NCBI GenBank assembly: GCA_013375475.1
Contig: JABXKD010000021.1
Location: 1-46,761, forward strand
Source of the DNA: Promethearchaeota archaeon
GTDB lineage: Archaea; Asgardarchaeota; Lokiarchaeia; Sigyniarchaeales; SOKP01
DNA length: 46,761 bases
Direction: 5' to 3'
Shown here piece after piece: positions 1 to 46,761 of the stretch (positions within the stretch are counted from its first letter, which is position 1; every line of letters begins with the position of its first letter). The translations under genes were made by a program, and so were the position numbers. The notes beneath the pieces are model-generated. The model was not told the DNA's origin and made no database searches. It worked only from the letters and a program-made list of their open reading frames with translations.

Positions 1-472
1 CATGAGGTTTTCTTATCGGGGTATCGTCACGTGAAATAAAAACAGAAAAGAAATCATCTAGATTTAATTTGTTTCTAAAAAATTCTAATCTCTCTCCACT
101 CGTATTTGATACGATTCCAAAAATAACTCCTCTTTTTTTTAACTCTTTTAGAATGCTCTCCAGGTTCGGTTTTAAAGTCTCGTATTTTTCGTATTTGGGA
201 AAAGTTTTTCTAAAATTAATAAAAAACAAAACCCGCTTCCATTGACTCGGGATATACTTCTTATATACGCGATAAATGTTAAAAAATGCTTTCAATTTGT
301 TACTCGAATCAGCTTCCTCAAAAAGCCTTGCAAAATCTATCAATCTTAATGGTTCGGTGTTTGTCCAATTATAGAATCTTTTTTTTAAGAATATTGAAGC
401 AGTAAATTCAAGCGCTTTTTGAGTAATTACTACACCGTCGAAGTCGAATAATAAAATTAGAGGATGTGTCAT
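1..472 (-). CDS. HAD-superfamily hydrolase (3' end runs off the window); not in ORF track
   Basis: Manual translation from ATG at 472: MTHPLILLFDFDGVVITQ (motif I DxDG) ... GIVSNTS (motif II) ... FISRDDTPIRKPH (motif III KP); frame is open to the window edge. Confidence 0.9.
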   Translation of the reverse strand, partial: MTHPLILLFDFDGVVITQKALEFTASIFLKKRFYNWTNTEPLRLIDFARLFEEADSSNKLKAFFNIYRVYKKYIPSQWKRVLFFINFRKTFPKYEKYETLKPNLESILKELKKRGVIFGIVSNTSGERLEFFRNKLNLDDFFSVFISRDDTPIRKPH

Positions 473-551
473 TAGTATTACTTAAAATATAGTTTACTTC
501 TTAAATCTAATGAAAATGAAAAAAAAAATTGTTTTACTTTTATGATAAAAT

Positions 552-1202
552 TTAGCCGTCTAATTCATCTGGTTCTACTGATACATAGCTCAATAAATAG
601 TCAATCTGCCTCTGTTTCTTGTTTATGTTTAGTACTGTAGGAAGTGGAATTACGTCTCCTTGGCCTGGCATAAGTGTGATTGATCCTGCGCGTAATATAA
701 AGAATTCAAACACATCTGGGATGGATTTTCTGATTCGCAAACTTTTTGTAGGAATTCTTTCTGCGCTTGAGAAGATTCCGCTTTTATGATAAATTTCGTT
801 TCTTTCAATTTTCCAGTAATCAAATCTCGATCCTAAAACAACGAGTCCTAAAATAAGCGCCATTATAATAGTAACTACTAAGTAGAATTGTGCTGTTAAA
901 CCAGGATTAAAGGTTCCTCCTTCAAGACCAGCAAATATATCTGGTACGAGAAAAACAAGAAGTATAACTACAATGACGGCAACGAGAATTAAAACGAAAA
1001 ATTTCGTACTACTAAAATCGAAAGCAACAATAAACATGTTAACAAAAAAAACAATAAGCCAGACGTTTCCATACCAAGCAACAGGTTCTTCTGGAAGCAG
1101 TTGTAAAAGCCATAGTACTAATGATACGAGCGTCAGCGGCCAGAAAAATATAACTTTTGGATAAGACCTTAAGAAAACTTCGTCTACTGATTTTTCAGAC
1201 AT
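552..1202 (-). CDS. Membrane protein, ~4 TM helices followed by a soluble PH-like (bPH_2-type) C-terminal domain
   Basis: Four hydrophobic stretches, then YWKIERNEIYHKSGIFSSAERIP...AGSITL, resembling bacterial PH-domain membrane proteins. ATG at 1202 preferred over GTG at 1211. Confidence 0.6.
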   Translation of the reverse strand: MSEKSVDEVFLRSYPKVIFFWPLTLVSLVLWLLQLLPEEPVAWYGNVWLIVFFVNMFIVAFDFSSTKFFVLILVAVIVVILLVFLVPDIFAGLEGGTFNPGLTAQFYLVVTIIMALILGLVVLGSRFDYWKIERNEIYHKSGIFSSAERIPTKSLRIRKSIPDVFEFFILRAGSITLMPGQGDVIPLPTVLNINKKQRQIDYLLSYVSVEPDELDG

Positions 1203-1374
1203 TTTAATCACAAATTTTAATTCTTACTTTTTTACAATATAATTGAAGTGATTAACTTCAATATAGAATCTTAGGTTAAAAAATGTTCTTATCAATTATA
1301 TATTAAATAAGTAAAGAAATTAGATTTTTTAAATTCACTACTGAAAGATGTAAATGCGGTTAAAGAATTAATAA

Positions 1375-2127
1375 TTAAAAGAAGCTCTTTATTGACTGAA
1401 CCATTTTATATGAATAATCAATTTGCGGATTTCCGTTATCACTTATCCCCATATGTCCCGGAAGTAAATAATTAACATCTAAATTATTAACAAACTTGAT
1501 TGATTCAATTAACATGTCTAAGGATCCCCCCGGAAAATCATATCTTCCAAAACTCCCTCCCGTAAATACTAAGTCTCCGGGGATTAAAATTTTTTTATTG
1601 GATTCATAATAACAAACTGATCCTCGAGAATGCCCTGGAGTGTAATAAATTTGAAAAGTGAATTCTGAACCTATATTAATCGTTTCATCAATATTCATTT
1701 TTTTGATATCTAATGGAATAATTTCTAAATTAAACATTTTTGGACTGATGCCGAGATTTCCAGGAAAAATTTTTGATTCATTTCCTTGTTCTAATATATC
1801 TGCCGTTTCGCCATACGCATATATTTCAGGAGGATTATTTTTTAGAGTTTTTATCAGCGTGTACAAGCCAAGAACATGATCAACATGCTCATGAGTAAGA
1901 AATACTTTAGTAATTTTTCTATAATCTAATCCCAAATTATTCATACCTTCAAATAAACCCTTTAAGGAAAGCCCATTACCCGAATCAAAAAGCGCTAATT
2001 CACCTTTATTTTTGTCAGTAATTATAAATTGATTACAATCCAACATTGGGTTTTCTTCGAAATAATATACACCTTCAATAACTTTTTTCCCTAATTTTAC
2101 AGAACTCTCAGTACCAGAAAAAAACAT
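1375..2127 (-). CDS. MBL-fold metallo-hydrolase (glyoxalase II-like)
   Basis: THEHVDH (HxHxDH), TPGHSRGS, GDLVF, GRYDFPGGS and LPGH motifs. Confidence 0.92.
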   Translation of the reverse strand: MFFSGTESSVKLGKKVIEGVYYFEENPMLDCNQFIITDKNKGELALFDSGNGLSLKGLFEGMNNLGLDYRKITKVFLTHEHVDHVLGLYTLIKTLKNNPPEIYAYGETADILEQGNESKIFPGNLGISPKMFNLEIIPLDIKKMNIDETINIGSEFTFQIYYTPGHSRGSVCYYESNKKILIPGDLVFTGGSFGRYDFPGGSLDMLIESIKFVNNLDVNYLLPGHMGISDNGNPQIDYSYKMVQSIKSFF

Positions 2128-2234
2128 TTTAAATCCCTATTAGTATTTAACAAAAAAAAAATTGACTTAACTTTAATTTTTTTCTCTTTACTCTTATAAA
2201 AAACAATTAAAATCAAGTATGTTAATTAAATAAT

Positions 2235-2657
2235 ATGGAAGAACCATCTAGTGAAAAATTTGAGGATGATCCTAATATCGAAAAATTAAAAAGTAAAATT
2301 AGTTTTGGAATCAAATTTTGGCTAGAATTTGAAAATGAGGGGCATAAAAACATTTTGGGGTCTGGATGGGCAAATTTACTTGAACATATTGATATTAGTA
2401 ATAACAAGGAGCCTAAATCTTTGACAAAAGCAGCAAAAGAGTGTGGTTACTCTTACAAATACGCGTGGAACATTTTAAATAAAATAAAGGAAAGATCAGG
2501 AAAAACTCCTATAGAAACTAAAAAGGGGGGTCTTGGTGGTGGGGGATGGGTTAAATTAAACGATTGGGGTAAGTATTTATTGAAAACTTATAAAAATCTT
2601 CTAACCGAGTTAGAGGAGATTGAAAAGAAGCTCGAAAAATCTTTAAAAATCGATTAA
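2235..2657 (+). CDS. Stand-alone ModE-type winged-helix transcriptional regulator (no molybdate-binding domain)
   Basis: SLTKAAKECGYSYKYAWNIL HTH and KKGGLGGGGWVKL wing, typical of the ModE N-terminal domain; divergent from the MBL gene. Confidence 0.85.
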   Translation: MEEPSSEKFEDDPNIEKLKSKISFGIKFWLEFENEGHKNILGSGWANLLEHIDISNNKEPKSLTKAAKECGYSYKYAWNILNKIKERSGKTPIETKKGGLGGGGWVKLNDWGKYLLKTYKNLLTELEEIEKKLEKSLKID

Positions 2658-2812
2658 TGAATTTCTTGATTATTAATTTGTTTTTTAATTGTCTAAAAAA
2701 TTAAATATTCTTCTAATATAATATTCTAATATATCGTTCCTCATTTGGAAAAATTATTTAATTAAGGAAAATCATTTTATTATAATATTGTACTAACACT
2801 TAAATTTAGATG

Positions 2813-2820
2813 TTTATATA
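2813..2820 (+). promoter_or_regulatory. Candidate archaeal TATA box for the actin-like gene
   Basis: TTTATATA about 40 nt upstream of ATG 2859; the AT-rich background weakens the call. Confidence 0.35.
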
Positions 2821-2858
2821 AAAGAACATAGACTTTTAAAAATTTTAATTGATCAAGC

Positions 2859-4385
2859 ATGGCAATACCATTACCCGGAACTCCGATTATTGTCGACATT
2901 GGTTCAGCCTACACTAAGATAGGATTTGCGGGAGAGCCCAGTCCTAGGTTTGTTTTTCCAACTATCACCGGTACTGAAAAGTATAAAGCTGTAATGGTTG
3001 ATGTTAGCGCCCGAAATATATACATCGGATCAGACGCTTCAAAAATGCGAGGCGTTCTAAAAATAAAGCACCCTATCGAACGGGGAGCAATAATGGACTG
3101 GAATGATTATTACGAGATCTTAAATTACATTTTTTATTCACTATTAAGAGTTGAAAATCTTTCTCATTATCCCGTTTTGTATACTGAACCTCCGTTTGTT
3201 CAAAGAGAGACTAAAGAGTATATTGCTCGCGTTTTATATGAAACCCACAGAGTAAAAAGTTTAATAATGATTCCAACACCAATTCTTTCTTTATTTAGTG
3301 TAGGACTTACAACTGGAGTAGTAGTAGAGAGTGGTGACGGAACAACTTGGATATGCCCAATTCTGGGTGGAGAAATTGTTGATCAATCAGTACAAAAATT
3401 AACTTTAGCTGGAACAGATGTAAATCAACACTTAAAAAATTTACTTATGAGAGAAGGCATCAATATTGAATCAAGCGCAGTCGATGAAATAATTAAAGAC
3501 ATTAAAGAAAAAAACTGCTTTTTCGCACTCGATCCTAAACACCCTCCAAAGTTAGACGAAAGTTTTAGTTTTACCATGCCAGATGGATCTAATATTAATA
3601 TTCCAAATTATATCTTCCATGAAGCACCAGAAGTATTATTTAAACCTAACTTATTAGGGTATAATATCCTTAACATTCCACAAGCAGTAATAAATAGCTT
3701 GCAAGGTATTGATAAATATTATTGGAGCGATCTTCTTTCACATATTATGATATCGGGTGGAAATCTTTCATATTCTGGATTTGAAGAGCGGTTACGATCT
3801 GAATTGGTCCAATTAATCCCACAACTGGGAAAAATACCAAAACCTAAGATTGTGAAAACATCACGGGAAGAAAGGCAAAAAATGAAATTAAAAGAAAAAT
3901 CACAGAAGAAAGAAGATACATGTCCACACTGTGGTACGTTAGTAGATCTTACTGACGGTAAAGAGTTCTGTCCGTCTTGTAATGGTAGAATCGTTCTACC
4001 AGAGCTTTCAATTGGAAGCGTCAAACTAGATACAAATCCTAAAAGTGAAAAAGGAAAAAGAATTTGCCCTAATTGCAAAAAAAAAGTTGATGATGAAGAT
4101 TCGATTTTTTGCCCCTACTGTGGAAAAAGTTTTCCATTAACAGAGATACCGGAGGTACCTCCTGAGATCGTTAAGAATACTCCTCCTGCTAGAGAATTTT
4201 CTGGTTTTTACGAGGCATCGGAGGAAGTAGTAAGATTCTTTGTTCCCGAACACTTGCAGTTCGCCATTTTTAATGGTGCTAGTATACTCGGAAGCTTACC
4301 GAGTTTTCAAAATCTATTTGTAACTCATGAGCAATTTCAATCCAACAGCGCTACCTTATACAAGAATATTAGTGAAATTTTTTAG
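2859..4385 (+). CDS. Actin-family protein (Asgard actin-related protein) with internal double zinc-ribbon insertion
   Basis: Phosphate-1 IIVDIGSAYTKIGFAGEPSPRFVFP, HPIERGAIMDW, PVLYTEPP, phosphate-2 VVVESGDG, LAGTDVNQHL, MPDGSNI, APEVLFKP, SGGNLSYSGFEERL and C-terminal GASILGSLPSF all align with actin. The insert carries CPHC/CPSC/CPNC/CPYC. Confidence 0.95.
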   Translation: MAIPLPGTPIIVDIGSAYTKIGFAGEPSPRFVFPTITGTEKYKAVMVDVSARNIYIGSDASKMRGVLKIKHPIERGAIMDWNDYYEILNYIFYSLLRVENLSHYPVLYTEPPFVQRETKEYIARVLYETHRVKSLIMIPTPILSLFSVGLTTGVVVESGDGTTWICPILGGEIVDQSVQKLTLAGTDVNQHLKNLLMREGINIESSAVDEIIKDIKEKNCFFALDPKHPPKLDESFSFTMPDGSNINIPNYIFHEAPEVLFKPNLLGYNILNIPQAVINSLQGIDKYYWSDLLSHIMISGGNLSYSGFEERLRSELVQLIPQLGKIPKPKIVKTSREERQKMKLKEKSQKKEDTCPHCGTLVDLTDGKEFCPSCNGRIVLPELSIGSVKLDTNPKSEKGKRICPNCKKKVDDEDSIFCPYCGKSFPLTEIPEVPPEIVKNTPPAREFSGFYEASEEVVRFFVPEHLQFAIFNGASILGSLPSFQNLFVTHEQFQSNSATLYKNISEIF

Positions 4386-4530
4386 ATGAAATTTTATTCT
4401 ATTTAATTCTAGTTTTTAATCGAAATTACATGATAATCTAACTAAAAACTCAAAAGATCGTTAATTTTTAATTATACGCTAAATTTAAAAAATTAAAATT
4501 TAGTTAAAACCAGCTTGGGGTTTTTTTTAA

Positions 4531-5640
4531 TTGAAAAACAGAGTCCGGAATTTATCATTTGCATTATTGTTAATTACTTTAATGTTGAGCATTACACCAA
4601 TAGCATTAGCAAAAACCCGTCAGAGTTATTTAATCGATTTTATATATAAAGATCAAAACAATGACGAAAGTTTTGGCACATCACCTAAGGATACAGCTAA
4701 CGCAATAGAAATTTTGGAAGAATTTAATGCTTATCTTATTGAAGTTCTATTTGAGGGGACTAAAAGCGTTGATATACCTGATTTAAAGGATTACCTCTTT
4801 GATGAAATTCAGACAATGTTTAATACTGAAAATATTGATATCTACAAAATATATCACTATCTAAAAACATTATACACATTAGAGCCGTCGCAGACTTTGT
4901 TAAATGCAACTTTACAAAATAAGATTTATAAATATATAAATAATACTTATCAGATTGGTGGAGGATTTAGTCCTACAAACACATCTAAAGTTGCAAATAT
5001 GGTCTCAACTTACTACATATATAATATATTTAATTTCATTGGAGAAACAGTTGAGAATGAGACTATTCATAAAACTTGGATATTATCATGTAATAATACT
5101 GACGGAGGTTATGGTGGGAACCCAACTTTAGCATCCACATTGATTACTACATATTATGCAGTTTATTTGATGAGTGAGTTAGGAACAGTTAATGATTTAG
5201 CTAATCTAGTGAGTACCCTAAATTACTTTAAATCCCTTTATATTGCTGATTCTAATAATCTTGTGCATTACGGTGGATACTTACCTGATTTATTTGCTGA
5301 AATACCATTATTAGGTAGCACACTCCTCTGCGTTGAAGGAATTAGTTTAATAGATGAGACTGAATTAAATGTTACCGCAACTTCCACTTGGGTGATAGGG
5401 CGCCAAAATTTTCTCGATGGTGGTTTTAGTGATTGGGCTGAAGGAATCGATCAAAGCTATTCTTCTATTAGTACGTCCTATTCTGCTTTTAAAATTTTAC
5501 AAATATTAGATAGACTAGTTTTGTTGGAGGAGGATACCTTCATGGTCGAGTTCGATTTCCTAATCCTTATTATTGTACTTTCAGTCGTAGCAGTAGTCGT
5601 AGTAGCTATTTTTTTGATTTTGCGTAGGAGAAGAATTTAA
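4531..5640 (+). CDS. Secreted, C-terminally membrane-anchored prenyltransferase/squalene-cyclase repeat (alpha/alpha barrel) protein
   Basis: N-terminal signal peptide (TTG start); repeats QIGGGFS, CNNTDGGYGG, YGGY, RQNFLDGGFS; C-terminal TM helix followed by RRRRI; several NxS/T sequons. Confidence 0.8.
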   Translation: MKNRVRNLSFALLLITLMLSITPIALAKTRQSYLIDFIYKDQNNDESFGTSPKDTANAIEILEEFNAYLIEVLFEGTKSVDIPDLKDYLFDEIQTMFNTENIDIYKIYHYLKTLYTLEPSQTLLNATLQNKIYKYINNTYQIGGGFSPTNTSKVANMVSTYYIYNIFNFIGETVENETIHKTWILSCNNTDGGYGGNPTLASTLITTYYAVYLMSELGTVNDLANLVSTLNYFKSLYIADSNNLVHYGGYLPDLFAEIPLLGSTLLCVEGISLIDETELNVTATSTWVIGRQNFLDGGFSDWAEGIDQSYSSISTSYSAFKILQILDRLVLLEEDTFMVEFDFLILIIVLSVVAVVVVAIFLILRRRRI

Positions 5641-5753
5641 ACTTTTTTTATAATTTAATAAGCATATAATAATACTTATTTATTTCAATGTATACCTTGT
5701 TTAACATATACTCGATTTAAAATAAGTTTATTACTTGAAAAGTCAAGATTATT

Positions 5754-6611
5754 ATGGGAAAAATATTAGATGGTAGAGAATTATCGCAGAAATTAAATTT
5801 TGAATTAAAAAAGAATATAAAATTGATTTCAGAAAAAACTGGAGTAAAGCCGAAGTTAGCGGGTATTCAAGTTGGTAATGATCCTGCGTCAGAATTATAT
5901 TTGAACATAAAGAGAAGGAGGTGCACTGAAATTGGAATTGAATCAATTTTAGTAAATTTGAAGCAAGATATTTCAAAAGAAGATTTAATAAATGAAATTG
6001 AAAAGTTAAACGCAGATAACACGGTTCATGGGATAATTTTACAACAACCTCTACCAAAAAAATTTAAACCCTTCACTAAAGATTTTAATGAAATAATCAG
6101 TCCTCTAAAGGATGTAGATGGGCTTCATCCAGTCAATAGGGGTAAATTATTTGACTACAATGAAGATCTTGTGCCCTGTACTCCAAAAGGAATTATAGCG
6201 CTTCTCGAGTATTATGATATAGAAATCAAGGGAAAATATGCTGTTATTATTAACCGCTCAAATTTAGTTGGGAAACCATTAATTTTCATGCTTTTAAAAA
6301 GAAACGCAACAGTATCAATTTGTCACACATCAACGGTAAATATAAATGATTACATTAAGAACGCAGATATTTTAATAACCGCTGTAGGTCAACCAAACTT
6401 CATCACTAAAGAAAAAATAAAAGAAGGTGTGGTTATAATAGATGTAGGCATCAGTAAAGTAAACGGAAAAACATGTGGGGATGTTGATTATCACGGTGTT
6501 TTTAATAAGTGTTCCTGGATTACTCCAAATCCTGGGGGCGTTGGCCCGATGACAGTAAGCTTTTTACTCCAAAACACGTTCTTAACCTATAAAAAACACT
6601 TTAAGATGTAA
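5754..6611 (+). CDS. folD: Bifunctional methylenetetrahydrofolate dehydrogenase/cyclohydrolase
   Basis: ILDGRELS, VHGIILQQPLP, KDVDGLHP, PCTPKGI, RSNLVGKP, NATVSICH, ITPNPGGVGPMT. Confidence 0.97.
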   Translation: MGKILDGRELSQKLNFELKKNIKLISEKTGVKPKLAGIQVGNDPASELYLNIKRRRCTEIGIESILVNLKQDISKEDLINEIEKLNADNTVHGIILQQPLPKKFKPFTKDFNEIISPLKDVDGLHPVNRGKLFDYNEDLVPCTPKGIIALLEYYDIEIKGKYAVIINRSNLVGKPLIFMLLKRNATVSICHTSTVNINDYIKNADILITAVGQPNFITKEKIKEGVVIIDVGISKVNGKTCGDVDYHGVFNKCSWITPNPGGVGPMTVSFLLQNTFLTYKKHFKM

Positions 6612-6743
6612 CTTTTCTAAAATACCGATTTAACTATTTTAAAAAAATAAAAAATCTAACAAACAATTCAGATTATAAAGTGAAGATATTAATATACTTA
6701 CAACCTAATAAGTTTAGGATTAAAATTTGACCCTAATTTAAAA

Positions 6744-7199
6744 ATGGCTATCTTGGAAATTGGTATAAATTTAGGTATCCGGAACCTTTTAAATATAAAA
6801 TATTACGATTCCGATACTGGAGTAGGATTAGATCCCGAACTAAGAGCTGGATTCCTCTCTGCTCTCGAAAGCTTCACTTCAGAAGTATTTGGAGATGATA
6901 TCAATGTTATATCCTTGGCTTCTTTTAAATTAGTTTGCTATTGTGATTTAATTTCTTTACCAAGCGATGAATCTAATAAGCAACCATTGATATCTTTCGC
7001 TATAACTGAAAAGGAAACGGAATCAGGGGTAGTAAAGAAGCATCTAAGTGAAGTTAATTCCCATTTTCTCAATAGATACTCTCTTAACGATATTTTTTCA
7101 AAAAAAGAAAAATTTTTCAAGAAATTTGAAGATAGAATTGATCAAATTATAGGAGATTTAAAACTTAAAACAGAGGATCGGTTTCGATCAATCTTTTAA
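6744..7199 (+). CDS. Small longin-like domain protein (Asgard type)
   Basis: 151 aa with beta-beta, helix LDPELRAGFLSALESFTSEVFG, beta strands, then two helices; this is the pattern of longin/roadblock folds. Confidence 0.6.
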   Translation: MAILEIGINLGIRNLLNIKYYDSDTGVGLDPELRAGFLSALESFTSEVFGDDINVISLASFKLVCYCDLISLPSDESNKQPLISFAITEKETESGVVKKHLSEVNSHFLNRYSLNDIFSKKEKFFKKFEDRIDQIIGDLKLKTEDRFRSIF

Positions 7200-7224
7200 A
7201 CAGATTTTAAGAGAATGTTTTTTA

Positions 7225-8421
7225 ATGAGTTCTAATATTGGACCAGAAGCACAAGCAGCATACCAAAAATATTTGGATGCAAATACTATTGAAGAAAAGA
7301 TTAGGCGTCTGGAAGAGTATCTGTCTTTAATTCCTAAACACAAAGCTACAGAAAAAATAGTTGCTCTAAACAAGTCGCGTCTCGCAAAATTAAGAAGAGA
7401 ACAAGAAGCGCAGAAAACTCGCACAAAATCTATGGGTAAGTTAGTTAGTCCTTTTTCAATAAAAAGAGAAGGACTTCAATTAATTCTAATAAGCGATTAT
7501 TATTCTCCAGGTGTCGGGAAGACTTCCCTCCTGAATTTATTAACAGGGGCTGCTAAAGAAAAGATTGGTAAATTTACTCCTCTTCCTGAAATAGGTATTT
7601 ACGAGTACAATAAAGTTCGCTACCAAATTGTTGATATGCCATCAATTATGGAGGGTGCCGCAAGCGGAATAGGAAACGGTAAAGAAATAATCTCTCAATT
7701 AAGAGCTTGCGATCTTATATGTTTTTGTGTAGACTTATCGCGAAACTATAAAGAGCAAATGGATTTGCTTCTAAAAGAATTAACAGAATCACACATACGG
7801 ATAAATATTCCTCCTCCTCCAATTACAATTAAAAAAACAGGTTCTAATAAGATTCAAGTATTTTATTTAACGAGTGAAGCTAAAGAAAATGATAATATTG
7901 AAGGCTTAACGGAGAGAATTAAAGAGATAACTAGTGCAGGAGGTATTCATAATGGGATTGTTAAGGTTTTCGGAAAAATTGAACTTAATCATGTTGTTGA
8001 TACGCTAAATCCTTCCATAGCATATAAAAAAGCTATAATCTTAGGAACGAAAGGAGATTTATCTCTTACAAAAAATACTTTTTACGACTTGAAAGATCAA
8101 TATTCAGAACATTTTCCTTTAATTATTGGAACGAGTGTAAAAAAAAAGGAGATCCCTGAGGATTTTGGAAAAATTGTTTTAAGTTTTTTGAAAAAAATGA
8201 AGGTATATACCATGAATAAGGGTATTGTATCATCTAAACCACTCCTACTTGACGGTAATCAACCAACAATACGTGATGTAGCCATTAAAATCCACAGAAG
8301 TTTTCTCGAATCATTTGATCACGCAATAGTAATTCGGAAAGATGCCAGACAAGAGAAGAAAAAAGTAGGATTAGATTATGAGTTAAACGAAAATGATATA
8401 ATCGAATTACATACAAAATAG
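7225..8421 (+). CDS. DRG/OBG-family GTP-binding protein with C-terminal TGS domain, divergent G motifs
   Basis: N-terminal EEKIRRLEEYLSLIPKHKATEK helix pair, PGVGKTSL, QIVDMPS, TKGD, and TGS motifs TIRDVAIKIH and VGLDYELNENDIIELH. Confidence 0.88.
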   Translation: MSSNIGPEAQAAYQKYLDANTIEEKIRRLEEYLSLIPKHKATEKIVALNKSRLAKLRREQEAQKTRTKSMGKLVSPFSIKREGLQLILISDYYSPGVGKTSLLNLLTGAAKEKIGKFTPLPEIGIYEYNKVRYQIVDMPSIMEGAASGIGNGKEIISQLRACDLICFCVDLSRNYKEQMDLLLKELTESHIRINIPPPPITIKKTGSNKIQVFYLTSEAKENDNIEGLTERIKEITSAGGIHNGIVKVFGKIELNHVVDTLNPSIAYKKAIILGTKGDLSLTKNTFYDLKDQYSEHFPLIIGTSVKKKEIPEDFGKIVLSFLKKMKVYTMNKGIVSSKPLLLDGNQPTIRDVAIKIHRSFLESFDHAIVIRKDARQEKKKVGLDYELNENDIIELHTK

Positions 8422-8448
8422 AAAGTAGAATAGTGAAAAAGAGCTAAA

Positions 8449-9408
8449 CTAATTCAAATAATCTTCAATATTAGAACTCATTTTTAATAAATTCTGAACA
8501 AGTTCAGAAAACTCATGATCTTCTAGCGTGTTTTTTTCGATGAGTTTACTCGCTAACTCCCGGTAAATTTCCCAACCTGTGTCTTTTATTAATTTTAGTT
8601 TTGTACTAAAGGAATACAAACTAAGATAGGTATTTTTATAATCCCCTAGATGAATTGGTTTATCACCTAAATTGTTAATAGCTTCGTTTAGGGTTGTTTT
8701 AGTTTGTTCCAGATAGTAGTTCAATTTAAATCTAACATCCTTGATTTCATTGTTTAACTTATTTATTTCGTTTTGATACTTGAGAAAGGTTATCTCATCT
8801 TTTAATTTTTCTGATAACTCCACTACAGTTTCAGACATAGCTACTTTTCTTGTTAGATTCGCAGTATTTTCAATTTTATATATAAGGAGATCTCTCTCTT
8901 GGATTAAGTTTTCAACTTTTTCCCTTGAAAGCTGCTTTTTATGAGCCCAAATTGATTTCAACATTTGGTCGGGATGCTCTAACAAAGATTTCCTTACTAC
9001 TTTTACATTCCTTACAATTAATTCTGTAAGCGGGTGCTCTAGTATGTTGAATTCATCTCTATTCCCATCCCATGAAAGAAATAATTGCTCGTACTTAATC
9101 AGTAATTTAATTAATTTTGGAATAACTCTGTTTAAAGTTTTAGTATCTTCCTTATCAGCAATTATAACCATATCAACTTTTATCTTAGGTATTGAAGTAA
9201 TCAAAACGGAATAATCCTTTAATTCTATGTTTGTTATATCTTTTGAACGATCTAACGAATCACCTAATACTAGTTCAGAAACAAAAGTTTTTATTGCTGT
9301 AAAAAAGGAACTAAACATTTCCATTTTTCCAGAACTTATCTCTTGGAAGCTCTTGTCGTATATCAATAAACCTGTGTGACTTTGATAAAGAAAAATAGAA
9401 TAAATCAT
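8449..9408 (-). CDS. N-terminal longin-like domain fused to a helical/coiled C-terminal region
   Basis: MIYSIFLYQSHTGLLIYDKSF...MFSSFFTAIKTFVSEL longin-type start, followed by an all-helical region. Confidence 0.62.
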   Translation of the reverse strand: MIYSIFLYQSHTGLLIYDKSFQEISSGKMEMFSSFFTAIKTFVSELVLGDSLDRSKDITNIELKDYSVLITSIPKIKVDMVIIADKEDTKTLNRVIPKLIKLLIKYEQLFLSWDGNRDEFNILEHPLTELIVRNVKVVRKSLLEHPDQMLKSIWAHKKQLSREKVENLIQERDLLIYKIENTANLTRKVAMSETVVELSEKLKDEITFLKYQNEINKLNNEIKDVRFKLNYYLEQTKTTLNEAINNLGDKPIHLGDYKNTYLSLYSFSTKLKLIKDTGWEIYRELASKLIEKNTLEDHEFSELVQNLLKMSSNIEDYLN

Positions 9409-9534
9409 GTAGTTTTAGAGATATCTTATTAATTTTAATTATTTATCTGAGATTTTAACAACTAATTAATTATCGAATAATATTTTATTTATTAAATTTT
9501 TATCATTAATTTTCTTTTTAAATAAGTAAAAAGA

Positions 9535-12213
9535 TCAATTTCTAATATTTTCTATAATAAGGGGAATCTCTGAAATTTCTTTCTCATAATCAGGATCTAA
9601 ATTAGTAATTCCTTTTGAGATATTTAATATACTTTCGAATGAATATATTAGATTTTCTAAATAATCCGTGATATCTCCCTTATAAATTAAAATTTTTAGC
9701 TCATCTTCGAGATATTCACTAATCTCTCTAATTGAGAACTTATTTTCAATCCTTAAATTTAAGATTATCATCTCTAAATTAATTCTTCCACATTCACAAT
9801 AGGGTTTATCTTTACAATCGCAATTGAAAATTTCTCCTGTCCATTTTACAACATATTCTATAAATTCATCTGAAAAGGATTTTCTTTTTTTAACATAATT
9901 TGCGTCCATGAGTGAGAGAACGCTCGCAGAAAAGAAATTATTAGAAGAATATTTTGCTGCTCTATGCTTTGATAAGTCTGCTACAATTTTCTTTGTTAAA
10001 TATACATTTTTTAGTGCTTTTAATTCAAGAACGATATCTGTAATTTTTGACTTCTTGTTTTTTAAAATATCAACAATTTCCAAGCTTTTTTCAACAGTTA
10101 GAAAAGATTTAGCAATAGATTGACCCAAAAAGGACGATTTATACATATTTTTATTATCTAAAAGAACAAGCCCATAATTTATTAGTTTCTTTAAAAATTC
10201 TACTAAGTCATAATTAGAATTAATTTGATATTCATTAAATTGATATATTTTTTCTCTTACTATGCCTTCAGTATACATAGAAATAAACGCGAGAAGTTCA
10301 GTTAGAGATTTGTCACCATTGGGATGTAATTCGTAGTCTTTAATTTTCCCATTAAGTAAGTTTATGGCAACATTTTCTTCCGTAACTTTTGTTCTATGGG
10401 AATAAACCTTTCCGGGTTCAATAAGAAGATAAGCTAATCCAATGTCATGTTTTTTTAATCTCCCAGCTCTTCCTAACATTTGCTCAAATTCAGCAACCGT
10501 CAATAAACTAATACCCATTACTAAGGATTCAAAAATCACTTGTTTTGCAGGTAAATCGACACCTGCAGCTAATGCTGCCGTTGCTACAACTGCTGAAATA
10601 GATTGATTTTGGAAATGCCTTTCAATTTCAAGCCTCTCTTCGTTCGTTAATCCAGAATGGTAAGATCTTACTCTCAATCCTTTATTTTGTAAATAGATCG
10701 TCAATGATTCGCACTTTTTTCTTGAATTTGTAAATATTATAGATTGACCTTTGAATCCATAAGATGAAGTCTCTGAGTAAGCAGTTCGCACTAATTTTGT
10801 TATATTTTTAAGTTTTATTGCTTCGTTTAGACATAGTATTAAATGTCGTTCGATTGGAACAGGTCTATTATTGTAATTGATCAAAATACAATCCAATGTT
10901 TTAGCTAACGCTTCTGGTTCCCCTATTGTAGCACTTAAATATAAATATTGAACATCATTAAATATTGATTTTAAACGAGCTATTAAACCATCTAAAATAA
11001 ATCCACGTTCTTGATCACTCAAAGTTTGAATTTCATCAACAATTATTGTCCCAATGGATCCCAAATTACCTTTATTACCACTTCTTAAAATATAATCAAT
11101 AGCTTCATAAGTAGCTATAATTATGTCAGCATCTATCAATTCTTCTAAATCTTCCGTGTCATTTTTATCTAATATAGATTCTCCTATTCTTTTTATTATT
11201 TTCAAATTCAATGGTTTATATTTTTTTTTAAATTCTTCCGTTCTTAAACTTGCCAACGCTCTGATTGGCACTAAATAAAGTAACTTGCGTTTCTCTTTCA
11301 GAACTCTTGAAATTCCTGTCAACTCACCGATTAAAGTTTTTCCTGCTGATGTCGGAGCCATAACTAGTTGGCTTTTTTGCTCTGTTAACAATCCTGCTTC
11401 AATTGAAATTGCTTGAATCGGTAAGAGAGTTGAAATTTTAAGCGTATTTAGCAGTTCCTTTAAATTATTTGGGATTTCTAGGTTATCAATAGTATAATTA
11501 AGATATTTTTTACTTATCGGTGGATTTTTTTCAATGTCATAAAGAGTCATTTCTTTATTTTTTACGGGATTAAAATCAGCCTTAAAGGAGTTTAGTATTC
11601 TATTCAGATCCCGAAATTTTAAAATTAAATGATTAAAAAAATTTTTAAGCTTCGGGTTAAGTTTCCCAGAAGGAATAAGTCCTGCGACTTGAGCTTGCTT
11701 TACTACAACATCTAGTGCACAATCGGAACAAATATATTGATTCCTTAATGCTTTAATCTTGGATTTTTCGTTTAAGATTGTAAATGTTTTATCATCTAAG
11801 CAAGATTTGCAAAAAATCATACTTATAATATTTTTTTCATCATATTGAAGATTTTTAAGCATTTCTTTAATAACTGTGAAATCTACTGATTTAGTTTGAC
11901 TAGAAAAAGCGATAAATTTGTTTTTTTTATCAATTAAAAATCTCTTAAGAAGTCGAGGATTAATAGGTTCTAATTTTCCATCGTTTTCAAGTTTAGAAAA
12001 ACTAAGGGGCCGAATCTTATCTTTAAAATCTAATCCGAAGAGTACAACGCCTCTGAAAAATGGTTTTTTTATGTATGAATAAGTTAGATTTTTCTTCTTG
12101 AAAGACTTTAAATAGAAGAAGTTTACATTAAAAGATAATTCTTTTTTGTTATCCCAATTTTTATCGAATACTACAAAATAGTCTCTAGAAATGGTAATCA
12201 AAAGAAAAATCAC
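9535..12213 (-). CDS. Archaea-specific Ski2-like SF2 helicase (ASH-Ski2, DUF5814)
   Basis: LLPIQ, APTSAGKT, DEIQ, LSAT, YHSGL, TAALAAGVDLPA, QMLGRAGR; N-terminal CKSC/CSDC and C-terminal CDCKDKPYCECG cysteine clusters. Confidence 0.92.
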   Translation of the reverse strand: MIFLLITISRDYFVVFDKNWDNKKELSFNVNFFYLKSFKKKNLTYSYIKKPFFRGVVLFGLDFKDKIRPLSFSKLENDGKLEPINPRLLKRFLIDKKNKFIAFSSQTKSVDFTVIKEMLKNLQYDEKNIISMIFCKSCLDDKTFTILNEKSKIKALRNQYICSDCALDVVVKQAQVAGLIPSGKLNPKLKNFFNHLILKFRDLNRILNSFKADFNPVKNKEMTLYDIEKNPPISKKYLNYTIDNLEIPNNLKELLNTLKISTLLPIQAISIEAGLLTEQKSQLVMAPTSAGKTLIGELTGISRVLKEKRKLLYLVPIRALASLRTEEFKKKYKPLNLKIIKRIGESILDKNDTEDLEELIDADIIIATYEAIDYILRSGNKGNLGSIGTIIVDEIQTLSDQERGFILDGLIARLKSIFNDVQYLYLSATIGEPEALAKTLDCILINYNNRPVPIERHLILCLNEAIKLKNITKLVRTAYSETSSYGFKGQSIIFTNSRKKCESLTIYLQNKGLRVRSYHSGLTNEERLEIERHFQNQSISAVVATAALAAGVDLPAKQVIFESLVMGISLLTVAEFEQMLGRAGRLKKHDIGLAYLLIEPGKVYSHRTKVTEENVAINLLNGKIKDYELHPNGDKSLTELLAFISMYTEGIVREKIYQFNEYQINSNYDLVEFLKKLINYGLVLLDNKNMYKSSFLGQSIAKSFLTVEKSLEIVDILKNKKSKITDIVLELKALKNVYLTKKIVADLSKHRAAKYSSNNFFSASVLSLMDANYVKKRKSFSDEFIEYVVKWTGEIFNCDCKDKPYCECGRINLEMIILNLRIENKFSIREISEYLEDELKILIYKGDITDYLENLIYSFESILNISKGITNLDPDYEKEISEIPLIIENIRN

Positions 12214-12262
12214 TAAGCCTATAAGAAACTTACATTTATTACTGAAATAAAAAAATCAGAAC

Positions 12263-12430
12263 CTAAAACCCAAAAACAGCTTTAATTTTATCATATACTT
12301 CTTTAATTTGTCTTAGTTTAGCCTCATCGCCCTGATTTAAAAAATGTTCGATCCATTGGGCAAGACCTCCACCATTGGGGTCCATCCATTGTTTAAAATA
12401 TTCTACTGCTTGATGTTCTTCTACTGACAT
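12263..12430 (-). CDS. Small hypothetical protein, 55 aa (below ORF-track cutoff)
   Basis: ATG at 12430 to TAG: MSVEEHQAVEYFKQWMDPNGGGLAQWIEHFLNQGDEAKLRQIKEVYDKIKAVFGF; GC-richer than its flanks, fills the gap upstream of the helicase, followed by a T-tract. Confidence 0.72.
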   Translation of the reverse strand: MSVEEHQAVEYFKQWMDPNGGGLAQWIEHFLNQGDEAKLRQIKEVYDKIKAVFGF

Positions 12431-12536
12431 ATTAAATCTGTTTTGTTTTTATTTTGATATACTTTATATAAATTATTCTATTTTATATTTTTATAATTTT
12501 GTTATATAGAAAAAAAAATTATCAAATTTAATTCGG

Positions 12537-13505
12537 GTGATAAATATTCCGGATGTACGTATAAAAACACCAAATTTAGACGAGATTTTCGAGAAGTGGA
12601 AAGAAAGGTCTGTAAGACAAGATAAAAAAAAGATGGAAAAGCAATTTGGAACTAAAGGGGCAATTTTCTCGCTGGATGCAGTGAGTGCTGCAGAATATGT
12701 TAAAGACACACAAAAGGAAGCTGCTATTTATTTCGCTATAAAAAAGACTGTTGGTGAGGTATCGAAAGGAACAGAAGAAAAAATAGTTCTTGCGCCCCGA
12801 GTACCAAGAGAAACTTTTTATTCATTTAAGGGAAATGCTAAATTAAATAAAGACAATTGGAAGGGTAGTGAGTTAGAGCCTACATATGAGACACTGAAAA
12901 CAATACCCTGCAAAAACTGTAGCGGTAAAGGATATATAGAAGATAAATGCAAAACTTGCAAAGGAACTGGAAAGATCGAAGAAAAAGTGACTATATTATC
13001 AGGAGAAGATCAAAAGAAAGAGGATAAACCATTTACTTATCCCTGCGGCGTTTGTTATGGGACTGGTACCAGTAAAGAGCAATGTCGGGATTGTGGAGGT
13101 CACAAAAACATGTACAAATACCAAATTCTTCCCGTTCCTTTTAAAACTGTTGTTACAGGGATCCCAGTCCTCCATAGTAGCGCACAAACGAAATATGAAA
13201 AAGAGATCGAGCGAGACCTTCACCAAATGATCGAGGAGGTTGAAGGTATAAGATTCACTGAATTTAAAGATTTAGAGGCGAAAGCTGAACCTTCCTTAGG
13301 ATATTGGAATAAAAACATTAAAAAAACAATAAGTGCCGCAAGTAGCGACCATAAAACCTACTCAAAAGATAAGGAAGCTCAGATTACTACGCAAATATAC
13401 TTATTTCCAATGATCCAAATGTTCTGCGAAACTAAAAAGGGAGCAAAGTTTGAGATATACAGTTTAGGTTCAGCGAATAAATTTATGATTTATTCAAATT
13501 TCTAA
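12537..13505 (+). CDS. DnaJ-type CxxCxGxG zinc-finger protein without J domain (SSUH2-like architecture)
   Basis: CKNCSGKG, CKTCKGTG, CGVCYGTG, CRDCGGHK; no HPD motif. Confidence 0.75.
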   Translation: MINIPDVRIKTPNLDEIFEKWKERSVRQDKKKMEKQFGTKGAIFSLDAVSAAEYVKDTQKEAAIYFAIKKTVGEVSKGTEEKIVLAPRVPRETFYSFKGNAKLNKDNWKGSELEPTYETLKTIPCKNCSGKGYIEDKCKTCKGTGKIEEKVTILSGEDQKKEDKPFTYPCGVCYGTGTSKEQCRDCGGHKNMYKYQILPVPFKTVVTGIPVLHSSAQTKYEKEIERDLHQMIEEVEGIRFTEFKDLEAKAEPSLGYWNKNIKKTISAASSDHKTYSKDKEAQITTQIYLFPMIQMFCETKKGAKFEIYSLGSANKFMIYSNF

Positions 13506-13574
13506 ACCATCTTAATTAATTCAATTTCTTCATTTTTTTTATTTCTATTAACCTCTCACTATTGGATATTATTC

Positions 13575-16169
13575 TTATTCTAACATGCCGTAACGGTTAA
13601 ATAATTTCATAACTAACTTTAAAAACCAATATAGCCTTTTTGGAAAACGACCAATTAAAGCGTTAAATGTAGTCATCATGTCACTCTCTAATGAATGTCT
13701 ATTCTTTTTAAAATCGGGATAAGATAATCCGCCAAGAATCTTAGGAGGGGTTCCAAAACTTCTAACTTTTATCCAATCTTTTTCAAGATTTCTCGTGCTT
13801 AACCATGTTTTGTCGGTTTTAATTTGAATCTTCTGACTTGATTTCAGCGTAATTTCACCGTATATATTAATCAATCCCACTCCACCACTATAATCAGTAT
13901 TTTCAATAAAAATTAGGTTATCTCCTATTGTTAAATGTTTCTTAACGTCAAAAATCTTAATATTATTTTTTAAAATTACATAGTTTAAGGAATGACGAGT
14001 CATAACATGCCCGATGTGATTATTATTAACGGAAATTTTTGCAAATGTCCCACCTACTACTTGTAAATATGCTGATTCGATTTCTTCGCTAATAGTTATG
14101 TATTTTTTATAATATGTAGTATTGATTTGGTGTTTTTTATCCGAATCAAGATAAATAGTTTCGCTAGGTATATTTGGGTCTTGCCATTCGTCATTATTTT
14201 TGATTTCTTCAACTTTATTATTGTAGAATTCGAGTAACCATAGATATTTCGTTTTTACAGGTTCAAAACCTTCTTTTTTTGCGACCTTCATCCATAAAAA
14301 TTCGTAATCTTTTAGGAGAGAAGTCAAACTCTTTATCAATGACTCAATTTCCTTAATCACTTGCAATTTGTACTCCTCTTTTACCTTCTTAAGAGAAAAA
14401 TCGACTAACTTCTTAGAATTTATTCTCTTTTTACAATAAAATTTGATGTGTTTAGCAACGAAAGCTAGGTTTAGAAGATTCTCTTTATTTGTTAATATTG
14501 TTGAATCTAATTCCTGACAAATAGTGATAATTTCATCCATCTCTTTAATTACTAATTCGAATTGAGATGTTTTTAGATTTTTTTTGTATATAGAACTTCT
14601 TTTACTATAAGGATGCCCAAAGAAATGATTATAGTAAAAAGTAGGTCTAGTATGTAATCGATTTTTAGCTTCTATGGACCTAAAGATTTTAATTATTTTA
14701 AATAATCTATCATCGTATATTCCGAAAACATGAGTTAAAAGACTTTTCCAATAGTTTACTATGTTAACTTCTTTTGTAGGGTTCCAACCTACTTGAGAAG
14801 AATAAATGAATCCATACAATCTATTTTCTCTAATTTCCTTATTGTAATAATCTCCCCAACTAGAAGTTATTTCACCAATAGCTCCATTTCTAAAACCGTC
14901 TTTAATTAGATATGTCATGTTTTTTTCAGATCGAGCTAGTGACGGAAATATTCGGTTGTAATCCATTATAGATGGGCTAACTATGAACGGTAATTTATTT
15001 CCTTTTATTCTTTCTAGAAGTGGGTGTTTCTCTTTTGTATTATACTTCCAATACATTACAATCATATCTTTAGGTAAACCCTCAAGAATTTCTTCATATT
15101 TACAAACAATATCGTGATAAATGACGATTTTTTTATATCCATATTTTTTCGCGATTTCATAAACTTTCTTGTAATGCTCCAAGTATGCTTTACCGATTCC
15201 AGTTTTTTGAATGTAATCCTTAGAACCTAATTTACCTACATCCCAACTCTCGTCTGCTGCTATATGGAAATAATCTGATTTAAAAACATCACTTAATTCC
15301 TTAATCATATCATCTAAAAGGAGATAAATATCTTCATTAGCAATATTTAAACTATTCGATCCCGGAAATTCTCCATATTGCCAATATAATTCATTGTGTA
15401 ATATATTTTCCCAATGACCGATAGTTTGAAATATTGGTATTAACTCTACAAAATGATCCTTAGCATATTTAAATAATTCTCTTATTTCCTCTTTTGAATA
15501 CGCACCCCTTTCATTACTTATTTCAGGATGGTTTTCAAACTTGAACATATCCTGCATATAAACTAAATAATATTGGTTTATCTTAAAATGACTGAGTATT
15601 TTAATAAATTTCTTAAGGTTATCTATTTTTGCGGATTGTCCCCTCGATATATCATCGGAAACGCCCCTAATTTCTAAGCGGGGGGAATCTAAAATTGCTA
15701 TTGGGGGTAATAAATTTTTACTTGAATTGCAATTTAAAAGTTGAATTAGCGTTTGAATTCCATAAAATATCCCCTGCAATGAATCTGCCTGTAAGTATAT
15801 TCTTGATTCACTTGAAGTTAGGATGTATCCTTGTTCAATTGCTAATTTACTTTTTAAAAGATGTTTAATGTTTAATTTAGGAAAATAACTACAACATAAT
15901 TCTATAACCGTATTGAAATTTGGGATTTTAGGATATTCTCGATTAAAATTGACCTTTAATTTTTCTTTGAATCCAAAAGCTCTTAGTTGTTCCTGGAAGT
16001 GATCTACAACGAATAAATCTTCTTTTGATAAATCTGTTAGAATCGAGGACTTATCGCTAATCTTTAACAGTTTTGAATCTATCACCTTAAAGTGAAGTGG
16101 CTCTGGAAGGAATAAAACTTCTTCAACAAGTATATCAGTTTGAATTAAGTTATTAACACAAATAAACAT
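13575..16169 (-). CDS. Glycoside hydrolase family 20 (beta-N-acetylhexosaminidase) with C-terminal beta-sandwich
   Basis: [39 protein letters not shown], catalytic FHIAADE; no signal peptide seen. Exact start uncertain. Confidence 0.9.
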
Positions 16170-16413
16170 AAGAATAATTTATTCTTAGCAAATAATAAGA
16201 TTTATTGATTTTTAATAGGAATATGTAAATTCTTTTATTAGCAAATAAATGATGATTTATTGCTATTAGAGAATGAAATTAAGAATATCTCGAAGAAGTA
16301 ATAAAAATTTTTTAATATATATATTTCCCAAAATCAGTTTTCTAAAAGTAATATGATTAATCAAGAGATAACTTTTAAATTAGATAAATAATATTTAAGT
16401 AAGTGTTTAGATA

Positions 16414-17019
16414 ATGGAGAACAAAATAGAAGTAGAAGGTCGGAGTTTTTTCGGTTATCTTTTACCAAATAATGCATTAACGATCTCAATTATAGCTATT
16501 TTCACAGCTCTAAATTTTGTGGCAACATATTGGATCCAGATTCCAATTCCTGCCACTGGAGGATACATTAATATTGGAGACACTGCAGTTATGTTCACGG
16601 CACTCTTATTTGGACCTATTATTGGTGGCGTTGTTGGTGGTGTGGGTCCGATGTTGGCAGACATTTTCTCGCCATATATAATTTATGCGCCTGCTACGCT
16701 TATCATTAAAGGGTTTGAAGGCTTCTTGATTGGATTAATTTCAAATCCTAGAGGTTGTACTGGAAGAGTTTCTTATCGTGATATATTAGCAGTAATTTTT
16801 GGCGGAATTCTCATTCCCTTAGGTTATTTTATATATGAAGCATTCATACTTGGTCTTGGAGTTGCTATAGCTTTAGTTGAAATGCCTGGCAACTTTTTCC
16901 AATTTATAGCTGCTGCAGTATTTTCAATTTTATTAATTGCAGCTTCAAGAAAGAATATAGTTGATGGCTTACCTCAAGTTTTTGATTTAATTTTCATCCC
17001 AATCGAATCAGAAGAATAA
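16414..17019 (+). CDS. ECF transporter S component
   Basis: IQIPIPATGGYINIGD...ALLFGPIIGGVVGGVG..LAD...YAPATLIIKGFEG; about six TM helices. Confidence 0.9.
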   Translation: MENKIEVEGRSFFGYLLPNNALTISIIAIFTALNFVATYWIQIPIPATGGYINIGDTAVMFTALLFGPIIGGVVGGVGPMLADIFSPYIIYAPATLIIKGFEGFLIGLISNPRGCTGRVSYRDILAVIFGGILIPLGYFIYEAFILGLGVAIALVEMPGNFFQFIAAAVFSILLIAASRKNIVDGLPQVFDLIFIPIESEE

Positions 17020-17175
17020 TCTTCAAAGGTGAATCGGTTGCGAATAATAATTAAGGGTGTCAATATTATATTTTTATAATTGATTAAATCTCTAATTCAA
17101 TAGCAAAATTATGGTGAATTAACCGTTCTTGACTGGATAATACTTTTCAGCATTTTAGGTAGTATTGGTGCTATT

Positions 17176-17880
17176 TTGGCAGCAGCCGGTTTTGTATTGT
17201 TAGCAGAAAGGCTTCAGAAAGCGTTAATTTCGACTTTAATCTCTTTCGCTACGGGGACTTTGCTCACTACTGCGTTATTAGGATTAATACCTGAAGCAGT
17301 TGAAACTGTTGGAGGAGAACCTCATGTAATAATGCCTTATGTGCTAGGTGGTATTCTTTTCTTCTTCTTCTTAGAAAAACTCATTATTTGGCGAAATTGT
17401 ACTGACGAAGAATGTGATGTTCACGCTGCTGCTGGACCTATTGTATTAGTTGGAGACGCGTTCCATAATTTTATAGACGGAATTGTAATAACTGCTGGTT
17501 TCCTTACGAGCTTTACTGTAGGATTAGCTGCGGCTATTGCCATAATTGCTCACGAAATCCCTCAAGAAACTGGAGATTTTGGAATCCTATTGCACGGAGG
17601 GTTTTCAAAGAAAAAAGCGTTTGTTTATAATTGCATCTCAAGCATAACTACAATTCCTGCAGCTATTATTAGTTATTTTATACTAGGGTCGATTTCATTT
17701 ATAGTACCATATGCTCTTGCGATTTCAGCAGCTAGTTTCTTGTATATAGCATTATCAGATTTAACACCGGAGTTGCATCAAAAGTGGGGTTTAAAACAAA
17801 CTCTAAAACAGTTGGTATTAATTCTAGCAGGAGTATTAATAATGATTTTGATTTTTACATTAATGGGACATAATCATTAA
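17176..17880 (+). CDS. ZIP-family (ZupT) divalent metal transporter; true N-terminus probably extends to ~17111
   Basis: SFATGTLL...LIPEA, GDAFHNFIDG, AHEIPQETGDF, FLYIALSDLTPEL. Confidence 0.93.
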   Translation: MAAAGFVLLAERLQKALISTLISFATGTLLTTALLGLIPEAVETVGGEPHVIMPYVLGGILFFFFLEKLIIWRNCTDEECDVHAAAGPIVLVGDAFHNFIDGIVITAGFLTSFTVGLAAAIAIIAHEIPQETGDFGILLHGGFSKKKAFVYNCISSITTIPAAIISYFILGSISFIVPYALAISAASFLYIALSDLTPELHQKWGLKQTLKQLVLILAGVLIMILIFTLMGHNH

Positions 17881-17946
17881 AGAGTATCACTACTTAAACG
17901 GGTTTTATTTAAAAATATTCTAATAAAAAAATAGATCATATAGGTT

Positions 17947-18198
17947 CTAAGCTTTAAAAGGTTCATCGTGAATAACTTTATCTATTGCCAATAAGCAAGC
18001 CTCATCCCAGTCATCATGGGGGTCAATTTCTTTAGCACAATTATCACACCAATCGTCAGAATACCCTTCATCGAAATCGTCACTTTCTAAATCGCCGTTT
18101 AACGTTCCACCGCAGTAAAGACATTCACCATCGTCGTATCTATCCAAAATCTCAGCGATTAATTCAACCTTTTTCCTATTGTTAATTTTTCTCACCAT
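17947..18198 (-). CDS. Small acidic Cys-rich (putative zinc-binding) hypothetical protein
   Basis: 83 aa with CLYC and CDNC pairs flanking a D/E-rich linker; AAGTGATA upstream resembles an RBS. Confidence 0.75.
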   Translation of the reverse strand: MVRKINNRKKVELIAEILDRYDDGECLYCGGTLNGDLESDDFDEGYSDDWCDNCAKEIDPHDDWDEACLLAIDKVIHDEPFKA

Positions 18199-18344
18199 AT
18201 TTTATCACTTAAATTATTGATTATAATATGGTAATTAGAATTAAAAAAAAGTATGGTTCTATAAAATAGGACAAGGTAAAAAATAAGTTATAGCTTCTAA
18301 AATATTAAATTGTATTACTCACTCTGTTAAATTAATCTATATTT

Positions 18345-19328
18345 ATGTTAAAACAGAAGTTGATCAAAATGGGGCCTAATATCATTTGTTTGGGAGAATT
18401 ACTAGTCGAAATTATGAGATTTGAAAAAGATATCCCTCATGGAAAGGTTGGGGCATCATATAAGGGACCATTTCCCAGTGGAGCTCCGGCTATCTTTATA
18501 GGTTCAGCTACTCGAATGTCTAAACCGTTTAATTTATCATCAGGTTTTATCGGTGTGGTTGGAAACGATGAATTTGGAGAGACCGTTCTAAAAAAATTAA
18601 AATCTGATGGAGTTGATATTTCTAAAGTAAGAATTGATAAATTAAGAACGACGGGAATAGCTTTTAATCAATACAATTCAGATGGCTCACGAAAATTTAT
18701 TTTTGCAGCTGGAGCAGCAGGACAAACTTCTCCAGATGATATTGATGAAGAATACTTCTCAGATATAAAAGCTCTTCACATTATGGGTAGCTCTCTTTCA
18801 ATAAGTGGAATTTCCCGGGATTCATGTTATAAAGCTGTAGAAATTGCAAGATCTTTAAATCCTCAAGTTACTATTTCATTTGATCCAAATTTAAGACCAG
18901 AAATGCTAGATATAAAAACAATAATTGAGATATCTAAACCAGTATTAGAAATGACAACAATTTTGTTCCCAAGTGGAGAAGAAGCAGAAATGTTAGCCGG
19001 TATTAAAGGCGCTGAAAAAGCTTGTAAAAAATTACTAGAATTGGGACCCAAAATCGTGGTTTTAAAACAAGGGAAAGATGGTTGTACGATATATTCGTCA
19101 GAGGAAACCAATGGAATAAAAATAACCGGTTTTAGAATAAATGAAGTTGATCCTACTGGAGCAGGAGATTCATTTGATGGGGCGTTTATAGTAGGATATT
19201 TAGCAGGATGGGAATTAAAGAAGATCGGTAAATTCGCTAACGCTGTGGGCGCCTTAAAAGTAAAACACTTTGGACCAATGACCAATAATACGTATGAAGA
19301 AGTGTTAAAATTAATGGAAAGCACTTAA
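18345..19328 (+). CDS. PfkB/ribokinase-family sugar kinase
   Basis: PSGAPAIF, GVVGNDEFG, SFDPNLR, VLKQGKDG, DPTGAGDSFDG signature. Start may be the later ATG (MGPNII). Confidence 0.95.
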   Translation: MLKQKLIKMGPNIICLGELLVEIMRFEKDIPHGKVGASYKGPFPSGAPAIFIGSATRMSKPFNLSSGFIGVVGNDEFGETVLKKLKSDGVDISKVRIDKLRTTGIAFNQYNSDGSRKFIFAAGAAGQTSPDDIDEEYFSDIKALHIMGSSLSISGISRDSCYKAVEIARSLNPQVTISFDPNLRPEMLDIKTIIEISKPVLEMTTILFPSGEEAEMLAGIKGAEKACKKLLELGPKIVVLKQGKDGCTIYSSEETNGIKITGFRINEVDPTGAGDSFDGAFIVGYLAGWELKKIGKFANAVGALKVKHFGPMTNNTYEEVLKLMEST

Positions 19329-19330
19329 AA

Positions 19331-21316
19331 TCATTTTAAATGTAACGAAAATACTTTTGCGCTAATCATCTGATTATCTTTTATGGTGTAGAATCTAAAA
19401 CCGGGCGGCTTAAATTTGGACTTTGCAGAAAGTGGCCCAACAGCTTGTGTTTGAAAAACAAATGGTTTGTTTACATCGAACCATGCTTGTAAATCTAAAG
19501 GATCCTTAAATTCCTTAAATTTATCTCGATATCGCGAAGTGTAAACTTCACAGGGTACTTCTATATATATAGGGAAAAACCAGAAACCAAAGTTTATTCG
19601 ATCCGTTTTTTTAGCTTCTTTTAGGCGATATTCTTTTATGGTGTGGGTGTGTCCACACATTACTATATCTACTTTCCTCCTAATGATCTTATCTGAGCCT
19701 GTAAAAATTCTTAAAAGCGTAGACCAATTATACATTATCGTTTGATATTTTAGATTCAAAATTTTGTCCAATCTTCCTGTCCCATCATATCGCCTTAAAT
19801 TTCTTTCGTAGAAATCTGACCATTTTAGTGGTCTATTCTTAATATTCAACATTTTTTTGTATTTTCTTATCTTAGCGCTACTAAGATTAGGAGAAATTGG
19901 AGGTGTGTGCATAACAACAATAACTTTCTGGTTATGTGCGATTCTGATATATGCACGTAATAAATCAACCTGATACTCTTTAATTCCTTTTGTACTCGGT
20001 CCACCTTTTAAAAAGTCATGCATATCTGCTAATGAATCTTGTCCCGTATCAAGGAATATAAAATTATAAATATTTCCTATTTTTAGGTTAAAGTTGAGAT
20101 TGGGGTTAATATACCTGAAATAGTCTTTCAAGTATTTATCATCAGACCTAAGGGATGTAAAATAATTAAAGAATTTAATATCGTAATAACCTTTTACATC
20201 TGAATGTGTCATCCCGAATATCTTATTAAGTTGACCAAATCTCATTCCATAATGTTCTTTACGATAGTCGTGATTTCCAATTGTAGTGAAGATTGGAACC
20301 ATAACCTCTCGTTTATTAACGAATTCATCATCAGATCCCAAATAAGGAGGGTTTTCTAATCCTCTATTCAAACCAAGTAAAATATCTAAAAAAACGTGAA
20401 AATTATTCTTATATTGGTAATTTCCTCTTGCTATGTTTAAATAGTCAATTAAATCCCCCGTCATCATCATAAAATCAAGATTCCTTTCTGAAACACTATT
20501 ATTTGCAAATTCTATTAATTTTCTCAAAGTATAATTGAAGTTATATTTAGCCCATCTTAGTTCCTCGATTCTCTCTTTTTGGAATTCTTCTTTAAACTCA
20601 AAATCTCGTGTTAAAATAAATTTATCAATTTTAGATAATTTTTTATCTTTAGTACTAAATCTTTTTAACTTGGATCTCACATTCTCCCTTAAGTAGTGTA
20701 TTATAAAGTCGTTTCTCCTCGCAATGTGAAAATCTGAAGCATGAATGAAGCTGAAATCTTTCCAATCCTTATCGAATATTGCAATGCTATGATAGTTTAC
20801 CTTATTTTCGCTTAAGTTGGGGATATCATGAACGATATCAAACAAGAGAACATCTCTGTTAGAACTTTTTAATAATTTTTCTATCGTTAAAATTTCGCGT
20901 ATTTCTAATTTTACTCTATAAAGGTGTTCTCTTTTCCCAAAAACATCTTTAAATTGAAAAACGCAGTTATTTATATCCCATACTATACAATTCTCTTCCT
21001 CTAAAACGGGTTGGTCTCTAAAATCTAATTTTTCGATCTTTTCGATTTCGACAAGATGTAAGTCTATTAAATCTCCTCGTCGCTTGGAAAAATCACCACT
21101 ATCTTTTAATATTGGTTGTATGAACAAATTTTGATGAAAGTTTTCTAAAATTTTTTGAGCTGAATGAGATTTAGTAGCGACTACTAAAGCCCTAAAAGAC
21201 AAGTTCTTTATGGGAAATTGAGATCGATCTTGATAATCTCTTAAATTTAATAAAATAGGATTACCAATGTTAGGAGCAATAATTATAGGATAGTTACCGA
21301 GTTTTAAATCAATCAT
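19331..21316 (-). CDS. Large calcineurin-like metallophosphoesterase
   Basis: SDFH, TGDLID, GNHD, MHTPP and GHTH motifs. ATG 21316 preferred over TTG 21331. Confidence 0.88.
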   Translation of the reverse strand: MIDLKLGNYPIIIAPNIGNPILLNLRDYQDRSQFPIKNLSFRALVVATKSHSAQKILENFHQNLFIQPILKDSGDFSKRRGDLIDLHLVEIEKIEKLDFRDQPVLEEENCIVWDINNCVFQFKDVFGKREHLYRVKLEIREILTIEKLLKSSNRDVLLFDIVHDIPNLSENKVNYHSIAIFDKDWKDFSFIHASDFHIARRNDFIIHYLRENVRSKLKRFSTKDKKLSKIDKFILTRDFEFKEEFQKERIEELRWAKYNFNYTLRKLIEFANNSVSERNLDFMMMTGDLIDYLNIARGNYQYKNNFHVFLDILLGLNRGLENPPYLGSDDEFVNKREVMVPIFTTIGNHDYRKEHYGMRFGQLNKIFGMTHSDVKGYYDIKFFNYFTSLRSDDKYLKDYFRYINPNLNFNLKIGNIYNFIFLDTGQDSLADMHDFLKGGPSTKGIKEYQVDLLRAYIRIAHNQKVIVVMHTPPISPNLSSAKIRKYKKMLNIKNRPLKWSDFYERNLRRYDGTGRLDKILNLKYQTIMYNWSTLLRIFTGSDKIIRRKVDIVMCGHTHTIKEYRLKEAKKTDRINFGFWFFPIYIEVPCEVYTSRYRDKFKEFKDPLDLQAWFDVNKPFVFQTQAVGPLSAKSKFKPPGFRFYTIKDNQMISAKVFSLHLK

Positions 21317-21439
21317 ACAAGCAAAATTCAAAAATTAGAGGAATTAACTTAATAATTATTATTTGGTTTCCTACATTAAAATATTTTATTTAAAGTGCTT
21401 ATATTCATGTTTCGATTTGTACGAATAGGTAGTTAAATT

Positions 21440-22912
21440 ATGAGTGAACGCTTATATCAACCAGATTTTCGTTCTATATTTGGAGCAAATTATGCAAACG
21501 CTTTTATCTATGGTCAACTTGATTCTTTAGTTTGGCCTATTTTCAGCGAAATTGAACCTTCTAATGCTTTAACAAATCTTTTAAAGCTTGAGAATGATCA
21601 AGGTAAAAGATATTTTTATAACCGAAAAATTAGCTTGGAAGACGAAAAAATAGAACTTGTTTGTTCAAATATTAAATATGGATTAGTTCAAGCAATGGAT
21701 TTGCATAGAGACTACGGAATAAATAATGAAGATGTCCTTAATGTTGTAAAAACGGATCCTAATTTGTTCAAAGCGATTTTATCTTTTGATCTTAACGAAA
21801 GTGCTATAAACTCAATAAAAACAATCCAAAATCAAATCCCCGTTGTCGGAGTAGTTATTTATCCCTCTTTTTTGAAATTAGATATAACTGACGGAGACAA
21901 TGAAAATTTTAATGAATTAATTGATTATTGCAAAGAGAATAATTTGTTCCTAAAAATCGATATTGGAAATTCTAATCTCCCAGATAATTACACTGAATAC
22001 AGCACATACGACAAAATTAAATCATTTTTATCAAGACATTCGAATATTATTACAATATTGAGTGGTTTAGATATCTCAGGAGATTTTAATCTATACTACC
22101 AACTTCTAAAACTGTATAATAATGTGTGGATCGAGATCGATCCAAGAAATTTTGGAGGTATGACTCCTACTAGTGTCTTCTCACAATTGTTTTCTATCCA
22201 AGGATTAGTGCAAAATTTATGGCACAGAATTACAATTGGGAGCGCTACCCCGACCTTGGAAATCTCCCAAATGGTAAGAGGCTTTTTGGAAGCTACGGAT
22301 GTTTTAAATTTCTCTCAAAAAAATATCTTACGAAGTTGGGGATTTAGAAACTTAAATAGACTAAATTCATCAAAGTTCTTCCCTAATGTTGAACCAGCTA
22401 GGTTTTATCCTATTCAAGAAATCAATGAAATCAATCGAGTAGAAAATAATAATGAATTGAATTTAACATATAAAATCAAGTTAAGGAGTTATGCCATAAC
22501 CCAATTACTTTATATTACGGACTTAATCGAGAGAGTTTTAAATTTAAGCTTGGAAGTGAACCCAAATTTGAAAAATGGGGAATTAGTGATTAAGCCATAT
22601 CACACAACCGTAAGCCTTATTATGAATGAGCACGAGTTCGGCAATTATCTTGATCTGCATTACATGTTTGCTGAAATTTCCTCCAAGAATAGTTCCCAAT
22701 TTCTGCATACGGTAAGTGCTCTCGAAAACCGTGCTGATTTTAACCACTATGATCATGAATTGGCAAGCACCTATGGAAATCGACAATTAATATTACCTAT
22801 TGTCGACAAAAAATTAGAAATTGGAGGCCGCGAGAATTATTATACCTTAGTAACTTTTGGTCCAAGAACTTTTTATATTAACATTAAGATCAAATTGATC
22901 AAAGAATATTAA
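21440..22912 (+). CDS. Fusion of a degenerate amidohydrolase-like TIM barrel and a C-terminal YjbQ (UPF0047) domain
   Basis: N-terminal part: NEDVLNVV..DPNLF, GVVIYP, YNNVWIE, ITIGSATP, KNILRSWGFRN. C-terminal part: YHTTVSLIMNE...NHYDH..STYG...LPIVDKKLEIG...GPR. Confidence 0.72.
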   Translation: MSERLYQPDFRSIFGANYANAFIYGQLDSLVWPIFSEIEPSNALTNLLKLENDQGKRYFYNRKISLEDEKIELVCSNIKYGLVQAMDLHRDYGINNEDVLNVVKTDPNLFKAILSFDLNESAINSIKTIQNQIPVVGVVIYPSFLKLDITDGDNENFNELIDYCKENNLFLKIDIGNSNLPDNYTEYSTYDKIKSFLSRHSNIITILSGLDISGDFNLYYQLLKLYNNVWIEIDPRNFGGMTPTSVFSQLFSIQGLVQNLWHRITIGSATPTLEISQMVRGFLEATDVLNFSQKNILRSWGFRNLNRLNSSKFFPNVEPARFYPIQEINEINRVENNNELNLTYKIKLRSYAITQLLYITDLIERVLNLSLEVNPNLKNGELVIKPYHTTVSLIMNEHEFGNYLDLHYMFAEISSKNSSQFLHTVSALENRADFNHYDHELASTYGNRQLILPIVDKKLEIGGRENYYTLVTFGPRTFYINIKIKLIKEY

Positions 22913-23352
22913 CGAGTGTGTTCCCTATATTTCCAAAAATGTATAATCAAGAACAGAATAGAATGAGCTAATGTTTCAAAAAAAATCTTATTTTCTTAAT
23001 TTCGACGATTATCTGTAAAAATTACCACAGTTGGGCTAATTAAAACCGAAATCTAATCTGTTGAAAATTCTTTTTTTTCTATCTTTCTATAGATACTCTT
23101 ATATAAATTTAATGCTTGATCCAGCAACGAAAAACCCTTAAAATAAAATCATGTCAAAAGTTTAAATATTCGGAATGAGTATATTTTATAAAGAAGTTAG
23201 TTTTGATGTAGAAAATGAATGTTTGTTTGTGTCAACATATAGTTGAGCAAAATAAAATATATTTTTTGTATTTAAATAAATATTAAATTATAAATTCCAA
23301 ATTCTCCTTTTATTAAATGCAAATTTAAAAATCCCAAAATAAAAATCGTAAT

Positions 23353-24804
23353 ATGACTGACGAGATCAAAGAAGAAACGGAAAAAACGGAAGATAAATCA
23401 GAAAAAGAAGTTGAAAAAGTAGATAAAGAATATTTATCAAAAGCTAAAAATTCGAGAGACTTGATAGATAAGAAACTTAGAACTTTTGAAAATAGTATTG
23501 AAGATATTTCTGGAACAATAAAAAATAGTGACACAGAACCAGATAAAAAAGAAAAGAAAAGCGATAACCTCAGTGAAGAAATACTTGATGCTCAAGAAAA
23601 GCTAGGATTAATTCAAGGTAAAGTTGAAGATAAAGAGGAATACTTAACTGCTATCGAAGAGACAATCAAAGTGCTTGAGGAGAGATATAATCATAAAAAT
23701 GAGGATATGCAGAATTTAGAAGAACGGTTCCAAATAATTAAGGAAAGTAAAGAAAATTTAGAAGTTGAATATAAGGAATTATTAAAAAATAATGAGCAAT
23801 TAGTTAACACTTTTGAAACGAGACAAGTAGATTTAATTGTTCTAACTGATAGTGTAAAAGAAAAAGTTGCTAATCAAGAAGAATTCCGTAATCGCCTTAC
23901 AAAATTAAATCAGGAAATACAAGAAAAAGAAAACTTACTCGAAAGACAAAGAGAATCTGCCGAGGCTTTAGAAAAAAAGATAAAAAGTCTAACAGCTGAA
24001 AATGAAACACTTAAGGTCTCAATAGGTAAAAATAAATTTGAATTAGAGCATACTGACAATGAAATAGAAGCTAAAGAGGAAGAAAAAAAGTTATTAGCTG
24101 AGCAGATTGAGAAAAATGAGACTCGGATCAAAATTATCGAACAAAATATCGAGGATTACAAAGATGGTTTTCCTGAAATGGAAAAACAAAGAGAAACATA
24201 TGAAGAACTTATTGCGAAATATAAAATTCAACTAACAGAAAAGCAAGAGCAATTGATCGAAGTCGAATCACGAATACAACAACTTAATGACGATAATAAA
24301 TCTATTCTTGAACAAATATCAAGTCAAGAGAGTTTAATCAAAGCTAATGAAACAAGACTAGAAGATCTCAAAAAAGATATTGAAACAACAAATCTTGAAT
24401 ATGCTGAAAGAGAAGAGCGATTAAACTCTATTACAGAAAAATTAGATTATATGAATAATGAACATGACAAATTGGTCAAATCTAAAGAAGTTATTGATCA
24501 GAGTACCAATGATGCAAAAACTCTTCTTCAGAAATTAAAGTTAGAACTTGAAACTCAAGAGGGAGAAATTCGAGATAAAGAAAGTAGAATCCACAGATTA
24601 GAATTTCTCTCGTTAGTTTATAGATTATCAAAATTTTTCGGTGGTATCCTTATTGGTATCGGAATACTTATAATAATCTTGGTAATTCTCGGCTTCGCTA
24701 ATATATTAGATTTCAGCGAAATGGAAATCTTACTTTTTATTATCCTTATAATTGCGGGAGTTTCCTCGGTGGTTAGTGGACTTTTTCATCTTGAAAAATC
24801 TTAA
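23353..24804 (+). CDS. Long coiled-coil protein with two C-terminal TM helices
   Basis: About 420 aa E/K/Q-rich heptad sequence with almost no Pro, then two hydrophobic helices; no ATPase motif. Confidence 0.85.
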   Translation: MTDEIKEETEKTEDKSEKEVEKVDKEYLSKAKNSRDLIDKKLRTFENSIEDISGTIKNSDTEPDKKEKKSDNLSEEILDAQEKLGLIQGKVEDKEEYLTAIEETIKVLEERYNHKNEDMQNLEERFQIIKESKENLEVEYKELLKNNEQLVNTFETRQVDLIVLTDSVKEKVANQEEFRNRLTKLNQEIQEKENLLERQRESAEALEKKIKSLTAENETLKVSIGKNKFELEHTDNEIEAKEEEKKLLAEQIEKNETRIKIIEQNIEDYKDGFPEMEKQRETYEELIAKYKIQLTEKQEQLIEVESRIQQLNDDNKSILEQISSQESLIKANETRLEDLKKDIETTNLEYAEREERLNSITEKLDYMNNEHDKLVKSKEVIDQSTNDAKTLLQKLKLELETQEGEIRDKESRIHRLEFLSLVYRLSKFFGGILIGIGILIIILVILGFANILDFSEMEILLFIILIIAGVSSVVSGLFHLEKS

Positions 24805-24874
24805 GTGAGTAGAATAGTAGAGTTTTGATCTTACGATAACATAAGAAGAAAATTATAATACAGAAAGATTAAAA

Positions 24875-26746
24875 TTGAATGAGATGAAACCCAAAGAAAT
24901 CCTACAAGAAAGAACATTGAAGTTATCTCAAGGGATAATATATGGTGTTGGATGTGGAATAGGTGGTTCTATATTCGTCTTGTTAGGATTAGGTATTAAT
25001 CTTGCCGGATCGGGTTTATTATTAAGTCTCCTTTTAGGGGGGATATTGATATTTTTTACGGGTTTAAATTATGCTGAACTCTCTACAAGTCTACCAATAG
25101 CTGGAGGTGCTTATAATTTTAGCAAAGAAGGAATTGGTGGATTCTTAGCTTTCATAATTGGTTTCTTTTTATGGATTGCAAATATCGCAACATGTTCTTT
25201 TTCCGCACAAACATTTGCCTTAGTGTTTAAAGAAGTTTTTAATAAAGTAAACCTTCCAATTTCAGATATAACAGTAACACTGATATCTATCTTGCCTGTT
25301 CTTTTAACAAGCATTATTATTTTTAGGACACATAAAATTGCCACTAAATTTTTATTATTATTTACCTTCATATTAATAGGTTTACTTGGTTTCTTTATTA
25401 TTTCCGGGTTATTGATCTCACCATTCAATAATCCAGATTTTCTTCTTCTCCCAATTAAATTTGAGGGGATAATTCCAGGATTTTTATTATTATTTATTTT
25501 GTTTACTTCGATAACTTCGAATATAGCCTTCTTAAATCCTGAATTAAAGAATCCTTCAAAAAACATACCTAAAACTAATATATATGCGATAATTATAACA
25601 CTACTCATATACTTATCAATTACTTTTGTTGTTTTAATATCCATAGGAATAAACCCAGCCGATTTAAGTGAAACCTCTGTATTATTAGCTGTTGTGTTTG
25701 AAAGTGTTATTGGACCATTTGGTTTTTATATTATGGTTTTTGCTGCCATCATTTCAACATTGATTGCTATTAATGCATCACTTGGTTCAGCTGTTAGTAT
25801 CATTACAGCTTTAGCAAGAGATAAATTTATACCCGAAAAAATTCGAGAAACTAAATCAAAATCCGATTTACCAAGATTAGGTTTAATAATTACTGTAGTA
25901 ATAATCCTTCTATTTACGGTATTCGCAGGTATTGGATTGACTGCTCAGATCACTAATTTCATCTACTTTTTTGCCCTAGCTTTTGTAAATTATGCTGCAG
26001 TAAAATTAAGGCGTAAGAGAAAAGAGTTAGATAGACCGTTTAAGGCACCTTTTTATCCAATATTGCCTATTTTTATTTTTATCTGTTTTTTGGCTTTTGC
26101 TGTGATACTCGGTATTTTTATTTCAATCCAAGCTTTAGTTTTAGGACTGATAATATTAGTAATTGGTTTTACATATCAACTATTGGTAATGACTGATATC
26201 CCTTCTAAAAATTTGACATTAACTGGGACTAAATTCTTCTTTTCTATCATTTTAGGACTTTCTATATGGATGATTAATAATTTTTCAATTGTCAACCCTG
26301 ATTTAGTAGTAATTAATAGAGTCTTAATTGTTTTGTGTGTGATTATCGTAATAACTGTGATTCTTGATTTACTCCCCTTGAGAGAGTTAGCGTATTATAT
26401 GGTTAAGTTTATTGATAAAGAGAGAGTGGCAATTAATATTGGGAATGCTCAGATCATAGATTTAGGAAAGAAAAGATCTCAATTAATTCATATTTTAAAT
26501 CTAATAATAACTGTTCTGCAACTTATCTCGGGAGTAGTTATTTTTGGTATTGTGTTTCTGTTCGTAAATGGAACGGTCTCGATACAGGATATAATTATTA
26601 ACAGCGGTATGTCTATTACAAACATTCCAAGTTCCGCTGGAACAACTCTTTTTACTTCAATTCTTTTCATATTTGGAATTATAGTCTTCATTTTTGGAAT
26701 TTTATCTTGGTATCGCAATAAAGAAATAAAATCTCTAGGGATTTGA
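24875..26746 (+). CDS. APC-family amino acid permease with extra C-terminal TM helices
   Basis: GVGCGIGGSIF, YAELSTSLPIAGGAY, ELKNPSKNIP, ALARDKFIP, RPFKAPFYP; about 4 further TM segments follow. Confidence 0.92.
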   Translation: MNEMKPKEILQERTLKLSQGIIYGVGCGIGGSIFVLLGLGINLAGSGLLLSLLLGGILIFFTGLNYAELSTSLPIAGGAYNFSKEGIGGFLAFIIGFFLWIANIATCSFSAQTFALVFKEVFNKVNLPISDITVTLISILPVLLTSIIIFRTHKIATKFLLLFTFILIGLLGFFIISGLLISPFNNPDFLLLPIKFEGIIPGFLLLFILFTSITSNIAFLNPELKNPSKNIPKTNIYAIIITLLIYLSITFVVLISIGINPADLSETSVLLAVVFESVIGPFGFYIMVFAAIISTLIAINASLGSAVSIITALARDKFIPEKIRETKSKSDLPRLGLIITVVIILLFTVFAGIGLTAQITNFIYFFALAFVNYAAVKLRRKRKELDRPFKAPFYPILPIFIFICFLAFAVILGIFISIQALVLGLIILVIGFTYQLLVMTDIPSKNLTLTGTKFFFSIILGLSIWMINNFSIVNPDLVVINRVLIVLCVIIVITVILDLLPLRELAYYMVKFIDKERVAINIGNAQIIDLGKKRSQLIHILNLIITVLQLISGVVIFGIVFLFVNGTVSIQDIIINSGMSITNIPSSAGTTLFTSILFIFGIIVFIFGILSWYRNKEIKSLGI

Positions 26747-26791
26747 TAAGCTTGAAATATATTTTCTGCAAAAAATTTAAGAGATCGTATT

Positions 26792-27541
26792 ATGGAAATA
26801 GAATTTCCTAAATTAAATTTACACATTCACTCAACATATTCAGATGGAAGAAATTCCATAGAACAAATTGTAAAATCAGGAATGAAAACAGAGTTAGATT
26901 ATATTTGTATCACAGATCATTTTACAAATTCTTGGAAAGCCGATCATATCCCTAACCTTAATAACCTTGATAAAATTAAAAGATATTTAGAAGAGTTAGA
27001 TCAGTTTAAAATGTTTCTTGTTAATGAAAATAAAAATTTGACCCTTTTTAGGGGAATAGAGATAGATTTAGGTAGTTCTGAGAAATTTATAATTAGCAAT
27101 ATTGTACCACATATGTATGATCTGATTTTTTTTGAATACCTCGAAAGCTTTGAGGGAATAGCGTTCGTCAAGAAGATTCTAGACCCTTGGAAGAAGAATT
27201 GCACTGATTTTCCTCTGATAGGTCTTGCTCATTTCGATCCTTCATTTTTTATTACAAGAGGTTTAGATGTTTTATTAGAATTTTTAAAGGAATATGATGT
27301 TATCATAGAGTTTAACTCAAGCTATCCACAATTTTACTCTCCGAAGTATGAGATTTTTTATAACAAATTGAAAGAAAGGGGTATTAAAGTGTCGATTGGA
27401 TGCGATTCTCACCACATTTCAAGTTTGAATGATATCGAAAGTCCTTATAAAATGATAGATTTTTACAACTTAGAGGAGAATCTTAAAACTCTAATAGAAT
27501 CTTTAGAAATTAAAAGAATTACTTACTTAAATAAATCATAA
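26792..27541 (+). CDS. PHP-domain phosphoesterase
   Basis: NLHIHSTYSDG, ITDH, GIEID, LAH, EFNS, GCDSH. Confidence 0.92.
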   Translation: MEIEFPKLNLHIHSTYSDGRNSIEQIVKSGMKTELDYICITDHFTNSWKADHIPNLNNLDKIKRYLEELDQFKMFLVNENKNLTLFRGIEIDLGSSEKFIISNIVPHMYDLIFFEYLESFEGIAFVKKILDPWKKNCTDFPLIGLAHFDPSFFITRGLDVLLEFLKEYDVIIEFNSSYPQFYSPKYEIFYNKLKERGIKVSIGCDSHHISSLNDIESPYKMIDFYNLEENLKTLIESLEIKRITYLNKS

Positions 27542-27544
27542 CTA

Positions 27545-27937
27545 TTATTTCCGAATTTTATTGAGATGCTCTAAATAGTATTTAAAGGCTCTTTCAAAAC
27601 AAATATCCAACAACATTTCGCTCTGCTCTTTTGGATAATCGAGCATGCTTTTTAATCTTTCTTTCCCAATATTGAAAATCTGCTTAGTGGCTTTTAATTT
27701 CTTGGGCATACTCATACTTGGGATTTCTGAAATCAATTTATTCTCTCGTTTTTGCCATTCAATTAAAGCGAACCATGCTGCGCTTCTCATTGCTAAATGA
27801 GGTATTGAAATTTGCTCGCAAATGAGTTTTGATATTGTTTTTATTAAAGACAGTTGCTCAGGCTTAAAATCAATTTTAACATAATCTATTTGTATGCTCG
27901 AAATTTCTTCCTTATTAAAATTTAATGCATATGTCAA
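27545..27937 (-). CDS. Hypothetical helical protein, 130 aa
   Basis: Fills the gap convergent to the PHP gene; TTG start preceded by GGTGGGA; no recognisable motif. Confidence 0.65.
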   Translation of the reverse strand: MTYALNFNKEEISSIQIDYVKIDFKPEQLSLIKTISKLICEQISIPHLAMRSAAWFALIEWQKRENKLISEIPSMSMPKKLKATKQIFNIGKERLKSMLDYPKEQSEMLLDICFERAFKYYLEHLNKIRK

Positions 27938-28152
27938 AATTTATCCCACCCAATTAATCCTATTTATACTTCAACCAACAAGAATATAAAGATAGGTGAA
28001 AATTTTATAATCCATAGAAGAATTAGATTAAACATTTATAAAGTAGGTGCTTAATTTAGATACATGTGTCAAAAAATTGACTTAGTACAGAAGAACGAAT
28101 AATAGAAATAAAATAAATTACCTTTTTATTGTCAGAAATTTATCTTAATTAT

Positions 28153-28908
28153 ATGGAATTGGAAGAAAAAATTGAACTAGCAGCAAAATGGATTTTCGAA
28201 TCCAATCGCCTTGTTGTGTTCACAGGTGCAGGACTTTCAACAGATAGTGGATTGCCGGACTACAGAGGCCCTGATGGTGTCTGGACTCGCCGTGACGCTG
28301 GACTCCCTCCTCCAAAAAGCCCACCATGGGATCAAGTTAGCCCAAATCAAGGACATTACGAAATTGTAGAATTATTAAAGTTGGGTAAATTAGATTACCT
28401 TATATCACAGAATATAGATGGACTTCACGCAAAAGCTGGACTCCCTCTTGATAAATTAGCTGAACTACACGGTAACCTATACTTTATGAAGTGTTTAGAT
28501 TGTGGAAAGAAATTAACATTTGAGGAAGCAGGTTGGGATAAAAAAGTATTAGGTCAAGGATATAGAACTGGAAAAATTCGCAAAAATCAACCAAATTGCT
28601 CAGATTGTGGAGGAAGACTCATTTCAAGCATAGTTAATTTTGGCGATCCTTTACCGTATGACGAACTTGAAGAATCTGCGAGAAGATCCATGAATTCTGA
28701 TGTTTTCTTTGTAATTGGTTCTTCTCTAGTTGTAACCCCTGCAGCAAATATGCCAGGGTATGCTTGGAGGAATGGTGCAAAATTAATTATTTTAAATCAG
28801 GGCGAAACTCCGTACGATGATGAAGCTGACTTACGGTTTTTTGATCAGATTGGAGAAGTACTTCCTAAGATTGTCGAGAAAGTAAAAGAAATGATGAGTA
28901 CTAACTAA
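28153..28908 (+). CDS. NAD-dependent protein deacylase (Sir2 family)
   Basis: [62 protein letters not shown]. ATG 28153 preferred over TTG 28129. Confidence 0.96.
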   Translation: [251 protein letters not shown]

Positions 28909-28940
28909 ATTATCAACATCTTTAAAAATGGGTAAAAAAT

Positions 28941-30836
28941 ATGTCAAATAATTTGAGGAATATTGAAAAATATAAAAAGAAACATGTAAATGTAGAAGAT
29001 GCAATTAAGAAATATATCAAATCTGGAGACAGAATTTTTATAGATTCAGGTTGTTCTGAACCAATCAACCTTACTTCAAAGCTTATCGAGCTCGGTCCTC
29101 AACTTTCGGATGTAGAGATGATACACTTTATTAGTTTGTCCGATTTCGATTATTACAAAACTGCGGGAGGTAATGAAGATTTATTTCGACATAATGTTTT
29201 TTTTATTAGTGAAAATCTTCGAGAGGCTGTAAAGAGAGGATTTGCAGATTACACCCCAATGCTACTTTCTGACATTCCGGGATTTTTTGAGCGAGGACAA
29301 ATGCACCTAAAGACCGCACTTATTCAAGTAAGTCCTCCCGATGAATTTGGATTTTGTAGTTACGGAATTAATGTCGATATAGCAAAACCTATAGCAGAAG
29401 CAGCTGAATTTGTAGTTGCAGAACTTAATTCTAAGATGCCGCGCACACTTGGAGATTCTTTTCTTCACATTGATGATATCGACGCTTTTATAATAGCAGA
29501 TCACGACATTATTGAGTTTACTTATGATCCTCCAAACGAGACGGTTAAAAAGATAGGAAAGTATGTTGCATCTCTTATTGAAGACGAATCAACGATACAA
29601 ATGGGGATTGGAAATATTCCTAACGCAGTTTTAGCTGAGTTAGAGGACAAGAAAGATTTAGGAGTACACAGTGAAGTCTTTTCAGATGGAATTGTGGATC
29701 TAGTCGAAAAGGGAGTTGTTACATGTAAAAAGAAGACTCTTCATAAGGGTAAAATAATTTGTTCTTTTGTTATGGGCTCTCGGCGTCTTTATGATTTTGT
29801 AGACAACAATTCTTTTGTCGAATTTCATCCAAGTAATTACTGCAACGATCCCTATATAATAAGTCGAAATAAAAAACAAGTGGCTATTAATGCTGCCCTT
29901 ACAATTGATTTAACTGGACAAATTAACGCTGACTCAATTGGCCATTCATTTTACAGCGGTATAGGTGGTCAGGTAGATTTCGTTAGAGGCGCAAACCATT
30001 CAATCGATGGAAAACCGATTGCTGTGCTCCCTAGCACTGCAACTCTTAAGGATGGAACTGTTGTTTCGAGAATTGTTCCATATCTTCAACCTGGCTCGGG
30101 AGTAGTCATAACAAGAGGTGACATTCATTATGTTGTTACTGAATGGGGTATTGCTTATCTTTTTGGAAAAAGTATCCGTGAGAGAGTATTACAGATGATA
30201 AACATAGCTCATCCTGATTTTAGGGAAGAACTTTTAGAATATGCAAAAAAAATAAATTATGTATATTCTGATCAGAAATTACCACTTTCTATTAATGGAA
30301 GATTAAGCTTATACCCTGATAAGTATGAGACAAATTTTCAAATGAAAAATGGTAAGTCGATTAAAATTCGACCGATTAAACCTACTGATGAGCGATTATT
30401 GCAAGGACTTTATTACTCATTAGATGAAGATGATAGGTATTTGAGATTTTTCTCACGTGATCGTAAATTCCCTCATAAATTTGTACAGCCCTTAATTAAC
30501 ATAGATTATCAAACTGATATGATACTTGTAGGAGAATCTCTTGAAGAGGGTGAACAGAAAATAGTTGCGTCAGCAGCATTTTTTAAAACACACCAACCAT
30601 CAGCTGCTGAATTAGGTATAGTAGTTAAGAAAAATTTTCGTAAATCTGGAATAGCTAAATTTTTACTTGAATATTTAATTACTATAGCTAGAGAAATTAA
30701 TTACAAATATTTTACTGGATCAATTCTCCTTGAAAACAAACCTATGCTCTATATTCTTAATAACAGTGGATATCCTATGAAATCAAAAAATGTAGAGTAT
30801 GGAGAAGTCATATTTACACTTGATATTTCAAAATGA
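28941..30836 (+). CDS. Acetyl-CoA hydrolase/4-hydroxybutyrate CoA-transferase family protein fused to a C-terminal GNAT domain
   Basis: QVSPPDEFG, QMGIGNIP, GVHSEVFSDG, GIGGQVDF, VVTEWGIA, IAHPDFRE; then IRPIKPTD...YLRFF...IDY...AELGIVV..FRKSGIA. Confidence 0.93.
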   Translation: MSNNLRNIEKYKKKHVNVEDAIKKYIKSGDRIFIDSGCSEPINLTSKLIELGPQLSDVEMIHFISLSDFDYYKTAGGNEDLFRHNVFFISENLREAVKRGFADYTPMLLSDIPGFFERGQMHLKTALIQVSPPDEFGFCSYGINVDIAKPIAEAAEFVVAELNSKMPRTLGDSFLHIDDIDAFIIADHDIIEFTYDPPNETVKKIGKYVASLIEDESTIQMGIGNIPNAVLAELEDKKDLGVHSEVFSDGIVDLVEKGVVTCKKKTLHKGKIICSFVMGSRRLYDFVDNNSFVEFHPSNYCNDPYIISRNKKQVAINAALTIDLTGQINADSIGHSFYSGIGGQVDFVRGANHSIDGKPIAVLPSTATLKDGTVVSRIVPYLQPGSGVVITRGDIHYVVTEWGIAYLFGKSIRERVLQMINIAHPDFREELLEYAKKINYVYSDQKLPLSINGRLSLYPDKYETNFQMKNGKSIKIRPIKPTDERLLQGLYYSLDEDDRYLRFFSRDRKFPHKFVQPLINIDYQTDMILVGESLEEGEQKIVASAAFFKTHQPSAAELGIVVKKNFRKSGIAKFLLEYLITIAREINYKYFTGSILLENKPMLYILNNSGYPMKSKNVEYGEVIFTLDISK

Positions 30837-30933
30837 TTTGAACTCAAAGGTAAGGGTTTGAATCAAAGTTTTAAATATATTGGGAGATAACATCAGTTAT
30901 ACACAAAAAAAAAATGAAAGGTGAAAATTAAAA

Positions 30934-31701
30934 GTGAGCTCAAAAGAATTCGAAACAATATTATACGAAAGTAAGGATAAAATAGGCTATATAACTCTAA
31001 ATATACCAAGAAGACATAACGCGTTGAGTTTCCAGTTGCTTGATGACATTGATGCTGCTTTTGATTATGCTGAGGAAGATAAAAATGCAAATGTGATTGT
31101 ACTAAAAGGTAATGGTAAAAGTTTTTGTTCCGGGTTCGATAATGATGCTTCTTATTATCGGACACCTCCAGAAGGTGGTTGGAACTATTTAAATTCATAT
31201 GAAATATTAAATAAAAAAGTCTATGCTAAGTACACCCGTATATGGGATTTTCCTAAACCAACTATTGCCCAAGTTCACGGATATTGTCGAGATGCTGGAT
31301 GTTATCTCCAATTATGCTGTGATATCTCAGTTGCAGCAGATGATGCATTATTAGGTCATCCTGCTCAGTTATGGGGGGGTTCACAAAGCTTACCTCTCTG
31401 GCAATTCTATTTAGGCGTCAAAAAAGCAAGATATCTTTTGATGAGTGGACGATTAATTACAGGAAAAGTAGCAGCAGATTGGGGACTTGTGAGTATAAGC
31501 GTTCCTCGAGAAAACCTTGATGAGGAGGTAACCAAATTAGCTTCTGAAATGGCTGAAGTACCTCGTCCGGGATATCTTCATAATAAAATTGCTCTTAATA
31601 CGGATCTAAAAATACGCGGAATTAATGCTTTATTCGACTACTATGGTCAAATGAATAGATATGGTCGATTTATTAATAGACCACCTGAAAAAAAGGAATA
31701 G
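30934..31701 (+). CDS. Enoyl-CoA hydratase/isomerase (crotonase) family protein
   Basis: ITLNIPRRHNAL, GKSFCSGFD, PKPTIAQVHG, CDISVAA, A..WGLVS. Confidence 0.9.
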   Translation: MSSKEFETILYESKDKIGYITLNIPRRHNALSFQLLDDIDAAFDYAEEDKNANVIVLKGNGKSFCSGFDNDASYYRTPPEGGWNYLNSYEILNKKVYAKYTRIWDFPKPTIAQVHGYCRDAGCYLQLCCDISVAADDALLGHPAQLWGGSQSLPLWQFYLGVKKARYLLMSGRLITGKVAADWGLVSISVPRENLDEEVTKLASEMAEVPRPGYLHNKIALNTDLKIRGINALFDYYGQMNRYGRFINRPPEKKE

Positions 31702-31984
31702 GAGTAATAAAAGACACGAAATTTCTACAAACAAATTTTAAGGACACAAATTCAAATTAATTTTTTTAAACCTATAATTGAACCATAAATATTAAAATAA
31801 GTTTCTATGTCATCACACAAGCTGCTGCATTCTATTTCTCTATTCTTATATTGTGTTGCATTTAAAAGCTTTATTCTTTAATTTAAAGAAATTTCAAAAG
31901 AAAACTTAAATACAGAGATGACATATTTAAGCATTGGAAAAAAATCACCTAAGAATAATAAAAAAAAATAAGAGAAATCATAAA

Positions 31985-32365
31985 ATGAAAGATATAGCAG
32001 TTATATTGGAAAACTCACCCGGCGCTCTAGCAAATATGGGCGAGATTTTAGGTAAGAATGGAATAAATATGGAAGGATTATGTGGTATTCCCCTAAATGA
32101 TGAAGCAATTATTCATATTTTGGTAGAAGACGAAACCGTCGCTCGTTATGTCCTTGAATCAGCAGGATTTAAAGTTAGTGCTGTACGTGAAGTACTTGTT
32201 ATGGATATTGGCCATGTTGCAGGTAAACCGGGATCTGGTGGAAAAATGGCTCGTAGAATAGGCAATGTTGGTGTTAATATTGATCTAATCTACTTGGCTG
32301 AACATAACAAGCTGGTTATCGGAGTAGATGATATAAATAGAGCCCGAAAGGCATTAGCCAAATAA
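31985..32365 (+). CDS. Tandem ACT-domain (amino-acid-binding) protein
   Basis: MKDIAVILENSPGALANMGEILGKNGINM and second repeat KPGSGGKMARRIGNVGVNIDLIY; ATG at 31985. Confidence 0.88.
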   Translation: MKDIAVILENSPGALANMGEILGKNGINMEGLCGIPLNDEAIIHILVEDETVARYVLESAGFKVSAVREVLVMDIGHVAGKPGSGGKMARRIGNVGVNIDLIYLAEHNKLVIGVDDINRARKALAK

Positions 32366-32395
32366 TTTTTTTATTTTTTTTAAAGAAAGAAAGTC

Positions 32396-34057
32396 TTATT
32401 TTAAAATTCCGTAAAAATTTTTATTTCTATCATATTCTTTTAGAACTCTCCTCCCTTCTTTATTTGAAAGAGAGAGGCTTATGCTGCTAGAGCGGCTCAA
32501 GGAACCGGTAAAAATTTCTTGACCATTAGCATACACAATAATATTACTACTTGCATATTCAGGACTTGCTTTCAGAATTACTTTTTGTTTCGTGATTTCA
32601 ATATCTAACTCAACCCGTTCTTCTTTTCTCCTCCTATTTAATTTTTCTCCCCTAATTTGGTCTTTACCTTTAAAAGAATTTGTATATTCAATAGGATTTA
32701 TGGGATTAATTACTATATCTTGACCAAAGGAATAAATCTCATAAGCAAGGCGTTCAGTTTTAAACTCTCTGACTTCTACCACAGGTCTTGCTAAATCTTT
32801 GTCTCTAAATCCATGGGGTACTTTTACCGTCATTTTGATGATTAATACGGTAGATATATCTCCGCCCTTAATAAAAACAATCGTGTCTATAATTGAAGGA
32901 AGCATTCCAAGCTCTATTCGGCCGATAAATCTTTGAATTGCGTCGATAGCTGACGAAGAATGGACAACTCCCACCATACCTACACCAGAAAGTCGAAAAT
33001 CAGCGTAAATTTGAAAATCTTTAGTTGTCCGTACTTCATCAAAAATAGTAAAATCCGGTCTTACCAATAGCAGAATATCAGCAGAATTTTCAAGGCTTCC
33101 TTCTAATTTTGTATATTGCGTTATTTCTTCTTTTACCTGCAAATCCCGAACGCTTTCCAAGGTTTTTACGACTTTACCTTGTTCTAGATAAAAATTTGCT
33201 AAAGCTGCTGAAAAGGTGCTTTTTCCAGCCCCTGGAGCTCCTGCTACTAAAATTCCTTCTGCTTTGTCTAATCTTTTATGAAGTCTTGTATCAATAGCAT
33301 AATCTTCCAATGAAAGATTAACAAGTGGGTGCACGGCTGTGATCTCAACACTATTTGAAAATGGAGGACGTGTTATTACAATTCTAAATTCTCTTAATTG
33401 AGCAACCACGGCACCGATTTTTTCAATTTCAACGAAAGAATGCTCGTCTTCTCTAACCATTTCTATTATCTCGATAGCAATTTCATCTATTAGTTTGGCA
33501 GATAGTTGTTCCATGCCTATTTTTTCTAAATACCAATTTCCAGGGCTACCTTTCTTAGCATATGGCGGCAACCCTTGCTTTAAATGTACACTCATTGTCG
33601 TATCATCGAAATATTCAAGTAATTTTAACGAAAGAGCCTCTGTTTTCGTAGGGACTGCCTTTTCTTTTGCATACATGATATCAACACCCTCAAAAATACC
33701 GACATCTCCTTGTATTCTATCTGCTGTTATTAAAGAAGCGTTATGCTCTAAAGCAGATTTTCTGATGAGGGCATCTAGTTCTCCCCCTGGGCTCATTTTT
33801 ATTTCTTCTCTGGAAGGGCGTTTTCCTACTATATGAAGTGTTATTTTCTCCTCATTATGTAACCGTCTTAATTCTTTTAACACATTTAGACCATAATACC
33901 CTATTTCTTTCTGAACATTTGTTCGATACTCCACTTCTGCTACAACTACATTCGGGATGTAAATTTCTGGCTTATCTCCTAAATCGCCATCGACTATTAA
34001 TTCCAGAACGATTCCGTTAAATATTACGGAAGTGTCGCACGCAAATTTTTTTGACAT
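32396..34057 (-). CDS. PINc/VapC-family ATPase (PINA)
   Basis: PIN domain (DTSV, E, D, TAD), TTMSVHLK, RIVITRPPFS, GAPGAGKSTF, LLLVRPDFTIFDEVR, GMVGVVH, DLARPVVEV. Confidence 0.95.
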   Translation of the reverse strand: MSKKFACDTSVIFNGIVLELIVDGDLGDKPEIYIPNVVVAEVEYRTNVQKEIGYYGLNVLKELRRLHNEEKITLHIVGKRPSREEIKMSPGGELDALIRKSALEHNASLITADRIQGDVGIFEGVDIMYAKEKAVPTKTEALSLKLLEYFDDTTMSVHLKQGLPPYAKKGSPGNWYLEKIGMEQLSAKLIDEIAIEIIEMVREDEHSFVEIEKIGAVVAQLREFRIVITRPPFSNSVEITAVHPLVNLSLEDYAIDTRLHKRLDKAEGILVAGAPGAGKSTFSAALANFYLEQGKVVKTLESVRDLQVKEEITQYTKLEGSLENSADILLLVRPDFTIFDEVRTTKDFQIYADFRLSGVGMVGVVHSSSAIDAIQRFIGRIELGMLPSIIDTIVFIKGGDISTVLIIKMTVKVPHGFRDKDLARPVVEVREFKTERLAYEIYSFGQDIVINPINPIEYTNSFKGKDQIRGEKLNRRRKEERVELDIEITKQKVILKASPEYASSNIIVYANGQEIFTGSLSRSSSISLSLSNKEGRRVLKEYDRNKNFYGILK

Positions 34058-34058
34058 T

Positions 34059-34667
34059 TTATTCTTCGTCTTTTTCTACTTTATTCATTATTTCAAATTT
34101 ATTAACACTGTAATATATTGGTTTGCTTAATCTATCAACAGTAGCAACAACAAGATCTTTGCGTGAGCTCATTGCTACGCGCGACATTTTGTCAAGGTCT
34201 TTTAAATCTATTGGATATCCCTCAAAAACAGGATAGATCAAAAATTTCGCTGAATCTTTTTCAAAGTCAGCCCCTCTCTTATAAACTCTAAAATCAATAC
34301 CTTCTCCATATCCCGCTCGTACGATATAACCTCTTTTTCTAAGATCCATATAAATAATATATTTTTGCCACAATCTATCATCAAATTGAGTGAGATATGT
34401 CAAAATACCTTCAAAATCGTATAGATTAATGTCTTCTTTATTATTATCCAAATATAATAAGATACGATTTCTTTCACATAATAATAAGACTTCTACAGGG
34501 CTTAAAACTAATATTTCCTTATTTTCACTATTCTTATCAAGAGTACCGATGTAGGAATTATTATAAAATTCTTCGATACCTTCTTTGTCTGAAATTATTA
34601 CATTTTCATCTTCAATAATTCCTTCAAATTGAGCTTTTTCAGCTTTTTCATTTGATGTTCCGTTCAT
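34059..34667 (-). CDS. endA: tRNA-splicing endonuclease subunit (possibly structural)
   Basis: LSPVEVLLL, YIIYMDLRKRGYIV, DFRVY, RVAMSSRKDLVVA; abuts the PINA gene. Confidence 0.85.
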   Translation of the reverse strand: MNGTSNEKAEKAQFEGIIEDENVIISDKEGIEEFYNNSYIGTLDKNSENKEILVLSPVEVLLLCERNRILLYLDNNKEDINLYDFEGILTYLTQFDDRLWQKYIIYMDLRKRGYIVRAGYGEGIDFRVYKRGADFEKDSAKFLIYPVFEGYPIDLKDLDKMSRVAMSSRKDLVVATVDRLSKPIYYSVNKFEIMNKVEKDEE

Positions 34668-34760
34668 ATTCTATATTATCAAAACACACAATAATTAAAG
34701 AATTTAATTCTTAAAGTGAAAGGAGCTTATGAGTAGAATTACATTCTAATATAAAAATAA

Positions 34761-35639
34761 TTAGGAAATTTTTATTATAAAATCTATTAACTTTCCCAGT
34801 TTTTTAACATTAGCATAAGTATTAGGAGAATTTTCTTCCAGATAATCCTTAAAAACATCCCAATTTTCATTCTTTCCAGAAGGAGCTTCAGATAACAACT
34901 TTTTAACCTCATCGAAATCATTAGTGAATATTAGAGCGTTATCGATTCTATTCGCATCTCCACTTAAAAGAAATATATAATAATCATTAAGTTCCTGAGC
35001 ATCCATAACGTTCGGAGGTTTATTTCCATCTCCTGCTTTTCTACCTCTAGCCAAGCGAGTGTCAACCATTGTTGGTAGAATCATGTTGAAATTGATATTC
35101 TCTTTTTTATACTCTAATGCGAGAGAGTTTTGTAAACCCACAACTGCATACTTACTTGCAGTATAAGCTGCAAATTTTGGCATTGGATTAGTGAACGCAG
35201 CGCTACCCGTTATAATAAACCTTGCTTTATCACTCTTGTTATCTTTCTTAAAATAAGGAAAGGCTGCCTTGAATGTAAAAAACACGCCTGATACATTAAT
35301 ATTGATTATTTCAGAAAATTTATTGCTGTCAAAATCATGACTATCCCACATCCGTGAATAGCCTGCATTGGCAATGACTCCGTTAAATTCTCCCAATTCC
35401 TCATAAAAAGCCTTAAATGCGTTTTCTATTTCTTCGTATTTTGTAACATCTGCTGTTTGAACTGATACCTTTACTCCAGTACCAAGTTTAATAATTTCTT
35501 CGTTAACTTCGTTTAATTCATCACGTGTTCTAGCTACCAAGCCAATATTAGCGCCCTCTTTTGCACAAGCGAGAGCTATCGACTTTCCAATACCTCTTCC
35601 TGAGCCAGTGATAATTATATTTTTCTCTTTTAACAACAT
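34761..35639 (-). CDS. SDR-family NAD(P)-dependent oxidoreductase
   Basis: TGSGRGIG, ANAG, YTASK, PTMVDT. Confidence 0.95.
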   Translation of the reverse strand: MLLKEKNIIITGSGRGIGKSIALACAKEGANIGLVARTRDELNEVNEEIIKLGTGVKVSVQTADVTKYEEIENAFKAFYEELGEFNGVIANAGYSRMWDSHDFDSNKFSEIININVSGVFFTFKAAFPYFKKDNKSDKARFIITGSAAFTNPMPKFAAYTASKYAVVGLQNSLALEYKKENINFNMILPTMVDTRLARGRKAGDGNKPPNVMDAQELNDYYIFLLSGDANRIDNALIFTNDFDEVKKLLSEAPSGKNENWDVFKDYLEENSPNTYANVKKLGKLIDFIIKIS

Positions 35640-35738
35640 AATAAAAAAATAGGTAATGTAAAAAAAAAAATTATCTAAAATATCTATTTTAATGAAATAG
35701 AAAAATTAATGTTAAAAAAAATAATATATGACTTGACT

Positions 35739-36311
35739 ATGGAGGATTTATACAGTTCACTTCAAAATCGACTCAATAATGTTCAAAGTATCGTTTTTAT
35801 GGGGATAGGAGAGGAAAAATTAAGTGATGACGGTGTTGGCCCTTACATTATTAGTGAGCTGCTCCCTTATTCTGACAATGAAAAAGTTCTTTTCATAAAC
35901 GCTGGAACAGATCCTATGGCTAGAATTGATGATGTTATTAATTTCAAACCAGAGTATCTAATCCTGATTGATACATGTACTGTAAATAAACCTCCGGGAA
36001 CGATTACAATATTGGAGCGTGATGTTATTAAGGAATATGTACCAATTTCTACTCACACAATCCCCGTCCATATTGTAATTGATTTAATCATAGAAAAATT
36101 ACCCGTTTTGAATGTTTTTATGATTGGTTTTGTCCCTGAAAGCCTAGAGGGATTTAAAGATTTAAAATTATACAAAGAGGACTCTTTAACTCTTGAAGAA
36201 CGATCTGATAACATTGATCTGCCTTTCTTCGAAATAAATTTAACGAGAACGCTAAAAATTGAAGCAGATAAGTTGATAGAAATAATTAAAAAATTAGTAA
36301 AGGCAATTTAG
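35739..36311 (+). CDS. hycI: Hydrogenase maturation protease (HycI-like)
   Basis: MGIGEEKLSDDGVG, AGTDP, LILID, PG, STHTIP, IGFVP. An upstream ATG at 35709 is also possible. Confidence 0.85.
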   Translation: MEDLYSSLQNRLNNVQSIVFMGIGEEKLSDDGVGPYIISELLPYSDNEKVLFINAGTDPMARIDDVINFKPEYLILIDTCTVNKPPGTITILERDVIKEYVPISTHTIPVHIVIDLIIEKLPVLNVFMIGFVPESLEGFKDLKLYKEDSLTLEERSDNIDLPFFEINLTRTLKIEADKLIEIIKKLVKAI

Positions 36312-36502
36312 GTTTTATTTTCATCCTTCTTTTCTTTAGAGTAATGGTTTACGATAATATTGATTGCGTCTGCTATTTTTTGTTTTTCCTTCTCATTTAG
36401 TTTTCTCTTAAATCCTTCAAGAAACTTTAATATGTTATCAACTTCTCGTAAATTTCTCAGATGATTAGATCCTTCCTTATTTAACGAGCCTCCCCATGCC
36501 AT
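36308..36502 (-). CDS. Small hypothetical helical protein, 64 aa
   Basis: ATG preceded by GAAGGA, immediately downstream of the flavoprotein gene; 4-bp convergent overlap with hycI. Confidence 0.6.
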   Translation of the reverse strand: MAWGGSLNKEGSNHLRNLREVDNILKFLEGFKRKLNEKEKQKIADAINIIVNHYSKEKKDENKT

Positions 36503-36528
36503 TTCAATTCCTTCTCAATGAGTAGTTT

Positions 36529-37920
36529 TTATTTATTTGGATCTTCAAGCACCTTCAGGAAAGGACGAAGAAATTCTTGTTTCATGTTCATTTTATTCCT
36601 AACCTTATCTATTTTTATCAACGGAATTAATTTTGCATTCAATTTTTTTGCTCGTTCATCATTTTGCGGGAAAGTATCATAATAACCATGTTTCTCGTAG
36701 TATTCGTGATCTGCCATAAAAACAAATCGATTCCTCCCATAAATATCATCACGAAATATTTTTCTTCCTCCTTCTCCTAAAAATGTTAAAGGTTTAAAAT
36801 AATCTGTATTGGAAAATGTAACTAACTTCCTTGCAAAATCGTGAAGTAAAGCATCTAGCTCTTCTGATGTCCCAAATTCGTCCGTTATAATATCTACAAA
36901 ATTTGAGCCTTGCAGTTCTATGTGACCCTGAAACATTTCAGTAAGATTTGGGATCTGACTTAGAGGTCCAGATATAATATAACCCATCTGTTTTCCTATT
37001 AAAGTTGGTGTGTGAGTCATATAAAAAGCCCTATCTAAAGCCATTTTCCATTGCGCTGAAAGATATCTGTCTTTAATAACTCCCGCAAAAATAAGAATGT
37101 CAGAAGTCATTACTATTTTTTCCCAAAAATCAATGAATCCGTCCTTCCCAATATAGGAGCATTTATGATCGTATCCACATTGCAAACACGAGATACAACC
37201 CCCTTTAATATCAATATCATCTAAATTTATGACTTCAATCTTATCTGAGAAGGATTCTTTAAACTTCTCTATCATCTTTCCTAAGTTAGTATTCTCGCTG
37301 GTTTCATCACTAACCAAAAGTATTTTTTTCCCATGTGTATCAATTTTCTTGGAATCGTCTAATACTTCGCCGGGAGCGTATGTAAAAGCTCTCCAATTTA
37401 AAGGAGTATAATGTTTTGAGGTCGGAAAGTTATTTTCGATGTGATTTATGAATTCCTCTGCAAATACAAGCCATCTTGCTCTTCTTTTTGGATACAATAG
37501 ATCCCATGAATCTGCTGGATAATTTCCAACATATTTCATTCCTAAATCGTCGCAAATGCTATGCATGTAATTTTGAGCAGTGTGGTCGTAGAAATGAATA
37601 GACGTCGAAATAACAATAGTATATTTATTTTCAAAGGCAGCTTCAACATTTCTTTCGAAAATTAATTCGATAAACCGCTTATATTGAGAGCAAACTAACA
37701 TTACATATAAGGGAAACCCCCATATTACACCATCTGATTCTCTTACTTTGTTAATAATATTATTGAATCTATTTTTGTCATTTTCGATCTTTTTAATTGT
37801 CTGTGCAATGTTTATTATCTCATATTCATGTTCTGGATGTTTTTTCTTAATGTACAGAATATACTGCATAGTGACGCTCTCAGCGCCTTTAGGACTCCCA
37901 TTTAATATAGTAAACTTCAT
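36529..37920 (-). CDS. NAD(P)H-dependent oxidoreductase with tandem flavodoxin-like domains (iron-sulfur flavoprotein type)
   Basis: NGSPKG, FPLY; second domain with CISCLQC....C (Isf-type Cys motif). Confidence 0.88.
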   Translation of the reverse strand: MKFTILNGSPKGAESVTMQYILYIKKKHPEHEYEIINIAQTIKKIENDKNRFNNIINKVRESDGVIWGFPLYVMLVCSQYKRFIELIFERNVEAAFENKYTIVISTSIHFYDHTAQNYMHSICDDLGMKYVGNYPADSWDLLYPKRRARWLVFAEEFINHIENNFPTSKHYTPLNWRAFTYAPGEVLDDSKKIDTHGKKILLVSDETSENTNLGKMIEKFKESFSDKIEVINLDDIDIKGGCISCLQCGYDHKCSYIGKDGFIDFWEKIVMTSDILIFAGVIKDRYLSAQWKMALDRAFYMTHTPTLIGKQMGYIISGPLSQIPNLTEMFQGHIELQGSNFVDIITDEFGTSEELDALLHDFARKLVTFSNTDYFKPLTFLGEGGRKIFRDDIYGRNRFVFMADHEYYEKHGYYDTFPQNDERAKKLNAKLIPLIKIDKVRNKMNMKQEFLRPFLKVLEDPNK

Positions 37921-38125
37921 TTTATCATATTATTAAACATTTTTTTAAAGATATGATATATTAACCTTAAAGCTTTAAAAGATTTTCAAGTAATCAACGT
38001 TTTGTATCTAAATCGAGAAATAACCTTTAGAATAGATTCCAAGTTTTGATCTCCCATTTATAATATTTGGTTCAATTATAGGTGTAATAATTTTATCATT
38101 GAAGAAAATTAGAAAGGCTAAGATA

Positions 38126-39349
38126 TTATGGAAGAAGCCATAGAATAAGCATCGTAATCAATGCTAAGAATGCGACGCAACCTAAACCCATCCATGAAAA
38201 TGCAGCATTTTTGATATAGTTGATTTTAAATTTGACTGCTTCGTGAGGACATAATTCGACACAACAGAAACAGGTTATGCACTTCTTACTATCCCATTTT
38301 GGAATATTTCCTTTCTTAATCTCGTTTGGTGGCGTAATCGCATTAACTGGACAATTAGTCCAGCAGGTAGAACATAATTTACACTTTTCTTTATTGAACT
38401 TTACTGAAGCCTTAAATATTGTTTTTCCAATATAATCTGCTAACCACTTTGGTAAAGGCATTGATATTGGTTTAAGTTTAGGACGCTTGAATTTTCGATA
38501 AACGGATTCAATAGTTTCACCAACGATTTCTACCTTTTCTAAGTCAGTTGTTCCCAATTTTTTTTCTTCAGCTTTAGTTAAATACAATATTTCCCTTGGT
38601 TCAAATCCAATTATTTTACATACAGTTGAATCTAAAGCAACACCGTCATATCCCGCTAAAACTATATCTAATTTAACTACATCGCCGCTTGATGGTCCTT
38701 GACCTTCCATACAATAGTATCCATCTATTACCGTTAATTGCGGTTTAGAAATAGAATAAATATCCGCTAGAGCTGAACAAAAACGATCCAAAATTGCTGC
38801 TTGAGCATGGGTTTTAGCTTTATTTGCAAGGAGCACGGTTCCAAACATATTTTTCACACAACATGTTAAGGTACATTGCCAATGAGTTTTAATCTTAGGA
38901 ATATTAATGATCAAATCAGCTTCTCTAATCAAAGAAGAACTCGATATATCTTTCAATTCAAGTGCATCTTTAACTTCATAAATTTCTCTCTCTGTTTTTT
39001 CAAAAGGTATACAAATTACTCCTTCCTTTTCACATATATCCTGAATACCACTCTCTTTCATGGCTATTTCTGTAATACCGGGTTTTGCTCCCCCAGCAGA
39101 ATCACATACATAGATTTTTGATGGATTGAATTGGTTTACCCATTGAATCACTGCTCTGACAATTTCTGGATGAGTGTTAACAGCTCTCTCAGCAGGTTTA
39201 CCCATTAAAAGATTCGGTTTTAATAATACTACCATGTTATCTTTTTGCATTAAATGTTGAGCGTCAATTAGTTCAAGGGCTGAAAAAACAGCTGTTTTCA
39301 CATCTTCATTTTTAATCTGCTGAATACTTATTTTGGTTTTAGAACCCAT
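38126..39349 (-). CDS. DUF362 domain protein with 2x[4Fe-4S] ferredoxin domain and C-terminal TM helix
   Basis: VLLKPNLL, THP, PKIKTH, KNMFG, MEGQGP, CKLCSTCWTNCP, CITCFCCVELCP; hydrophobic tail. Confidence 0.92.
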   Translation of the reverse strand: MGSKTKISIQQIKNEDVKTAVFSALELIDAQHLMQKDNMVVLLKPNLLMGKPAERAVNTHPEIVRAVIQWVNQFNPSKIYVCDSAGGAKPGITEIAMKESGIQDICEKEGVICIPFEKTEREIYEVKDALELKDISSSSLIREADLIINIPKIKTHWQCTLTCCVKNMFGTVLLANKAKTHAQAAILDRFCSALADIYSISKPQLTVIDGYYCMEGQGPSSGDVVKLDIVLAGYDGVALDSTVCKIIGFEPREILYLTKAEEKKLGTTDLEKVEIVGETIESVYRKFKRPKLKPISMPLPKWLADYIGKTIFKASVKFNKEKCKLCSTCWTNCPVNAITPPNEIKKGNIPKWDSKKCITCFCCVELCPHEAVKFKINYIKNAAFSWMGLGCVAFLALITMLILWLLP

Positions 39350-39395
39350 AATTAGTATTCATATGTAGAAAGTTAAAAGATTTCGTAAAACAAAA
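39302..39395. repeat. Imperfect direct repeat, copy 1 (promoter plus first 16 codons of the DUF362 gene)
   Basis: Aligns without gaps to 40463-40556 at offset 1161 (e.g. ttttggtttta.aa.ccataat and aaaagatttcgt). Confidence 0.85.
39371..39385 (-). promoter_or_regulatory. Candidate BRE+TATA promoter of the DUF362 gene (probably leaderless transcript)
   Basis: Minus strand CGAAATCTTTTAACT, with TTTTAA 24-29 nt upstream of ATG 39349; largely conserved in the second repeat copy. Confidence 0.5.
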
Positions 39396-39435
39396 TAGAA
39401 AAATAGAATTATTTTTTTAAGCTATCTACAACATT

Positions 39436-40437
39436 TTATGATTGTCCATAATTTTGTCCCATAGTTATTACTACTTTTCCTCGGGCGTGCCCCTCTTCAA
39501 GGTACCGAAGACCTTCAGCAACCTCACTTAAGGGGTAAAGTCTATCTATAACAGGTACAAATTTGCCGGCTTCAAAAAGTTCTCCCAAAGAAACCATACT
39601 TTCTTTTTTATTTGATTTCCACATCATGATACCCATTTTTTTACTCCCAAATAATGAAACCAATGGCCCTAGGAAGATATTTTGGTAAATTGGCCCATTT
39701 GAACCCCCGATCAAGGCATATATTCCCTTTGGATTCAAAGCACGTTTACAATTGAATATTGAATGATGTGCCGCAACATCAAGAATCAAGTCATAGCGCT
39801 GCCCACTTTTAGTGAAATCTTCTTGTGTGTAATCAATGACATAGTCTGCACCAATCGAGCGTACCATATCTAATTTCTTCGTACTAGCCACCCCAGTCAC
39901 TTCTGCACCGAACGATTTGGCAATCTGCACCGCGAACGTACCCACACCACCACTCGCACCATTAATCAAAACCTTATGTCCTGACTGAATACGTCCTTTA
40001 TCGCGAAGACCCTGCAGGGCGAGGACTGCCGCTTGAGGTAAAGTTGCTGCTTGCTCAAATGTCATACTAGCGGGTTTCGACCTTAATGCATCTTCAGGAA
40101 CACATACATACTCAGCAAAAGCGCCAAAACCATATTTCCATGTGTCCACGAATATCTCATCACCTGCCTGAAACTGCTTTACATTTCTGCCAATTTCATC
40201 AACCCGTCCGGCTACATCCGATCCTAGTATTAAGTATTTGGGTTTTCGAAGCCTTTTCATACGATAATAGAAAGATCCCCTCACGAAATCCAAGTCAGCG
40301 GGATTTAAGGATGATGCTTGAATTTTTATCAATACTTCATTGTCATTGGGACTTGGTTTTTCTATATCTTTTAACTGAAGAACATCCGGCGGTCCGTATT
40401 TTGGGCATACAATCGCTTTCATTTTCTTAATTTCCAT
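39436..40437 (-). CDS. MDR-family NAD(P)-dependent alcohol dehydrogenase/quinone reductase-like protein
   Basis: MKAIVCPKYGPPDVL, LGSDVAG, GAFAEY, VLINGASGGVG, GHARGKVVI. Start likely 40437 or 40422, since ATG 40470 lies inside the repeat. Confidence 0.93.
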   Translation of the reverse strand: MEIKKMKAIVCPKYGPPDVLQLKDIEKPSPNDNEVLIKIQASSLNPADLDFVRGSFYYRMKRLRKPKYLILGSDVAGRVDEIGRNVKQFQAGDEIFVDTWKYGFGAFAEYVCVPEDALRSKPASMTFEQAATLPQAAVLALQGLRDKGRIQSGHKVLINGASGGVGTFAVQIAKSFGAEVTGVASTKKLDMVRSIGADYVIDYTQEDFTKSGQRYDLILDVAAHHSIFNCKRALNPKGIYALIGGSNGPIYQNIFLGPLVSLFGSKKMGIMMWKSNKKESMVSLGELFEAGKFVPVIDRLYPLSEVAEGLRYLEEGHARGKVVITMGQNYGQS

Positions 40438-40462
40438 TTTATTAACCATTTTAGCATGAAAA

Positions 40463-40510
40463 ATCTTCATTTATGATTTTTTAAATAGCTATTTTGGTTT
40501 TAAAAGCCAT
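40463..40510 (-). pseudogene. Dead 5' fragment of a DUF362 gene copy
   Basis: Reads MAFKTKIAI*KIINED versus MGSKTKISIQQIKNED of the intact gene. Confidence 0.8.
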
Positions 40511-40556
40511 AATATGCATTCATCTGTAAAATGTAAAAAGATTTCGTTACACGAAA
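40463..40556. repeat. Imperfect direct repeat, copy 2
   Basis: Matches 39302-39395; 32 of 39 identities over the promoter part (39357-39395 vs 40518-40556). Confidence 0.85.
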
Positions 40557-40572
40557 GAAAAAAAGAAAAAAA
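40554..40572 (-). terminator. Oligo-T terminator downstream of the ubiquitin-like gene
   Basis: Long T-tract on the minus strand starting ~17 nt after the TAA. Confidence 0.5.
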
Positions 40573-40588
40573 TTTAAAATTTTATTTA

Positions 40589-40840
40589 TTATCCGCCAGC
40601 TTGCGTAGCCATTACGGTAATTACATCCTTCTTTGGATGAATTCCTATTTTGGCGAACTTTAATTGGTCGGGAAGTACTTTTCCTTTAAAAATAAATTGA
40701 ATAGCCAGAATGGGATTAAGTTTATATTCCCTTTGAACCGTTTTCTTAATTTCTGCTATTGATTGGTTAGGATCTACTTCAATTAATTTAATAGCTTGGT
40801 CTGGTGGAACACCAGTTAATCTAAAGCGATATTGGGTCGT
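40589..40840 (-). CDS. Ubiquitin-like protein with C-terminal diglycine, 83 aa, candidate ACG start; not in ORF track
   Basis: (M)TQYRFRLTGVPPDQAIKLIEVDPNQSIAEIKKTVQREYKLNPILAIQFIFKGKVLPDQLKFAKIGIHPKKDVITVMATQAGG*. IEVDP..SI..IK and FIFKGKVL.D match ubiquitin LEVEPSDTIENVK and LIFAGKQLED. Confidence 0.88.
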   Translation of the reverse strand, partial: TTQYRFRLTGVPPDQAIKLIEVDPNQSIAEIKKTVQREYKLNPILAIQFIFKGKVLPDQLKFAKIGIHPKKDVITVMATQAGG

Positions 40841-41080
40841 GGTTCTTTCACATCCTTTTTGATATTAATTTTTTAAGATAATATAAGATCTTACTAGAGT
40901 AATGTGCAAATTTCTAATTAAAAACAAAGGTATTTTTAATTAAATTGAAGTTTATTCAGCTAAAAGTGTAATATTAGCTAAAATAAGGTTCAGATTCATA
41001 AATTCTTAAAGTCAACCTAGATAAAACTAAAGTATAAGTATACCCAAAAGTATAAATCTCTATATTTCTATTTTATATTT

Positions 41081-42433
41081 ATGTCTAAATTCGTGGTAAC
41101 TGCTAAAGTAAAAGAGAAGGTTTTATCAGAAATCAAAAAAATTGATCAAAACGAGTTACGAATTCTCTATTTATTAAGAAATTTGGGACCATTGAGATTC
41201 ACGAACATTATAGAATATTCTGGTTTGAGTAGATCTACAGTATCCAAATATGTTAAGTTCCATATCTCTAAAAATAATGTTGAAAAAAGAATTTATAGGA
41301 ATCCTTCAAAGAATATCCAAGAACAGCGTTATTTTATAACAGATTTAGGTACTGAAAAGCTTGGTGAGGAAAATATCGGTTATGATGAATCAATTTATTT
41401 TAGTGAAATTAATGATCTTATTTCGAACCTTTCTGAATTAAAAAACTTTTACAAAGAAATCAGCGTTGCGGAATCCATCATAACAGACATCACTCGAAAT
41501 ATAATTAATATGGGTGAAAATTATTTTTTTATAGAACAAAATCGCGACTTGTATCTAACGCTATTTTACATCTACAACAATTCTGTTCTAACCAGAGATT
41601 TTAAATTCGAGATTACAGAGTTTTGCAAGCATTATAATGTTAAGAAATTAAGAATAGATTTTTATGTAGATCGCCTATTGTCCAGCGATTTAGGATTATA
41701 TATGTTTAGTCGAGGAGAGGATAGATTCTTTTTCCACAGAGAGGATGTACTTGGTGTTTCGACCATCCGATTAATTAAAGATAATTTGATAAACGAGATA
41801 GTTGAGTTAAACATAGCTGAAGAAAAAATGATCTCTGACCTAGATTTAGATAAATTAGCTGAGGACATAATTGAGAACTTATTAGAAATGGAATTGATAT
41901 GGGATGTGAATGAATCGCAAGGGATCAGCGGAATAAAAGAGCCATTTGAGATGTTGGTTGAGAAAATGATAATTAAAAATGCGCTAGAGATGGGTATTCC
42001 AAAAACATCCTTAATGGATATTGCGTTGCAGTCTAAAAAACTATTAAAAGCAGAAGGAGGAAAAAACTCTTTATATAACATAATAAACAATTCTGAGCGT
42101 TATGAAGACTTAAATCTCGTTTCTATCTCTGAATCTGAGGAAACCGAATTATTTCAAAGTTTAAAGCTATTAAGTGGCTTTTGCCCTAAATGTGGAAAAA
42201 CAGTGTTAAAAAATGATTTATCTAATTTATGTGTTAGATGCGGATTAAACTTCGAAAATAAAGAGTTATTAAGCGATATTGAGGCAGCGAGTGAGTTGAG
42301 TGTAGCATATAAAATAGCATCTCTTGAAGAAGAAAAAGAAATTGAATGTCCTAATCCAAATTGCAATTATTACGTAAAAACAAGCTGGGTAGAATGTCCA
42401 GAATGCCTTACTCCCTTGAAAAAGAAAACTTAA
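41081..42433 (+). CDS. Winged-HTH (MarR/ArsR-like) protein with C-terminal zinc ribbons
   Basis: ILYLLRNLGPLRFTNIIEYSGLSRSTVSKY...YFITDLG; C-terminal CPKC/CVRC and CPNPNC/CPEC. Confidence 0.82.
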   Translation: MSKFVVTAKVKEKVLSEIKKIDQNELRILYLLRNLGPLRFTNIIEYSGLSRSTVSKYVKFHISKNNVEKRIYRNPSKNIQEQRYFITDLGTEKLGEENIGYDESIYFSEINDLISNLSELKNFYKEISVAESIITDITRNIINMGENYFFIEQNRDLYLTLFYIYNNSVLTRDFKFEITEFCKHYNVKKLRIDFYVDRLLSSDLGLYMFSRGEDRFFFHREDVLGVSTIRLIKDNLINEIVELNIAEEKMISDLDLDKLAEDIIENLLEMELIWDVNESQGISGIKEPFEMLVEKMIIKNALEMGIPKTSLMDIALQSKKLLKAEGGKNSLYNIINNSERYEDLNLVSISESEETELFQSLKLLSGFCPKCGKTVLKNDLSNLCVRCGLNFENKELLSDIEAASELSVAYKIASLEEEKEIECPNPNCNYYVKTSWVECPECLTPLKKKT

Positions 42434-42475
42434 GAGCTAAAAGTTACTCATTAACAATCTAATTTTATTGTTTGA

Positions 42476-42691
42476 AATTCAAAATGGATATTCGAAAATG
42501 GAACCTTTAAAGGAATAGAACAAGATTTTAGAAATGAAAATGAAGTCTACGATGGAACAGCATTTGAAATGATATTTAGATGGGTGAACTTGAATGAACT
42601 CGAAAATCTAAGATTATACCCATTATTTCTGCGTAAATCTTTGAAGAATATTAAATCTTTCCCAGAACCTATAATAAATCATGACGACTAG
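42476..42691 (+). pseudogene. Gene remnant resembling the C-terminal half of a NUDIX hydrolase
   Basis: Open frame after an in-frame TGA: NSKWIFENGTFKGIEQDFRNENEVYDGTAFEMIFRWVNLNELENLRLYPLFLRKSLKNIKSFPEPIINHDD*; the Nudix box and 5' end are absent. Confidence 0.6.
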
Positions 42692-42830
42692 TACAGCTCC
42701 CAAATATTTTTTGTTTTTCTAAAAAAACTTAAATATGATATGGAAATCTTAAGATTAATTCAACTTGTGATTTCACAATTGAGAAAATCAGTTTGAATTT
42801 CAAACAATAAAAGTTGAGATGAAAAGATAA

Positions 42831-44507
42831 ATGGAACTTCCAGATTATATTAAAAATCGTTATTGGAAAGATTATTTAGCTGATGGAATAACTGTAGAAC
42901 TTGATGTCCCCGAAGATTGGTCGTTAATTGATGTATGGAAATATAATGAAAAGTCTTTTCCTGATCACGTTATGTTAGACTTTTTTGGAAAAGAATATAC
43001 AACTAAGATGCTAGATGGATTAACTAGAAGATTTGCAGCAGCTTTGAAAGATCTTGGGGTAAAAAAGGGAGAAACTGTGGCTTTATGGCTTCCTAATTGC
43101 CCACAATTCTCTATTACTTATTTTGCTGCGGTATATCTTGGAGCTACATTAACAGCTATAAGTCCTTTATTTACGGGAAGAGAACTTGCTTACCAAATTA
43201 AGGATTCTGGGGCAAAATACTTGATTACGATAGACCGATTCGTTCGGGAGTACCAGAAAGTCGCAGATGAAGTATCGTTAAGAAATGTAATTGTTTTAAA
43301 TATTATGGACGAGGATATTGCTGTTCCCGAAACCGACAAAATCATTCATTACGATAAGCTATTGACCAAGTATCAAGAACCTCTTGAGTTCGATGTCGAG
43401 ATCAATCCTAAAGAAGATATTGCTATAATTCAATATACTGGAGGAACAACAGGCCTTCCCAAAGGAGCTTTATTATCACATTACAATGTCGTATCAATGC
43501 TCTGGGCTATAAAGCAAGGTTCTGATTATATGATCGAGAATTACCTTAAAGAAAACATTATAGCTCTTTCAGTATTACCTTGGTACCATATTTATGGACA
43601 ATCTTGTGAACTATTGGCTGGTTGTTTATTTGGATCGAAAGCTTATGTCCTTCCGTCATTTGATCTTCAAAGAATCGCTGAAGTAATTACAAAAGGACGA
43701 CCAAACATGATACTTGGCGTACCAACTATGTTTGTTAACATTTTAAACTCGCCTTACATGAAAGATGTTGATATGAGTTGCTTAAAGTTCGCTAATTGCG
43801 GTGCTGGTGCACTTCCAGATGAATTAGCTGCGGAGTGGGAGAGAAGGACGGGTTTCAGGATGGCTGAAGGATACGGACTAAGCGAAACTAGCACAGGCGC
43901 CATAACTGCTCCTGTCTGGTCAAAATTGAAACGCGGAAGCGTTGGCCATCCTTTCACAAATACTCTTGTAGGGATTGTGAATGATAATGTTGAATTTTTG
44001 CCCGTAGGGGAAGAAGGAGAGGTTGTCATATCTGGACCTCAAGTAATGGTAGGGTATCATAATAGACCTGAGGAAAACAAGCTAGTGTTTTTCGAAGCTG
44101 GTGGTCTTAGATGGTTGCGAACAGGCGATTATGGAAGATTGGATGACGAGGGTTATTTGTTTTTGCTTGACAGGATTAAGGATCTAATAAAATATAAAGG
44201 ACACAGCGTTTATCCGAGAGAAATTGAAGAAGTTTTATACGAACACCCTGCTGTACAAGAATGTGCAGTAATAGGCGTTCCGGATCCTATGAAAGGCGAA
44301 GATATCAAAGCTTTTGTTCTTCTTAAAAATGAGAGCAAGGGAAAAGTTACTGAACAAGACATAATTGATTTTACTAAAGAAAACTTAGCAGCCTACAAAT
44401 ATCCTAGGGAAGTACAATTTGTTCGAAGTCTCCCAAAAAGCGGAGTAGGAAAAATTTTAAGGAGAACTTTAAGAGAAAAAGAAGCAAAGAAAAGAGACAA
44501 AAAATAA
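42831..44507 (+). CDS. Long-chain fatty-acid--CoA ligase (AMP-binding family)
   Basis: YTGGTTGLPKG, LPWYHIYG, EGYGLSE, WLRTGD, DRIKDLI, YPREIEE, LPKSGVGK. Confidence 0.95.
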   Translation: MELPDYIKNRYWKDYLADGITVELDVPEDWSLIDVWKYNEKSFPDHVMLDFFGKEYTTKMLDGLTRRFAAALKDLGVKKGETVALWLPNCPQFSITYFAAVYLGATLTAISPLFTGRELAYQIKDSGAKYLITIDRFVREYQKVADEVSLRNVIVLNIMDEDIAVPETDKIIHYDKLLTKYQEPLEFDVEINPKEDIAIIQYTGGTTGLPKGALLSHYNVVSMLWAIKQGSDYMIENYLKENIIALSVLPWYHIYGQSCELLAGCLFGSKAYVLPSFDLQRIAEVITKGRPNMILGVPTMFVNILNSPYMKDVDMSCLKFANCGAGALPDELAAEWERRTGFRMAEGYGLSETSTGAITAPVWSKLKRGSVGHPFTNTLVGIVNDNVEFLPVGEEGEVVISGPQVMVGYHNRPEENKLVFFEAGGLRWLRTGDYGRLDDEGYLFLLDRIKDLIKYKGHSVYPREIEEVLYEHPAVQECAVIGVPDPMKGEDIKAFVLLKNESKGKVTEQDIIDFTKENLAAYKYPREVQFVRSLPKSGVGKILRRTLREKEAKKRDKK

Positions 44508-44672
44508 GGATTACAAACACCTAATATAATAATATCGCAATTATTTTTTTTATTCAAATTTTTTTAAAACAACAACCATATTAATCTTTAAAGATATTTT
44601 TTGGGATTTGTGGTGTAATAAACTTCTTTTTATTACATTAAATTTTTATTAAAGCTTGACATCAAATTTAAT

Positions 44673-45791
44673 ATGACTCAAGTTGATAATTATGAAATTG
44701 TAAGGCAAAAACTACAACTTGGACAGATTGTTGCTCCAAAACATAAAAAAATATATGAATTGATGAAAATATTTTGGAATGAAGAAGAGATTAAAATTCT
44801 TGCTCAATTTAATAACGCAGGCAAATATACTTCGCTTAAGGAATTAACTGAAAAACTAAATATGCCAAGACAAGAAATTAAAAGAATTCTAGAAAGATCG
44901 ATTATAAATGGCACGCTTTCGAAATCGGGGCTGAAATATAAATTAATACCACTTCTACCGGGCGTATTCGAAAAATATTATATCGCACGTAAAGACTCAG
45001 AAGAAAATCAAAAAAAAGCAGCTAAGATATATCGTTTTCTTATGAAGCAAGCTCCTGATTTAGAGAAAATTCATGAAAGAAAAAAGGTTTTCCGTCCTTT
45101 ACTTCCATATGACGCTGAAGAAAAGTTAATAAAAATAGATAAATCTCTAAATGTTCAATCCAAGGTACTCCCGTATGAATTCGTAAGAGATATGATAGAT
45201 AAAAACGAATCTTTCGCAGTTATACCATGTCAATGTCGCTTAATTGGTGAATATACTGGGGAACCTTGTGAAGTAGCACCAGCCGAAATGGGATGTTTTG
45301 TTACTGGAGCTGGAGCTGAAAGCTTGATCAAACAAGGGGCAAAACGATTAAACAAAGAAGAAGCTATAGAATTTATTAAAGAAACTGAGAAAGCTGGCTT
45401 AGTTCATAACACTGTGTTCGATACGAGTAAGGAAAGCTCTATTTTTATATGTAATTGTTGTAGTTGCCATTGTGGTGCGTTATATCCCGCAAAATTATAT
45501 CATTATAGGGGTGCAAATCAAAGTAATTTTGCTCCTGAATTTGATATGGAACTTTGTACGAAATGTGAAACATGTATAAAAAAATGCCCAAATGAAGCGA
45601 TATATCATCTATTACCAACTAAATCTGATTCATCTGATGAAAGAATGAAATTAAGGGAAGAATTCTGCATAGGGTGTGGAATATGTGCTGTTAACTGCCC
45701 TAATAAAGCAATAAAAATGGTTAAAGTTAGAGACGAATTTCCAGAAAAACTTGTAATAGATGGCCAGAGTTTCGAAGATCTCATTGCCTAA
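44673..45791 (+). CDS. 4Fe-4S dicluster protein with N-terminal wHTH-like region and central Cys cluster
   Basis: PCQCR, CNCCSCHCG, CTKCETCIKKCP, CIGCGICAVNCP. Confidence 0.88.
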   Translation: MTQVDNYEIVRQKLQLGQIVAPKHKKIYELMKIFWNEEEIKILAQFNNAGKYTSLKELTEKLNMPRQEIKRILERSIINGTLSKSGLKYKLIPLLPGVFEKYYIARKDSEENQKKAAKIYRFLMKQAPDLEKIHERKKVFRPLLPYDAEEKLIKIDKSLNVQSKVLPYEFVRDMIDKNESFAVIPCQCRLIGEYTGEPCEVAPAEMGCFVTGAGAESLIKQGAKRLNKEEAIEFIKETEKAGLVHNTVFDTSKESSIFICNCCSCHCGALYPAKLYHYRGANQSNFAPEFDMELCTKCETCIKKCPNEAIYHLLPTKSDSSDERMKLREEFCIGCGICAVNCPNKAIKMVKVRDEFPEKLVIDGQSFEDLIA

Positions 45792-45860
45792 CTTTCGTAA
45801 AAAGAGTTAAAACTATTATGTATTTAATAGCCATTTTTTTTCTTATAAAAAAGCTCATTA

Positions 45861-46760
45861 CTAAGAATAATCTAACATCATCTGAATTGGTTTCGTAGCC
45901 CTTTTCGCAATATTAGGAGGAACTTTCACTTCAAAGGTTTTATCATCTAAGTTTTCTAGTACATATTTTATGAGTTCTAAAGAATTTTTTTTCATATTAT
46001 AACACACAAGTTTCTCTATTATTGGATGGAAATTCTTGTTGGGAAAATCTTTTGCCATCCTTTCGATTAAACCTTTTTCAGTTCCAATGACAAATTCACT
46101 ATCGTTAGATTCTTTGGCTCTATTATACATGTGGGCTGTAGATCCAACAAAATCCGATAAATCTCTCACTTCTCGAATGCATTCGGGATGAACAAGAATT
46201 TCTGCCCTAGGATAATTATTTTTTGCTTCTATTACATGTTCTGGTTTAATCTGCGAGTGCACGTAACAATGACCATTTTCCGGCATCTTGATAGTATTTA
46301 TACCTGAGATTTGTTCTGCATAGTCTGCTAGATTAGCATCAGGACCGAATAATACTGCATTCGAATCAAAATCACCTGATATTTTTCTAACTATCTTTAC
46401 AGCATTAGAAGATGTACAGCAAATGTCCGATTCAGCTTTAACTGCTGCAGTGGAATTAACATACACAACAACCGGTAAATCAGGATATTTTCTCTTAAAA
46501 TCTTTAACTTTTTCAGGAGTAAGAAAAGCAGCCATCGGGCAACAAGCCTCGGGATTAGGTATTAAAACATGTTTATCTTGATTCAATATGGAGGCTGTCT
46601 CCGCCATAAAATCTACTCCTGCGAAGATAATATAATCCGACTCTTCTTCTTTCGCTAGTCTTGACAGACCTAAAGAATCGCCTAAATGATCAGCTATTTC
46701 TTGAACTTCGATAGGTTGGTAATAATGAGCTAAGATAGTGGTTCCTGACTCCTTTTTCAG
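45861..46760 (-). CDS. nadA: Quinolinate synthase A (5' end beyond the window)
   Basis: Frame is open to the window edge: TILAHYYQ, GDSLGL, GVDFMAETA, CPMA, YVNSTA, CTSSNA, PDANL, CYVH, HPEC, GTE, CYNMK. Confidence 0.97.
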   Translation of the reverse strand: MKKESGTTILAHYYQPIEVQEIADHLGDSLGLSRLAKEEESDYIIFAGVDFMAETASILNQDKHVLIPNPEACCPMAAFLTPEKVKDFKRKYPDLPVVVYVNSTAAVKAESDICCTSSNAVKIVRKISGDFDSNAVLFGPDANLADYAEQISGINTIKMPENGHCYVHSQIKPEHVIEAKNNYPRAEILVHPECIREVRDLSDFVGSTAHMYNRAKESNDSEFVIGTEKGLIERMAKDFPNKNFHPIIEKLVCYNMKKNSLELIKYVLENLDDKTFEVKVPPNIAKRATKPIQMMLDYS

Positions 46761-46761
46761 T

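Follow-up and report, generated by a model that had tools for sequence, protein, structure and literature searches.

The window analysed here, a stretch of 46,761 nt from a Promethearchaeota archaeon, raises the question of what an actin-like protein with zinc ribbons inside its fold is and what it might do. The ORF 2859..4385 (+) encodes a 508-aa actin-family protein, hereafter ZnR-ARP, an actin-fold protein that forms a separate clade within a single order of Loki-type Asgard archaea. Its gene, the segments of the protein and the flanking elements are listed below, together with dN/dS values that are rough, as dS amounts to ~0.9-1.0 and is near saturation.

2235..2657 (+): upstream neighbour of 140 aa, a winged-helix protein similar to the N-terminal DNA-binding domain of ModE (TIGR00637, E 6.3e-14, under the curated cut-off)
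2813..2821 (+): TATA-like box TTTATATAA, 46 nt upstream of the start codon; putative own promoter
2849..2855 (+): TTGATCA, Shine-Dalgarno-like, 4 nt upstream of the start codon
2859..4385 (+): gene of the Zn-ribbon actin-related protein (508 aa and a stop codon), from ORF, Pfam and PDB match
2859..3836 (+): N-terminal portion of the actin core, aa 1-326, with subdomains 1, 2 and 4 and the larger part of 3
3825..3848 (+): Anchor 1, LGKIPKPK, aa 323-330; conserved segment where the chain leaves the core; dN/dS 0.07
3849..3911 (+): linker 1, aa 331-351; basic in the window's GTDB family (f1); dN/dS 0.10
3912..3992 (+): zinc ribbon 1, CPHC...CPSC, aa 352-378; Pfam DZR and DUF7577; dN/dS 0.13
3993..4058 (+): linker 2, aa 379-400; 17-22 aa long (81 sequences); dN/dS 0.35
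4059..4130 (+): zinc ribbon 2, CPNC...CPYC, aa 401-424; Zn_ribbon_3 at 401-423; dN/dS 0.19
4131..4187 (+): linker 3, Pro-rich (IPEVPPEIVKNTPP), aa 425-443; 15-19 aa long (81 sequences); dN/dS 0.43
4188..4229 (+): Anchor 2, PAREFSGFYEASEE, aa 444-457; conserved acidic-aromatic re-entry to the core; dN/dS 0.10
4230..4382 (+): C-terminal portion of the actin core, aa 458-508; PDB actins on 458-502
4531..5640 (+): downstream neighbour, a 369-aa prenyltransferase-like alpha-alpha toroid protein (PF00432, E 1.2e-14)

Domain anatomy and predicted fold

The Pfam Actin profile (PF00022) matched ZnR-ARP with 239.3 bits against a cut-off of 27 (E 7.6e-71), covering aa 9-338, and Zn_ribbon_3 (PF13248, 40.9 bits versus a cut-off of 27) and DZR (PF12773, 32.9 versus 27.3) were located within aa 355-422. 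In phmmer alignments, actin chains of the PDB run along aa 6-326 and then along aa 458-502, actin I327 being the counterpart of both residue 326 and residue 458. The insert therefore comprises aa 327-457, corresponding to nt 3837-4229. This 131-aa insert occupies the loop of subdomain 3 that corresponds to actin 323-328. A preliminary description of this DNA had already recognized an actin-family ORF interrupted at the subdomain-3 loop, and both the ORF and the placement of its insert are borne out by the PDB alignment; its estimate of ~130 aa was likewise accurate, whereas its borders (about nt 3825-4225) had to be revised. The motifs it named, GFEERLRSELVQLIP, CPHC/CPSC, CPNC/CPYC and VRFFVPEHLQFAIFNGASILGSL, are all contained in the ORF.

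The insert is composed of two CxxC...CxxC zinc ribbons, three linkers and conserved anchors. Anchor 1 has a mean pairwise identity of 0.80 and is retained in the form LGP[LIF]P in families f2-f4, and Anchor 2 has the counterparts EYGGF and FGEAEEF in f3 and f4. Linker 1 is 18-22 aa long and has a net charge that averages +3.8 over the 81 family members, in agreement with the basic linker originally described, and the Pro-rich character then assigned to linker 3 is apparent as well. In ribbon 1, which has a mean net charge of -2.3, the four Cys residues are found in 89/89 sequences (81 from f1 and 8 distant ones); those of ribbon 2 are found in 87/89, the remaining two being without the whole ribbon, and within the window's family 8/8 Cys are invariant in 81/81 sequences. 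When the profiles of the two ribbons were aligned with each other by hhalign, a probability of 98% was obtained (E 5e-14), from which the two ribbons are judged to be homologous to each other.

The fold was modelled with AF2 from a 95-row alignment, giving a mean pLDDT of 83 and superseding a first model from 32 close sequences (pLDDT 66). Values are mostly >90 in the N-terminal part of the core and 89-95 in its C-terminal part (aa 458-508), about 73-76 in the ribbons and <50 in the linkers (aa 333-348, 381-398 and 427-444), and they climb from 61 to 89 along Anchor 2. Short strands are modelled at the anchors (327-329 and 447-450), and the model does not place the ribbons confidently against the core. 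Superposition on actin chains with VIA-align yielded a Z of 47.7 and an rmsd of 1.6-2.5 Å over 351-368 residues, and the Foldseek TM-score, normalised to the target, is about 0.90; ZnR-ARP is thus predicted to adopt the four-subdomain actin fold.

Among solved structures the insert has no significant match, the best one being the rubredoxin-like region of PknG (E 0.09), and no usable match was obtained from the ESM Atlas. Searches for stand-alone close relatives of the ribbon pair found only 7 short matches, five of them 167 aa long. Since 167 aa is the distance from Met342 to the end of ZnR-ARP, these short proteins fit gene-call fragments; we considered them as ribbon donors and rejected this reading, as they are consistent with C-terminal fragments of ZnR-ARP itself. 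In the window's own genome, the ribbon pair found generic weak matches only (E >= 2e-4).

Distribution, ancestry and locus

ZnR-ARP is encoded by 119 stretches in species-level genomes, and 59 protein clusters show its architecture. The 80 stretches kept are near end to end, 74 of them spanning residues 1-508 and the least complete 1-497. Within f1 the insert was matched in 132/134 genomes, with frames of 497-539 aa throughout, so that homologues with the insert are abundant, and a divergent orthologue was matched in 37/41 genomes of the order at E <= 1e-60; ZnR-ARP was not found in the six genomes of sister families searched. With eight Cys residues invariant throughout the family and the architecture recurring in independent assemblies, the protein is far beyond chance. 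An artefact, whether through chimeric assembly or a wrongly called ORF, has a negligible probability: the 5' border of the insert is bridged in public run X1 and the 3' border in both X1 and X4, the latter from a separate study, the contigs of 4 runs, which come from 4 studies, show no joint at the insert, and we found no point in favour of this reading. Recurrence of the in-frame insert in independent assemblies, together with the bridged borders, refutes it, and hence also the chimera that the preliminary description had named as its possible undoing. Moreover, dN/dS (rough, as noted above) is 0.06 for the core and 0.07-0.43 for the insert segments, which indicates purifying selection on every one of them, and the linkers hold their length while their sequence drifts.

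Elsewhere in the order, divergent forms carry one or two ribbons. One-ribbon forms are found in family f4 (4/4 loci), in P0066, which is the first branch of the Zn-ribbon clade (SH-aLRT 99), and in genus g19 of f3. The ribbons probably arose once, likely as a single ribbon that was later duplicated in tandem. By their NCBI names, the relatives P0273 and P0288 belong to Ca. Lokiarchaeum ossiferum and Promethearchaeum syntrophicum, respectively; P0273, a one-ribbon member of the clade with 499 aa, is recorded as a 'hypothetical protein', and P0288 has two ribbons. The f3 forms bear long acidic tails and a conserved K-rich motif, and P0063, P0065, L085 and L087 have a linker 1 that is neutral or acidic. 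Public annotation of the family reads, for example, 'zinc ribbon domain-containing protein' or 'hypothetical protein', and some JGI records name its members 'centractin'.

In a tree built with a 'quick' search, with SH-aLRT support only and without Arp2 to Arp10 references, all 21 Zn-ribbon rows form one clade (SH-aLRT 100, stem 0.67), 20 of 32 close family rows having been thinned out beforehand. The clade stands apart from 5 lokiactins, which group elsewhere, from 4 L002-type ARPs and from 40 other rows that include the fungal actin P0098 and the Arp1 P0107, the latter identified by 599 bits to solved Arp1. The position of P0107 among these rows argues against orthology with Arp1 (centractin). 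The earlier view of a specialised Asgard ARP is upheld. The best solved sequence match is 9wc4 'HC1 actin', followed by eukaryotic actins and Arp1; no Arp2, Arp3 or nuclear Arps were among the best 60 of 162 matches to solved structures.

The TATA-like element TTTATATAA is probably the gene's own promoter, and the same element recurs at -46 or -47 in 11/77 upstream regions, those of the closest relatives. Of 45 upstream regions inspected, many have TTGAT immediately ahead of the start codon, and TTGATCA may pair with the 3' end of the 16S. Operator-like repeats upstream were confined to AT-rich matches of low identity in a spacer of 19% GC, none kept beyond close relatives. Contigs of a single RNA library, X14, cover 2893-3716 only; RNA libraries can contain DNA, so these contigs do not establish transcription, and the uncovered part is uninformative. 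The winged-helix gene lies upstream on the same strand in 71/80 family loci and 9/10 f3 loci, and the toroid gene, whose product has hydrophobic N- and C-terminal segments (a membrane topology read from sequence only), lies downstream in 78/80 and 9/10, respectively; the flanks available in f2 and f4 are ~1.2 kb, and missing neighbours there are no evidence of absence.

Nucleotide site, surfaces and possible mode of action

Residues D11, G13, K18, G156, G158, K213, E214, G301 and G302 are invariant in all 89 sequences, and the phosphate-1, phosphate-2 and adenosine motifs are accordingly recognizable in the alignment. By contrast with bona fide actin and lokiactin, the catalytic pair Q137 and H161 is not preserved. 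These are the positions that place the hydrolytic water in actin; Q137 is found in 0/89 sequences (T in 79, S in 9, A in 1), and H161 is replaced by W in 81/81 members of f1, only 1/8 distant members having H. In addition, D154 is exchanged for E in 88/89 sequences.

Surfaces were compared using lists of pointed, barbed and lateral contacts of F-actin that were not derived from a structure. The pointed face, including the D-loop with its AVMVDV motif, MRGVL and MPDG, is the most conserved surface: its positions have a conservation of 0.90 within the family and an identity of 0.47 to lokiactin, compared with 0.82 and 0.35 for the other core positions, although this excess of lokiactin-like residues is not significant (17/36 versus 86/246, Fisher p = 0.19). 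Identity to lokiactin falls to 0.25 in the barbed subdomain-3 patch 283-294, 0.25 in the W-loop, 0.14 at the C-terminus and 0.29 at the lateral contacts. The barbed-end groove (139-148 and 345-356) retains an identity of 0.50 and the terminal Phe. Loop 322-328 and patch 283-294 are presumably longitudinal filament contacts in actin; in ZnR-ARP the former is interrupted by the 131-aa insert and the latter is largely altered.

We surmise that ZnR-ARP is a hydrolysis-impaired, non-filament ARP that docks on lokiactin through its pointed face and holds a partner with tethered zinc knuckles, a tentative proposal to which we give somewhat short of an even chance. ZnR-ARP would bind ATP and hydrolyse it poorly, thereby staying in one state and building no canonical two-stranded filaments. 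Its pointed face would dock in the barbed-end groove of a lokiactin monomer or of a terminal filament subunit. The opposite, barbed face, seemingly remodelled in patch 283-294, the W-loop and the C-terminus and carrying the insert, might hinder the addition of further subunits, and the tethered zinc knuckles, one or two in number, would face outward from the filament and hold the partner. ZnR-ARP might in this manner cap or anchor filament ends, or act as a lokiactin adaptor. The adaptor role and the blocking of filament contacts that the preliminary description suggested would both be compatible with the anatomy. Some points count against this proposal. The barbed groove is fairly well kept, and a D-loop may therefore still fit the barbed face; besides, an Arp3 insert is said to lie near this loop, yet Arp3 templates growth from its barbed end, so an insert here need not block subunit addition.

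The same surfaces allow for other readings. ZnR-ARP could polymerise alone or with lokiactin, its insert projecting sideways and its zinc ribbons decorating the filament surface as docking sites. The good conservation of both the D-loop and the barbed-end groove speaks for such a filament former, as do the anchors, which, with dN/dS values of 0.07-0.10 and modelled strands, may form a short stalk able to carry the insert outward, and other insert-bearing actin-fold proteins do assemble. We nevertheless consider it unlikely, given that Q137 is gone in 89/89 sequences and H161 in 88/89, that lateral contacts and patch 283-294 differ so widely from lokiactin, and that the insert sits in the very loop that presumably touches subdomain 4 of the next subunit in a filament.

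The ribbons and the basic linker might instead bind DNA or RNA, the actin fold serving as a nucleotide-dependent scaffold in the way that chromatin remodellers use their nuclear Arps. Binding to nucleic acids is common among zinc ribbons, f1 has a basic linker 1, the gene conserved upstream encodes a winged-helix protein of the ModE type, and NCBIfam gave weak matches (E 0.003-0.03) to subunit P of RNA polymerase and a 'Zn-ribbon RNA-binding protein'. These and all other matches to nucleic-acid-related families are far under their cut-offs, however, and beyond chance AT-rich matches no operator-like boxes are found upstream. The basicity of linker 1 is specific to f1 and gives way to neutral or acidic linkers in the divergent orthologues named above, ribbon 1 is net negative, and the f3 tails are acidic. 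Nucleic-acid recruitment, which the preliminary description had entertained, is weakened by these charges and appears quite unlikely to us. In a further alternative, the ribbon and linker module would fold back on its own barbed-end groove or nucleotide cleft and gate access of partners, possibly in response to zinc or redox via the Cys4 sites. The tethers are of a length that could reach the groove, which is conserved; linker length is kept despite sequence drift; and the K-rich motif of the f3 orthologues resembles the LKKT motifs that bind the actin groove. No WH2 or thymosin profile matched the f3 tails (n=3) at E <= 10, in a search whose HMMER filters easily lose such motifs, and the AF2 model neither docks the ribbons confidently on the core nor orders the linkers. 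To such an internal regulator we assign but a slim chance.

Returning to ZnR-ARP as a pointed-face ligand of lokiactin, a bolder version may be formulated, which is speculative and rather unlikely: a dedicated actin-fold end-anchor would plug the barbed ends of lokiactin and fasten them, via zinc knuckles on tethers of ~20 residues, to another structure. Candidates for this structure would be the cell envelope machinery of the neighbouring genes and the tips and constrictions of the protrusions observed in cultured strains. If this holds true, filament capping and anchoring would have evolved independently of the eukaryotic CapZ, formins and dynactin, and it would be the first assigned function of an Asgard ARP. 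Being order-wide, strongly constrained and, by the NCBI names, present in both cultured species, and having a distinctive and easily deleted module, ZnR-ARP offers a tractable entry point.

Comparison with known actins, Arps and zinc ribbons

Like lokiactin and actin, ZnR-ARP has the full fold (Z 47.7), 33-37% identity and invariant nucleotide loops, together with an actin-like D-loop and part of the groove residues. Unlike them, it carries the 131-aa insert, has Q137, H161 and D154 replaced, is remodelled in the patch, the W-loop, the lateral contacts and the C-terminus, and falls into a separate clade. It also evolves much faster, with 59-95% identity compared with 96-100% for lokiactin in the same GTDB family.

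The ribbons share the C-P-x-C-G ... C-P-x-C-G knuckles of DZR, Zn_ribbon_3, DUF7575 and DUF7577, families for which we know of no established function, and differ from them in that the module of ZnR-ARP sits within an actin fold. In literature searches no paper describing this architecture was found, in line with the earlier statement that it was uncharacterised. Ca. Lokiarchaeum ossiferum is reported, in the main text of the study, to have four actin homologues, namely one lokiactin and three others grouping with ARPs of Asgard archaea and eukaryotes; each was followed by RT-qPCR, with several-fold higher levels for lokiactin (PMC9834061, Rodrigues-Oliveira et al., 2022). The word 'zinc' occurs 0 times in that main text, and its passages on these homologues mention no zinc ribbon or insert. 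P0273, which NCBI assigns to the same species, is a one-ribbon member of the present clade.

A parallel in design is offered by the eukaryotic Arps (Arp3, Arp5 and Arp8), in which an actin core that has ceased to act as actin bears inserts that create new binding functions. To the best of our knowledge, none of these inserts is a zinc ribbon; those of Arp3 have reportedly been mapped by Liu et al. in 2013. The ZnR-ARP clade differs from the eukaryotic Arps in that it does not group with their Arp1 representative. As described in PMC4947185, Arp2 and Arp3 possess conserved inserts with complex-specific roles, Arp3 having several of them. Inserting modules into loops of the actin fold, a hallmark of eukaryotic Arps, appears to have been used independently by Asgard archaea.

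Sequence, placement and anatomy of the insert

The Zn-ribbon actin-related protein (Zn-ribbon ARP) is encoded in the window by a single ORF:

2859..4385, + strand: Zn-ribbon ARP, 508 aa

Pfam Actin covers aa 9-338 of the product (E 7.6e-71, 239 bits, cut-off 27), while Zn_ribbon_3 (40.9 bits) and DZR (32.9 bits) both exceed their cut-offs on aa 355-422. Using phmmer, 162 distinct solved-structure chains were matched, led by 9wc4 'HC1 actin' (4.7e-73) and followed by eukaryotic actins and Arp1 (226-234 bits); in all alignments listed, query residues 6-326 are aligned and the match restarts at 458. Because I326 and V458 both align to actin I327, the insert comprises aa 327-457 (nt 3837-4229) and occupies the loop at actin 323-328, a position also obtained when a further alignment takes its numbering from a 375-aa fungal actin. 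The preliminary description, which had placed an insert of ~130 aa at about nt 3825-4225 in a subdomain-3 loop, is borne out, and every motif that it quoted was found in the ORF. A 119-aa antisense ORF (window 3719-4078, - strand) within the insert-coding region shows no sign of being a gene.

Among 81 sequences of f1, the window's own GTDB family, mean pairwise identity was 0.75-0.76 in the actin core, 0.80 and 0.53 in anchors 1 and 2, 0.67 and 0.62 in the two ribbons, and 0.31-0.42 in the three linkers, whose lengths are steady (18-22, 17-22 and 15-19 aa) despite this low identity. The core has a dN/dS of 0.06 (Nei-Gojobori, 413 pairs at 80-97% identity); the anchors have 0.07 and 0.10, the ribbons 0.13 and 0.19, and linkers 1-3 have 0.10, 0.35 and 0.43, all of these values being rough because dS is about 0.9-1.0. 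An AlphaFold2 model from a 95-row alignment (pLDDT 83.3, pTM 0.74; core mostly >90, ribbons 73-76, residues 333-348, 381-398 and 427-444 <50) pictures the insert as two small knuckles, presumably folded, held by flexible tethers. The modelled core superimposes equally well on G- and F-actin (Z about 47). Compared by hhalign, the two ribbons have matching profiles (probability 98%, E 5e-14), and one-ribbon forms occur in family f4 of the same order (4/4 loci), in P0066, which branches off first in the clade, and in genus g19 of family f3. This fits a single ancestral ribbon, a later duplication and one secondary loss, an order that we infer, as the root of the tree is not established.

The f3 orthologues also carry a conserved K-rich motif C-terminal to the ribbons, K[LI][DS]RKE[KR]KL[LI]KKT, in nine of ten cases (L142-L150; P0288, P0273), with MLKKV in P0068 and an acidic stretch after the f3 motif. 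We take it to resemble the LKKT/LKKV of WH2 and thymosin actin-binding domains; Pfam WH2 and thymosin gave no match at E <= 10 in three f3 tails, where HMMER filters easily lose such short motifs. The window has a weak counterpart at aa 434-441 (nt 4158-4181), in a stretch weakly conserved in f1.

Authenticity, distribution and genomic neighbourhood

That the architecture is an artefact we regard as extremely improbable. A chimeric assembly at the insert borders had been considered in the preliminary description; no such joint is present over the gene in the contigs of four public runs, each from a different study, the 5' border is bridged by run X1, and the 3' border by X1 and X4. The call for homologues bearing the insert was likewise answered. 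With one genome scanned for each GTDB species, 169 pattern matches were obtained, 119 of which encode a relative; the 80 kept are 61-97% identical to the window's protein, 74 spanning residue 1 to residue 508 and the least complete 1-497. With the insert alone as query, a word-indexed search gave 145 candidates, from which 59 protein clusters passed E <= 1e-3; almost every cluster has 498-517 aa and both Actin and zinc-ribbon Pfam matches. Of seven short 'zinc ribbon' or 'YacG-like' database proteins (P0266-P0272), five have 167 aa; at 77-83% identity to the ribbon region aa 348-430, these are probably truncated gene calls, since 167 aa equals Met342 to the end of the Zn-ribbon ARP.

Some match to the insert was found in 226/400 genomes of the phylum. 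Strong matches in 497-539 aa frames are confined to f1, where 132/134 genomes match, and the weak ones elsewhere are mostly generic ribbons. When the whole protein was the query, the top match in complete f3 genomes was an ARP of 531-560 aa, insert included, and in one f7 genome and one genome of another class a plain ~380-aa actin. An f3 orthologue as query retrieved a long ARP at E <= 1e-60 in 37/41 genomes of the order (f1 21/22, f2 1/1, f3 11/14, f4 4/4). A family-profile search did not find the protein in six genomes (82-94% complete) of the sister families f5-f7, whose top match was a ~380-aa lokiactin, with unrelated long ARPs besides; we therefore describe it as detected across one order and in none of the sister families covered by the search. 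Those genomes have other long actin relatives in 570-834 aa frames (L097 on G128:C5; G123:C314; G125:C172; G124:C99), L097 having a ~190-aa C-terminal extension without a zinc ribbon.

By their NCBI names, two orthologues belong to cultured species: P0273, with 499 aa, is entered as 'hypothetical protein [Candidatus Lokiarchaeum ossiferum]', and P0288, with 557 aa, as 'zinc ribbon domain-containing protein [Promethearchaeum syntrophicum]'. Record titles naming Hod-, Hermod-, Thor- and Odinarchaeota are submitters' labels, disregarded here because they conflict with the GTDB-based counts, in which strong matches fall in one family; the ARP of locus L010 is 85% identical to the window's and has the same neighbours, and its record bears the title 'Candidatus Nanopelagicaceae bacterium'. 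All these records are probably mislabelled or misbinned.

The features around the gene are as follows.

2235-2657: ModE-like winged helix, conserved neighbour in f1 and f3
-46 from the ATG, + strand: TATA-like box (sequence reading)
just 5' of the ATG, + strand: TTGATCA (sequence reading)
4531-5640: prenyltransferase-like protein with hydrophobic ends, conserved neighbour in f1 and f3
5754-6611: FolD, conserved neighbour in f1 and in f3, where f1 synteny is otherwise lost

The 5' spacer has 19% GC, and no conserved operator-like array was seen in it or in the relatives' upstream regions. Across 80 f1 loci the kept neighbours are the prenyltransferase-like protein (78/80), FolD (75/80), a 151-aa unknown (72/80), the winged-helix protein (71/80), a metallo-beta-lactamase (70/80), a DRG-type GTPase (69/80) and a DEAD/DUF5814 helicase (62/80). 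In three complete f3 genomes, where ARP identity is about 36%, only winged helix, ARP, prenyltransferase-like protein and FolD are still together; among ten f3 loci the winged-helix gene lies upstream in 9/10 and the prenyltransferase-like gene downstream in 9/10. The winged helix is similar to the N-terminal domain of ModE (TIGR00637, 6.3e-14, a score below the cut-off). Judged from conserved order, the first three genes may form a functional cluster, and the four may be a functional cluster or operon.

Phylogeny, active site and possible function

A tree was computed from 75/95 rows of alignment A2 (20/32 close family rows thinned out; 374 columns; IQ-TREE 'quick', LG+C20, SH-aLRT support only), in which the 60% fill rule masked the insert. 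The 21 Zn-ribbon proteins all fall into a single clade (SH-aLRT 100, stem 0.67), separate from five lokiactins, the L002-type ARP clade (100), the long-branched L004 ARP and 40 other rows, among them Asgard 'actins' as well as fungal actin P0098, Arp1 P0107 and a reptile Arp-T2-like protein; the tree has an unresolved backbone and contains no references for Arp2 to Arp10. The proposal of a specialised Asgard ARP is supported. The window's genome also encodes L002 (G000:C218), a 370-aa ARP with f3 orthologues (clade support 100), and L004 (G000:C20), a very divergent 398-aa ARP (branch length 2.55). Lokiactin (L001/L113, G000:C284; loci L109-L138) is 96-100% identical across f1, compared with 59-95% for the Zn-ribbon ARP; a second lokiactin-like copy (82-85% identity) occurs in several f1 genomes and a third (46-53%) in some.

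Residues D11, G13, K18, G156, G158, K213, E214, G301 and G302 (actin numbering) are invariant in the 89 Zn-ribbon ARPs compared. Q137 is replaced in 89/89 sequences (T 79, S 9, A 1), D154 by E in 88/89, and H161 by W in 81/81 f1 sequences. These comparisons establish a conserved, selected ARP clade with altered catalytic residues and tethered zinc ribbons in the subdomain-3 loop, predicted to be competent for nucleotide binding.

Surfaces were scored with literature-based F-actin contact lists. Pointed-face positions (D-loop, 61-65, 200-208, 241-247) have 0.47 identity to lokiactin and 0.90 within-family conservation, the remaining core 0.35 and 0.82, and this pointed-face excess of lokiactin-like residues is a trend only (Fisher p = 0.19). 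On the same lists, the barbed-face groove is preserved (0.50), the W-loop (0.25), patch 283-294 (0.25) and C-terminus (0.14) are not, and lateral contacts stand at 0.29. We tentatively favor a reading in which the protein would not form canonical filaments, would engage lokiactin via its own pointed face and, with the ribbons displayed at its barbed face, would serve as an end cap, anchor or adaptor. A decorated filament seems unlikely to us. The basic linker is specific to f1, which weakens the case for a link to nucleic acids, a reading with rather slim chances in our view; an insert that regulates its own ARP is more doubtful still.

Relation to described actin homologues

Candidatus L. ossiferum was reported to have four actin homologues, three of them called ARPs; RT-qPCR covered all four, lokiactin being highest, and 'zinc' is absent from the main text (Rodrigues-Oliveira et al., 2022, PMC9834061). 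In the portions available, a 2020 preprint on Asgard diversity mentions a Zn-ribbon domain solely among ubiquitous gene families, and a 2026 review (PMC12993045) does not discuss Asgard ARPs. Full-text literature yielded no paper on an Asgard actin relative that contains a zinc ribbon, supplements with possible domain tables lying outside this search, in agreement with the earlier view that the architecture is uncharacterised. The Zn-ribbon ARP is real and, as far as these searches show, its architecture is undescribed.

Follow-up and report, generated by a model that had tools for sequence, protein, structure and literature searches.

The closest described counterparts of the locus reported here come from non-AUG initiation of translation and from ubiquitin-like modification. 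Bacterial infC starts at AUU, which is the basis of IF3 autoregulation. Starts at ACG, AUA and AUU occur in eukaryotes, where near-cognate initiation and the autoregulation of eIF1 are established, and the Asgard archaea are the lineage closest to eukaryotes. ACG is not among the start codons of NCBI translation table 11. In archaea, the initiation factor aIF1 is reported to destabilize, and to discriminate against, complexes formed on AUU and on other non-AUG codons (PMC4705826, PMC6237735).

Small beta-grasp proteins with a terminal GG include eukaryotic ubiquitin and NEDD8 and, in addition, the SAMP, ThiS, MoaD and Urm1 group, which is activated by a ThiF-family E1. Caldiarchaeum subterraneum has an archaeal ubiquitin system encoded by an operon in which the modifier is accompanied by E1-like and E2-like proteins, a RING protein and an Rpn11/JAB protease (PMC5654768, PMC6043591). 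Asgard ubiquitin systems and their Ub-ESCRT links are described in a further report (bioRxiv 10.1101/2021.08.17.456605).

Here, a window of 46,761 nucleotides from a Promethearchaeota archaeon was analyzed (assembly GCA_013375475.1, contig JABXKD010000021.1, positions 1 to 46,761), the whole of this stretch being meant wherever the window is mentioned. The source genome is a 288-contig assembly with an estimated contamination of 6.4%. An open frame of 83 codons lies on the minus strand at 40840..40592 and its translation is TTQYRFRLTGVPPDQAIKLIEVDPNQSIAEIKKTVQREYKLNPILAIQFIFKGKVLPDQLKFAKIGIHPKKDVITVMATQAGG. The coding sequence of this ubiquitin-like protein (40592..40840, minus strand) begins with ACG at 40840-40838 and its last two codons encode Gly-Gly. 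We favor the reading that this is a functional, stand-alone gene for a ubiquitin-family modifier in a Lokiarchaeial genome, translated from ACG, and place its probability at about 0.8.

The flanks of the frame are compact and all lie on the minus strand. Upstream, an in-frame TAA at 40865..40867 closes the frame nine codons before the ACG, and the eight codons in between include no ATG, GTG or TTG and no codon that is one base removed from ATG. The sole in-frame ATG, GTG or TTG encodes Met77, seven residues before the C-terminal end. A Shine-Dalgarno (SD)-like motif, GGATGTGA, occupies 40848..40855, which is 7 nt 5′ of the candidate initiation codon ACG (40838..40840). Directly 3′ of the Gly-Gly codons are tandem stops, TAA TAA (40591-40589 and 40588-40586, together 40586..40591), and beyond these is a T-rich tract (40554..40579) that contains two stretches of seven consecutive T (40572-40566 and 40564-40558), resembles archaeal terminators and may serve as one. 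A preliminary description of this DNA, made from the sequence alone, had pointed to the ubiquitin-like 83-codon frame with its terminal AGG-stop and T-tract, to the TAA just upstream, to the lone canonical start seven residues from the end and to the ACG 7 nt past an SD-like motif, and each of these elements is present as described.

The frame is a real gene of the ubiquitin family and is under purifying selection. It scores 39.5 bits with Pfam PF00240, for which the curated cut-off is 25.4 (E 4.9e-10), the match spanning residues 17–80 and profile positions 11–71 of 72. The gene was matched in 37 of 41 related genomes, and the mean pN/pS is 0.046 among 22 loci, 21 of them from the genus and one from another genus. 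The frame is more than a chance occurrence because of this Pfam score, this presence in 37/41 genomes and a pN/pS of about 0.05. The conservation of orthologues, which the preliminary description had left to be checked, is thus borne out. Within the genus, orthologues are present in 33 of 42 genomes, and the gene was not found in the other nine, some of which are 92–99% complete. Across 20 orthologues from several families, 51 of 83 positions are invariant, and the protein is 100% identical between species at pS values of up to 0.6. Relatives that are 73–100% identical are recorded as ubiquitin-like or hypothetical proteins of Lokiarchaeota, Promethearchaeota and Hodarchaeota. For the closest proteins the recorded names are Lokiarchaeota and Promethearchaeota, in keeping with an Asgard source.

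The likeness to eukaryotic ubiquitin and NEDD8 extends to the Pfam match, the beta-grasp, the equivalents of Ile44 and Lys48 and the terminal Gly-Gly. The best sequence matches in the PDB (HMMER) are polyubiquitin and ubiquitin-like domains, and in the HMMER alignment to ubiquitin, I50 falls on Ile44 and K54 on Lys48. Both residues are invariant across the 20 orthologues. An AlphaFold2 model built from the alignment of these orthologues is a beta-grasp with a mean pLDDT of 92.1 and a pTM of 0.81, in which strand 1 starts at residue 2 and the predicted elements are E2-8, H13-16, E17-22, H28-38, E45-51, H62-65 and E73-80. Compared to 1ubq by Foldseek, the model has TM-scores of 0.77/0.83 and an rmsd of 2.1 Å, and its top matches are ubiquitin, NEDD8 and SUMO. 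Structure 6fnn, from the Caldiarchaeum system, is also among the matches. The extreme conservation of ubiquitin is matched by the window protein, which differs from ubiquitin in being about 22% identical to it, in being encoded by a single gene rather than as polyubiquitin or a ribosomal-protein fusion and in the ACG start, shared with four other species, which sets it apart from ubiquitin and from annotated Asgard ubiquitin-like proteins.

Assignment to the ThiS/MoaD/SAMP sulfur-carrier type was considered and rejected. Among Pfam matches up to E 10 there was no ThiS/MoaD family, the best matches are ubiquitin, SUMO and NEDD8, and the genome contains UQ_con E2s. The beta-grasp was to be assigned either to ubiquitin, NEDD8 and SUMO or to SAMP in the preliminary description, and it falls on the ubiquitin side. 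In addition, six neighboring genes scanned against Pfam (DUF362/Fer4, Zn-dehydrogenase, wHTH, acyl-CoA synthetase, FMN reductase and Fer4) included no sulfur-transfer gene, all but the wHTH gene being metabolic.

The machinery that would act on the modifier is encoded elsewhere in the genome. Among the genome's matches to E1 and E2 families, none falls on the window's contig. ThiF (E1) matches were found on contigs C37, C226, C255 and C24, and UQ_con (E2) matches on C37, C226 and C9, that on C226 containing three stops and that on C9 being partial. A JAB protease is encoded on C37, and RING domains on C77 and C155. The cluster on C37, which is comparable to the Caldiarchaeum operon, comprises a ubiquitin-like gene, an LRR protein, a ThiF E1, a UQ_con E2 and the JAB protease. 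Its ubiquitin-like frame ends in AGQDKHRFF and not in GG. On C226, a second E1-like gene accompanies the interrupted E2-like frame. Unlike the modifier of the Caldiarchaeum operon, the window gene lies outside the C37 cluster, alone beside a wHTH gene. It is the genome's best ubiquitin match and its sole close copy, so that the most ubiquitin-like protein of this genome is almost invariant and is encoded apart from the candidate enzymes. The suggestion that the protein acts in trans, with no E1, E2 or E3 nearby, fits this arrangement.

The C-terminal Gly-Gly is retained in 32 of 32 genus loci. The protein ends there in 14 of these, one extra residue follows in 16 and longer tails follow in two. 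The free GG of the window protein means that no processing is needed in this genome. In the 16 orthologues with one residue past GG, which resemble eukaryotic precursors, JAB or another protease would be needed. From these features we infer a role as a conjugatable modifier: a ThiF-type E1 would adenylate this 83-residue beta-grasp protein with its free Gly-Gly end and hand it on to an E2 of the UQ_con type, and the RING proteins and the JAB isopeptidase from the other contigs would act on the modifier.

The codon at the start of the frame was compared to that of relatives. Across 30 loci, the codon aligned with ACG is ATG in 23, ACG in four and ATT in one; the remaining two loci have an ATG that is displaced by one codon from the ACG position. 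ACG is carried by five species representatives (G000, G011, G002, G014 and G056), and four of these loci have in-frame stops 2–8 codons upstream, the closest being a TGA just two codons 5′ of the ACG in L002 and L003. At the fifth, L004, the upstream frame is open and contains an ATG that the other ACG loci lack. For G014, public records give a 106-aa call, the N-terminal extension of which is unsupported. The ACG shows no third-base variation among the five loci, even though this codon accounts for just 12.7% of Thr codons. The gene has five other Thr codons, and in four of them the third base differs among close loci; at each of these four, G002 and the window have different codons.

Should the ACG result from faulty sequencing or assembly, or from a recent change of ATG to ACG that inactivated the gene and left a pseudogene, ATG as the majority state (20 of 32 genus loci) would be accounted for, and a single T-to-C change is all that is needed to yield ACG. 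This explanation is extremely improbable, as the same ACG occurs in five different species representatives and was recovered in more than one sequencing run. Contigs of runs X1 (depth 52), X2 and X4 cover 40838-40840, and none of the differences listed falls at these positions; this evidence consists of assembled contigs/unitigs (Logan) from two studies, and one run may be the source sample. Furthermore, pairwise comparison of four of the ACG genes, L001–L004 (the fifth ACG locus, L042, being outside this set), gave 9–33 synonymous and 0 non-synonymous differences, a pattern that decay would not yield. The ACG is therefore a conserved codon at the position of the orthologues' ATG, and not an error of sequencing or assembly. 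An error or a recent lesion had been the fallback in the preliminary description, and is contradicted by the five species, the three runs and the synonymous-only differences. The read support sought at 40839 exists in the form of contigs, not reads, and close orthologues do not uniformly carry ATG, five loci having ACG.

Initiation at the ACG is favored by the sequence that precedes it. All five ACG loci have (G/A)GATGTGA 6–7 nt 5′ of the ACG. The 3′ end of the 16S rRNA reads ...GGATCACCTCCT, and GGATGTGA therefore fits seven of the eight positions of GGAGGTGA. Among 944 ATG starts that can be assigned with confidence in this genome, the spacing of SD 5-mers has a mode of 6 nt and a range of 4–9 nt, about one-seventh of these starts having such a 5-mer at 4–9 nt (137 spacing matches, 944 starts). 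The 7-nt spacer of the window gene is inside this range. Translation of the gene most likely starts at the ACG, judging from the aligned ATG codons, the conservation and the leader, and the proposal of ACG initiation behind an SD-like motif gains support from the alignment with ATG and from its occurrence in five species.

The leader itself contains an ATG, and translation could in principle begin there, if the ribosome then shifted frame, read through the stop or re-initiated once past the ATG-TGA mini-frame, or else at an ATT at codon 17 or at Met77. ATGTGA is found 6–7 nt upstream in all five ACG loci and in L005, which has an ATG start; the upstream ATG is in frame with the gene in L002 and L003; and the database protein P0002 begins MWNNTTQYRF, which corresponds to ATG-TGG in place of ATG-TGA. 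In the window, the ATG within GGATGTGA is out of frame and TGA comes directly after it. This ATG is 13 nt away and out of frame in the window, L004 and L042, and 12 nt away in L002 and L003, so there is no conserved frame relation. Threonine synthase and SMC, which start at ACG as explained below, have no such mini-frame. Finally, starting at codon 17 or 77 would remove strand 1 or nearly the whole fold, and residues 2–16 are conserved. A start at any of these other positions is accordingly very unlikely, and initiation at the ACG is retained.

The proposed mechanism for this initiation is as follows. The leader, GGAUGUGA in the mRNA, would pair with seven of eight bases of the 16S 3′ end, and this pairing would set the small subunit so that the ACG, 7 nt downstream, occupies the P site. 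There, the ordinary initiator Met-tRNA with its CAU anticodon could pair at bases 1 and 3 and tolerate the mismatch in the middle. Decoding of ACG by this tRNA means that the protein would carry an initial Met, with Thr2 probably exposed by its removal.

In an alternative reading, the ACG would be decoded by an initiator-like tRNA dedicated to it, with a CGU anticodon. The anticodon is not directly readable in the source genome, as its assembly yielded no initiator tRNA in ARAGORN searches with and without introns or with the Rfam tRNA model (23, 29 and 36 tRNAs found). A pattern search of the 42 genus genomes detected an initiator-type anticodon arm in 12, with CAT in 12/12 and CGT in none, and the CAT-bearing arms include those of G002 and G056, which are species with the ACG start. 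These arms make a dedicated CGU initiator unlikely, and it is given next to no weight here. The one tRNA with a CGT anticodon seen in the source genome looks like an intron-containing elongator tRNA-Thr. The ordinary CAU initiator thus remains the candidate for decoding the ACG.

ACG is not peculiar to the ubiquitin-like gene but is one of many near-cognate starts in the genome and the genus. For frames of 100 codons or more, codons located at least five codons before the first ATG, GTG or TTG were scanned for an upstream SD 5-mer. Such a 5-mer precedes 19 of 147 ACG codons (12.9%) versus 691 of 23964 codons overall (2.9%; binomial p 5.8e-8), and no codon other than ACG exceeds 5.7%. With strict spacing, ACG has 10/202 compared to 1/202 at a control spacing of 12–17 nt, ATA has 30/1453 against 10 in the control (p 0.0014) and ATT has 31/1920 against 18 (p 0.03), over a background for all codons of 346/30866. 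SD k-mers with a spacing control were chosen because a position-weight matrix of start regions mostly caught A/T richness; in the genome scan with that matrix, ACG was not singled out.

When the 19 ACG-led frames were compared to Pfam, six had a domain that begins before the first canonical start, seven had an uninformative domain and six had no match. The six informative frames encode PIN (Pfam residues 10–105, first canonical start at 78), threonine synthase (3–79; 31), SMC (from residue 21; 97), V-ATPase AC39 (from residue 28; 51), PheRS-beta (4–71; 17) and radical SAM (25–118; 57) proteins. Two of the six predicted ACG starts, those of threonine synthase and SMC, are confirmed by alignment of orthologues. 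In threonine synthase, ACG follows gaggtttttgaN in nine of 22 loci and ATG is used in seven; G002 has ATG in threonine synthase but ACG in the ubiquitin-like gene, and G008 shows the opposite pattern. In SMC, at least 14 of 30 loci have ACG-GCT and no canonical start before the conserved N-terminus, and two loci have ATG-GC(A/T) at the position of ACG-GCT.

PheRS-beta was rejected as an ACG start. Here, it is an ATA, two codons 3′ of the ACG, that matches in alignment the ATG found in other genera, and it follows that not every SD-ACG match is a start. In the 32 genus loci this PheRS-beta codon is ATA in 17, ATT in seven and ATG in eight, while outside the genus, 15 of 16 loci have ATG and one has TTG. 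The use of ATA and ATT also bears on the idea that C-to-U editing of the mRNA turns ACG into AUG, so that initiation is canonical at the level of RNA. Editing would account for the presence of ACG at start positions specifically and in several genes, but ATA and ATT, which the genus uses in PheRS-beta, aIF1 and the ubiquitin-like gene, are not convertible to AUG in this way. We know of no C-to-U editing of mRNA start codons described in archaea, which also counts against it, and editing is considered a highly improbable explanation.

Direct initiation at near-cognate codons also appears to extend to aIF1. In the source genome, the aIF1 gene (C234:645-977) has no ATG, GTG or TTG before its SUI1 domain. 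Across 30 loci of the order, there are 21 in which the stretch from the in-frame stop to the Cys of the zinc knuckle contains no canonical start. An ATT is located exactly 9 nt past GGTTGTGA or its equivalent in all 11 genus loci, and the same 9-nt ATT is found in three loci of g12, two of g13 and one of g15. ATC takes its place in two loci of g16, two loci of g5 have ATA, and the remaining nine loci (g14, g9, g2, g10 and g11) have GTG, TTG or ATG. In L180, a single codon separates the stop from the ATT.

As aIF1 is reported to discriminate against AUU, an AUU start in its own gene suggests, by analogy to infC, that its synthesis is self-limiting and that it provides a set-point for all near-cognate starts. 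The parallel to infC includes the non-AUG start of the fidelity factor's own gene in this lineage. Both infC and the eukaryotic near-cognate starts likewise have a codon one base off AUG at a conserved position, here aided by an SD motif. In contrast to those cases, the host is archaeal, and SD motifs precede ACG with a higher enrichment than any other codon. The efficiency of the lineage-wide, SD-led starts at ACG, AUA and AUU should depend on aIF1, and since aIF1 is reported to destabilize non-AUG complexes, the yield from the ACG could be very low. Expression that is low or regulated was also what the preliminary description inferred.

These considerations can be extended, tentatively, to a stringency circuit in which AUU-started aIF1 limits itself and the resulting set-point both permits and jointly tunes the SD-led ACG, AUA and AUU genes. 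This extension is less likely than the ACG start itself and is best regarded as a possible reading. In it, aIF1 would start at AUU in the Lokiarchaeial family and at AUC or AUA in sister genera, and the tuned set would include the free ubiquitin-like modifier, SMC, threonine synthase and PheRS-beta. If such a circuit exists, the supply of ubiquitin would be linked to the condition of the initiation apparatus, and regulated non-AUG initiation, usually deemed a eukaryotic trait, would already be present in Asgard archaea.

The ACG start of the ubiquitin-like gene is the visible part of a broader trait of the lineage. This mode of initiation, with ACG, AUA and AUU employed throughout the lineage and aIF1 included, is a fresh form of the known phenomenon of near-cognate initiation. 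A literature search, with most subscription journals outside it, found neither ACG starts described for archaea nor a non-AUG start described for an Asgard ubiquitin gene, and no account of aIF1 starting at AUU. SD-led ACG, AUA and AUU starts in essential genes, conserved across species, would be the first systematic archaeal case according to that search. A practical consequence is that callers limited to ATG, GTG and TTG miss or truncate the genus's ubiquitin-like gene, SMC, threonine synthase, PheRS-beta and aIF1; the window gene is missed by them, and was rightly said beforehand to be invisible to gene callers.

The start codon of the ubiquitin-like gene has changed repeatedly. Twelve genus loci were added to the first 30; eleven of the twelve were readable, and the other was truncated at the end of its contig. 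In the resulting 32 genus loci (31 genomes), the start is ATG in 20, ACG in five, ATT in four, TTG in two and GTG in one. As a control, the divergent neighbor, a gene for a 450-aa protein on the plus strand (41081..42433), starts with ATG in 31 of 31 genus loci where it was found. The turnover of start codons is specific to the ubiquitin-like gene relative to this control. Within the family, sister genera have the ubiquitin-like gene beginning with ATT (g16), ATG (g15 and g14) or TTG (g13), and in the other families of the order, it starts with ATG in nine of nine loci read, seven of which are aligned and two of which are one codon off.

The changes were placed on a tree of the neighbor protein with 33 rows (29 from the genus and four from sister genera), built by a quick method and containing four long branches. 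The five ACG loci sit within one clade of nine rows (SH-aLRT 100), in which the start is ATG in three of the other rows and TTG in one. In three cases, an ATT locus has an ATG locus as its sister, with support of 99, 93 and 92. On the neighbor-gene tree, the start codon must have changed at least 11 times across the 33 loci. A 12-row tree of the neighbor DNA leaves the interior of the ACG clade unresolved and the 33-row tree comes from a quick method, so the number of gains and losses of ACG (a minimum of four changes) is not firm. The occurrence of at least 11 changes in the start codon beside a near-invariant protein points to selection acting on the amount of ubiquitin-like protein that is made.

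The leader and the intergenic region were also examined for structured RNA. An Rfam scan of 40300-41200 detected no family, only a chance match to CRISPR-DR60 (E 0.4), and the predicted RNA fold around the start was not better than that of shuffled sequence (z -0.43). A riboswitch or structured leader is unsupported by these two tests. The divergent neighbor adjoins the ubiquitin-like gene in 31 of 32 genus loci. Its protein has an N-terminal winged-helix, with weak Pfam matches to HTH_5/MarR at residues 23–59, and Cys-rich ribbons at the C-terminus. The two genes have in common a 240-nt intergenic region (41080 to 40841; 40841..41080, no strand assigned), in which alignment of eight close loci identified the conserved blocks TTATACTTTTGGTTATACTTATACTTTAG and TAAACTTCAATTTAATTAAAAATACCTTTGTTTTTAA.

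The ACG proposed as the start of the ubiquitin-like gene (window 40592-40840, minus strand) has counterparts in other genes of the same genome, G000. A conserved ACG with a Shine-Dalgarno-like (SD) motif upstream was found for SMC (G000:C212:31606-35088, minus strand; L076/L195) and for threonine synthase (G000:C111:69464-70819, plus strand; L074/L085). Here, the SD-preceded ACG is the start in at least 14 of the 30 SMC loci of the genus and in 9 of 22 threonine synthase loci, and the same position in both genes is ATG in some species. In addition, an SD-preceded ACG heads three further G000 frames, all on the plus strand, which encode a PIN-domain protein (G000:C11:8204-8755), the V-type ATPase subunit AC39 (G000:C215:21700-22758) and a radical SAM protein (G000:C281:1924-2691). 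In each, the Pfam domain starts upstream of any ATG, GTG or TTG.

Non-canonical initiation also extends to codons other than ACG. The PheRS beta subunit (G000:C231:25154-26833, plus strand; L080/L108, among loci L107-L154) starts at ATA in G000, in the context gaggtgaa acgaaa ATA cct. Within the genus this codon is ATA in 17, ATT in 7 and ATG in 8 of the 32 loci; of 16 loci from other genera, 15 have ATG and the remaining one TTG. The start-codon fidelity factor aIF1 (SUI1; G000:C234:645-977, plus strand; L160/L165, orthologues L166-L194) has no ATG, GTG or TTG upstream of its SUI1 domain in G000. Instead, every one of the 11 genus loci has a conserved ATT 9 nt past GGTTGTGA, as do the genera g12, g13 and g15; g16 has ATC and g5 has ATA. 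Across the order, a canonical start is absent from aIF1 in 21 of 30 loci. The ATT of aIF1 has a parallel in bacterial infC, which starts at AUU.

One of the species with the ACG start of the ubiquitin-like gene, G014 (L004), has 33 codons of open frame upstream, and the 106-residue public record P0003 begins at an ATG in this frame; the locus also has a TTG at codon 8. Because the other ACG species do not conserve these two codons, both look like caller artefacts. In P0007 and P0010, which are close relatives of the ubiquitin-like protein from other metagenomes, the GG is lost and replaced by a tail of approximately 27 residues with Cys-Cys or Ile-Cys at its end. This form could be unable to conjugate, or it could carry a lipid anchor. 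Separately, the orthologue L052 (G004:C55:13007-14754), truncated at the N-terminus where its contig ends, carries a 10-residue insertion, NLENSLLSCE, in the last strand, directly before TVMATQAGG.

The ubiquitin-like gene is paired divergently with a gene for a 450-residue wHTH and Cys-ribbon protein (window 41081-42433, plus strand) in 31 of the 32 loci of the genus. The shared intergenic region (window 40841-41080) contains blocks of strong conservation, among them a repeated TATACTT adjoining the neighbor's start. The wHTH/Cys-ribbon protein could be a regulator of the gene pair.

Elsewhere in G000, a ubiquitin-system cluster (G000:C37:55-6164) comprises a ubiquitin-like frame of 124 residues, which is extended at its N-terminus and does not end in GG, together with genes for an LRR protein, a ThiF E1, a UQ_con E2 and a JAB protease that has the HSHP motif. 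An E2-like UQ_con match at a contig end (G000:C226:31094-31558, minus strand), near an E1-like frame of 532 residues, is broken by three in-frame stops (one TAG, two TAA), which could reflect either a pseudogene or a fault in the assembly. The assembly also holds three 16S 3' ends, on contigs C154, C222 and C263. That of C263 differs in sequence and is adjoined by bacterial-looking tRNAs, which fits the estimated contamination of 6.4%.
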